A stretch of DNA of 63,304 nt, filler included, from Basidiobolus ranarum (taxonomy: Eukaryota), in NCBI GenBank assembly GCA_040143965.1. It is 21 parts of 21 records of this genome, joined end to end, with 100 filler letters (N's around TTAATTAATTAA, not from the genome) between each part and the next. Parts side by side here need not be neighbours in the genome. Positions count along the whole stretch, not along the records: positions 57,386 to 60,296 come from JASJQH010009750.1; 20 more parts are not named here. One strand, given 5' to 3'. Positions 1 to 63,304 of the stretch are shown here, piece by piece; position 1 is the stretch's first letter, and the number at the start of each line of letters is the position of its first letter. The position numbers and the translations under genes are program-made. Below the pieces are notes generated by a model. It was not told the DNA's origin, did not search any database, and was given only the letters and a program-made list of their open reading frames with translations.

Positions 1-192
1 ACGCATGCCAAATTTGAGGATCAATAATTTAACATGTATGAATACCGCCAAGATACCGTCAAGAAACCGCCGTCACATCATCAAAATCCCTGGCAGAATG
101 CAAGCCAACGATATTGTGACGGTTCTCTGACGGTTTTGCTATTTCGGAGGGTGGATCCGATCCGGATCAAATCGATTTTATTTTTGTTAGGG
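1..192 (+). mobile_element. 3' terminus of CACTA/EnSpm-like element, young CpG-intact copy
   Basis: Aligns with 8357-8547, which lies downstream of the transposase in contig 3. Homology among copies stops sharply at TTTTGTTAGGG. Confidence 0.8.
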
Positions 193-2768
193 TGTACACC
201 AGTCATGATGAAAATCAAAAAATGCAAGAGTCTTGATGGGCTTGGTCTCTACATAAGCACCTATTTGACCAATCATATATAACACTACAACAGCAACATG
301 TTTCACCATCAAACTAATGGTGGAAAAGTTGATAAACATCTGAAATTTAGAACAGGATGGCAACTTAGTAAATGGCTGACTTCTGTTACATTGCCAATAA
401 GAATAAGCTCTTGGATTTTTGCAAATTGTGATATGAAATTTGCCCAAAATATCCTCCACTTGAATCACAATATGCCCTGCCCCAAATAGAAGTGGCACTT
501 CTTTTGTTTATTACCCCATGGCTAAAACAATAATGCCACATATCTTGATCTGTTGAACCAAGAAGTCTGTCTTACAGATTTCCTTGAAATGTCATCAGAT
601 TATTGTAAGAACAGCAAAGTCCTAATTATAGAGATACTGACCATGTGCTCACAGATTGAGAAATGTTGTAGTTATTATACTCAAAAAATGTGAAAAGCCA
701 TGACCATATTGAAAACAGCCCTGTGTTGGAAGGCATTTATAGTCAGGAGTCTCCTTTGCCCATTGCATGGTATTTATTACTGATTTTACAGTTACATCTT
801 TAATTATATCAGCATACCATAATCAAAATAAATTCACACAGTGTAATGTGGGACAGGGATGATGATCAAAGTACTCAGAAGAAAGCTTAATTCCACTACT
901 AATCTCCAGCAGAGCTGAATTTTTTATAGCTGCAGCTTTAAAATCTTTGTGAGATATATTGTTCACTCTATCTTCAAAGGATCACAAATAGCACTGACAC
1001 TTGGCAAATAGCTGACGCTTGTTACCATTCAAAATGAGAATAAGATCTTGGATTTTGGCCAATTTCCATAAAAAATGCAGCCTAAGTAACTTCAACTTGC
1101 AATCAACAGAAACCCTGCCACAAGTAAAATGTTGTGTCTTGAATAGATTACCCCATGTCAAAAACAACAATTATATGTTCCTTGCTATATATTGCTAACA
1201 AGTCTGTCTTGCAGCTTTACCACAAAATCCTTCAGAGTATTGAATGGGCAAAAAAGTTCAAATTATAGAGGTACTCCCTCTTTGTTCATGGGTTGTGTTT
1301 TGTTGCTTTATAGTGCTCAAACTATGCAAAAAGCCATGTGCACATTGAAAAGAGCCCCAAGTGGAGGGCAAATATAATCCCAAGCTTCCTTAACCCATCA
1401 CATTACAAACATCACCAATTTTGCTGTTACATTGTTAATTAGATAAGCATTTGGTAATACTGATAGTCTCACACAGAGCAACATTTTACCACTGGTATGC
1501 TCCATGAAGTGCTCCCAAAGTGTTTAGTGTACTCTCAGAATCTGCAGCCAGGGTCTAAAATCTCTAAGAAGTTGTGAATGATGCAGCAGTAAATATATTG
1601 AATACCAGTGTGGATTCAGTCTATCTTCTTCAAACCTGTAATAAGGTTTTTCATACCAAATTACAAACTTTTTGCACAGTTGCTGCATCTGCCTGAGATT
1701 GGCTAATATGAGCTAATGCCATATGAAAATATTAACAATATCCACAAACAACTTGCAATCTTGCCAATACGTATCAGGCAATAATCTTTTCAAGATTCCA
1801 CTTGAGTATATACAAATCCAATACTTCCAGTCTTTGCATTTGAATAAACACTTAAATGAGTGGATATTGATGAGAGTCCTGGCAAAATACAATGGTATCT
1901 TGAAGTTTTGAAGTATTTTTCCCATTGATTTCCAGCTTTGATACTATCTCCAATGGCTTATTTATATTGAATCTTCCACTTTATAGCTGAGTAAGTAGTA
2001 TAGAAATGTTGTTGCATAGTAAGTGCATAGTGCCTAATGGGAAGCTCTGGCTCTGGCTGATCTCCTTTGGCAATATATTATTAGGCTTATGGCCAATACC
2101 AAGTTTCATGTTGAACTAACTATTTGGTGAATCAATATCAATGGGCATGATGAAATCTGATTGGGCTCTAGATGGTAAAATGATGGAATTTAGAATTGTA
2201 TTTGAATAGTAGTAATATGTATGCCTGATGGAGTCAACACCATTGATTTGACAAAATCTACAGCAGGATAGTGCATTGTGCTCGCAAAAACCTCCAAGCT
2301 TACTGATGGCAAGAGTGTGACCAATATACCATGATCTTAGCTATAAAAAAAGATTCACCCACCTGACCCCATTAGATAGCCACTCCAATTCCAGAATCAA
2401 AGGCTCCAATAAGCTATTGACAAGCACTGGTGATTTAGGTCCAGATATGATGGATAGTATCAAATTATTATGACTCTTATACCATTCAAAAGGAGGAGTA
2501 TTTAAGTTGATTAAAATTATTGGCCAGCAAGCCTTTCCAATGGTATATTTGTTTAGTGAGAAACCATCCAGAGCCAATGCAAATGAATGATCATACATGT
2601 TCTCAAAGAAACCCTGACTTTTCAGATTCTGGTAGTGATATCCATCAAGTATATTGGTAATACCATCAGCTTTGCGGTGAGTACTTTGGTATTAGATCAA
2701 TGATCTATATTTGGGTGATTTCATCAAAACTTTAAGACAGGGAATCAATGGTATGTAAGCCAAAAATG
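193..2768 (-). mobile_element. Decayed CACTA/EnSpm (Transposase_21/tnp2-type) transposase; two nested fragments at about 193-830 and 980-2768
   Basis: Motifs ALALDGF, WPIILINLNxPP, ISGPKSP and LEPLILEL (2341-2598) and FKCKDWKYW (1713-1925). Many stops and frameshifts. 300-480 is repeated near 985-1150. Confidence 0.85.
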
Positions 2769-2930
2769 TGTTGAAGTTTATTGTCTTTATCATATATGTT
2801 ATCCCTATCTTTATACACTTAACTATTTCATATATCACATATTAGTTAGTCAACATTATTTAGTCAAATATCACTTAGCTGCAAATCGGAACATATATTT
2901 TATATATATGTGAATTATGTGAGAATTAGC
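2769..2930 (+). repeat. Copia LTR type A, 5' part, interrupting the CACTA transposase
   Basis: Starts TGTTGAAGTTTATTG and matches the LTR at 60936-61313. Confidence 0.8.
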
Positions 2931-3030
2931 NNNNNNNNNNNNNNNNNNNNNNNNNNNNNNNNNNNNNNNNNNNNTTAATTAATTAANNNNNNNNNNNNNN
3001 NNNNNNNNNNNNNNNNNNNNNNNNNNNNNN
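2931..3030. other. Artificial contig linker (N44-TTAATTAATTAA-N44), first of 20
   Basis: Identical 100-nt spacers also start at 5960, 8988, 12015, 15041, 18066, 21090, 24112, 27133, 30153, 33172, 36191, 39208, 42223, 45237, 48251, 51264, 54275, 57286 and 60297. The 12-mer puts stops in all six frames, and contig lengths fall steadily from 2930 to 2908 bp. Confidence 0.98.
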
Positions 3031-3032
3031 CA

Positions 3033-3941
3033 CGCGAAGCTCATGGAAATATATTACATCCTATTGATGCTCACTTCAAGTCACTGAAACTTAATCATCT
3101 TACTCCAATGGATCACCACACTGAGGAGTTTAAACTGCTTGACAACTATGTCAAAAACACCCATGGCGAAACCCATAATACGTATACTCTGGAGGTTTTA
3201 GACGCTTTCCAATTGGAAAGATCTACAGAGCCCGAGAGATGGTTAGAAGGAGGTTGCGACAAGATAGGTAACAGAAAACTTCTCTGGCACGGCTCTAGAT
3301 TGTCAAACTTCGTTGGTATCCTAAGTCAAGGCCTAAGAATAGCACCACCTGAGGCACCAGTAACCGTAAGTAGCATCTTCACCTTTCGTCAGTTATGACT
3401 ACTCTCTTCTCATGTAGTCATGTTGATGATTTCAAATTCGGGATAATATTTCTAACACACACTTACTCAAAGGGCTACATGTTTGGAAAAGGTGTTTATT
3501 TTGCTGATTGTGTTTCCAAGTCTGCAAATTATTGCTTTGCTGATTATGGACGTAGTGAAGCACTAATGCTTCTATGTGAAGTTGCTCTTGGAGATGTATT
3601 ACCCCTCTACCATGCATCATATGAAGCTGGAGAGGAAGTCAAACAAGCGAAGAAGAACTCAACGCTTGGTCTAGGACGAATGGAACCAGATCCAAAAGGG
3701 GCCGTTACTATGGAGGATGGTGTTGAAGTGCCATGCGGCAAGGTCGGACAAAACCAAGATCCGACAATATTGAGCCAAGCTCAGTTGTATTATAATGAGG
3801 TAAAGTGAATCAATATTGAACCAACATCCTCTCACCGTTTCATTAACCAATACCCGTTATCTTATTCTTTAGTATATCGTATACAATACGTCTCAAATCA
3901 AGTTTAGGTACCTACTAAGAATGCGCTTCGATTATAATTAA
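3033..3941 (+). CDS. PARP: Poly(ADP-ribose) polymerase catalytic domain, 5'-partial; exons <3033-3365, 3473-3799, 3873-3941
   Basis: LLWHGSRLSNFVGILSQGLRIAPPEAPVT|GYMFGKGVYFAD and YNE|YIVYN give the H-Y-E triad. GT-AG introns (CTAAC branch site in the first) join the frames; TAA at 3939-3941. Confidence 0.95.
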
Positions 3942-4593
3942 ATCTAGCATGCTCATGAATGTAACTGGAGATGCAGCCATTCCATTAGGTGGTTATCTAA
4001 CTCTAGTTTGTAGTTCTATCTGTTGTACATTATCAATAAAACCTCTTATCGTGGAGGCCGTTTCCAATTGTTTTCTTTGACTGATCTTTAACCAATATCC
4101 GACATATTTATTAGACATAGAATATAACTCAGCCTTAAGTATTATCCTTGCTAGATTTCCAAGGATATATTGTTTTTAGCAGAGCATTTTTAATCTTCAA
4201 TTCCGTTCATAATTTCCCCAACTTTTCTCAAATTTTCTTGGCACTCTAACAACAGAACATTGATGTTCTTTTTCATCATTTTCCACGCTAGTATGAATCC
4301 AAGGAGGTAATACGACCAGGAGAACTGTCCAGTAGTGCCCTTTCTCGCGATGTGTTTATTATTGTGATTAATGGTAATCAAAATAGTAATTTATTAGCCA
4401 TAAAACCAAATATTTATGTTAGGAACAGGCATAGATATATATATAGTATTTTTTGTTAGGGGATCAAGTGAAAATAAAATTTCTAGTTGGGCTACAATGC
4501 TGTTAGTGATATCGGAAGAGATATTTTCAAAATACTAGCTAGCAAAAATGAATTGGAAGAATTAAGAAATAACTTTGAGTTGAGTGTAACTAC

Positions 4594-4942
4594 TGTTGAA
4601 ATTCGTATTGCCTAAACACCTATATAGTCATATATAGTATAGCATTTAGCTATCCTTTATTCCACTAAGATATCACCCATTATTCTCAATCAGAATTTAC
4701 TTGGAATATTCTTACCAACTGAGAAGTTCTCAGATATATAGATCTTTCAAACTTGTGCTAGAAGCCCCAAACTTGGCACACATGTTCCTGGGACCTTTCT
4801 TGACACATTCCACTCGTTATTTTGCGTACATTTTGACAAAACTATGAATGTCAACTTTCAACTCAATAAATCAATAAGTGAGAACCACCAATTTCTCTAA
4901 TTCTCCAAACCACTTTCAATAGGCTCCCAAAATATTTTAACA
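4594..4942 (+). repeat. Solo LTR type B (349 bp) with 5-bp target-site duplication
   Basis: TGTTG...TAACA ends; flanks ACTAC and ACTAG. Homologs at 18631-18955, 36690-36924, 36988-37333, 41498-41790 and 56470-56559. Confidence 0.8.
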
Positions 4943-5487
4943 ACTAGTAATTATTGGAGGTAATGTATCAGGATATTGTAATTAAGTGCCATATTAATCA
5001 TCTATCATAATTATTATTTCCAACTTTTGTTCACTAGGTCTTTCTGAAGGACAAAATTGCCAAACAAGTCAAACTTTTTTCCTACATCTCTGTTGCTATA
5101 ATTGATATTATCAGCCAGCATGAATATAAATTCTTGGTACAATTCAGTTAAGCTTCAAGTACAAAGTAATACTCCGAAATGGCATCTGTACACTTGGAGA
5201 GCTTGTAGAAACGTTTAGAGATCCCAATCATTCCGAATAAGATTCAACAAATTATTCCAGGTAATGTTGTTATTACAACGATGTAACTAATCTTGAACAA
5301 GTTGCTTCATCCGAGTAAGTCAAGGCCAAGATCCAGAGTAGAAATATAAGCGGCAATACAGATCCTAACTTTCGAAGCTGAAACTAGTTACAAATAGTAT
5401 TTGACGTGTTACGGAAACGTAGTTTGATCGGAAGAAGTGTCCGAAACAATGCAATGGCGAGACAGGAAATGAAGTTGAAACAAGGGA

Positions 5488-5495
5488 TATATAAA
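5488..5495 (+). promoter_or_regulatory. Putative TATA box of the peroxidase gene
   Basis: TATATAAA about 80 bp upstream of ATG 5574. Confidence 0.45.
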
Positions 5496-5573
5496 GCTAC
5501 AAATCTCTGCGGTTATCACAACTAAAGTTGGCACAAGAGTCTTCTATCGATTGCTACTTGCCTCAGACAAACT

Positions 5574-5959
5574 ATGTGGTACACGCTCAAAGGATTACTC
5601 GTGCATCATTCGAGTTTTTCCCTTACTTGCTTATTACTTGTTTGCTTGTCAGGTCAGCTGGCATCGGCTACTCCATATCTTGAAAGAGAACTAACCGTAG
5701 AGGATCACCACTGGGAGAAGCCGAAGAATGCCATTCGGGGTCCATGCCCTGTTTTAAATACACTATCCAACCACGGCTATCTCCCACGTTCTGGGCAAAA
5801 CATAACCATTTACCAATTGCGACAGGGTCTGGAAGATTCATTAAATGTACATCCTCTTCCTCGCGACGTGTTGGTGGCAGTATTTTATAGCCACATAGGC
5901 AAATATACAGACTCAAGCATGGTTATACCAAGTCTCCAAGACCTGAGAGTTCATAACTT
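5574..5959 (+). CDS. Secreted heme-thiolate peroxidase (chloroperoxidase/unspecific peroxygenase family), 3'-partial
   Basis: Hydrophobic signal-like N-terminus and the family signature RGPCPVLNTLSNHGYLPRSG, whose PCP cysteine ligates the heme. Cut by the contig end. Confidence 0.9.
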
Positions 5960-6059
5960 NNNNNNNNNNNNNNNNNNNNNNNNNNNNNNNNNNNNNNNNN
6001 NNNTTAATTAATTAANNNNNNNNNNNNNNNNNNNNNNNNNNNNNNNNNNNNNNNNNNNN

Positions 6060-8547
6060 GAGTGGAGAGTTTACTCCAATCTTAGCAACCAGGTGTTTAT
6101 TGGTTTTCTAACACTTTTACCACAGTTGATTGGCAACTGTTGCTTGCCACAGACCTGGTACAAGTGGAGAACACTTGTCAATTGTCTGACTTATAATCCT
6201 TCAGTAATTAAACTACCTTCATGTCCAAATGGTTGTTTGGTTTTCACCAGTGATCTGAAAAACCTGAAGTCATGTACTGTTTGCACACAATTGGCAATCA
6301 CTGAATCAGGAAAATATTGTTCATATTTGGCTTACATACCATTGATTCCCCATCTTAAAGTTTTGATGAAATCACACAAATATTGATCTTTGATCCAATA
6401 CCAAAGTACCACCGTAAAGCTGATGGTATTACTAATATACTTCATGGATATTACTATCAGAATCTGAAAAGTCAAGGTTTCTTCAAGAACACATATGATC
6501 ATGCATTTGCATTGGCTCTGGATGGTTTCTCACTAAACAACTATACTGTTGGAAAGGCTTGCTGGCCAATAATTTTAATTAACTTGAATCTTCCTCCTTC
6601 TGAACAGTATGTGAGTCATAATATTTTGATACTATCCATCATATCTGGACCTAAATCACCAGTGCATATAGATAGCTTCTTGGAGCCTTTGATTGTGGAA
6701 TTGAACGGTTATCTAATGGGATTCAGATGGGTGACTATTTTATTAAAGCTAATATCATTGTATGCATTGGAGACACCCCTGCCATCAGTAAACTTAGAGG
6801 ATTTTGTGGGCACAATGCACTATCTTGCTGTAGATTTTGTCAAATTAATGGAGCTTACTCTGACAGGCAAACACATTACTACTATCAAAATACAACACTA
6901 AACTCCTTGATTTTACCATCAAGAGCCCGGTCAGATTCTAACATGATCACTAATATCAATTCGCCAAATAATCAGTCTTACATCAAACTTGGTATTAGCT
7001 ATAAGCCTAAAATTATATTGCTAAAGGGAAGCAGCTGGAGCCAGAGCTTCCCTTTAGGCACTATGTACTTACTATTCAACAACATTCCAATACTACTTAC
7101 TTCGCTATATAGTGGAAAATTCCATATGAATGAGCCATTTGAGATCGGATCAAAGTTTGAATTGATTAGGAAAATGCTTGAAAACATCAAGACACCATCA
7201 TATTTTACCAGGACTCCCATCAATATCCACTCATCTAGGTGTTTATTCAAATGCAAAGACTGGAAGTATTGAATTTCTATATATTCAAGTGGAATTTTGA
7301 AAAGATTTCTTCCTGATAAATATTGGCAAGATTGGGAGTTGTTTGTGGATATTGTTAGAATATTCTTATGGCATCAACTACATTGGCAGATCTCAGGCAG
7401 AGACAGTGACTGTGCAAAGATTTTGTAATTGGACATAAAAAACTTTATTACAGGTTGAAAGAAGATGGACTGAATCTATGCTAGTATTCAAAACATTCCC
7501 TGCTGCATCTTTCACAATGCTTAGAGATTATAGGCCCTTGCTATACATTCTGGGAGTTCCCAATGGAGCACACCTGTGGTGAAATGATGCTCCATGTGAG
7601 ATTGTCAGTATTACTGTATTCTAATCTGATTAACAATGTATCAGCCAAATCAGTGATGGATGTAATGTGATGGGTTAAGGAGACTCAAGAGTATATTAAC
7701 CTGCCAACAAAGGGCTTTTATCAATGTGCTCACAGGTTTTTGCATTGTTTGAGCACAATAACCAAAACAAAGCCCAATCCAAGGACACATAGTAAGTACC
7801 TCTATAATCGGACTAATTTGCTTGTGTGATAATCTGACAATACTTTTAGGAAAGCTGCAAGACAGACTACTTGATGAGATAGTTCAAGATATGCAGGATT
7901 ATTGTTTTAGCCATGGGGTAATCTATTCCAGCAATGACACATCTACTTGTGGCAGGACATTAGTTGACTGCAAGTTGGGGATATATTGGCTGAATTCTTT
8001 ACGGAAATTTGCCAAAATCCAAGAGCTTATTCTCATTGTGAATGGTAGTAAGAGTCAGCTATTTGCCAAGTGTCAGTGCTTTTCAAAATTTCAGATGTTT
8101 AGCAATTTTTCCACCATTGGTTTGCTGGTAAAGCATATTGAAGTTGTTGAGTTATGTTTAAACAGTCAAGTATGAGCTTATGTAGAGACTAAACACAACA
8201 AGATTCTTATATTTTTTAATTCTCATTTTGGCTGGAATGCAAAGCCTAAAATAACTAAATAAAGGCATACATATCAAATTGGATTCCTACAGCAGTAAAC
8301 CCAGTAATTTGCCATTGAAAAATTATATTTTTGCAAAAATTGCCAGATATTGTATAACACATGCCAATTTGAGGAACAACATTTTAACATGTATGAATAC
8401 CATTAAAATACCATCAAGAAACCACCATCACTCCATTAAAATCCCTGGCAAGATGCAAGCTACCAACATTGTGATGGTTCTCTGATGGTTTTGCTCTTTT
8501 GGAGGGTGGATCCAATCTGGATCAAATTGATTTAATTTTTGTTAGGG
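6060..8547 (+). mobile_element. Decayed CACTA/EnSpm element: most of the transposase plus the 3' terminus
   Basis: CPNGC, ALALDGF, WPIILINLNLPP, GPKSP, DSFLEPLI, IGDTPAISKLRGFCGHNA..CRFC and WEFPME motifs in broken frames. Ends at GTTAGGG (8547). Confidence 0.88.
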
Positions 8548-8987
8548 AATGGGGCACAACTGTGGTAAAATGATGCTTTCTGTGAAATTGTCAGTATTAC
8601 CATAGACTAATCTGATTAGTAATATATCAGCAAAATCAGTGATTGATGTAATACAATGGGTTAAAAAGACTCCATGGTAGATTAAACTTCCAACAAAGGG
8701 CTCTCTTGAATGTACTCATGGGGTTTTGCATTGTTTGAGCACAATAACAGCAACAAAGCCCAATCCATGGACACAGAGTAAGTATCTCAATAATTTGGAC
8801 TAATTTGTTTGTGTAATAATCTGACAGTATTTCTAGGAGAACTGTAAGACAGACTTCTTGGTGAGATAGATTGAGATACCCAGTATCACTGTTTAAGTCA
8901 TGGGGTAATCTATTGAAGCAATGACATATCTACTTGTGGCAGGACATTTGTCAACTGCAACTCAGGGATATTTTGGCAAAATTCTTT
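8548..8987 (+). mobile_element. Internal fragment of another copy of the same CACTA family
   Basis: Diverged repeat of about 7562-8005, starting directly after the terminus at 8547. Confidence 0.8.
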
Positions 8988-9087
8988 NNNNNNNNNNNNN
9001 NNNNNNNNNNNNNNNNNNNNNNNNNNNNNNNTTAATTAATTAANNNNNNNNNNNNNNNNNNNNNNNNNNNNNNNNNNNNNNNNNNNN

Positions 9088-9933
9088 TACTATGTCCTCA
9101 TGGCTCTTATGATCATCGGTGCCCTTCTTGGCTTCGGTATTGTTCCTCCTGAGAAGGTTGTTCGTAATGATGGATCTCGTGTTGAGGTAGCCAAGTTCAA
9201 GAATGTTGGTGGTGAAATCCTTGAGATTCTCAAGCTCTTCACAAACAAGAACATGTTGCTACTCCTCCCATTGTTTATCTCCTCCAACTGGTTCTACTCT
9301 TACCAATTTGGTGGTGTGAATGAAGTATTATTCAATGTTCGTACTCGTTCTTTCAACAGTGCTTTCTACTGGGCCAGTCAAATGGTCGGTGCTTATGGTA
9401 TGGGTATTCTTTTGGATAATGCCAGGCTCAACCGTCGTACTCGTGCTATCTATGGATTAGCTGTAGTAGCTGTTCTCAACACCATCACCTGGGGTGGTGG
9501 TCTTGCTTCTCAACTCAATTACACTCGCGAGAATCATCCCAAGGATATCGACTTCCTTAATGGTCCTGGTTACGGTCCTCTTTTTGTCTTGTTCCTCTGT
9601 TACGGTCTCTGCGATGCTGTTTTGCAAACATATGCTTACTGGTTGATGGGTGCCCTATCCAACGACTCTCAAGTTCTTGCTCGTTATGCTGGATTCTACA
9701 AGGGAGTTCAATCAGCTGGTGGTGCTATTGCCTGGGATATTGATGCCAAGCGTAACCCATTCATGACCCAATTCATTATCAATTGGGTCCTATTGACTGT
9801 TTCTCTACCATTCTCCTTTGTTGTTGCTAGAGGCATCAAAGATACTTCAGATGTTGATAGTGAGAAGAACGAGATCGAATATGTTCCTCAAGCGAACCAT
9901 TCTAGAAACGAGATTGAAGAGAAGACTAATTAA
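9088..9933 (+). CDS. UNC-93-like MFS membrane protein, copy 1, C-terminal half
   Basis: Multiple TM helices; SNWFYSYQF, FNVRTRSFNS and ARYAGFYKGVQSAG are typical of fungal UNC-93-like proteins. Confidence 0.88.
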   Translation, partial: YYVLMALMIIGALLGFGIVPPEKVVRNDGSRVEVAKFKNVGGEILEILKLFTNKNMLLLLPLFISSNWFYSYQFGGVNEVLFNVRTRSFNSAFYWASQMVGAYGMGILLDNARLNRRTRAIYGLAVVAVLNTITWGGGLASQLNYTRENHPKDIDFLNGPGYGPLFVLFLCYGLCDAVLQTYAYWLMGALSNDSQVLARYAGFYKGVQSAGGAIAWDIDAKRNPFMTQFIINWVLLTVSLPFSFVVARGIKDTSDVDSEKNEIEYVPQANHSRNEIEEKTN

Positions 9934-11260
9934 TTACTAATAGTTTTAAATGGACGTCTCAACCTTACTGTTTACTAGAGGCATGTTTCTCACCTATCAA
10001 TAACACTAATTTAGTACGGACATAGTGTCCATAATATCACGTTTAATAAAAGATGGACTTTAATTTTGATAAACAAGCTTTCTCTTGATATTTGTTCATC
10101 TTGAAACTTGTCGAATCAATCGGTGTTACTGTGGTGATTACGGCGCATGAGTGGTTGTTATGGTCATTTAGTGACTGTTAGGATAGAGTCTGAGATAGGT
10201 GAAATCCGGATTGTTGGGTGCCACTCAATAGTAATTGGAGTAATATTGCGGTGGAACAGAAGACTTCTACACTTAAGTACTGTATCAAGTATCTCATCCA
10301 ATTAACTCTTGCATACTAAGGGAGGCATAAAGGTAACGTACAAAGTTCAACATTTAGGTACGCACTCGTAACTGAATTGAGAAGCTTCTCTAACTTATTA
10401 GGAAACATAAATGTGGCTATGAGATTCTCGACTTTCGAAAACTAGTTTCGCCTTTACTTGGAATATTAATGAAGTTGCTGTCATCGAAAATGTTCTCATC
10501 CGGATATGAGGCATGTGACATGTGCCTTATCTGTTTGATCCGACAACTACAGTGACAGCAACATGGACTATGTATGGGAAACAAAGCTGTATATCTTAAC
10601 CAAGTAACACCCAGGAGCCTGTATAAATACTATATGGCAACTTATATGATTATTATTGCTGCTTGAAATCCATTCATTCAAAAGCGGTTGCTGATAATGA
10701 TGAAAATGCCAAGTGCTGTAGTTGACAACTCCATGATCTGTCTCCATAACTACGTATCTTGAGTTATGTTGATTGAATGAGATCATGCAAAAGAGGTGCT
10801 GCATTTTACAAAAGTAGTCAAATAAAGAGATATTCAATCATATACAAGTCATTTTTACACCGCGAGTCAATCTGTTAAGCTTCAATTTCTCATTAACTGG
10901 AATCTTTGCTACTATCATTCTCCTCTTCAGCTTTGTCGCTTGAAATATACTTGTACTAGAGTGGTCATAAAGTGAATGTACACCAGTAATAATATTGGTG
11001 ATTCTTACTTATTGATTAGAAAAACCAGTTATACCGAAGAATTGCTTAATAACACTGGTTAGTTCTTATTACTCATACCGAATAGTTTACCAAAATTTAC
11101 TCAATTTCACTGAATTTACCATTGGTGCCATAGTAATACAAGTTCATCCTCATTCCACAAATAACACTTGGTACTGTCAATTAGTTCATAATAGGAAAAA
11201 TTGAACATCTGTAGAAAAGAGACAAAGTGACCATGCAACAGTTCACTTTAGCACTATCCT

Positions 11261-11268
11261 TATAAATA
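11261..11268 (+). promoter_or_regulatory. Putative TATA box of UNC-93-like copy 2
   Basis: TATAAATA about 90 bp upstream of ATG 11358. Confidence 0.4.
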
Positions 11269-11357
11269 TCCACCATACTACTCAACTAAATGGTATAGAG
11301 CTTTTTGCGGATAACTTGGGTTGATTTTCTTCTTTTACATCAAGCTTTATTACTATA

Positions 11358-12014
11358 ATGCGGTTTAATTCCCCAATGGTCCAGGTTGTCCTGGTGGGCC
11401 TCGCTTGTTTCTGCTGCCCAGGTATGTACAACGTTATTACCGCTCTCGGTGCCGGTGGTCAGATGGATGACAGTACTGCTAAGAATGGTAACGTCGCTCT
11501 TTATGCTTGTTTCGCTGTCTTCGGTGTGTTCGGTGGTGCTATCTACAATATTCTCGGTGCTCGTTTGACTATGGTCTGTGGTGGTTTGACATATGCTCTT
11601 TACTCTGGCTCCCTCGTATACTACAGCAGTACCAAGAAGCCAACCTTTGTCATCATTGCTAGTGCCATTCTCGGTATCGGAGCTGGTATCTTCTGGACTG
11701 CCCAGGGTACTGTGATGATGTCCTATCCAGCTGAAGATCAGAAAGGTCGTGCTGTTGGTATTTTCTGGATCATCTTCAACATGGGTTCCGTCCTTGGTTC
11801 ATTCATTCCTTTCGGCCTCAACTTCTACTCTGACAAGGGTGCCGTCAGTACTGCCACATACTATGTCCTCATGGTTCTTATGATCATCGGTGCCCTTCTT
11901 GGCTTCGGTATTGTTCCTCCTGAGAAGGTTGTTCGTAATGATGGATCTCGTGTTGAGGTAGCCAAATTCGAGAATGTCGGTAGCGAGATCCTGGGTATTC
12001 TCAAGCTCTTCACA
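11358..12014 (+). CDS. UNC-93-like MFS membrane protein, copy 2, N-terminal half
   Basis: QVVLVGLACFCCPGMYN and AGIFWTAQGTVMMSYP...KGR motifs. Its last 156 nt parallel the first 156 nt of copy 1. Confidence 0.88.
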
Positions 12015-12114
12015 NNNNNNNNNNNNNNNNNNNNNNNNNNNNNNNNNNNNNNNNNNNNTTAATTAATTAANNNNNNNNNNNNNNNNNNNNNNNNNNNNNN
12101 NNNNNNNNNNNNNN

Positions 12115-12780
12115 CAGTATTGTCACAATATCTTAAAAGATTGATTTCTTGATTGTCACTTTGCTTAGATTAGTATTTAAGCTAAATAAAGTTTACACCA
12201 TCTGGTGCTTTTCATCCCCCCTAAGTGGCTAGCCACACCTTCTTCAAATGCACTATCATGCTGGAAATTGATACAAGATGATCCTTTGGTTTCTGAGTTA
12301 GCTTTACAACTTCATGAAACAAAACAGCCCAAAATTGTTGCTATAGATTTCCAGCTAGACCTTTGGAAGCAATATCTTGCCTCCAAGACACCTTTTTTTG
12401 ATCCCCATTATTTCAGGTTTTTGTCTTATTGTCCATTTGGTTTGTACTGAATATCTTCCTTTCTGCTTACCACCTGTACTCCTTAACACTATATTTACAT
12501 TTTCAGAACTGGATTACATGCGTCATCAAGTCAAGTATGGATATGATCCAGTTGTATCACAATATCTTAGAAGATTGATGTCTTGACTGTCACTTTGTTT
12601 AGATTAGTATATAAGCTAACTTAAGTCCACAGCACCTGGTGCTTTTCATCCCCCTTAACTAACTCCCCTATGAATTGTATTTCTATCTTGGCTTCTTTAT
12701 TTATTTGTGTTGTCTAACTTTAGATAAATAATGAATACACCTTCTGATGCTTTTCATCTCTCCTAACCCCTAACCCTAAG
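12115..12780 (+). mobile_element. Partial tandem repeat (period about 433 bp) of a retroelement-like 3' end; possibly Penelope-like
   Basis: 12115-12220 recurs at about 12548-12654, and the end motif TGCTTTTCATC recurs near 12748 followed by CCTAACCCCTAACCCTAA. A diverged homolog lies at about 56560-57020. Confidence 0.45.
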
Positions 12781-13259
12781 TGTTTTACACCTTTGATGAA
12801 TACTTAGTTGTGGAAGATAAGGCCATGACTATTGCAGTATTGTACCCCAGGACAAATGAGAAAAGGTCGAGAAGAAACAAAGCTTCTCTGCGGAGGTATC
12901 AAGCAATAAGGAAGCAAGGGTATTTGTGACTGCCAACTAAAATATTTCTGAAGAAGAGCAAGCTTCTTGAAGAAATCTTTGCCCATTTTTCAGTCTATCT
13001 TCTTACCTTCTGAATTTGGAGTAGACATTTGTGGACTCAATAACCAAGATATTGAACTCTAGAGATTGACTTTAAGATTATGGATGAGATTGAACTCAGT
13101 CCCAAAAGTATTGTGCAGAAGGAGCTTATAAAACATCGGTATACCATGGCATAGACCTTTCTCAATATTGGCTTTTTTGCCAATATAACATTATTCCTGT
13201 AACTTGACTTTGATCCTATCAACAAGGAAGTTGGCATCGTTGGAGACGGCAATGCTTTA

Positions 13260-13535
13260 GTGTCTTTAACTACTCATTATGATGTAGAAGAGTTTTTAGT
13301 TGCGATTCTCGCGGATTCAGAGAGTCAAAATCACAAAGTCAATCTTGTAGCGGATTTTGAGACCTTGAATGAGATCGTGTCAGGCATTGAAAATATCCAA
13401 AATGTAAAGCTCTCTGTTGCATATCATTCCGCAGAGGAAGCAATTTCTATCCTCAGCAGAAATAAGTTTGAACACCCATATCTAGCGATTATAGAAGAGA
13501 TTTCTTGGCAGTGGATATGCATATCAGAAAACTAA
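13260..13535 (+). pseudogene. Possible exon or gene remnant, unknown product
   Basis: 91-codon frame with globular-protein-like composition and retained CpGs; no recognised motif. Confidence 0.25.
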
Positions 13536-14267
13536 TGATATTGCAAGATATGCAAATGTTCAAACTACCACGATGCGAAATATCTGTTCATTGCCAGTAG
13601 CATTAATAAGAAAGTATGTTTATTTCCAAATTATCTGCGATTTTCTTCCCTTTTTGGGCAACTTACACAAAATCGGCTGTAAGTACTAAATGTGGTATGT
13701 GCCAGTCTAAATGGTTAACGGCAACTCAAATAAATTGTAGGAATTCCAATTTCTCCACTCAATAGAGCAATGATATAATCCTAATCCAGATAGCCTAACC
13801 ATATATATAGCGCCCATGTGAATTACAATGAATTATGTCTCATCCAAATCAAGATTGTTATAGCCTTGATCAGAATTTAAACTACATTAGTAATCCCATT
13901 TTTTCTATATAAATTTGATCAACTGTGATTGCTATGAATGGTATAACCTAGACAAATACTGGTCCTACTTTTCAAGAATTCTTGTAGAAAGAGATTGTTC
14001 CACTCAAAGAAGACATCAAAATGCATTTGATATCGTGGAAATTTGATCATCATGGTATTCTTACCGAGGTTGTTCATATCCCCAAACAAATCAACTGCCG
14101 TAATCCTGATTTTACTGAGTTTTTGGTTGATCACTCCTATATTTAAAATAGGAACACTCTAATGATATTGTCAATATATAATCAAAATTAACTTCATTTT
14201 TTTTGGGAAAATATATTTAGTTTATTTCTAATGAACATTGGGGATTCAAATCAATTTTTTTGTACAT

Positions 14268-15040
<773 letters not shown>

Positions 15041-16680
15041 NNNNNNNNNNNNNNNNNNNNNNNNNNNNNNNNNNNNNNNNNNNNTTAATTAATTAANNNN
15101 NNNNNNNNNNNNNNNNNNNNNNNNNNNNNNNNNNNNNNNNTTAGGAGTGGCTGTATGAGACAAAACACTCTTCTTGGTGATATGCGTATAGCTCAATCAA
15201 CACCCTTACAGCAATACCACCGATTACCGTAAGTGGAGATATGATTCGAATCCAGTGACTATCCCTATTGTACATTTCATTTGGCAACAGCCTTACCCAC
15301 ATGTAGAGCTGACTCATCTGTATTTGCTGAAGTGATTAGATCTTTGCAAAGACCTTAGAGAGTGCATAGATTAAGTGACCTCAGATCCTCTGTTTCCTTG
15401 GATTTATTTGTTTCGTTGCGGCTCTTATCCAATGGGCTCTAAGCAAGAAGCTCCCTGACACTGGGAGAAACCTAAACACTACGGTTGGATGATGGACGCA
15501 CCTCTAAAAGCACCACATCACACAGCCAGAAATCACTGATCTGTGGGCATGGAGTGGGCCAATATCCCCGCATTCCTATCAAACACATTAATTAACCTCC
15601 TTTCCCGTCTGGAATTGTATCGCACTCATACAGATGCAGTGCCACAAATACACTCAACTCATAACTCGACTCCTCATCATTCCTATATCAAGGGCATGTT
15701 GAATCCTAGATATTAGGGACGCTTCAGTAGCTCGGAATGGTGAGTAATTAAACTGGTTGTTTGAATGCAGCCTCTGAATTGAACAGCTGAAACCGAGAAT
15801 TGTATTAACCCATTCAATTCAATGTTTCAACCCCCTAAATGCCGAGTTGATGCGGAACATTGAGCATTCAACTTTCATATGACTGTGCAGCTCATATGGC
15901 CAGCAGCCTGTGCGCCTAGCTCAGATATGGTCTCATCTAATGGTTTCCTGTTACCCGTCCACCTCACCGATGTCATGCACTCTGCATTCTATCAGCGCAA
16001 AGCAAGTATGTCGTTGTTGAACATTGGTAATGAGGGTTTCCTGGTCCATGGTATTTCTACATACTTGATGGTAGTTTTCATTATCACTTTTTTGTAGCCA
16101 ATTGGCACTCTCTGCTTCATTTATTTGTTAATTTGGTATACGGCGAGTGCCAAGATTAAATATGGCTTTCTTGATTAAACTTATTTATACTTGCGGGTCA
16201 TAAGTTCTCAATATGGTTCTAAACCGTTTTGCTCCTTGCAGCTTTTGTGCAAGTTACCTTCCTTTTATACCACTATCTTTCCTCCCAGATTGCTATGGGG
16301 TTGTTCAACATTCGATACTTACTGAGCAAGGAAAATCCTTGACCTAAAAATACTAGCACAATCTAATACAGTTGCTGTATTATCACTGCTGCCTATTCGT
16401 CCATTTAACTATCTGTCGACTGCAGGTATCTACCATATTATCTTATCAAAATCTATCGAAAAGTCTGGTTGATGATGAGCTTTATGCTGGAAACCCAGCA
16501 TGTCCCATAATTGAATATGTGTTTGGTAGATCGGATGATTTTTCCACCTTCATTTTTTCCATTCCTACAGAGAAAACGATCTTAATCTCTCTTTAAAATT
16601 AGTTCAACCTCTTCTTGCTTCCCTTGATTGACCTTTGAGCCTTTCGCTCAAATTCACTTCCTCCTTCCCATATTTTCTTG

Positions 16681-18065
16681 ATGAATTACACACAACAGGA
16701 GCAAGGTTTGATTGTCCACCCTTCGGATTCGCTTCCCCCGAATCCTGGACACCCATATTTTGAAATGAGAGAAGTTGACGATGTTGGTACACAGATACGT
16801 CAACAACTCACCAACTTTCACGCAACTCTGGTTTCACACATTGCTGTTGAAATGAGGTCTCTTCACGACCGTATTGGCGTTATCGAAGGTAAATTAGATG
16901 AACTCATGGATACAGACTCTCGTACTCTACAAATGAGACTCTCAGAAATTGAAAATAAATTGAGTGAAGTTTCATACTCGCAACCTCCACAGAACAATGG
17001 TAGATCTATTGGGAACGGAATTGCCACTTCTTCAAGTAACGTTAATAATGGCATTGGCAACAATGGCAGTGTAGAAGGTAACACAGTGGTAGGAATTCCG
17101 CAGACTCCAACGTCTCAAAATAGACTAGGAGTAAACATACAACGGTTAAACCAAACACCAACTCCAATGACTCCTTCAACCACCGGGACCAATAGCTCTG
17201 AACAAAGTCCAGCAAGTTTGGCTCAGACCGGAATGATGGTGCCTATAATGGCCAATTCTAGCAGAGAGTCTTTGGTTTCACAACTTCCCTCGGAAGAAAG
17301 CGCCAAAGTGAAAGTCTTACTCCGGCAGTTTGCTGGGAAGGCTATGTCTCATATAGAACAAAATGCGCCCAACTACGCAAGTGTCAATAATCACGTTGGA
17401 GGTACACTATCTACGATATTCTTTCACTTCTCTCAATGACCAACTTTAACTCGTTAACATATAGCAATAACAACCATGAAGAGTTTTGATATTTATGACT
17501 CGCCTACGTGGGATCAGTTTGTGGAAGCAAACTTTCCCCACATTTCTAAGCCTGATTTGAAAGATGAACTCGTAAAAATTGTGAGTGTTAAGGTCAAAAA
17601 TACCAAAGCTCGATACAAGAAGGTAAATATTCACTTGTAAATGATATATTATTGAAATTAGGAAATATGCTCGGTTATTGACGGAGTTATTTCTACACTT
17701 TAGAGAGCGTCCGGTTCTCAGCATTCTCAACTTAATCAACAACTACAACTACCTGATCCTATGTCTGAGGTTTGTTCAGAATTTATTCTAGTTAAAGCAC
17801 TACACAGCTTTTTAACAATTAACTTAATCAGAGTGAAGCGAGTCCATCGCCCAAAAAACTATGTACGACCCCAACTGGACTGAATGAAAATGCACTTTTA
17901 GCGCAACAATCAGTGCAGCTGCCACAAACCCATGCACATCCACTTCAGCAAACATCAAATCAGCAACGCCAGCCAGCCCACCCATCACAATTACACGCAC
18001 ACCAACAGCAGCAACATCTGCAGCGGCAACATATACAACAATTCCAGCAACATCAGTTACAACAG
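16681..18065 (+). CDS. Uncharacterised coiled-coil, Gln-rich protein, 3'-partial; exons 16681-17401, 17465-17622, 17704-17769, 17832->18065
   Basis: Three GT-AG introns join four frames without stops. Heptad segment LHDRIGVIEGKLDEL...LSEIENKL, basic KVKNTKARYKKR and a Q/H-rich tail. Confidence 0.75.
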
Positions 18066-18630
18066 NNNNNNNNNNNNNNNNNNNNNNNNNNNNNNNNNNN
18101 NNNNNNNNNTTAATTAATTAANNNNNNNNNNNNNNNNNNNNNNNNNNNNNNNNNNNNNNNNNNNNGTCGTGTTACAATAAATTCTACTAATTGCCCAAGT
18201 CATTACCTGGATGTTCCCAGTAATTAGTCTCGTGTGAGCAACTTGGATTTTGTATGTTCAATTAAGGAACCCAGGCTTGAAATTGTCCTTTTTTCCTAAT
18301 CAATGAACATTGAATTCACTAGTTACCCTATGTACTCCGAATTCACTCGTGACCAACGTCACTTATGGGTCTTCCACGCGTACACGTACACAGATTAGAA
18401 GTACATGTGGGGGTAAGAGTTACTTTCCATCATCAAGAGGTCGTAAGTTGAAGATAGGTGCCATATGATCATGACTACCTTGAAGGAATGCTAAACAATT
18501 TATGTAGTTATCATGTTTCTTCATATGTGCTAATATCCTGGAAACACTATCTTGCAGTTATTTCTTTTTATTCCTAATGCAAAGAATGGAATAGACTTGT
18601 GAAATTCATTAGTTACTCTATGATTATATC

Positions 18631-18955
18631 AGTTGAAATTAGCATTTCCTACACACCTATACATCCATATATAGCTTAGTATTTAGTTATTCTATATTCC
18701 ACCCAGATATCCCCCCTTTTCTCAATTGGAACTTACAAGTTCTCAGATATATGGAATTTTCAATCTTGTGCTAGAAGCCCCTAAGGATGCACACATGTTT
18801 CTGGGACCTTCCTTAACACATTCCACATGTTAATTTTTTTATATTTTGACAAAGTTATAAATGATAATTTTCTACTGAATAAAGCAATACATGAAAATCA
18901 GCAATATCTCTAGTTCTCCAAGCCACTCTGAACAGGCTCTCAGAATAATTCAACA
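18631..18955 (+). repeat. LTR type B copy
   Basis: Full-length homolog of 4594-4942, ending CAACA. Confidence 0.75.
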
Positions 18956-19199
18956 GTAACCTTAGAGAAACTTGGGCAACATTCATCAGTACATGAGCAT
19001 ACACTTCAAAGATATAACTTGTATGTCAATCATTTGCAGTTATATTTATTTTCAGAGCAGGCTCAGTATTAATACCAACCCAATGAAAATTAACTTTGCA
19101 TGCTCTAGATTGGATCCTGATCCAAACAGTGGAATATCATCAGAAATCTTCATCAAAGCAGCAAATTGGCTTTCAACTGCTTTACATGGATTACTCTAT

Positions 19200-20060
19200 G
19201 GTTTTCTGACAGGGTTCCTGAGGTATTTTTTGCAATCAGTTGTTTAACTGCAATTTAATCCCATCTACACTATCTTAGTTCAGTTTTTGGCTTCTTTCAG
19301 GGAAAAATATTTTAGCATTTACCAAGCATTTATTAGCTATGCTTCTATACACCATTTGTCATGTTTACTATTGTCTACATGATTATCTCACCTGTAAAGG
19401 GTGTCAAAAATGCAATAAATTCTTCTTTCTACTTCAACAAAAGCACCTTATGATTAAGATTAAATACCTGCAAAAGTTTGATGCTTTTCTCCTCAATGCT
19501 CAATATGTGAAATTTGACATACATATTGCTGGGCTTCAAACTTGTTCTTGTTACAAATATATATTTCTTCTTATATCTTCTTACCATAATTCACCGATCA
19601 ATTTGGGCAAAAATTGGTTAAATATTAAGCCAGAACATTCCTTTAATAATTGTTGGAGCACACAACACTGCTAACATAATTATAGAACCAGAATCCCTCT
19701 GGCTAAATCCTGTACATATATTTACCTAATTCTCTTAAGTCCATAGGAATACTAGATCATACAATTCAAGCTGTTACAAATAATAAACACAAGCAGTACC
19801 AACTTTTCATAGGTCTCTGATGGTTTTCTTTATATTGCCCAGCCCCAAAATAATCCATGAGCACATCTCAATGTGATGTTTTAACCATCACAATGTGTGT
19901 TTGTACATTACTGAACAGCATTTGCAATAACTTGTAGGTAGCAATCTTCCTGAGATTTAATTGAAAAATTCAAAGGATTTACATCATGTTGTATTGCTCA
20001 ACATTTGAATTCAATAAGATGCTCCCAAAATATAAATCATTGTCCTGCAAATCACAAATA
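19200..20060 (-). mobile_element. Heavily decayed transposase-like sequence, tentatively KDZ/Zisupton-like
   Basis: CpG-poor. Broken minus frames give CDG..TLRCAHG...NI..PSETYE, then CVLQQ, KFEAQQYVCQ and TGEII in an order resembling KDZ motifs. Confidence 0.25.
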
Positions 20061-20599
20061 CGGTGAAAATGGAGCAAAGCAGGAATTAAATATAGAAAAA
20101 GTATTTATTTATTAAATAAACCCTCAAATTCTCTTGCAAATTGCTCACAAAACTGTTGAATCTGACACAAATCAGTGGTGATCAATGAATGTCATGAGAA
20201 AAACACTACAATATCACCACACAGATCCTAATTCTTCCTGTATATATTGGGCAAGTATATCTTAAGTATACCATTGGAATAGTTGCGTAGTCAATAATTC
20301 CAGACCTTGCACTTGTTAACCTCATGCAGGTAGAAATGTTGATGGATGCTAGAATGAAATATGGTAGTGTTTGGACTTGCTCAATTGGTGTACCTGTTGT
20401 AGAGATATTCTCTGAAATCTCAACATTTACAGAAAGATCAAATTTTTCATATATTACTATGTCATCAAGAGAGGTATGTTATTGAAAAAAGAATGAAAGG
20501 ACCTGAATTGAAAACCAGCTAACTTGTCCATGAAAGATCATTGAGGTGTTGGCTGGTTGACAATTCAATCCTGAATCTGTTCCTTATGAGAAATGCAAT

Positions 20600-20885
20600 T
20601 TGAAACACTAGAGAGAAACTAGCAAAAGATTTTGCTTGATCCTGATTACCACCAGAATGTTTAAATAAGGAACTGGAAAAGGACTGGAAACAAAGTCAAA
20701 AGGCTAGAAAGCTGCAGGGTACTTGGGTGCAGACCACAAGGAAAGACAAGACAAGACTAGACTGGACAGGGAAAATACTTTAGCAAGAATCTTCATTAAT
20801 AACCAGTGTTGATCAGACCTCAGTTGGATTAAGGAGAACAGGGAGCTTATATAGATATTGAGGGTTAGAACAATATATTTTGAGC
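20600..20885. repeat. Dispersed repeat, LTR-like, homologous to about 55740-55990
   Basis: Shared blocks such as GTACTTGGGTG(C/T)AGACCACAAGG, ACAAGACTAGAC and GGAGCTTATATAGAT. Confidence 0.65.
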
Positions 20886-20889
20886 ACGG

Positions 20890-21089
20890 TATTGGGAAAA
20901 TATGGGCTGTTTGGAGGAACTTTAGAAAAGTGGAGTTGTGAATAGCTTTGTGAGATAATTGTTTATTGACCAGAAATTAAGCATTTATACTTTTTGGTGG
21001 AAATACAGAAAACTAACACTGGGGTTGTGTTCAGAACATCTGTGGGAGTAAAATGAGCTATCTTTGGGGCAATTTGGACGAGTTTGAAA
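20890..21089 (-). repeat. Copia LTR type A, 3' part
   Basis: TATTGGGAAAATATGGGCTG... is near-identical to 55030 onward and the reverse complement of the end of 60936-61313. Confidence 0.8.
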
Positions 21090-22299
21090 NNNNNNNNNNN
21101 NNNNNNNNNNNNNNNNNNNNNNNNNNNNNNNNNTTAATTAATTAANNNNNNNNNNNNNNNNNNNNNNNNNNNNNNNNNNNNNNNNNNNNATGCCAATGCA
21201 TACCACAGCACATCATCCTAAAGCCACAACTTATGCTGGCCAAGGTAGAGGAACTTCAGCAGGATCAAACCAACCAACTCAGTGTAGAGGTTCAAGCAAA
21301 GTTCCTTCCGTTGAAATATCAAGGGGACAATAAAAGTAACAGAAGCAAGTCAGCATGTACTGCTTCAAAGCTAGGCAACTGCTGAATACTCTTGTTAATA
21401 CTTATATTTTGCTAAATTTACTGTATAGCACATCATACAAAATTGATATGGATAGCAGTTAAATGTAGCATAAATTGCTTTAGCTGGATGACAATTGCTT
21501 ATGTCTTTATGCACCACTGATAGCGTGAAATTGTCTTATATCAAAAAAATTTAATGATAGCCCATTAATGCAAGCAATTTTACTATATTTAAATGAAAGC
21601 CATCTGTCAATAAAAAGCCTGTGTAGCTGTATTGGCTCAATACGGCTCAATCTGTTCACATTCTCTCCCAATCAGAAGCTTACATGATTTAATGAATAAT
21701 TTGCTGATCTAAAAATGACGAATCAAGCAATCCTGATCACTACTCTCATACTGCAGATCAATCCATCATTGAGTGCTGTGATTTGTCACCAGTGTGTCAA
21801 ACCTACTGGTGTTTTGTAATGCACGAGCCATTGGGCCCAATTGAAGATTAGGATACTGTGTTAGTAAGGGACAAATGCTTGGCCTAAAACATGTGAATGT
21901 CTTGGTTATACAATTGATTGGGTAAGTTACAGTATAAATTGCTCATTGTTACACATTCAGTAATTAGTAAGTTAGAAATCAGGGGATGAACTTGTTTTGT
22001 CAGGTACCCAAAATCTTAATTTGGCAATACTAAATTGGGTAACTTGATACGGGCTGGCACAATATCTCCAGTAAAATCATCATATCCAATTGTGTTGGGA
22101 TAGTGCCATATTGTTCCTTATAGTGTCCAATTGAGTGTCATAGGACCCAGCCATGGTAATTGACAGATTATGCCAGATGGTGTGTTAGCAGGCTGGATTG
22201 AGCAGCACAATCTGACCTGGTCCAATGAAACAAGTCTATTATCCTTTTCATGCCACAATGTAAACATATAAAGAAGCTCTGCTATTATAATCACAAATT

Positions 22300-22900
22300 C
22301 TTGTGCTATGAAAACTAGCAGCTTTGTAGAAAAGATGCTCACAAGCATGGTCACTGTACAAAGCCACCCGCTGCACAAAGCCTGGTGAATATCAACAGAA
22401 ATAAATGCACAAAATTACTCTAGTTTTGCCCACAGAGTGCACTGGCTGTGCTTTACCTCAAAGTGTTGGTAATACTGCTCAAAAACAAGATACCCTAGAG
22501 TTACTGCAGTTATACAACCAGAATGATGTAGGTCAAAATGCAACTTTGGTCAAACTTGTAAGTCCTGACAACTTTGAGGATATGCTGCCAGATATTGACC
22601 TCAGTTATTCCACTACTGAAGGTAGTGTATCAGAAGATGAATAAGATGATGGTTTTGTCATGGACTCTTTGTCATTGGCAAGCACAAGTCCACTTAAACG
22701 CTTACAGTAAAGGAAGTAACTTTGATTATTCAGGAGTGGAGAGTTCAATCCAATTGTAGCAAACAGGCATTTATTTGTCTTCTTACACTTTTACCACAGT
22801 TGATTGGCAACTGCTGCTTACCACAGACCTGGGACAAATGGAAAACACCTGTCAGTTGTATGACTTACATTTCTTCAGTCAATAGACTTGTTCCATTTTA
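22300..22900 (+). mobile_element. CACTA transposase N-terminal region, decayed
   Basis: LYNQNDVGQNATLV and LLPQLIGNCCLPQTW are shared with 46304-46678 (-) and 6093-6386 (+). Confidence 0.75.
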
Positions 22901-22949
22901 TTGAGCCCAATCAGGCCAGCTAAAAGGTGTGCAAGCACAAATTGGCATG

Positions 22950-23300
22950 ATTGGCCACTATCTGGCATAGTGTTATTTACAATGTTATAAACATCAGTTT
23001 TACTACTATAGTATGTTTAGAAAAAGTACTTTTAGACATTATTGCATATTCAAAAGATGATGAAAGCTTTATTCATAGTGTTTTAATTCTAGAGCTCTCA
23101 ATGGATATCTTAGAGTATGAATGTATGGAGAAGTAATCAGGATTTTGAATACTTTGCTTAACTTTGAGTGTAGCACACAAAATGATATTCCTCTATACTT
23201 TCTAGCTACAATGCTTTATCTCTTTAGGAAACCAAAGCTATGATCTACTCTTGCTCTAAAATGGGATAAAATGTCATTATAAAGCTTGAACCTCTCTGCT
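22950..23300 (-). mobile_element. PIF/Harbinger (IS5-like) transposase 3' fragment
   Basis: About 23190-23285 nearly repeats 41840-41930 (RARVxHSFGFLKR). Confidence 0.55.
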
Positions 23301-23509
23301 GAGTTGGCCAGTTTAATCCTGCTGAAGCTACTCTATCTTGGCTAGCATGAGTTGTGGCTTGAGGTTGATGAACTGTGGTATGCAATGGCTTGTCTGGTCT
23401 AGTTTGCAGTTTATTTGTATCTATAGTCTCTTCAGATGTGGAGCCTTCACTTATTGAGTCAACCTGCCATTGCTGCTAGCTTGCAGTACTATGCATCGAC
23501 CCAGAATAT

Positions 23510-24010
23510 CTCACTTAAGGTTTGTGCTTGACAGTTGCTGATTCTTCAAACATGGTAGAGGCTTCAGCTCTTTCAACTGGCCATGGCCATGGTTGCATGG
23601 CAGTTTGTGTTGCAGTGAGTCATCTACCTTGAGGTTTATTTTTGGCCTTTCTTGCCTCTTGAACCATGGTAGAGGCATCATCTCTTTTGACTTGCCATGG
23701 CCATGATTACATGGCAGTACATGTTGGAGCAAGTCATGTAACTTGTGGTTTGTGTTTGGTGGTCATTACTTCTTCAGCCACAGTTAAAGCCTTATCTGTG
23801 TTGACTGGCCATTGTTTTGGTTGTATTCTAGTACATGTTGGAGCAAATTGTATACCTTGAGGTTCACATTTGGTAGTTCTTGCCTCTTCCACCATGGTAG
23901 AGGCTACATCTCTTTTGACTGGCTGCCATGACCTCTGTTGCATGGTGCAATGCATTGGAACATGCTGTCTGCCTTGAGGGTTGTGTTTGACAGTTGTGAC
24001 TTCTTCAAGC
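23510..24010 (-). repeat. Imperfect tandem repeat of about 114 bp, 4 or more units
   Basis: CATGGTAGAGGC..TC..T(T)GACT(G/T)GC-type units start near 23551, 23666, 23780 and 23893. Confidence 0.65.
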
Positions 24011-25264
24011 TCAATAGGAGCTTCACTATCTCTCTCAAACACCCATTGTCTTGCTCTTGTGGGGGTATGTGTTGTAACAGATTGCTGTCTTAGTAGATTG
24101 CTCTCAGGTATNNNNNNNNNNNNNNNNNNNNNNNNNNNNNNNNNNNNNNNNNNNNTTAATTAATTAANNNNNNNNNNNNNNNNNNNNNNNNNNNNNNNNN
24201 NNNNNNNNNNNCCCTCATTCATATATGCATTATAGTTGGGTCCGGTTTTATCACAGTAAAGGTCAAGGGATTTCATAAAGTTTGGACTTGTAGGATCTAC
24301 CGTAAATCCATCTACAAGTTTACCACCGGTACTCTGTTAATCGAAATTACATGCGAAGAAAATATAAGTATGAATATATTCTATGCCAAACTGCATTTCT
24401 CAATGCATTCACTATTTCTTTCGAAAGGGAACTCAGTTTGTCCTGATACCAATGTAGTGACGATGATGGAGAAGAGAGTAGAAGACAGATGCATGGCGGA
24501 TTGTTCGAATGTATGAATTCAGAGTGAGCTAGAATACTTTTATACTTTCAAGTATGACTATTCAGCCATTTACAGTGTACTACTGTAGCTTTTAGTGAGG
24601 ATTTCAAGTTTTGTGTTACCCATTTCGCGATGTTGGTACTACAAAACCTTGTGAAATGTTGATAGTTATCAGATGGGGATTACTAGCGCATTACACTGAC
24701 AAATGACTTTAACGTATGGAGTATTATATCTGAAAATACTATATCTAGCTGCTTTTGTGTTTAAAAGCTATGTGGAAACCAGTTATACCACATTAAATAC
24801 CCCATCAGTTAGTAATGGAAGGGGGTGGTTGACTCATACAGTATTGCTTTATATTGTTCTTCGACAGAGTGAAATATAAAATCCATACTTAATTTGGATA
24901 GATACTATTGTGGTGATAATATTTCGAATTGCAAATCGATGAGAAGTAATAAAAAAGTTATTCTTCGGGTATATAGCTTTATTTCTCAATAATGGTGTTA
25001 ATATTAACTCAAGCACTCAAAGTTGCTGTATATCTCGTACTTGTCTTGCGATATTTTGAAACACGTGATGTATGGCATTTTATTCTAATTGAAGTACTTG
25101 CTCAGTTCATCAAGTGGCTCTTTATTAAAGATCTTAGTAAGATTCAGTAACTGCCCCTTTATATCATGTGATTTCTAAGCGAGGCATATATATATACTGT
25201 GTTTTTATTGTAACTACTGATTCACAATAAACAGCTGTTAGTTCAGCATTTGTTACTACTGGTT

Positions 25265-25363
25265 ATTCGTGCTAAATTGGTCACCATCACTCGTAAGCAT
25301 GACAACCTCAATACGGCCTAAGCTAGCAACAGGAGATCAGCCTGTGTTAAATATAAAGATTAA
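25265..25363 (+). pseudogene. Fragment paralogous to the small secreted protein at 35391-35774
   Basis: IRAKLVTITRKHDNLNTA*ASNRRSACVKYKD* versus LRQKFVTITRKHDNLNTAKASNKKSARVKYQD. Confidence 0.8.
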
Positions 25364-26613
25364 AGTAACTTGATGCCTTTGATCTCAGAAATACTCGCGT
25401 ACTTAGTTCACTATCTATTTTTACCTTCATGCGGTCAAGATAAACCCACATTTTACCTATAACGTAGCCGAGTCATGTATTCCAACGGGGAGATATCTCT
25501 CTGAGCTTTGTGTTTCCAACTTTTCTGCATTAAACAGATATATTTATATCCAATTTAGGCTCGTTGCACGCATGAGCTTTCACTCAATTACGAGCACATT
25601 TGCTAGGCCCTTTGGTTTATATTCTCAGTCAGGTCTTTCTGGTTTATTTTGTAGAAAACCTTATTGCAGGAACATGACTACATCTAGATTAAGATGCGTC
25701 CCCCCTGTTGGAGCAATTCAAAGGATCTGACATCAAAGTGCCTTTGTATAAGCACATTTATTTTGATTTTAGGCTATTCGTGATGTTTGGATGAGATATA
25801 ACAGACTTAAACGTATAGCTTCATCTATGTGTCCAATCCGTCAGAGAATACACGATCACGAGAATGCCCATGTTGATATTATTGAAATGAGTTATGGGTG
25901 CTATAGAAATCCTCACCAGAAACAATTCCTAGATCCTGATGTCATTAAGGTAGATGTTCCTAAGTTAACTAGGATACTAGCTGGATATGGTCTTGATTTT
26001 CAGGATAATGACTATATTATATCTAGATCTAAGGTATAGTTTGAAATCCAAATTATTTCCGAAATTATGGGTAGACTAAAATTAGGTCTATATAGAGGTC
26101 GAATATTAAAATAAATCTATTATTTCTATTGTGGTATATATATATGACTGAACATGGAAAAAAACGATAGCCACTTCTTCTGATCGTAATATATTCTTAC
26201 AAGATATGTGGTGGAGCATCTGGATCGAACATTCTCGCTATAAGCCTAAAATGCTACGAATAGTAACTATTAGATTCCACTGTCTTCATCATACACATAA
26301 TCTCTACCCTCGCGGTATGTGACTCTATATGCTGCTGTAGAAGTTCCTGAGAGTGTGATGAACTTTCTGTAATATACCTTAAGAATGATTGGGCAGCTGA
26401 AGAAATCAGTTTATTAAATATTATTGATCTGTGTTATTTATTGCACCATTTTCAATGCCGAAAAGGTAATTTTGGGAGATGTTAAATAGAGTAATACTGA
26501 CATAGAAAGTTGAATGTCATGTATGCTCTATAGAATTCTATGCAGCTTTCGAATGAAAGAATGACAATATAACCACTGCTATGCTTGTTGCGTATATCAC
26601 TCGCTGGGGGCAA

Positions 26614-27132
26614 CTACATCCATAACGCACTACCACCATCAATAGTAATAGTAGAGCCATTAATGAACGCTGATGCTTTTGAGCACAAGAACAATGCTAA
26701 GCCGCCCATATCGGTTTCATTCCCAATACGACCTACAGAGGGAACGTGTGAACATCAACTATTGAGGAGATGCTGAAAGTATGTAGTTACCTTGAGGAAT
26801 AGATTTTATAATTTCAGACTTTTCATCAATAAATTCGTTAGCCATATCACTAAGTGAATAGATAGTTTGTCAGTACAGGTCAAAAAAACGGCAATAGCTT
26901 ATGTACAACAACAAACCTTGGGAAGAGTCCAGGAGCAACGCTTACCACGTTGATATTTCTACCAGCCAAGTGGGAAGACAGTACAGAAGATAAATGCAGT
27001 ACTGCAGCTTTTGAGCTTTGGTAAGAGTATGCGTCAAAACTGGGGTTGTGAACGAAACCTAAGCAATATATCAGAATAAGTTTCTTCCGTATGAAATTCA
27101 AACAAGGGAAGCTAACCTGCAATCGAACCCAT
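26614..27132 (-). CDS. Short-chain dehydrogenase/reductase, intron-containing, 5'-partial
   Basis: Catalytic YQSSK motif and INVVSVAPGLFP; last exon RIGNETDMGGLALFLCSKASAFINGSTITIDGGSALWM* with stop at 26614-26616. Confidence 0.88.
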
Positions 27133-27264
27133 NNNNNNNNNNNNNNNNNNNNNNNNNNNNNNNNNNNNNNNNNNNNTTAATTAATTAANNNNNNNNNNNN
27201 NNNNNNNNNNNNNNNNNNNNNNNNNNNNNNNNTTCCATTAACAGCTAGCTTGGTGCTAATACCC

Positions 27265-27611
27265 TGATAATAGTGTTTAGGGGATTTGGAGGTAGGACAA
27301 AATCTGGATTTGTAAATTAAACACTTAAGCTTTCTTGAATTGAATAGGTCCATTTTATAGTTTACTATGTAATAGGACTATTAGACATGCTTAGATTGTA
27401 ACAAACATGCATGTAAAGCATGAGTACAATTTGAGATAATTTGGAGAAGCTTTGAGAAAATAGTGAAAGTCAATAAAAGTGATATGAGTGATATTGCAAT
27501 CAATCAGACCAATAAACACACAATTTGGAATGGCAGAATTGAGTGCAAAATATTCAGAATATGAATATGCAAACTACTAAATAATGAGTTGCTATTTATC
27601 TAATTTCAACA
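27265..27611 (-). repeat. LTR type C (347 bp) with adjacent polypurine tract
   Basis: On the minus strand AGTTGAGTGGGAA precedes TGTTGAAATT...TTATCA. Homologs at 29992-30152, 48351-48522 and about 48630-48689. Confidence 0.75.
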
Positions 27612-27759
27612 TTCCCACTCAACTAGTCATTTTGTATATCTCTTAAACCTCAAGATCCTCCTACAAGATAGTAGCTAGCAAATTGGGGTCTTGTTCCAAA
27701 AGGAGATTATTTATATTCCAACATTTAATGGGGAAGAATTCCATATATTTTAGATAGTA

Positions 27760-29991
27760 ATATCTCTATATCTATGTAAAAAGTATGTCTTATTATCCCT
27801 ACTTATATAAAATGCCTTAGTATACAAATTCATGAATAGCACTAATAATTGATTTACTTGTCTACTATATATGTCAGCTTATGCTCTTAAGAATCAAGTC
27901 ACCAAAAAGCGTCATCATAAATTGCCTTTAGTATTCAAAGTCTACCCCCATTATGTCAAGATCCTCCTGGATTGAGATATGATGACATATGTGAATGGTG
28001 TCAAGAAACTTGCCCAACAACTGGATTCAGTGAGTTATGAGCCATCTGAGATGAATATAATTCATATGATAGTTTACAGACACCCAAATCAAATTCAGCT
28101 CAATTATTCACTTTGGAAGCATTTGGGGATAAACTAACTTAGTACTATCTGATGCCTTGCCTATGTCAAGAAAAATCAACAAGAAAGGAAAAAGTCAGCT
28201 TGCTAGTGAAACAAAAACTACATAGGTACTGTATTCTTAAAATAGCTAGCAAGAAAAGAGCACTATGAAATGATACAAATGTGAAAAACAGGGATATATA
28301 ACACATTATGGCAGATCAAAGACAAAGTGGGTTCTAAGAAAAAGGAAGCATATAACAACATTAACAGAGGAAATGAGAACTTTGCATTTATGGCAACCAC
28401 TGAATCAGGAAAAGACTCTACTGACATATAGTTTTGGCTTCTGGTGGAAGTTATGATATATATCACAATAGAAATTCAATGCCAGACTTTAAGGAACTAG
28501 AATCTCTGCACAACTCAGTTGCTGGAAGAAAATACTGGTTGCTTAAGGAAAGGGCAAAGGGACACTCTACTTACAGAGGAGTAAAACCAAAAGTGCAATG
28601 GTAAACTTAGTAGATATCAAATATATTCCACCATTTACAAAAAACCCTTTCCAATTGAAAGAAACATTGAAATCTCCAATTGAGCCATGGACAAACAACA
28701 ATGTACAGAGCAAAAAACTTGATGGTTACAACTGGAGCAATAATTGGGAATCTATATAACCTGGATATTACACCAACAACTAAGACTGCTTCAAACTTTG
28801 CAACATTTATTTCTTGAGGCTGAATGAATTAGCATCCATGCTTGTGTCATCTAAGCTATAATAGTGCAAAACTATTGTTTGAAATAGCCAATGTATGGGC
28901 ATGGATCTTTAGCCCTCAGACACTACCAAATATGAGAGCTGTATTCAAGAGAATATCACCCAAAAATCATTTCCAAAAGAAGGAGCTATCCAAGCCACAG
29001 ATTTATTAGATTTGTGCATACAGGCTAATGTTGTCCAATGCAAACTCTAACACCAAGTAAGGAACAGAATTTACTCATTGTTATTGCTGATAAATTTCAC
29101 TCTGCCTTTTTAAATCTCCTGTCAATTAATGGAGAAGTGTTTCAATATTTTAAGATATATGAAGCCATATTTGCAACCATAACTGGAAGAAAATCAAATA
29201 CCTATGCAATGATATGGAATTGAATTTAGCAATGAAGCCATGACTACCTTTTGTCAACAAAAAGGAATTTGGCTGTAATATACTTTTCCATACAGTTTAG
29301 GACAAAATAGAGTTGCAAAGAGGATGAATCAGACTTTGGTAAAGAAAGCAAGTACCATGATGAATACTTCAGATCTGCTTTGGGCCTATTGAGATAAAGT
29401 TATTTAACAGACACATTTCACCAAAGCATAAATACAACATGTTGCAACCAGGACTCTTAAACTCCTATGGAAGCCTGGCCTGAAAACAAGCTTGATCCAA
29501 TGCACCTCTGAATATTTGGATCAACTGCACAAGCTCATAACCTTAAATCTTGGCATATACAGTTACACAAAAGGCAATTCAAAGTAACCCATCAGGATAT
29601 TGGAACAAAGGCTATTGGCTCTGATTTGCTGGCATAAATAAAATCAGCTACTCTAGAGTTATCATATATTTTGATGAAAATCTCAAATCTTCTGGTTTAC
29701 AAAATTTAATTTTCGCTGAATATCTATTTCTCAATAACTCAAATTCAGAATTAACAAGTTCTCAAGCCAATCTTGAGCTAACAAGTACTAAAACCAACTT
29801 GGAAAATGATACATTGGAATTCAACACTGGAATTAGGCCAAATTTAGAATCTGAACCTATCTAGATACATTATTCAAGATTACAAAATGTAACATCTGGG
29901 ATACAGTCTAAGACATCAGCCAACCACATATATAAACAAATACAAAGCTCATATCACTACAATCCCTGTTATAAATTTCCCAAGCAGAAAA
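27760..29991 (+). mobile_element. Decayed Ty1/copia: LTR type E fragment plus protease/integrase region
   Basis: 27760-27965 matches the LTR at 51470-51786. Integrase remnants (QNRVAKRMNQTLV, IFGS). 29750-29990 matches 44620-44870 (-). Confidence 0.75.
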
Positions 29992-30252
29992 TGATAAAAG
30001 TGTTTAGGGAATTCGGAAGTGTTTAGGACAAGATTTGGATTTGTGAATTAGACACTTAAGTTTTATTGAATTGAATATGTCCTATTTATAGTTCACTATA
30101 GAATAGGACTATAGGATGTGTTTAGATCATAACAAACATGCCCGTTAAGCATNNNNNNNNNNNNNNNNNNNNNNNNNNNNNNNNNNNNNNNNNNNNTTAA
30201 TTAATTAANNNNNNNNNNNNNNNNNNNNNNNNNNNNNNNNNNNNNNNNNNNN

Positions 30253-31556
30253 ATACATTAAGTATATCTTCTATAAGCCTGTAATAATGTTTTTCATATC
30301 TGATTGCAAATTCTGGGCATAGTTGCTGCATCTGCCTGCAATTAGCCAAAGGGAGTTCATACCATAAGAATGAATTGCCACAATTTACTAACAACTCCCA
30401 ATGTTGGCAATACTTATCAGGCAGAAATTGTTATAACATTCCACTTGAATTTATACAAAAGCAATACTTCCAGTCTTTACAGTTAAATAAACATGTATAT
30501 GAGTGGATATTGATGGGAGTCCTGGTGAAATAATATGCTATCTCAATGGTTTCAAGCATTTTCCCATTTGATTTCAATTTCAGTTGTATCTCATAGAGCT
30601 CATTCAGATTGAATCTTCCTTTGTACAGCTGAGTTAGTGGTATTGGAATACTATTGAATAGTAAGTGTCTGGTCCCTAATATGAAGTTCTGGCTCTAGCT
30701 GATCCCTGTTAGCAACATAATCTTAGGGTTATGGTTAATCCCAAGTTTGCTATTGTAACAACTATGTGGTGAATTGCTATCAGTGAGCATGTTGAATTGT
30801 GACCAGATTCTTGATGGTAAAATCATGGAGTTTAGTGTTATATATGGAAAGTAGTAATACGTAGACCTGGAAGAATACACCCATTGTTACCAAAGAATCT
30901 ACAGCTAGCTAATGCATTGTGTCCTCAGATATATCCATGTTCACAAATGGAAGAAGTGTCACCTATGCATACAATGAGATTAGCTTTATGAAAAATCACC
31001 TATCTGAAACCTATTTGATAACTGTTCAAATTTTGCTATTAAAGGCTTAAAGAAGCTACCTATAAGCATTGGTGCTTGAGGTCCATATATGATGGATAGT
31101 ATCTATGTATTATGACTCCTATACCATTTAGAAGGAGGAAAGATTAAGTTAATTCAATTTATTGACTGGCAAGCCTTTCCAATTGTAAATTTATTAAGTG
31201 CAAAACCATCCAGAACAATCCAAAAGCATGAGCATATGTGTGCTCAAAGAAACCTTGCTTTTTCAAATATTTGATTGTGGTATCCATCAAGTATATTGGT
31301 AATACACTTGGCTCTGTGGTGAGTACTTTGGGAATGGACCAATGATCTATATTTGGGTAATTTCATCAAAACTTTTTGATGAGGATTCTACAGTATATAT
31401 GCACAATATATACAATATTTTCCTGATTCAGTGATTGTCAATAGCCCAAATGAAAGAGGTTCTTACTCTGAGTACACGGATTAAGTTTTGTTTCTGTTAT
31501 TATGCTCACACAATGCAAAAACCCAGCAGCATATGGAAAAGACCTCTTTGTTGGAA
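30253..31556 (-). mobile_element. Decayed, rearranged CACTA transposase
   Basis: Collinear with about 1640-2760, plus a displaced segment resembling 660-735. Confidence 0.8.
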
Positions 31557-32161
31557 GGTTAATATCTCTGCACATATAGCATTTACTGAACCAGAAAACT
31601 TGACACAAGCTCTGAAATTTAACAAAGTGACAGAATGGAGAAAAGCCACTGATGATAAAATTCACTCCCTAATCAAGGATAACACCTGTGTCCTTGTGGA
31701 CTTACCTACTGGAAGAAAAACAATTGGAAACAGCTGGGTGCTGAAACTTAACTAAGATTGATCTATCAACCCATACAAAGCAAGATTAGTGGTAAAAGGC
31801 TATGCTAAGAAACATGGCATTGACTATAATGAAGCATTTTCTCCTGTATCTAAGTTTACCTCAATCAGAGTAATCCTAACGATTACTACCCACCAGGAAT
31901 GTTGATTGAACAACTGGATGTTAAGACAGCATTTCTTAATGGAGAAATTGATGAAGATTTGTATGGATCAACTAGAGGGATATATTGCAAAAGAAAGGAA
32001 CATAAAGTATGTAAACTACAGAGAAGTCTATATGGTCTGAAACAGGCTCCTCATGCATGGAATACCAAAATAAATCAGATCTTCATGAAATGTCTTTTCC
32101 ATCATAGCAAAGTTGATCATTGCATATACTGCAAGACTATCAAAGCCACCAAAGTGAAAAT

Positions 32162-32442
32162 TATTGTAACTAGTTAGGGAGAAATATTGGTCTGGCCAGG
32201 ATTTGAACCTGCAACCTCCTTACTCTAGCAAGGTTCTCTAACCACTGAGCTACCAGTCCTTGTATGCTATGCTTATATTGCTAGGGAACCTTAACCTAGT
32301 CTGTCAATGTATAATACTTTAGCATTGCAGCTATACAAGCAACTGATTGGCCTTAGACTTTGTGCTCAGATGCAGTCACCATACTCCATATTTTTTTCTT
32401 TTGGAATTACTGCTTGCACCACAAGTCACTAGACTTCTAACA
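32162..32442. mobile_element. 281-bp solo-LTR-like insertion containing a tRNA-derived sequence
   Basis: The uninterrupted copy in contig 15 reads GTG-ATAAT-TGCTCTC. Here it reads GTG-AAAAT-[TATTG...TAACA]-ATAAG-TGCTCTC, i.e. a decayed 5-bp TSD around decayed TG...CA ends. Confidence 0.72.
32188..32259 (-). tRNA. tRNA-derived pseudogene, anticodon unassignable (Ile-like guess)
   Basis: GGACTGG TA GCTC AGTGGTTA GAGA A CCTTG CTAGAG TAAGG AGGTT GCAGG TTCAAAT CCTGG CCAGACC A folds into acceptor, D, anticodon and T arms with A and B boxes. The anticodon loop is only 6 nt. Confidence 0.75.
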
Positions 32443-33271
32443 ATAAGTGCTCTCTATGTTGAAGATTTCATGCTAGTTGGTAATTGCCCAAATCTGATGA
32501 AACAAACTAAGACCTGGCTATCTACTGAGTGTGAAATGCAAGATCATGGATCACTAGCATATTGTCTTGGAATGTAGATACAATAAAATTCCACTATTGG
32601 AACACTCTGTATTACACAAGAAAAATATATTGGAGATGTGTTAAACAGATTCAATATGTCAAAATCTAAAACAGCTTCAAATCCACTATGTATGCTGAAA
32701 CTCACTAAGAAAATGGAATCAAAGACCTCAGAATATATTGAAATTATGAAACACATTCCTTACCATAGTGCAGTTGGAAGTCTCATATATGCAACAACTG
32801 GTACTAGGCCCATTATTGCTACAGCAGTAAGCATAGTAAGCAAATATATGGAAAATTCTGCAATGGAACACTGGATGGCTGTGAAAATTTAATATGGATC
32901 TGAAAGGAACAATACATTGTGGAATTCAATTTAGTAAGCAGTACAACATGTCACTTATTTTGGAAAGATATGCTGATGCACACTGGGCTAACAATACAGA
33001 AGACCATAAGTCCAGAACTGGATATGTTTTCAAGCTATCAGGTGGGCCAATAAGCAGGATTAACAAGAAACAACAAACTGTTGCATTATCAACTACAGAA
33101 GCAGAATATATGGCAAGCACTATGGCTTTTCAAGAAGCTACATGGCTAAGGAGTCTTCTCAAGGAACTGGGNNNNNNNNNNNNNNNNNNNNNNNNNNNNN
33201 NNNNNNNNNNNNNNNTTAATTAATTAANNNNNNNNNNNNNNNNNNNNNNNNNNNNNNNNNNNNNNNNNNNN

Positions 33272-33433
33272 ACCACCACCACCACCACCCCCGTATTTCT
33301 TTGTTCTTCCTCCACCATCGCCACCATATCCTACTCCCTTATAGCTTGGGTCATAGGAGCGCTCAGCCACACTGGCATTTATGGCTAGAACAGCAGAGAG
33401 AACAAGGAGTAATTGAGCAGTAGAGTATTTCAT
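33272..33433 (-). CDS. Secreted glycine-rich protein, N-terminus, 3'-partial
   Basis: MKYSTAQLLLVLSAVLAINASVA signal peptide, then YDPSYKGVGYGGDGGG...YGGGGGGG running into the gap. Confidence 0.75.
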
Positions 33434-34064
33434 TGTTGGATGAATTTCCGTATTCAGAGCAGGTCTACTATTTAACAAGTAGAAAAATGTAGATCCCTGC
33501 GGATCGATGTGCTAAACAGATGTAGTCCCTCGCTCATCATACTCCTGATCTACAGAGGCTCGCATCAAACGTGCTGATAAACATTGAGTGCGTGTATGAA
33601 CGAATGGAAATTGTAAGCTGTGTAAATATGTAAGATGCGATTCCTACAAGTAAAAATCAAATTCAAGATGATGATTTGCGCTATGATTATTAAGTTAAAT
33701 TAAATCATGTTTAAGCAACTCTGTTTAGCAGTCGTTGGTTTTTACATAAATTCCATGAAGTTGTTTGTTTATTTTGTTACTATTGATTCATTTGTCATTG
33801 GTGTTGACTTCACCAATCGACATATTTAGCAGTAACCGAAATAGCATAGTTGCCTGCTTTTAATGTTAGGTTAGTAAGGAGATTGAACAGCCCTCTGGTA
33901 GCAACTTGTAACTTGATTCAAGGTTATGGTTTGGTGTACTTAGGTAGAGCTACTTTGTGAATGTTTTCAGAGACTAAAAATACACTTCAATTGTTTCCAA
34001 AAATGCTGATAGAACAATATCAACATCTAAGTTAGGATTTCTTAGTCATGTATAGTAGCCATTC

Positions 34065-34739
34065 ATGTCTGATAAGAGTGTTGGAGCATGCAAATACAAC
34101 TATGGCTTTACATCTGCAGCCTCATTTTTAGCTTTGAGTACAATACTTGAGATATTAAGTATGGCCCTTCTGACTGGGCTCATTCTACAAGCACAAACAA
34201 ATATCACAAAAGCTGCACTAGTGGTAATAGCAGAAACTGAGGCCCGTCACGAAACATGGACCCTCATCGATATTTGGAATGTGGACCCATTCGGTGGACC
34301 ATCAGATACCATCTTTCCATATGCAAACCAGATTCTCGATGTTACCAACACATTTATCGTCCCAGGTTCTTGTCCAAAAGAGAATCTTACTTACCCTGAA
34401 CCATCCCAACATCTTCCCCAGCTCTCTCATGTCTCGAACTCCAACTCCACATTATTAGCGCCAGGGTCTCCGATCACTTTTTCATATCATAATCAATCCT
34501 TCGTTCCCACGTTCCAGGAAGGCAAGGATCATTATGCTGTATTCTTCCATGGGCTACTAAATATCACTATGCCGTTTGATACAAAAACGAACTCTTCTAC
34601 TATTCCACAGGAGTTTGAGAATAAGGGAGTTATTTTAGCTGTCATTGCGGATGTATCAGGTGCTCCTACAGAGGCGTCAGTACTGGCAGGACCACTAGTG
34701 ATCTTGCTACAACCGGCGGAACTTTCAAAATTGACTTGA
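34065..34739 (+). CDS. Ferritin-like (Ferritin_2/Rds1-like) protein, apparently lacking its N-terminus
   Basis: CKYNY, FLALSTILE, IAETEARH (ExxH) and FIVPGSCP; intronless 224 aa. Confidence 0.65.
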   Translation: MSDKSVGACKYNYGFTSAASFLALSTILEILSMALLTGLILQAQTNITKAALVVIAETEARHETWTLIDIWNVDPFGGPSDTIFPYANQILDVTNTFIVPGSCPKENLTYPEPSQHLPQLSHVSNSNSTLLAPGSPITFSYHNQSFVPTFQEGKDHYAVFFHGLLNITMPFDTKTNSSTIPQEFENKGVILAVIADVSGAPTEASVLAGPLVILLQPAELSKLT

Positions 34740-35390
34740 GATAGAATTGGTGACTAACTTTTAATTCAAAAGTGGGCGCTCTCTTACAAAGCTGACATAG
34801 AAATCAGCTGCATAGAGTGCTACAAATATTTCTGTTTGGAGCACTTAATTGGAGTTACAATAAGATGATTCTGGTAGAGAGCATCGACATTACATTTTTG
34901 GGTTGAGTTTGCTAGACATCTTTCCATGTATTTATGGTTTACAAAAAGTACTCATTGGAATGTCTTATTCTATTTTGCTATATATCTCATAGTTATAGCA
35001 TACCGATTGAGGTTCAGTAGCGCCAAGCCGTGAGCCATAAATTAAGCTATCAAGAAAATCTTGAAGTATTACCATACAAATAAAAAGTTAAAGTGTGCAC
35101 AGCAATCTTCTTGGCTCAATCTGAGGCCATAGAAAATCATGAAGATCGATAAACGCACCCTCTATTATAACTTGACAGTATAAGCACTAAATCGAGCAAA
35201 CAAAGATACTCTCTGGTATACTGTGAGCGAGAAAGTTGCTCAAACACTAAAGTTTATTTGGTAATATATGTGGGAAGCATTGTTGTATGTGGAAAGCATT
35301 GTTGTGCCATTTCACTTACTGTTCAATGGAAGGATTGCTCTGCTCTGATTGTATCGGTTCAGTTGGAGTGTAAGGTAATACTTGGCCAAG

Positions 35391-35774
35391 CTACTCTTGA
35401 CCAAATACAGGATTGAATGCGTGGTCACCACTGCGCTTCTTGGCATATACTGAAGCAGTTTGCTCTCCTTCAATTTCAGCGCTGGGTCCATCCTGGTATT
35501 TAACCCTAGCGGATTTCTTATTGCTAGCTTTGGCAGTATTGAGATTGTCGTGCTTACGAGTAATGGTGACAAATTTCTGTCTTAGTATTGGGACACTAAC
35601 AGCCGGTGCTACTCGCGTTTGACTACAAAGATATCCTTGTTGGATACATGGACTACCCACATAGCGACCATACACCTGTGGACTATATTGGTGAGGATAA
35701 TAACTGACTGGAACACCCAAGGCGCCTTGGAAGAAAACGGCATAAGAGGCGAGTATGGTGATGAATAGTTGCAT
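35391..35774 (-). CDS. Small secreted protein (127 aa), unknown function
   Basis: Signal peptide MQLFITILASYAVFFQGALG, TATA-like element about 60 bp upstream, and a paralogous fragment at 25265-25363. Confidence 0.75.
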   Translation of the reverse strand: MQLFITILASYAVFFQGALGVPVSYYPHQYSPQVYGRYVGSPCIQQGYLCSQTRVAPAVSVPILRQKFVTITRKHDNLNTAKASNKKSARVKYQDGPSAEIEGEQTASVYAKKRSGDHAFNPVFGQE

Positions 35775-36290
35775 AGTAGGTAGATGTCTACGTAGCTAAG
35801 GCTGGTTACTTGATAGTAAGAATGCAAAGGTGGTATATATACTAGGACACCAGTTAGAGCTTATTTCATGCAACTAGGTAAAGAAGTATAATATGCTCAG
35901 GAAGTAAAGTAAGCCGTATAATGTGGTTGATGTACAGTATACCTTGTCGCTAGTATATCCATAAAAGTTCACTTTTGGAATGTTATTTACTTTTAGCCTA
36001 ATAATATTAGCTTTTGTCACTAAATGCTAGTAGTAGTTCAAATCTTATTCAAAAGAAAACATCTATACTACGTCTAGTAAGACTAATTAATTTTTAAAAC
36101 TTTGCACACGTAGTTTGGTGTTCAAATACAGGTACTTCCATTGCTTGACTAAATAATAAAAGGTAATAGCTAACATCAATTCAGAAAAGTNNNNNNNNNN
36201 NNNNNNNNNNNNNNNNNNNNNNNNNNNNNNNNNNTTAATTAATTAANNNNNNNNNNNNNNNNNNNNNNNNNNNNNNNNNNNNNNNNNNNN

Positions 36291-36688
36291 GAGTTATATC
36301 TGAGCAGTCAAGTATGTGCATATGTAGAGACTAAACCCAACAAGAGTCTTGTATTTTTTGATTTTCATTATGCTGGAATACAAAGCCTAAATATCGATAT
36401 AAAGGCAGGCATATTAATTTGAATTCCTAGAGCAGTAAACCCAATAATCTGCCATTTGAAAATTAAAATATTGCAAAAATTGCCAGAAATCAATTAATGC
36501 ATGCCAAATTAGAGGATCAAAACTTTAACATGTATCAATTCCATCAGGATACCATCAAGAAGCCACCATTGCACCATTATGATCCCTGGTAGAATGCAAG
36601 CCACCAATAATATGATGGCTCTCTAATGGTTTTGCAATTTGGAATGGTGAATCCTGTCCAGATTAAATCAATTTTATTTTTTTAAGGG
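36291..36688 (+). mobile_element. CACTA 3' terminal region, old copy
   Basis: Aligns with 8150-8547 and ends TTTTTAAGGG. Confidence 0.8.
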
Positions 36689-36987
36689 ATGTAAGCAGAG
36701 AAATGTGCAGCATATGGTAAGGATGATCTCAAGATGATATTTGCAAAGTGTGGAACTTCTAGTGCTACTTCTGAAAACTTATATACTTGAGAACTTCTAG
36801 CTTGGTGAAAGTATCCTAAGTAAATTCCAGTTCAGAATAAAGATTGATATCTTAGTGGAACATAGGACATCTGAGACTTAGTTCTATATGACTATATAGG
36901 TGCTAATGCAATGCTAATTTCAACACACGCAGCTGCATTACACTCACCAGCAATATGAAACATATGACTTAGTGCAGCAGCTGCCAT

Positions 36988-37333
36988 TGTTAGAGTACTT
37001 TGGAGCCTGTTAGAAGTAGTTTAGAGAATTTGAGGAATTGGTGGTTTACACTGATTGATTTATTGAGTAGAAACTTGACATTTATAGTTTGTCAAGACAT
37101 AAACAAACTAATGTGTAGAATGTGTTAAGGAAGGTCCCAGGAACATGTGTGCAAAGGTTGGGGCTTCTAGCATATGCTTCAAAAATCTATATATTTGAGA
37201 ACTTCCAAGTTGATAAAATATTCTAAGTAAATGTTGATTGAGAAAAATGGATAATATCTTAGTGGATGATAAGATAACTAAATACTAAGCTATGTATGAC
37301 TTTATAGGTGCTTAGGCATTGTTAATTTCAGCA
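36988..37333 (-). repeat. LTR type B copy; a partial copy lies at 36690-36924
   Basis: Reverse complement of 4594-4942. Confidence 0.75.
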
Positions 37334-37344
37334 CTGTCCATCAA

Positions 37345-37730
37345 TAAAGTAATGGTATAAACTAATCCCAATGAAGGTCTCAATTTCTTAAATTTCTGTG
37401 TAGCTAATGGTTTGGTTAATATATCAGCAACGTCTTCTGTAGAACAAAAAGTTAAGTCAATAAACTAGGTCTCTAAAGTCTCTCTAATGAAGTGATACTT
37501 AATATCTATATCTTTGCTTCTATTATGAAACATGGAATTTTTTAGTTAATTTGACACAACTTTGATTATCTTGAAATATGGGAATTGGTGAATTTTGAGA
37601 AAAACCTAAATCTGATGAGAGTTTTCTTGGCCATACTGCTTCTTTTGTTGCTTCACAGGCAGCCATAAATTCTGCTTCTGTTGTTGAAAGTGCAACAGTA
37701 GGTTGTTTCTTTGATTTCCAAGAAATAGCT
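37345..37730 (-). mobile_element. Ty1/copia RNase H fragment
   Basis: AISWKSKKQPTVALSTTEAEFMAACEATKEAVW, QDNQS and IDIKYHFIRE. Confidence 0.85.
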
Positions 37731-37732
37731 TG

Positions 37733-39207
37733 TGTTGTGCATCAACATAAAAAGTGGTTTAACCTACACCATATCTATACAACTTGCATGAATATCTATT
37801 TAGTATATTATCATTGCTTACTAGTCATCTGACCTTATTCAGTGCTCTTAACATGTGACTTATCACCTGACTAACTCTCTATTCTCTTATCTCTTCTATC
37901 TGATCATATGATCATTCACATGACCACTATCCAATCATTATCAACCTCTGGGTTATCTGCCTAGATGCAAGTCAATATAAGTAATAAGATTTGTAACCAA
38001 TGATCTTTCACTGCCAAGAATTCAGCTGATTCATGACTCACTTATCTATCTATCTATCTGTCCAATCACATTTTCTTGAATTGAAGATAGTCATCTGATA
38101 TCTTGTTGCTGACTAATTCATCTTGCTATCAAAGGTATAAATAAAGCTAACTGAACCTTTTGGTTTAGTGTGTGTTTTAATGAATATAGTATCTCAATAC
38201 TTTTCAGTGTTTCTCAACATATCCAATATTCCCTTCTCATTTCTATCCAAGCCTAGTATCCACTAGCACCTACAGAACACCAGGCCTAGCTGCCTAGCAA
38301 ACCTACTACTTACTGTAACATAGCAACCCACTGCTTTTCCTAAGACATATGTTGGTTAGATCTGCCCTGCTATTATATCTTGCTGAAACATTTCTAAAAT
38401 TCTGCACTTGACCAATTCTTTAGCATGGTAAAGTTCAAGACTTTTTATCCACTTTTCTCTTGGACACAATATTTGTTTTAGTTGAATTGCAATACATTCA
38501 GCCACCAACTCAACATGGCCTCACCTACCAGTACTGTAAGTCTCAACATTCTTGATGATGCCAGAGCATCCTATGAAAACATATACAGACCACTTAGGCA
38601 ACTTATGTCTGAGAAAGATACACATGTTTTGGAGTACACTTCCCTTCTTCAATCAGGAGCTGATGAAGTAGAAAGACATGATCCACAGGAACTTATTGCT
38701 TCTGAAAAGGAAGAAATCACCATTCTTAAGGAAAGTCTCCAAGATCTTGCCAAAACAATTCACAACATGAAGAATCCTTTGACCTTCACCCATCTGTATC
38801 AAGAACCACTCTCACATCTGGTGCCATTAGCTCTACCAGTAACCCTAGAGCAAGTACAGCCATAGTTCCTCAGTCCCTGCCTCTCTTTGCAGAAGGACAC
38901 AACGCCACCAGAGATCCCACCAAATTTCTACACAAATTCACTAATGTCTTAGTTGCTCACCAACTAGATTCAGACACCAACTGGGCAAGACTAATACCAC
39001 TCTGCCTAGCAATGCAAGATGCTGACTGGGTAGAATATAACAAATCAGCCACCAGTTCTTGGAAAGATGCCCAAGACAACTTTTACAAGCACTTTGATTA
39101 TTCACTTAAGAAAGCTCACCTACACCATGCTCTTTTGGTAATCAGAATGCAAAAGGGTGAAACTTTCCAACACTTATGTGACAGGTTTTAAAGACATATG
39201 CAAGAAG
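37733..39207 (+). mobile_element. Ty3/gypsy 5' LTR (type D, about 37733-38390) and decayed gag
   Basis: TGTTG...AAACA segment homologous to 41176-41497 (-). Gag-like text includes LPLF, DPTKFLHKF and AHQLDSDTNWARLIPLCL. Confidence 0.7.
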
Positions 39208-39307
39208 NNNNNNNNNNNNNNNNNNNNNNNNNNNNNNNNNNNNNNNNNNNNTTAATTAATTAANNNNNNNNNNNNNNNNNNNNNNNNNNNNNNNNNNNNN
39301 NNNNNNN

Positions 39308-41497
39308 CCAGCAGAAGTTAGCCCGGTGCTAATATTGGCAAAATGGGTGGCATGAGCAGCCCTATTAGTTGAAAAAATGGTATCATCATCAACAAACACC
39401 AAGGCATAACTAGCATCTTTGAGGATGTCAGTGGTAACTCCTTATAACATGCTGGTCAATGTCTTGAGTGCAAAGGGGGCTCCTTGAAACATCCAGTGCA
39501 TGTTTCTCCATATGAAAGCAGTCTTGTGTTAGTGGTGTGGATGAATCTGAACTTGGGGAACTACATACTCCAAGTCCAAATTGCAAAATACGTGTGCTCC
39601 TGAGAGGGAGGAAAAGATGTGATTGATTCTAGAGATAAGAAATACATCATCATGTAGGATTTTGTTTAGAGGCCTTGGATCTCAACAGGGCCTTATAAGA
39701 TATCCTTTTAAATCTTTCTTGGGCATAAAGTCAAAGGGTTGCTGAATGTAGTGTTGACAGATGTTTGAGTGAAATGCCATTATCAGCTGATTTCTGTTTT
39801 ACTTCATCAACTAAAGGTTGTTGAGTTTGTAAAACTGGATATGGTTTTCTCCAAGTTGTTTCTCCAAGAGGTGTGTGTGAGTTAATAAGAGACTCTGGAA
39901 TTGTACTGAAGTTGACCTCTGGGATCTTCTGGTTTTGCTCAATAACTGGTTTAATGGTCAATTTAACTGAGTGGGTATATGCTTGAAAGGAAGGTGGTTG
40001 TACTTCTTGTTCAGGAGGTTCTGAGATTACTTCTGGTCAAAGATAAGAATCAGGCAGTATAGATTTGCTAACTGCTGGAAAAGAGACAGGCAATGTTCCT
40101 ATTTTTAAGCCAACTTGAGCATTTATATCTAAGCCAATAAAAGCTGATGGTACATCCAGTATATTTGAACTTCCATGCAGTGTCAGATTTGGAAGTTTCC
40201 TCCTTGAATATTGACAGTGTTGGTACCTCCAATTCTTTGGGCAGAATCAACTTTGGCTGCAACAATAATGTGTTCAGGTCACTTTTCTGTTTCCAAATGC
40301 AGTTCTTCAACAACTCTGGGTTAGACAATAGAGTTGGTAGTTCAGTATCCAATAGTGCTGTAAATTAGTGAGCATTAAGTGATTAGGGTACCTCAATTGA
40401 TTTTAGTCAGTTGGTTGGCTGCTTCCTTTATTTAACAATTGCAATTTTGGCTAAGCAGTCAAGGGGATTTTGGTAGTCTCATAGCATAAGTTTGTGATAA
40501 GCTTCTTTGAAGCTTGTGAAATCTTTGCAGGTGCATCTTTTGGTTTAGATGTTGAATCTTCAGAGACTTGTGTGTATTTAGCCACTGGTGCTTTGTTCTG
40601 TTGACATGCAAGTTCTTAATGCCCAAGTTCTTTGCATTTGAAGCAGTGCTCATCAGCATAGAGATTCTCTGTCTTGGTGATTTGTTGGTTTGGCTTGCCA
40701 GTTCTTGTGTTTAACTTGGTTGCTTGATTGGCTAATGTTCAAAGATTATTGGATGTATGGGAATTTTTTCTGTGAAGTTGGCATTACTTTGGACTTGTAG
40801 TGCTCCTGGCAGAATTGTTGTTTTGGGAACTTAAATGATACAGTGGGTGGTGAGCTGACTAAATGGTACCACTTGTAGCCGCAAGCATGGTGCTTTGCTC
40901 TTCATCAGATCATGGTTGAAGAAGAGAAGTGTACTCCAAAACATGTCCATCTTTCTCTGATATAAGTTGCCTAAGTTGTCAGGATATTTTTCATAGGCTC
41001 CTCCGGCATCATTAAAAATACTGAGACCTACAGTACTGCAAGGCAAGGCCATGTTGAGCTGGTGGTTGAGTATCATTGATTTAATCAAAAAAAGTGCTGT
41101 GTCCAAGAGAAAGTTGGATAAAATGTCTTGACCTTTACTAAACCAAAAAATCAGTTAAGAGCAGAATCCCAGAGCTGTTCAAGCAGGATATAATAGCTGA
41201 GCAGATCTAACTAATATATATCTTAGGAGCAGCAGCAGGATGCTGTGTTAAAGTAGAATGCAGGTTTGCTAGGCAGTTAGGCTTGGTGTTCTGCAGATGC
41301 TAGTGAATAATAGGCCTTAATAGAAGTGAAAGAGGAATATTAGATTTTGTGAGAAATACACTAAACCAATATATTTAGTTAGCTTTATATATACTTTTCT
41401 ATAGCAATGAAAATTATTCAACACCAAGAAAATAGATGACTATTTCCAATAAAGGAGATAATGATTAGATAGATAGATAGATGAATTAGTGTGGACA
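39308..41497 (-). mobile_element. Decayed Ty3/gypsy: LTR type D part, gag, protease and RT
   Basis: RT text KTAFIW..MFQGAPFALK..YALVFVDD, plus TWRKPYPV and protease-like ALLDT near 40350. Confidence 0.8.
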
Positions 41498-41785
41498 ATT
41501 AGCACAATAGTTTATATTCACTTGTTGATTTATTGAGTTGAAAGATGATGTTTATAGTTTTCTAACAATATAAATAAACAAACATGTACAAAGTATTAAA
41601 GAAAGTCCCAGGAGTATATGGGCAAAGTTGTAAGCTTCTGGCACAAACATAAAAGATTTGTAGAGCTGCAAACTTTTAAGTAGTAAAAAATTTTTCAAAT
41701 AAAATCTAAATGAGAATAATGGGCAATATCTTGGTGATGTATAGCAAAGCCAAGTACTAAACTATATAGAACTATATAGGTGTTT

Positions 41786-42222
41786 TAGGGAATGCTTACT
41801 TTGCCTAACTTTGATTGAGGCCCACAAAATATTTTTCCTCTATACTTTCCTGCTACAATGTTATATCTCTTTAGGAAACCAAAGCTATGTTCTACTCTTG
41901 CTCTAAAATGGGGAAAGATGTCATTAAAAAGCTTTTGCCTCTTTGTAAATATCCCTCCTCTGGGTCTCTTGTTAGCTCTGACACATCCCAGCCCTCTGCA
42001 TTCTTCCCCATCATATGTCAAATCATCCCTAGTGTTCTGATATCTTACAATTGGTTCATGCTTATTAACCTAAAGCCTTTTGTCATGATGTCTCCCTGGA
42101 TGTGGTATACTAAATCAGTCAAAGCTTGGAGCTTTACACAATGAGCTTAGTATTACCAGAATTGAATAGCCTTTGGTGGTTTTTGGGCCTGTTGATTCTC
42201 ACAGGAAATGTGTCAAGAATAC
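41786..42222 (-). mobile_element. PIF/Harbinger (IS5-like, DDE_Tnp_4-type) transposase fragment
   Basis: YDG..KRPRGG..QKLFN..FRARVEHSFGFLKRYNIV..YRG matches the C-terminal RxxVE motif of this family. Confidence 0.7.
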
Positions 42223-42322
42223 NNNNNNNNNNNNNNNNNNNNNNNNNNNNNNNNNNNNNNNNNNNNTTAATTAATTAANNNNNNNNNNNNNNNNNNNNNN
42301 NNNNNNNNNNNNNNNNNNNNNN

Positions 42323-45236
42323 TAGAGATATTCCTATTTAGAATATAGGGGCTATAGATATGTTGCTTTCTGTTTCTGATATATGTATCATAACTAAAGT
42401 TAACTATGATGTTGAATAAAGATTAATTATCCATCACCTTCCCTTAATTCTTATTCAGCATTGTGCTTATATTCACTAATTCCTATTCCTGCCCTTAACT
42501 TCTCAAAGCTTGAAGTTTTGAGTGATTTTGTTAGTATATCTGCAAGTATGCGTTTGGTATTACAATAAATAAAGTTCACTTCTTTATCTTGAACTTTCTC
42601 TCTTATAAAATAATGTCTTATGTCAATATGTTTCATCCTTGAGTGATGCTCAGGATTCTTGATGATCTGAATACAACTAATATTATCTTGTTATATTGGG
42701 GTAGGATTAACTTGATCATATCCTAGTTCCTTGAGAAGGCTCCTTAGCCATATAGCTTCCTGAACAGCCATAGAGCTTGCCATATATTCTGCTTCTGTAG
42801 TTGATAATGCAACAGTTTGTTGTTTCTTGCTAATCCAGCTTATTGGCCCACCTGCTAGCTTAAACACATATCCAGTTCTGGATTTACAGTCTTCTGTATT
42901 GTTAGCCCAGTCTGCATCAGCATATCCTTCCAAAATAAGTGACATGTTGTACTGCTTACTAAATTGAATTCCATGATGTATTGTTCCTTTCAGATAGCAT
43001 ATTATCTGTTTCACAGCTATCCAATGTTCCATTGCAGGATTTTCCATATATTTGCTTACTATGCTTACTGCTGTAGCAATATCAGGCCTAGTACCAGTTG
43101 TTGCATATATGAGACTTCCAACTGCACTATGGTAAGGAATATGTTTCATGATTTCAATATCTTCAGAGGTCTTTGGTTCCATATTCTTAGTGAGTTTCAG
43201 CATACATAGTGGATTTGAAGCTGTTTTACATTCTGACATATTGAATCTGTTTAAAACATCTCCAATATATTTTTCTTGTGTAATACAGAGTGTTCCAATA
43301 GTGGAATTTTGATGTATCTGCATTCCAAGACAATATGCTAGTGATCCAAGATCTTGCATTTCAAACTTGGTAGATAGCCAGGTCTTAGTTTGTTTCATCA
43401 GATTTGAGCAATTACTAACTATTATGATATCATCAACATAGAGAGCAATTATCACTTTGGTGGCTTTGATAGTCTTGAAGTATATGCAGTGATCAGCTTT
43501 GCTACAATGGAAAAGATGTTTCATGAAGATCTGATTGATTTTGGTATTCCATGCACAAGGAGCCTGTTTCAGACCATATAGACTTCTCTGTAGTTTGCAT
43601 ACTTGATTTTCTTTTCCTTTTGCAATATATCCCTCTGGTTGATCCATGTATATATCTTCATCAATTTCTCCATTAAGAAATGCTGTCTTGACATCCATTT
43701 GTTCAATCAGCATTCCTTGGTGGGTAGCAATGGCTAGGATTACTCTGATTGAGGTAAACTTAGCAACGGGAGAAAATGTTTCATCATAGTCAATGCCATG
43801 TTTCTGAGCATAGCCTTTTACTACTAATCTTGCTTTGTACTGGTTGATAGATCCATCTGAGTTAAGTTTCAGTTTCAGCACCCATCTATTACCCATGGTT
43901 TTTCTTCCAGTAGGTAAGTCCACAAGGATAAATGTGTTATTCTTGATTAGGAAGTGAATTTCATCATCAGTGGCTTTGCTCCATTCTGTCATTTCATCAG
44001 ATTTCAGAGCCTATGTCAAATTTTCTGGTTCAGAAAATGGTATATGTGCAGATATATTCCACACTTTTTCTGAATTGAAACTGTTGATTTTATGCTCTGA
44101 TTTGAGACATCCAAAGACCTTGGTAGAATGGTCAGATGTTTCACTTACAGGATGTTTCTGATTTCCACTTGGCAGGATGTCTGAGACCTGATTGACTGAA
44201 TTTTGTGATTGATTGAATACTTGTTGTGATTGATTACATACTTCCAATAATTGATTGCATCTAATATCAACCAAATCAAGAGTAGGATATTTATTAGGTA
44301 TGTGATTGGTTAGAAAATTAATGCCTTGTTTCTGAGCCCAATTTCCTGATTCCTGATTGGTTGGAAAAATATCCTTTTTCTGATTACCATATTTTTTATT
44401 GGCAGAGAGAATATGCTGAATTCCAGAAGCTGATTCTAAATTATCAGTATCCTCAGAGTAATTATCAGGTTTTTTGGTATAAATTGGTGCATTTCCAGTG
44501 CTGCCTAATGTTTCACAACTCATATAGCTGCTTGATTCTAGAATATCATAAAATAGTTTGTTCTCCTTGGTTTCAGTACTCATAGTGAAGTTTGAGACAG
44601 GACTATTGCTTGTTGGTTTTCTGCTAGGAATATTCACCACAGGGATTGGTAACAATCTGAGCTTTGTCATATATTCATTGGTGGCTGATGTTTTAGACCT
44701 TGTCCCAGATGTGATATTTTCTAAATTTGGATAATGTTGATAGATAGTTTCAGTTTCCAAATCTGGCCTAATTGCAGTATCTATTTCCAATGTATAATTT
44801 TCCAATTTGGTTTCAGTACTTGTTTCCTCAAGATTGGTTTCAGAACTTGTTAACTCAGAATTTGAGCTATTTAGAAGCTAATTTTCAGCCAAAATCAAAT
44901 TCCCTTGATTACAAGATTTGAGATTTTCTTCAATGAATATGGTATCTCTGGAGTTGAAGATTAGATTTGTGCCAGCAATTAGGAGACAATAGCTTTTGTT
45001 CTAATATCCAAATAGGATATATTTGATTGCCTTTTTGTCCAATTTCCTATGCTGAGGTTTAGGAACAAGAGCATATACTATTGATCCAAAAATTCTGAGT
45101 TGATTCAGATTAGGCTTGTTTCCAGGCCAGATTTCAATAGGAGTTTTAGAGTCATGGTTGCTACATGTTGGACTTTAAATTTGGAGATATGTAGCTGTTG
45201 AAATAGCTTCATCCCAATAGGTCTTAGGCAGATCTG
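42323..45236 (-). mobile_element. Ty1/copia integrase C-terminus, RT, RNase H, PPT and 3' LTR type E (42323-42436)
   Basis: 433-aa RT/RH ORF (YKARLV, QMDVKTAFLNG, LYVDD, YADADWA) and KHIDIRHYF. In-frame stops at 44011 and 42691. PPT AAGGGAAGG abuts TGATGG. Confidence 0.96.
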
Positions 45237-45336
45237 NNNNNNNNNNNNNNNNNNNNNNNNNNNNNNNNNNNNNNNNNNNNTTAATTAATTAANNNNNNNN
45301 NNNNNNNNNNNNNNNNNNNNNNNNNNNNNNNNNNNN

Positions 45337-46800
45337 CACTGTATAGCTGAGTAAGTAATATTAGAATGTTGTGGAATAGTAAGTTCATGGTGCCTAATGG
45401 GAAGCTCTGGCTCCAGCTGATCCCCTTTAGCAATATAATTTTAGGCTTATGGCTAATACCAAGTTTGATGTTAGACTGACTATTTGGTGAATTGATATCA
45501 GTGATCATGTTGAAGTCTGTCAAAGCTCTTGATGGTGAAGTCATGGAGTTGAGTTTAGTATTTGGATAGTTGTAATGCAAATGCCTGATAGAGTAAACTC
45601 CATTGATTTGACAAAATATATGGCAAGATAGTGCATTGAGCCTGTGAGAACCTCCAAGTTTACTGATGTAACAAGTCTCATGAATACATACAACATTAGT
45701 AGCTTTAATAAGATATCAACCCATCTTAACCCCATTAGATAACCATTCAAATTTTGTAATCAAAGGCTCAAGGAAGCCATCTATAAGCACTGGTGATTTA
45801 GGTCCAGATATGATGGATAGTGTCAAAATGTTATGACACTTTCACCATTGAGAAGCAGGATGATTTAAGTTAATCAAAGTTATTGGCCAGCAAGCCTTTC
45901 CAATGGTATATTTGTCTATTGAGAAACAATCCGGAGCTAATGCAAATGTATGATCATATGTGTTCTCAAAGAAACCTTGACTTTTTGGATTCTTGTAGTG
46001 ATATCCATCAAGTATATCAGTAATAACTTCAGCTTTATGGTGAGTACTTTGGTATTGGATCAATGATCTATATTTGGGTAATTTCATCCAAACTTGAAGA
46101 TGGGGAACCAGCAGTATGTAAGCCAAATATGATCAATATTTACCTGATTCACTGATTGCCAATTGTGTGCACACAGTATATGACTTTAGGTTTTTCAGAT
46201 CACTGGTGAAAGCCAAACAACCATTGGGACATGAAGGTAGTTGAATTACTGAAGAATTATAAATTGTACAATTGACATGTGTTTTCCACTTGCACCATGT
46301 CTGTCACAAGCTACAGTTACCAATCAACTGTGGTAAAAGTGTAAGGATACCAATAACCACCTGGTTGCTAAGATTGGATTGAACTCTCCAGTCCTCAATA
46401 ATCAATATTACTTCCTTTACTGTAAGAGTTATGAGTGCACAAATGCTTGCCAATAACAAAGAGTCTGTAACCAAATCATCATCTTCTTCTTCAAATTCTG
46501 ATATATTGCCATAGGTACTGAAATAACCAAGCTCATCATCTAGCAGCAAGTCATTGATGTTGTCTGGACTTACTGGTTCAACCAAAGTTGCATTTCTACC
46601 TACATCATTCTGGTTGTATAACAATGGTAACTCCACAGTAACTTGACTTTTGGCAGTGTTAATAAAACTTTGATGCACAGTACAGTCAGTGGACTCAGTG
46701 GCTAAAATTAAAGTTGATGTTGTGCACTTATTACTGTTGATATTTGCCTAGCTTTGTGAGGCTGGTGGCTTGGTACAGTGACCACTTGTGCTCTTGACTC
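45337..46800 (-). mobile_element. Decayed CACTA transposase, 5' half
   Basis: ALAPDCF and ACWPITLINLN; collinear with 6060-7110 and 22300-22900. Confidence 0.85.
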
Positions 46801-47049
46801 CCAAGGTCTTCCAAGTAGGTGGTTGAAATTTGCCTGTTCACAGATGAGGACAGGAATAGTGTCCTCAACTCATTGAATGTTGATGGGAAACACATGAATG
46901 GACTGCTAACAATCAAGTAACTGCAGTGTTGGCATTGTGCATATCCAAGTGTATGTAGGTATCCATTGGGAGCAAGTGTTTGCATGGTAATGACCTATAG
47001 AAGTCCATTGGCATCTCACCAATCTCTGACTGACTATCAATAGAGCATC

Positions 47050-47841
47050 ATATAAGATCTCTGTAAGTAGTTCCTGTAACTATGGTTGTGGCCACTGGGT
47101 AGTCTCTAAATGTAGGTTTTTCCTTATTTATTTGGGAACTGGATCATCACAGGTTGTCTGCATAATTGTTGCAGAAGATTGATCTATAGATTGTCCCCTA
47201 GTATGTATGTTGTTGGTTATATTCCTTCTGACTGTGGGTGAATTTCAATCCAATTTCTCCAATTGTGACATTGAGGCAAGAATCTAAAATCCTCTCACTT
47301 AGTGTCTCTGGATCTGCCTAATACCCAATCTTAGATTGCATATGATAGTTGGGCTGTCAAGGTCTTTCCTCAGTTACTCTTGGTTTTGATTTTGGAATGT
47401 TCTCAATAATAATCTCTGGCTCAAACAATCTTGCCTTCTGTGCACCTGTGGGTGTTAGTTTCTCAGTGGGAGTAGCTCTTTTATTGATAGCTTCCTCCTT
47501 CATAGGACCTGCTCTCAATCTTCAAGGTAAGAGGTTCAAATTTCTTGCTAATGTCAGATAGTTCTTCCTCCACAATAAATATTTTGCTTTCTGTCAAAGT
47601 TTCCTCTGCTCTTCATTGCTGTTGCTCCCTGCTCTTCTGGAGCATCTTCAAAAATGCTGTGCTCTGCAGACTTGCTAACAGGACTTTCTTCAAACTAGCA
47701 AGAGATGGGTTGTCACAGTTTGATTGTCCATTAGTTTCCATTATAATTCTGATCATGGCATACTTGTCCACTGCAAACAGAACTCTTCCATTATAAGATT
47801 ATGGTATCATATCAGCTTTACCATCCTTTCTAGGCAATTTT
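47050..47841 (-). mobile_element. Decayed retroelement gag-like fragment, tentative
   Basis: CpG-free; broken frames include PNYHMQSKIG..DPETLSERILDSCLNVTIGE, resembling fungal gypsy gag-protease linkers. Confidence 0.35.
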
Positions 47842-48250
47842 CCCTAACAAGAATAAAATTCAATTGATCAGGATTGGATCCACCCTGTGAACAAGCAAAA
47901 CCATCAGAGAACCATCACAATATTGGTGACTTGCATTCTGCCAGGGATTTTGATTGTGTGATGGTGGTTTATGGACAGCATTTTGATGGTATTCTTATAT
48001 GTTAAAATATTGATCCTCTAATTTGGCAGGCGTTATTCAATATCTAGCAATTTTTGCAAAAATACAATTTTTGAATGGCAGATTACTGGGTTTACTGCTG
48101 TAGGAATAGGAGTTAATATGCATGCCTTTATGTAGATATTTTAGGTTTTGTATTTCTGCCATAATGAGAATCAAAAAATACAAGAATATTGTTGTGTTTA
48201 GTCTCTACATATGCACATACTAGACTAATTAGGCACAACTCACCAATATC
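47842..48250 (-). mobile_element. CACTA 3' terminal region
   Basis: Begins CCCTAACAAGAATAAAAT...GGATCCACCC, the reverse complement of the terminus at 8547. Confidence 0.82.
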
Positions 48251-49224
48251 NNNNNNNNNNNNNNNNNNNNNNNNNNNNNNNNNNNNNNNNNNNNTTAATT
48301 AATTAANNNNNNNNNNNNNNNNNNNNNNNNNNNNNNNNNNNNNNNNNNNNTTTGGAGAAGTTTTAAGAAAATAGTGAAAATTGGTAAAAGTGTTCTAATT
48401 AATATTTCTATCAACTAGAGCAATAAACACACGTTTTTGAAGGACAGAATTGAGTACTAAATAGTCTGAATATGAATAAACTAACTACTAAATAATGAGT
48501 TGCTATTTACTTAATTTCAACAATCTTCACCCATGCTTATTTGGCATCTTTAATAAGATCTAAACTTCCACAATAATCCAATTTCATGTCACTATGAGCA
48601 GGACATGTTCTATTCACCATACCTGAGGTTGTAATTCCAAATCTCCATTTTGTCCAAAACACTTCCAAATCCCCTGAACACTCTTATCAGAATACCCAAT
48701 TGGCTTTGAATATAAGAATATGACTAGTGCTGTACACAACTATCCTACTCATAAGTAGAGATACTTTCTATTATTTTTTGCAGCAAAGTCTGGAGATACT
48801 ATTTGGAAGAAATCAAGACTTTTAGGGGGACAGGTCAAGACTCTCCAAAGTGTTTTAGTACCTAAAAGGCACTATTAAAAAGAAAACCACCACAAAGTAT
48901 ATGCCTGCAACCAATTAATTGAGATATCTACCAGTGCCTTGGAAAATTCAACTTGGTAATGATATGGTGTCTCAAATTGACACACAAAAAAATTAATGCC
49001 AGTGAAAAATCAGATTAGCTTATACAATATTGCAATGCATGGAGGCCCAACATTCTAAGAACCAGTTGAGGGGCAATTAAGGAAGTTAAATCACTATGCA
49101 GCAGAAATATTGGTGTACAGGAGAAAGCTCTCTACTGTATTGTTGATATCAAGCCAACACCTTGGTGCACCAATTCCAACCAATTGGATTTGGTGCAAAA
49201 GCTGCCTAATGGCTTAAGACCTTT

Positions 49225-51263
49225 AGGAAGTGGGAATATACCTCAAACTCTTCTGTAACTTCAGCAGTACACATGGGGTGAAACAGCAGACTACAGTGAC
49301 ATATTCTCCACAGCAGAATGGAGTAGCAGAATGTGCAAAGAGATCAATAATGGAAAATGCAAGAATGATGCCTCATGATCAAGATTTACCAATGCAATTT
49401 TGGGCTCAATCAGTTGCAACAGCAGTATATATATTGGGAATAGATGTCCCTCTATGTCTCCACTGGCCATGACACCTTATCAGGCTTGGTTTTGAGTAAA
49501 TCTGATGTGGCTAGTCTCAGAGTTTTTTGCAAGTAGCACATATGCAATGAATTGAGACCAGAAGAGATCAAAATTAGACCAAAAAAGCCAGAAATGTCTT
49601 TTTTTTGGGATATTGTGCTTGAACAAAAGGGTACAGACTACATGATATTGAAAATAAGACGCTAATCAAGTCCAGGGACATGGAATTTACTCAAGAGTAA
49701 AAATTTTCAATCAAAACAATCCACAATCAAGAGAAACAAGCCAAAATTGATGAAAATTCTTTTTTCTCACATGAGATCCTGATCATTGAGAAAAACATTG
49801 AAAATTCCTCACCTGCAATCTCCTTAACCAAGCCTGAGGTGGTTTCAATGCCTAAATTGGTACCAGAAGTTGTAGTGTTGGTTTACCATCTTAGGAGATC
49901 CAATCAGATGAGATCTCTGTCTGATTACTAGTCTCACACTAGCCAAAAGGAGCCTAATGCTAATTTAGCCGTTGTTAATATACCCAAATCAGTACAGGAG
50001 GCTATGGAGAGTCCCAAAACAAAATCTTGGAATGTTGAAATGGCAGAGGAGTATTAGTTATTCATAAATAACCAAACTTGTACTTTGGTTAAATTACCTG
50101 ATGACCAAAAATCAATTGCATGCAAGTGGGCGTTTAAAGTTAAACAGTAAGCTGATGGATCTGTGGAGACATATAAAACCAGACTTGTGGCTAAAGGATA
50201 CTCTCAAATGGAAGGAGGGGACTACAATGAAACATTTGCTCCTGTAGCAAAGTTTAATTGCATCAGAACCATACTAGCAGTAGCAGCAAAACACTGCTTA
50301 AAAATTCATCAAATGGATGTTAAAACTACTTTTTTGAATGGGGACTTGAAAGAGGCTATATTCATGGATCAACCAGATGGCTTTGTGGATCCTGAGCACC
50401 CTGAAGAAGTGTGTAAGCTATAAGAATCCCCTTATGCACTTAAACTATCACTCAGGGCCTGGAACACTAAAATAGATGCATACTGGGTATCACTTGATTT
50501 CCCAGAGATTATGGTGTATTTTGGCATCTGCTTTAAGACAGATAGAGATAGTATGATGATACTTGCCTTATATGTAGATGGTCTGATTATAGCTACCAAT
50601 AATGATGGAGCTCTCATGAACACCAAAAGAGATCTATTAGTGCAATTCAAGATGATCAACATAGATGAACTTTCATATTTTTGGGCCTGCAGATCTATAC
50701 ATATATATTAAGCAAATCTATAACTCTGAATCAGTCTAAATACATCTCAAACATTCAAAGACATTACAGGATGGAGAATTGTATGCCAGTAGCAACTCCC
50801 CTGGATCCAGGTGTGAAACTAGTCAAAATTCCCATCAAAAATGATGAAAATTGGACAAATATAACTCAAATTATGTCATTTGAAAGCCCTGAGTTCTGTT
50901 ATCAAACTGTAGCAGGTGGTTTGCTCTATGCTGGGACTTGAACCTGGCCAGATATCTCTTTTGCAGTGGGATTAGTTAGTCAACATGTGCAAAACCTAGG
51001 ATCTGAGCATTAAGCAATACTAGAGTGGAATTTCAGATATTTGAGGGTGATAATTGATCTGGGATTAAGATAGATTTTTTCTTATGAGAATAAGGAACTA
51101 GTTGGATTTAGTGATGCAGATTGGGGATGCAATATTGAGGACAGAAGATCAAGCATTGGATATACCTTTCTCTATAGTGAAGCAGCCATATCTTGGAATA
51201 GCAAGAAACAACTAACCATAGCACATTCAACAACTAAAGCAGAGTATAGGGCAGCATCACACA
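49225..51263 (+). mobile_element. Decayed Ty1/copia integrase, RT and RNase H (second family)
   Basis: [39 protein letters not shown] and FSDADWG; overlaps in homology with 60397-60730. Confidence 0.9.
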
Positions 51264-51363
51264 NNNNNNNNNNNNNNNNNNNNNNNNNNNNNNNNNNNNN
51301 NNNNNNNTTAATTAATTAANNNNNNNNNNNNNNNNNNNNNNNNNNNNNNNNNNNNNNNNNNNN

Positions 51364-51786
51364 CAGATATACTAACAAAACCACTCAAAACTTCAAGCTT
51401 AAAGAAGTTAAGAGCAGGAATAGGCATTAGTGAATATAAGCACAATGCTGAATAAGAATTAAGGGAAGGTGTGGGATAATTAATCTTTATTCAACATCTT
51501 AGTTGACTTTAGTCGTCATACATATATCAGAAACAGAAAGCAACATATCTACAGCCCCTATATCCTAAGTAGGAATATCTCTATATCTATGTAACAAGTA
51601 TGTCTTATTATCCCCACTTATATATTATATCTTATTACACAAACTCTTGAATATATCAAACAATTGATTTACTTTTCTACTGAATAAGTCACCATATACT
51701 CTTAAGAATAAAGTAACTAAAATACACTATCATAAGTTGCTTCTAATACATAAAGTCTATCCCCATTATGTCAAGATCCCCCAACA
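51364..51786 (+). mobile_element. Copia RNase H end, PPT and complete 3' LTR type E (51470-51786)
   Basis: DILTKPL...HNAE*, then AAGGGAAGG, then TGTGGG...CCCAACA. Confidence 0.85.
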
Positions 51787-53874
51787 ATTTTAAATAAACA
51801 AGTATAACTGTTTTCTTGTTTGTCCCTTGCTAAACATATAGGAAGCAAGATAATATGTTCATTGACTTTGTTCTAACTCTTTTATCATCCTTGCTCCTTA
51901 CCCTTAACTTAGTAATTGTTTTGATATTGGTGCTTATGACTATAGCAATACTTACAGCTGCTTGCTTCTTTCCTCATCTCATTATACCAAGCTGAATCCT
52001 CTATGAAACAAAAGGTTACTGTAGAAGCCATGTGAACTTATGGAAGATACTACATTATTGATCATAGACAATTGCTACCATAAGCCAGTATTTGCTCTGG
52101 AGCAAATATTATAGTACTCGATGGCAACAACCATGATTAGGTTTTCAAAATGTCCTTGTCTTCTGTTTTAGTGCCCTCCTATTTACTCCATACTTGGCAT
52201 GGAAGAGTAGGCATCTACACCCACTGGAAACAAAATTTAAAATACACAAATTAACAAACCTGAATTAGAAAATTGGAGCCTGGAACAGATTTGAATTTAT
52301 TTTGCATAGATGTAATGTTCACAATATCTGAAGTAAATGTAGCACTTATAAAATTTGGAAAAGCATAAGGTTGCTTACTGTTAAATTACATTATTGAAGA
52401 TCTATAGTTACTTGATGGGAAATTTGAATACTTTTAAACAACTTGAAAATGTTTTTCCCATTCAAGCATGTCTGCAAGTTCAAAGTATAATCAAAACATG
52501 TTACAAAGTTGGCTTTTGAGCTCACTAATAGAATATATGTAGCACCACATTATGAGACCATTTTGGTGAAAAATGATCAAATACAACACTTTCTTCCCTA
52601 TTTTTTTTAAGCAAGCTCTACTTCATTCAGTTTCAAACTATTAAAAGCTTAGTTAACATAGCCAATGTTGGAGCCAACCAACAGTGAAAGCAACTTAATA
52701 TTGTTATCTTGCATATGACACAATTGAGACTTTATTGCTTACTGTCATTTTCACTCAGAATAAGATGTCTAGAGCTAAGAGATGTCCACCGTATCGTGAA
52801 TCATTCTACTAGAAAACAACAGTTAAAATTTGTTCTATGGCACATTAAATAGATATCAAATAGTTTATTCTTTTCGAACAATTAGTACATCTATGGTGAT
52901 ATCAGTAAAGAGCTTAGTTCAGCATTTCATGCTTCCACTGCATCCAGTATCCCTTTTTGAATCAATTTGTTACCCTAGTTGTTATTCATGAGGAGGTGGC
53001 TTCCTAATTTTACTATTGAAATGCATGAGTCTACCTCTCTTACCATAGACAAAGCTGCATGTAATGAATCTCTCATTGATACGGTTTTGTAAACTTCCAG
53101 CAAAAAGTGGCAAAATTCCAGATATTGAGAGAAATAGGGTTGAATTAGTCAACATTGAAATATGAAGTTTTTACAATCGAGTAAAGTACCCGTTTCAAAA
53201 GTATCGGTAAAATAATGGCATCATGAATTTTATCCCTTGAATACCTTGTCCTTTTTCCCATCTAACTCTCACCAACCTCCGGTTGCCAACCATCTGGAAG
53301 CTGAAAGTGCTTTATGCCAAAATCAAGCTCAAGCTCATTCTCTCTCTGCTCTCTCTTTCAGTATCAGATAGCTATTCAGAACACCACTTCTCATTCAGAT
53401 CAAAAGTCACATGAAATTTGGAATACTTGCAATCAAATTTACCACGCATCTGCTCCCTTTCAGATATGAATTCGTATTTATTTACCTGCCTCAGCTACTT
53501 TAATATCCTGTTACTTGTCCTCTACCTGAACTGCAGCCAAATATATTTCTTTGTACCATACAAAATCTAAGAAGAAGCATAGAAGCTATGTTCTCTCTCT
53601 ACCTAGGCCTTCTTTCAATGCCTTGTCACTATTGCTTTATCTGAAAGTTATTATCTGAGAAAGTGTGTCAAAAATATATCCTGGCAAATGAGTACACAGC
53701 TATAGAAAGATGCGTTAACACTAGTAGCTATCGTAAACGTAACTTACCAGAGTGTAAACATACCTTAACGTATCATACTTTTTTTTTAAAAAATGAATTT
53801 ATTGGTTTTGCCTTTAGGTCTTTCCAGAGGTATACGTACTAAAAGACCACATATGTATAGATGTTGAAATGTAC

Positions 53875-54274
53875 TTATTGACCGAAAAATCTTTTGTATA
53901 ATTCAGCCGCTTTTCCAGCTCCACTGTGATCAGAGGTATCATAGCCAGCTCCTCCGCCATTGCCTCCAGAGCCACCTCCATTACCACCAGCTCCACTGCC
54001 AGGGCCATACGCTCCTCCTCCATTACCACCGCTTCCTCCTCCATTTCCACCTGAGCCACTGCCGGTGTCATATGCTCCAGCGCCTCCGCCATTACCACCA
54101 CTTCCCCCTCCATTGCCACCAGAGCCACCACCGTTTCCTCCAGCTCCACTTCCAGCGCCATTCGCTCCTCCTCCATTGCCACCTGCGCCGCTACCGGTGT
54201 CATATGCTCCAGCACCTCCGCCATTACCACCACTTCCTCCTCCGTTGCCACCTGAGCCACCACCGTTTCCTCCA
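53875..54274 (-). CDS. Glycine-rich repeat protein, C-terminus, 5'-partial; this frame is absent from the ORF track
   Basis: Open frame of GGNGGG(S/A) repeats with AGAYDTGSG spacers, ending GYDTSDHSGAGKAAELYKRFFGQ*. AATAAA about 75 nt past the stop. Confidence 0.75.
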
Positions 54275-54374
54275 NNNNNNNNNNNNNNNNNNNNNNNNNN
54301 NNNNNNNNNNNNNNNNNNTTAATTAATTAANNNNNNNNNNNNNNNNNNNNNNNNNNNNNNNNNNNNNNNNNNNN

Positions 54375-55029
54375 ACTAGTCTAGCCTTTATCTCTATATA
54401 CTGTCATCAGTGTTGAATTTAACTCCTAACACCCATCAGCAGCCAATTAATTTTCTATCATCAGGTAAGTTGGTTAAAATCCAAGTTTGGTTATCAATTA
54501 AGGCCTGGTACTTGTCTGCCATTGCAGATCTCCAAAATCTCATGTGAGGGCCATTCCGGGCCTCTTTTACAGACCATGGCTCATGTACTGCACTGTGCAG
54601 GCATAAGCCCAATTTTGGAACTCATTAATAAAGTAATTGGGACGATTTCCGATTATATTTGATCTCCTGTTTTGGAATAAAGGTACCATAACTTCTGACA
54701 TTGTATTGGGCACTTTGGTAGGCAGAGTTTTAGTTGAAGGGCTCACAGGAGTGCTACTTTGCTTATTGTTTTGGTTTGAATGAATTTAAATGATAAGATC
54801 AGGAGAAAATTGATTTTCATTGCAATCTGAGATCATTTTGGGTTAAACTCTTCCATTTTCATTACACAAAACTTCCCTGGACTTGATTAACTTCCAAATT
54901 TTAGTATCATAGAGTCTTTAGGCCTTAGTTTGAGTACAACAACCCATCAATTTACATTTCTTACTTTTTGGATCAAATTTAGACCAATTTTTGTTCATAA
55001 TTTCAACATGAATAATGCATCCTAAGATC
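54375..55029 (-). mobile_element. Decayed copia integrase C-terminus to RT start; the upstream integrase piece is at about 56308-56465
   Basis: ILGCIIHV..SKFDPKSKKCKLMG..RLYD, and separately TAPYSPQQNGVAKRANRTIIEMARS, split by inserted repeats. Confidence 0.75.
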
Positions 55030-55407
55030 TATTGGGAAAATATGGGCTGTCTGGAGGAACTTTAGAAAAGTGGAGTTGCAAATAGCCTTGTGAGATAATT
55101 ATTTATTCTCCAGAAATAAAGCATTCATACATTTTGGTAGAAATACAGAAAACTAACACTGGGGTTGTGTTCAGAACATCTGTGGGAGTAACATGAGCTA
55201 TCTTGGGGGTAATTTGGACAAGTTTGAAATTTCCAATATGGAATTGCTAATTCTCACATTATTCACATAAATGTATAATATATGTTCCAATTTTCAGCTA
55301 AGTGATATTTGACTAAGTAATATTTACTAACTTGTATGTGATATATGAAATAGTTAAGTGTATCAAGATAGAGATAACAAATATGATAAAGACACTAAAC
55401 TTCAACA
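55030..55407 (-). repeat. Complete copia LTR type A (378 bp)
   Basis: Reverse complement of 60936-61313 and the same length. Confidence 0.85.
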
Positions 55408-56559
55408 CTACATTGGGGGGGGGAAGTTTTAAAACAACAAGTTTCTCTAGGAATGATAATCACAATACAATGTCCATCATTCTGTTAAAGAAATGATTGG
55501 TGCCTTGACAAAGAATATGCTGGTATCAACATCCTTTGATCTTGATCTAGTACTAAAGCTTCTTTGATCAAAAACAACTGTAAACTCAAACAGTACTGTC
55601 TTGACAAGGATGCACCTAGAGCAATTATCCAAAGGTGGAGGATATCTTTGCCTTAGCAGGGAAGCTTGGGAAAGATGGGTAATAAGAGGGAAGCTAACAT
55701 TGGGGGGCTTCAAGGTTGGAGAAGAGGGATGGAGAGAAGTCTACAGGCAGGTGTAAGTAGTCTGATCAAACTGTCACAATAAGGACCTGGACAAGGACTG
55801 AAAACAGAGACAAGAGGCTGGAAAGCAGGAGAGTACTTGGGTGTAGACCACAAGGCAAGACAAAACAAGACTAGACAGGGAAGATACTTTGGCAAGAATC
55901 TTTATTGATAACTGGCATTGATCAGACTGAGGTCTGATGAAGGAATAGATGGAGCTTATATAGATGTTGCAGGGTGAAACATAATATACTGAATAGGGAA
56001 TATACTGTGGCAAGTTCAAGTATTGGAGTGGTCTGGATTACAAGGACCAATACAAAGAGGGATGGTGCAAGGATGATAAGGTGATATTCCTTGGAAGGTC
56101 TTGGTGGAAATACACTATGTGTGAGATGCCAAGATTGGTTAGGTTTCATGGAATGTTCCAAAGAACATGACTTCAATATAAAGTTACCTGGATGAACTAG
56201 CACAAGATTGCTGAGAAAGGATGGCATAGCAAATAAGATGTGATGTCATAATTTAATAATAGAAGAGTTATATATGCAGTGGATGAGTATGCTGAGATGA
56301 GAATCATGAAAGATCTTGCCATTTCTATTATAGTCCTGTTAGCTCTTTTGGCAACTCCATTTTGTTGAGGTGAATAGGGGGCAGTAGTTTCTTGCTTAAT
56401 TCTATAAACTTTGCAAAATTGCTTAAATAGTCTTGAGGTATATTCTCCACCATTATCAGTATTTATTTTCTGATGGATAAGATCTTAGTGAACTTTCAGA
56501 TAATTAGTACTAAGCTATATATGACTATATAGGTGTTTAGGTAATGCTAATTTCATCAC

Positions 56560-57020
56560 TATTTCCACCAGAGATTTGTTTCCACATACCCCCTGCTTTC
56601 TTATTATACTGTGAGAACTGCATTGGCCAAACCACCTGCTTTTTTTACTATTCTCCCCTTAGCATGTAGACACTATACCATCAGAAGTGGCCCATCACAC
56701 CTTCTTCAAAACCACAATCATGCTGGAAATCATTCCAAGCTGCTCCTTGAATGTTTGAATTACTTGACAGCTGCATGAAAAAAAAGAGCCTAAGATTGTT
56801 TTTACTGACCTCCAGTTAGTTATTCTTGACTATTCCAGCAATGTATCCCATTGTCCATTTGTTGTACCCAGAATTCATTCCTTTTGTCTACCATCTGTCC
56901 CCTTAAACATATTTACATCCTCAGAGCTTCAAGATATTGGTCAAAGTGTCCTAGATGTCACTTTGGTGAGATTGGTATATAAGCTAAATAGAGTTTACAT
57001 CAATAGGTGCTTTCATCCCA
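56560..57020 (+). mobile_element. Homolog of the 12115-12780 repeat with a GIY-YIG-like remnant
   Basis: Shares CACACCTTCTTCAAA..ATCATGCTGGAAAT and the end GGTGCTTT(T)CATCCCC. The upstream frame reads ICFHIP..YCENCIGQTT. Confidence 0.45.
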
Positions 57021-57385
57021 TATTAATATATGGACTAATGAATTTCCAAGAATTTGTGTTCTCAGATTCACTCTTAGTTAGTATGCTAATTTGTATTTAC
57101 CTAGTAACACCATTTTTGTAGCAACACAAATTGCTCATTGGAGAGTGACTTGTCCAGGGATAATATTTGGGTGATACATTGCCTTTGCTTGTGTTACTAC
57201 AACACACAAGCAGTATTCTCAAAATACACAGAGGACTTGTTCTCTGTGATAGTGCCAGATTGTGCTGTATATATTGTATTGGATANNNNNNNNNNNNNNN
57301 NNNNNNNNNNNNNNNNNNNNNNNNNNNNNTTAATTAATTAANNNNNNNNNNNNNNNNNNNNNNNNNNNNNNNNNNNNNNNNNNNN

Positions 57386-58260
57386 TTTTTCAATATATGA
57401 TAGTTCAAGATCTTAGTATCTATTGTCATATAAGAAGGGATAAAGCCTTTTCGCAGTGGGAAGCAGTTAAACGATTTCATATTATTCTCTTCACATATTT
57501 TTGCGAGCATATAAAATGCGCGTAAATGCTGCTGCAGGTTTGCTTTGGCGTCGTAGTAAACAGAGCCCTTTGCAAACTTGTAGTTGTCTGGGTAAACATC
57601 CAAAAAGTTTTAAATTTGATGCACAGCCAAGTCATCCAAGAAATTTGCCGGGGTAGTTGTTACAGTTCTTGAAGATATTTCTACTTTAATCTTATCGCAG
57701 ACATCAAGTATATTGGCTTTGACTGAAGTTTTTATTTTCTCTTCTGAGCAGCTGTTGTTTTTCATATCTTGAGTCAGCTTCTCAATCTTTCCTTTTTTTT
57801 CGTAAAACCTTGTTTAGAAACATTCTGAGACGATTTCCAAAGTGAAGAGCTACCTTATTAATGTAGGCGGTATGAATCTTGATGCTTTCATAGATTGCTA
57901 TTTGTTGAGCATTCGCCGATTTAATAGGTGCATAGGAAGCAAGTTTACAACATTCTTCTTTATAAGCATTTATTTTCTCTCTCGCCTGACGCACTTTGGC
58001 GGAAAGCCGGGATTCGCCGGTGGTACTTCCATCTCTGACCCGTTTGTCAACAAGAGACAAAAAGACTTCACGAAAAAATCTTTTGTCACACATTCTTTCA
58101 AGCCGAATTCACTGCCTTTGGCAAACTCTTTTATAAAGATGAATTTCAAAAAGGCAAATGTGTGGGTCACAAGGTCGTTCACGTTATGAACCAACTCTTT
58201 TAGTACAGGCCTGTATTGTTCCTTCCATTCAATGGTAGACACTGACATCCTGACAGTCAT
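57386..58260 (-). pseudogene. Fanzor1-like (eukaryotic TnpB-family RNA-guided nuclease) N-terminal half, disrupted and 3'-partial
   Basis: Joined frames give LKELVHNVNDLVTHTFAFLKFIF, YESIKIHTAYINKVALHFGNRLRMFLN, YYDAKANLQQHLRAF and FNCFPLRKGFIPSYMTIDTKIL, the motif series I recognise from fungal and giant-virus Fanzor1. Two frameshifts and one TAA (57610-57612). RuvC is not in the contig. Confidence 0.8.
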
Positions 58261-60396
58261 TAATCTCTTAACGCTTGACGAAGAAGAACTCTTTTCAGCT
58301 TCTTGTAAAAGTAAAAGATATATAAGAACAAAAAAGTGTGACTGCTCATGTATGTTATTTCTTTACCTCCTATGTTTCTTCTTCTGACATAGTGTAATAT
58401 GAAATATTATGTATGTGAGATAAGGTGGAAATAAAGAGAAAGAAGCATGTAAGTTATTTTAAAGACAAATTAGTTTGTTGACGACATGTGGTGATATGAT
58501 CAATTGATCCAGATACGAGATAGCTTAGTTAAAAAACTTACTTCTGTTTGATTCACTTTATGATAAAGTGCATATTTCTATCAAACATAAATTCTTCAAT
58601 ATATATAGTACATAAAAAAAACTAAAACGACTAGTGTTACTGTTGACATTCGTCTGAATGCTTTTCTGTAATTGTCTAATTTTAGGTTAAAGCCTTGTAC
58701 CATAAAATGATTGCACTACTGCACGATAAGTGAGAGGGAAACCTGGTAAAGAGAGCAATACAAAGTGTGAACAATGAGTTTTAGGATAACTAGGGTAAAA
58801 GTCGACTAGAATGAAGATTTGAACCTAAAAATACATTACCTGGCAATTAATTACACCATATACTTACAGTTATTTAAATAATTTTCTGGCATCTCAGGTA
58901 TCCAAATCTTCAAGTATGTGGTTTCTGATTGTCTGTATATAAAATGGCTACTTTGGCTTCTTTATACCACAGTAAGTCTTATTACACTGTGAAGTCGATC
59001 CCAAAATTGGTTAGTCTATGGCGGTCAAAGCGGAATGTAGTGTTGTTTTGAAAATACCGCTATCCTGGCACTGAACTATAGCTATTGCTTTGTGCAACAA
59101 GCAGAAGATTCGTCAAGTTTGTCAGATATAACCATTCTGATTTCAAGATTTGGCTTTGTGAAATAAGCACTTACAATTAAATTAGAAATGAAGACTTACT
59201 TATGGTTGATGCTTAAAATTATCAATATGCGAGTGCCAATTCGTCACCCTACTTCATTCTAAATCCTTATTTCATTTATAGTAGTATTGGTTCGTGTAAA
59301 TACTCTGATCAAATCAAGAATAGAGTTAACTACTCTTCCAACTGTATTCTCGCTGCGACTATGCTCTACAACATCGTCCTGTGCGAAGCCGCATCCATAC
59401 GTATCACAAGCAAATATGTATCAAAAACATAACACGGACCCTCTTCACCCGCAAAGCTTGTTTATCCAATAGATGCTGGTATTCTTCTCGTTCGGCCTGC
59501 TCAAGTATCTGGGGGCGATATTTGGATGTTAACAGTACTTGGATAGGGTGCAGTGCATACACCATTTGAACTCCAATTGTAGCAGCTTCAATGAATGAGT
59601 ACTCCAGGTATTAGTACGTATTAGTCTGAGCCAATGTGCTTATTGTCTGGCACTTCACTCAGACATGTACGCGTCACACGAAGTCCACAAATCACGACGA
59701 TACAGAGTAAAACCGTCTGACTTGTTGATTGCCATTTTCTTCAACATCCAAGTCTATGGATGAGACCGAGAAGTAGTCTCATACTATGTTTTATTTACGA
59801 TCACTGCCCATTGTTAAGATTCATCCAACGTTTCCACTCCTACTTCACATATTGAATGATTGCTATCGCTTTATTTGGGACTCACAATTCCTACTCCTTT
59901 CTGCTAGCTATAGAGTAGGCTGTGGGATTGCAGTGATCATGTAGTGGTGATAAATCTGTATACCTGAACATACACTATTGCAACTAATGACCAATATCCC
60001 TTTTTCAAGAATCAAGTTATAGCAGGTGTTAAACTTGGACGCTGATATAAGGAGGTGGTTTCAAAGTGACTTCCCATATCGAGCATACGGTTTATTGCAT
60101 AGGGGCAGCTTTGCGGGTGATTCTTAGTAAGTCCCAACATTGATATTGGATCATTAAATTGATTTCGCCGCTTTGATGGAGTACACCACATTCTATTGTG
60201 ACTGACAGAGTTGCATGAAGTGGCTTGTTTGCCAAGATCAAGGATGGTTCAACTTCTTTCGTACTGGGACCGATGCACTCACTATCATTGTATTGGNNNN
60301 NNNNNNNNNNNNNNNNNNNNNNNNNNNNNNNNNNNNNNNNTTAATTAATTAANNNNNNNNNNNNNNNNNNNNNNNNNNNNNNNNNNNNNNNNNNNN

Positions 60397-61313
60397 TGCA
60401 ATGACTGGAACCCAGCCAGATATCTCTATTGCAGTGGGAGTAGTCAGCCAACATGTGCAAAACCCAGGATCTGAGCATTAAGCAGCAGTTAAGCGGATTT
60501 TCAGATATTTGAAGGGGAAATTGATCTGGGATTAATATACATATATTATTATAAGAATAAGGATCTAATTGTGTTTAGTGATGCAGATTGAGGATGTGAT
60601 ATTGAGGAGAGAAGATCTATCACTGGACATACCTTTCTCTATAGTGAAGCAGCCATATCTTGGAATAGCAAGAAACAACCCACCAGAGCACTTTCAACAA
60701 ATGAAGCAGAGTACATGGCAGCATCACATACAACAAAGAAGGTTATGTGGCTAAGGAAACTGTTTAAAGACTTGGGCATTATTCAAAGCTATTGAGAATA
60801 AGCATATCCAACTGGAGTACTGTCCAACTGAGGACATGATTGCTGACATCCTTGCCAAACCATTACCCAAGCCTAAATTTGAAGAATTAAGATTTAAATT
60901 AGGATTAAGATATATGAGTATTTAGTCGAGTGGAGTGTTGAAGTTTATTGTCTTTATTATCTTTGTTATCTCTATCTTTATACACTCAACTATTTCATGT
61001 ATCACATATAAGTTAGTTAACATTACCTAGTCAAATATCACTTAGCTGAAAATTGGAACATATATTATATATATATGCAAATAATGTGACAATTAGCAAT
61101 TCCATATTGGAAATTACAAACTTGTCCAAATTGCTCCAAAGATAGCTCATTTTACTCCCACAGATGTTCTGAATGCAGCTCCAGTGTTAGTTTTCTGTAA
61201 TTCCATCAAAATGTATAAATGCTTTATTTCTGGAAAATAAATAATTATCTCCCAAAGCTATTCCCAACTCCACTTTTCTAAAGTTCCACCAAACAGCCCA
61301 TATTTTCCCAATA
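60397..61313 (+). mobile_element. Copia RT end and RNase H, PPT, and complete 3' LTR type A (60936-61313)
   Basis: DMIADILAKPL; GAGTGGAG abuts TGTTGAAG...CCCAATA. Confidence 0.88.
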
Positions 61314-61633
61314 AGGGCAAGGTAGATTGGATGGTGGGTGAATTATGAAACAAGAATGGAATCCATAATTTACAAAGAACAGAGTTTGTTTTGTTGTGGC
61401 ATGATAAGGGTTGTTGTAAGCAAAATCAGTAAGAGGCAAGAGTTTTGTCCAATTATCTTGATTACAGATAATAGTGCATTGCAAATATTGTTCCAAAACT
61501 GGGTATACTCTTTCTGTTTGGCCATCAGATTGAGGATGAAAGGCAGCAGAGAGATTGGTAGAGATAACCAAGGTTTGGAGAAGACTTTTCCAGAATTTTG
61601 AAGCAATCTGAGGTCCTCAGTCAGAGATGACAG
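61314..61633 (-). mobile_element. Ty3/gypsy integrase fragment
   Basis: LSAAFHPQSDGQTERV..LEQYL..QDNW..LPL..FAYNN. Confidence 0.88.
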
Positions 61634-62143
61634 CACCAACAAAAATAAAATCAATTTGATCCAGATTGGATCCACCCATCTGGATTGCAAAACAATCAGA
61701 GAACCATCACAATATTGGTGGCTTGCATTCTGCCAGGTGTTTTGATGGTGTAATGGTGGCTTCTTGACAGTATTTTGACAGTATTCACACATGTTAAAAT
61801 AGTGATCCTCATATTTGGCATGCATTGTTTAATTTCCGGCAATTTTTGCAAAAATATAATTTTTGAATCACAAATTACTGGGCTTACTTCTGTAGGAATA
61901 CAAATTAATATCTATGCCTTTCTTTAGGTATTTTTGGCTTTGTATTCCAGCCATAATGAGAATGAAAAAGTACAAGAATCTTGTTATGTTTAGTCTCTAC
62001 ATATGTACATACTGGACTGATCAGACATAACTCAACAACATCAACATGCTCTACCAGTGAACTAACAGTGGAAAAATTGCTAAACATCTGAAATTTTGAA
62101 TAGCACTGACACTTGGCAAATAGCTGACTCTTGTTACCACTCA
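61634..62143 (-). mobile_element. CACTA 3' terminal region abutting the gypsy integrase
   Basis: CACCAACAAAAATAAAATCAATTTGATCCAGATTGGATCCACCC is the decayed terminus; collinear with 8040-8547. Confidence 0.8.
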
Positions 62144-63304
62144 CTATGACACTAACAGAAACTTGAGGATTGTTATCATAGAAAACCATCACAATTCTAA
62201 TCCATTTGGGATTGACCATTTACCTACCTTCATAAAATTATCAAGTTAGATTTGATTTTAATTAATTATTTCATTTTCAGGAGTGATATTTCAAGATCTT
62301 GCAAAATAGTGGCACATGATTGGCTACAATCTCAGAAAACTATGGATCAACACACGTGCAAAAAACATAACTCAAATTTTACAAAATTACCACTTGAATG
62401 CTAATTGGTTACCTTCAAAATCTCTAGTCTCTTTGATATATTCTTCTGAATATTTTTATAGAGTTCTTCATACCCAAGGTTTAGCTCATACCCAACACAA
62501 GCTTGTATCAATATCACCATCAAAGCCCACCATTGTATTAATGTTGCTGAATCAACATTCTTCCAGCTATCTGGCAGATACCCTGCAATATTGTGCCACT
62601 CTGTAGTAAGTTCTTACCAAATATCTGCACAGTCAATACCAGACTGAATGTCAAATTGAATGTTCTTCTTGTGAAGCCACTTTCTGCATATTTGCACTGC
62701 ATTTTTCCCCTCATACATTTAAAAATACTCCTCAAGCACTTTGACTATTTTTGTATGTCCTTTTAGTGTGATACTACTTTGGGTGCTTTGTGGTGTTTGT
62801 GTGGCTTTTTGCTTGCTTTTAAGTTTGTGGCTAATTTCAACACTTGAAAAAGTGCCAGTTGAGGTTGAAGAGCCATTAGTTTTATTTGCTGGTGTTTTGG
62901 CTTGGTGAGAGAAGCCAGCTGTTGGATAAACTTCCAAGTTTAGCACTCTTCCAGTTGGTGTATGTGGTTCCATGGTGAAATTAAGCTTTCTTGCCAGTAT
63001 ATTGAGCTCTGGAAATGCAGCTCTTTGTAATGGTGTGCCGAATTTGATAAGTGGGGCAGCAGAGCCTAAACTCACTGGCTCCTTTGCTTTCTCCTTGGGT
63101 TTACTCACTTCCTGCTCCTTGAGTACTTCTTTAGCTGCTTTTCTTTCCTTTCCAAGTCAATAATTGCGTACACTTTTGAGATGTTTCATGAATAGGCCTA
63201 TGATAGCCCGATTGCCATTAAGTTGTAAAAACCCAGGATATGCCACATGAAATAAGTCAAGAACCTTCAGAGTAACACCTGGTTTTTGGTTTTTCCATGA
63301 TTAG

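Follow-up and report, generated by a model that had tools for sequence, protein, structure and literature searches.

A truncated and frame-broken Fanzor1 gene of the PpFz1-like lineage at the end of a small contig of Basidiobolus ranarum

The DNA analyzed here (the window, 63,304 nt in all) consists of 21 contigs of Basidiobolus ranarum, sorted by size from 2930 down to 2908 bp and joined end to end. The linker between them is identical throughout, with 44 N, the six-frame-stop sequence TTAATTAATTAA and again 44 N (for example at 2931-3030 and 57286-57385), and any feature that spans a linker is an artefact. A remnant of a Fanzor1 gene is present on the twentieth contig (57386-60296, JASJQH010009750.1). 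It lies on the minus strand and reads toward 57386, where it is cut mid-gene by the end of this 2.9-kb unplaced contig; the DNA before 57286 is from a different and unrelated contig. In a tblastn search with 21 homologues, matches to the window were confined to 57388-58308. The original prediction of a gene hidden across short ORFs, interrupted by two frameshifts and one stop and broken off by the contig end, is borne out by the minus-strand translations. Its coordinates hold for the gene pieces but need correction at both ends: 57334-57385 consists of linker N and TTAATTAATTAA, and homology begins near 58302-58308, which is upstream of the ATG (58260). The features of the locus are collected in Table 1.

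Table 1. Features of the Fanzor1 remnant and its surroundings (window coordinates; PpFz1 residues are approximate)
Feature	Position	Strand	Basis or counterpart
Artificial linker, where the gene is cut	57286..57385	.	sequence: N44-TTAATTAATTAA-N44
Whole homologous region, pre-RuvC N-terminal part	57386..58308	-	tblastn, read-through alignment, PDB matches
Piece 4, 74 codons, most conserved, FPLR..FIP.YMTIDT strands (WED by homology)	57388..57609	-	~PpFz1 318-390
Break 3, in-frame TAA; Gln in B. ranarum relative P0001	57610..57612	-	sequence compared with P0001
Piece 3, 60 codons, REC	57613..57792	-	~PpFz1 252-314
Break 2, A8 run on the minus strand, one base extra, first frame restored	57793..57800	-	sequence and homology
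Piece 2, 93 codons, other frame, REC helices	57794..58072	-	~PpFz1 163-259
Break 1, minus-strand T6 run lacking one base for the homologous frame	58073..58078	-	sequence and homology
Piece 1, 78 codons, first WED strand and REC start (by homology)	58075..58308	-	~PpFz1 105-178
First in-frame ATG, 16 codons inside the homologous region	58258..58260	-	sequence and alignment
Rest of contig upstream of the gene	58309..60296	.	ORF, Rfam and repeat scans

From stop to stop, the minus strand carries four open pieces (57970-58362, 57782-58108, 57610-57813 and 57386-57609). Pieces 1, 3 and 4 share a common frame and piece 2 lies in a shifted one, and joining them takes two one-base frame changes and one in-frame TAA. 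At the first break the homology passes from one frame (VTKDFF) to the other (REVFLSLV), and past the second break the homology to the B. ranarum protein P0001 (RKK..IEKLTQD) resumes in the first frame. The four motifs quoted in the original prediction, LVHNVNDLVTHTFAFLKFIF, YESIKIHTAYINKVALHFGNRLRMFLN, YYDAK and FNCFPLRKGFIPSYMTIDTKIL, are all found in these translations. A read-through protein was made by joining the four pieces with an X at each of the three breaks. It is 308 aa long, or 291 aa when counted from the ATG at 58260, the latter agreeing with the joined protein of about 290 aa proposed before. Two proteins align with it end-to-end: P0005 of Rhizopus stolonifer, at 56.7% identity over 300 aa (E 2e-119), and P0147 of R. 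microsporus, at 54.2% over 310 aa (E 6e-114). Introns in place of the frame changes were considered and rejected, as at the homopolymers one homologous frame passes into the other with a direct overlap, and no gap appears there in the read-through alignment. The alignment continues across the breaks, so that the frame changes are not introns and the match is not due to chance. In the open frame back to 58362 there is no in-frame ATG upstream of 58260, and the homologues begin 3-13 residues ahead of the start of the alignment. Judged from the sequence, the normal start would be either lost or located within an unrecognised upstream exon.

Searches of the PDB matched all four pieces to the same chain, 9cf0_P, which contains the Fanzor1 of Parasitella parasitica (PpFz1). 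Piece 1 aligned to chain residues 514-587 (E 6e-16), piece 2 to 572-668 (E 1.7e-17), piece 3 to 661-723 (E 2.2e-5) and piece 4 to 727-799 (E 9.9e-22), and piece 4 also found SpuFz1 (8gkh, E 0.015). The pieces are in collinear order on 9cf0 and correspond to approximately residues 105-390 of the 850 residues of PpFz1, ahead of RuvC. The 9cf0 chain is an MBP fusion, and by our own count the PpFz1 number would be the chain number minus 409, since R448 falls on chain R857, and P614/P616 on chain P1023/P1025, in the alignment of P0147 with 9cf0; according to the description of PpFz1, R448 is in the WED-to-RuvC loop and P614/P616 are in the FRI loop (PMC11423790). By this numbering, 58 residues separate the end of the fragment from R448 and about 96 separate it from the RuvC-I aspartate (chain 895), which shows the fragment to be a pre-RuvC half, as proposed earlier. 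The published domain order is a WED strand, REC, WED, and then RuvC with TNB (PMC11423790), and the putative REC and WED labels of the fragment are taken from it.

In the PDB searches, none of the pieces had a significant direct match among TnpB or Cas12 chains, and Pfam returned no family, including none of the TnpB type, for the four pieces. A Pfam line for HEPN_LA2681 (E 0.063, 13 bits against a cut-off of 27) was treated as chance. Family membership therefore draws on the PDB and protein-database matches and not on a curated profile. These sequence matches place the fragment in the Fanzor1 family, as had been predicted, and the gene corresponds by homology to the 5' third of a Fanzor1 of the PpFz1-like lineage, which occurs in Mucorales and Basidiobolus.

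Of 24 candidates in a protein-database search with piece 4, 21 had an E of at most 0.01, and all of the named matches were from B. ranarum (up to 88% identity, the value for P0001), Rhizopus and Gilbertella. The label PF26935.1 is attached to 17 of these 21 proteins, and a Pfam scan of P0001 found no families. A profile search that scored 7,999 candidates extended the set to 97 proteins (E up to 1e-10); they belong to many Mucorales (Rhizopus, Gilbertella, Pilaira, Helicostylum, Thamnidium, Mucor, Phycomyces and Parasitella), with B. ranarum, Coemansia and Dispira as further hosts. The full-length relatives display the hallmarks of the nuclease half, namely LIDPGRRD, DEF(K/R)TSS (also NEY-KTSS) and then CPxC...C..C and WNRD..A.LNF. 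The RuvC catalytic triad is present in P0003, P0008 and P0020, and the window copy ends before the first Asp. The nearest full-length relative, P0147, matched 9cf0 in one stretch over its residues 7-723 (E 2.4e-169) and 8gkh with an E of 2e-48, while P0020 of Gilbertella matched 9cf0 (E 4.5e-140), SpuFz1 (8gkh, 9.5e-39) and the Guillardia theta Fz1 (GtFz1, 9cer, 8.4e-7). Pfam matches to Cas12f1-like_TNB (PF07282) were seen in five of seven relatives, at E values of 0.0043-0.036 that all lie under the 26.3-bit cut-off. A long insertion, only loosely aligned to PpFz1, occupies the place of FRI in P0147 and in P0003; the window copy ends well before it.

Could the fragment derive from something other than Fanzor, such as a fungal protein that shares the N-terminal domain and continues into a domain unrelated to RuvC, or a domesticated fragment with a function in the host? 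The absence of RuvC or zinc-finger sequence from the window would fit such an origin, as would the lack of a Pfam family on the pieces. However, the closest full-length relatives (P0147, P0003 and P0020) all run on into RuvC and the zinc-finger TNB, where the original prediction had looked for a non-RuvC continuation as contrary evidence, and a frame broken three times speaks against a conserved host function. We consider a non-Fanzor origin extremely improbable, and the fragment is treated below as part of a Fanzor1.

The contig on which the remnant is found provides little of the surrounding element. Missing from it are the last WED strands and all that would follow them, namely RuvC with its zinc-finger TNB and the omegaRNA, and also the ends of the element. 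Between 58309 and 60296 there is no long ORF, no Rfam match and no convincing terminal repeat, leaving the 5' end of the element undefined. Rfam (E up to 1) returned no match on the contig as a whole (57386-60296), and a repeat scan of the same contig detected short imperfect pairs only, with no credible terminal inverted repeats. Around the Fanzor1 copy, neither transposon ends nor target duplications could be defined. Fragments of retrotransposons and of a tnp2 transposase are present on other contigs. Copia-type pieces include an open 439-aa frame for an RVT_2 reverse transcriptase (42694-44010, minus strand, E 4.6e-81) and an integrase-core fragment (rve; 56197-56484, minus strand, E 5.9e-8). 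Fragments of a tnp2-type DNA transposase (Transposase_21, E 5.9e-11) occur on two contigs, at 6359-7269 (plus strand) and 2344-2691 (minus strand); on contig 3 they comprise two overlapping ORFs in different frames, suggestive of a further transposon copy with a frameshift. There are also host sequences in the window. A 226-aa open frame at 34059-34736 (plus strand) has a ferritin-like domain (Ferritin_2, E 1.2e-6) and is probably an exon of a host gene. The 3' part of a spliced poly(ADP-ribose) polymerase (PARP) gene occupies 3033-3938 (plus strand), with exons at 3033-3365, 3473-~3805 and ~3873-3938. Over the exons 3033-3365 and 3473-3805, its identity is 85% to B. ranarum, 68% to B. meristosporus and 56% to Neoconidiobolus proteins. 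This single gene points to a eukaryotic host in the genus Basidiobolus, most likely close to B. ranarum.

The locus has no open, translatable gene, given the two frame changes, the TAA and the lack of an ATG in the place of the homologous start. With these breaks and the missing start, the copy would be unable to make a Fanzor1 protein and is best described as a pseudogene fragment. Sequence conservation is nevertheless high, as the window copy keeps all 26 of the columns that are invariant in 10 homologues and 12 of 14 nearly invariant ones. The retained invariant columns indicate that the decay is probably recent, and very probably the locus represents a recently decayed copy of a Fanzor1 transposon.

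An alternative is an intact and possibly active gene, for which the frame changes, and possibly also the stop, stem from errors in a low-coverage unplaced contig and the 3' half is on another contig. Each frame change amounts to a single base in the length of a homopolymer (T6 or A8), and homopolymers are also where assembly errors occur in low-coverage small contigs; the cut by the contig end is artificial, and retention of all the invariant positions would suit a live gene equally. The TAA, however, is a substitution and not a homopolymer length error, and there is no ATG at the homologous start. The PARP gene, on another small contig (contig 2), is clean over 226 aligned codons, with two exons and an intron and no frame change, and the annotated B. 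ranarum relatives of the Fanzor1 are fragments in every case (see below). These points make an intact gene improbable. The breaks are probably real, and a recently decayed copy remains the reading that we prefer. As for the truncation, most likely the repeat nature of the element broke the assembly, and the Fanzor1 element would then be multi-copy in its host.

Five B. ranarum proteins related to the window copy were available (P0001, P0014, P0019, P0198 and P0206). None is full length (166, 213, 150, 204 and 247 aa) and several of the gene models skip parts. P0198 carries the RuvC motif VIIDPGRRDLL, which in part already counters a non-Fanzor origin. The tblastn search with 21 homologues revealed neither a second Fanzor1 copy nor a C-terminal half within the 63,304-nt window. 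With only fragments among these relatives, the suggestion that more copies exist elsewhere, some of them intact, is weakened. The accompanying suggestion that the family may be uncharacterised does not stand, given that a close relative in the Mucorales has cryo-EM structures, a TAM and a guide RNA.

A tree was inferred from the N-terminal region, using 42 of the 56 matches whose alignment with the read-through was 140 aa or longer; those left out, solely for want of a label in a hand-made table, were P0007, P0009, P0011, P0013, P0150, P0155, P0160, P0162, P0168, P0174, P0188, P0192, P0196 and P0202. After a quick tree P0213 was removed for its very long branch, and the careful tree comprised 42 rows and 298 columns. 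The window copy groups with B. ranarum P0001 (support 100/99), and this pair joins R. microsporus P0003 (97/91) and next P0005 plus P0147 (97/91), so that the neighbours are three Rhizopus proteins. B. ranarum P0206 is found in a separate clade, together with proteins of R. arrhizus and R. delemar (100/98), and Coemansia falls far outside. Forcing 29 named Mucorales rows together, a group chosen after the tree had been seen, cost 202 log-likelihood units (AU p 1.3e-75).

Taken at face value, this topology would be produced if the Fanzor1 copies of Basidiobolus, rather than descending vertically, derived from horizontal transfer, on two or more occasions, of PpFz1-like elements between Basidiobolus and Rhizopus-like Mucorales. 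Such transfer has a precedent in the account of Saito et al., where Fanzors are described as probably transferred among eukaryotes (PMC10432273). Against it, old paralogous lineages combined with patchy loss would account for the same tree. The PARP catalytic region served as a yardstick, with the qualification that it is a single host gene, and is 53-58% identical to ten Mucoromycota proteins. The lineage of the window copy, at 54-57% identity to Rhizopus over the full span, is no higher than this. A strong excess of similarity between the window copy and Rhizopus had been considered from the 80% identity seen in a 74-aa piece, and was dropped once the full-span values were at hand. A second B. 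ranarum Fanzor1 lineage, lying outside the window (P0198 and P0206), is 71-75% identical to R. arrhizus P0008, well above the PARP values, and these sequences hint at cross-phylum transfer more than the window's own lineage does. Overall, we regard the transfers as possible rather than probable. If they did occur, they would amount to cross-phylum spread of an RNA-guided nuclease transposon, which is one instance and not a new principle, and the Parasitella/Rhizopus lineage with its cyclophilin-binding insertion would gain a third, distant host.

As described for characterized members, Fanzor1 proteins are encoded in transposons and related to TnpB and Cas12; the omegaRNA that they bind is transcribed from the element's 3' end, a short TAM is read via WED and REC, and RuvC cleaves the DNA (PMC10432273, PMC11423790). 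In PpFz1, it is the WED/REC part that reads the TAM and in which the first guide nucleotides are held (PMC11423790). By analogy, the piece preserved in B. ranarum would be this guide-start-holding, TAM-reading portion of a former Fanzor1. The copy may have decayed through the frame changes in the T6 and A8 runs, the TAA and loss of the start, and the repetitive nature of the element may have ended the contig before the RuvC half. The mechanistic value of the locus is small, as Fanzor1 is known, PpFz1 is available with structures, TAM and guide RNA, and the copy lacks its nuclease half. It serves instead as a marker for the present or past residence of PpFz1-like Fanzor1 elements in Basidiobolus. 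It is a truncated, decayed copy in a known and structurally solved family.

A full-text search of the literature returned no paper pairing Fanzor with Basidiobolus, although the supplementary tables of Saito et al. 2023 may list the genus; two papers mention Fanzor1 together with Rhizopus. The ancestral architecture is that of bacterial TnpB (IS200/IS605 and IS607) and Cas12, in which WED/REC is followed by a RuvC domain split by the zinc-finger TNB. The relatives of the window copy give weak Cas12f1-like_TNB matches, and the context here is eukaryotic. Among the eukaryotic proteins, SpuFz1 of Spizellomyces punctatus (PDB 8gkh; Saito et al. 2023, PMC10432273) is of the same family but much more distant, and its recognisable likeness to the window copy is limited to the FPLR/IDT stretch of WED. 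Closer to hand are the Fanzor1 of Rhizopus, Mucor and Phycomyces, described as the ROr, MCi and PBl families by Bao and Jurka (2013, PMC3627910), who already recorded four Fanzor1 families in Rhizopus oryzae. Rhizopus proteins are the closest named full-span relatives of the window copy (54-57% identity over 300-310 aa). The ROr, MCi and PBl elements were defined with their ends, some of them MuDR-like with 9-bp duplications (PMC3627910), whereas the window copy has no definable ends.

The best-characterized counterpart is PpFz1 (PDB 9cf0-9cf3; Xu et al. 2024, PMC11423790). It is reported to recognize a 5'-ATN TAM, to use a 75-nt omegaRNA and to carry the cyclophilin-binding FRI insertion, a segment of about 100 aa within RuvC that the same report describes only from Parasitella and Rhizopus (PMC11423790). 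P0147 matches PpFz1 over 717 residues, the RuvC-insertion region included. PpFz1 is intact and active in vitro (PMC11423790), whereas the window copy is broken three times and has nothing after about PpFz1 residue 390; at the other end, the first ~104 residues of PpFz1 are without a counterpart. The hosts also differ, being a member of the Mucorales in one case and Basidiobolus in the other. Over the part that they have in common, the window copy displays the same N-terminal WED/REC motifs as PpFz1.
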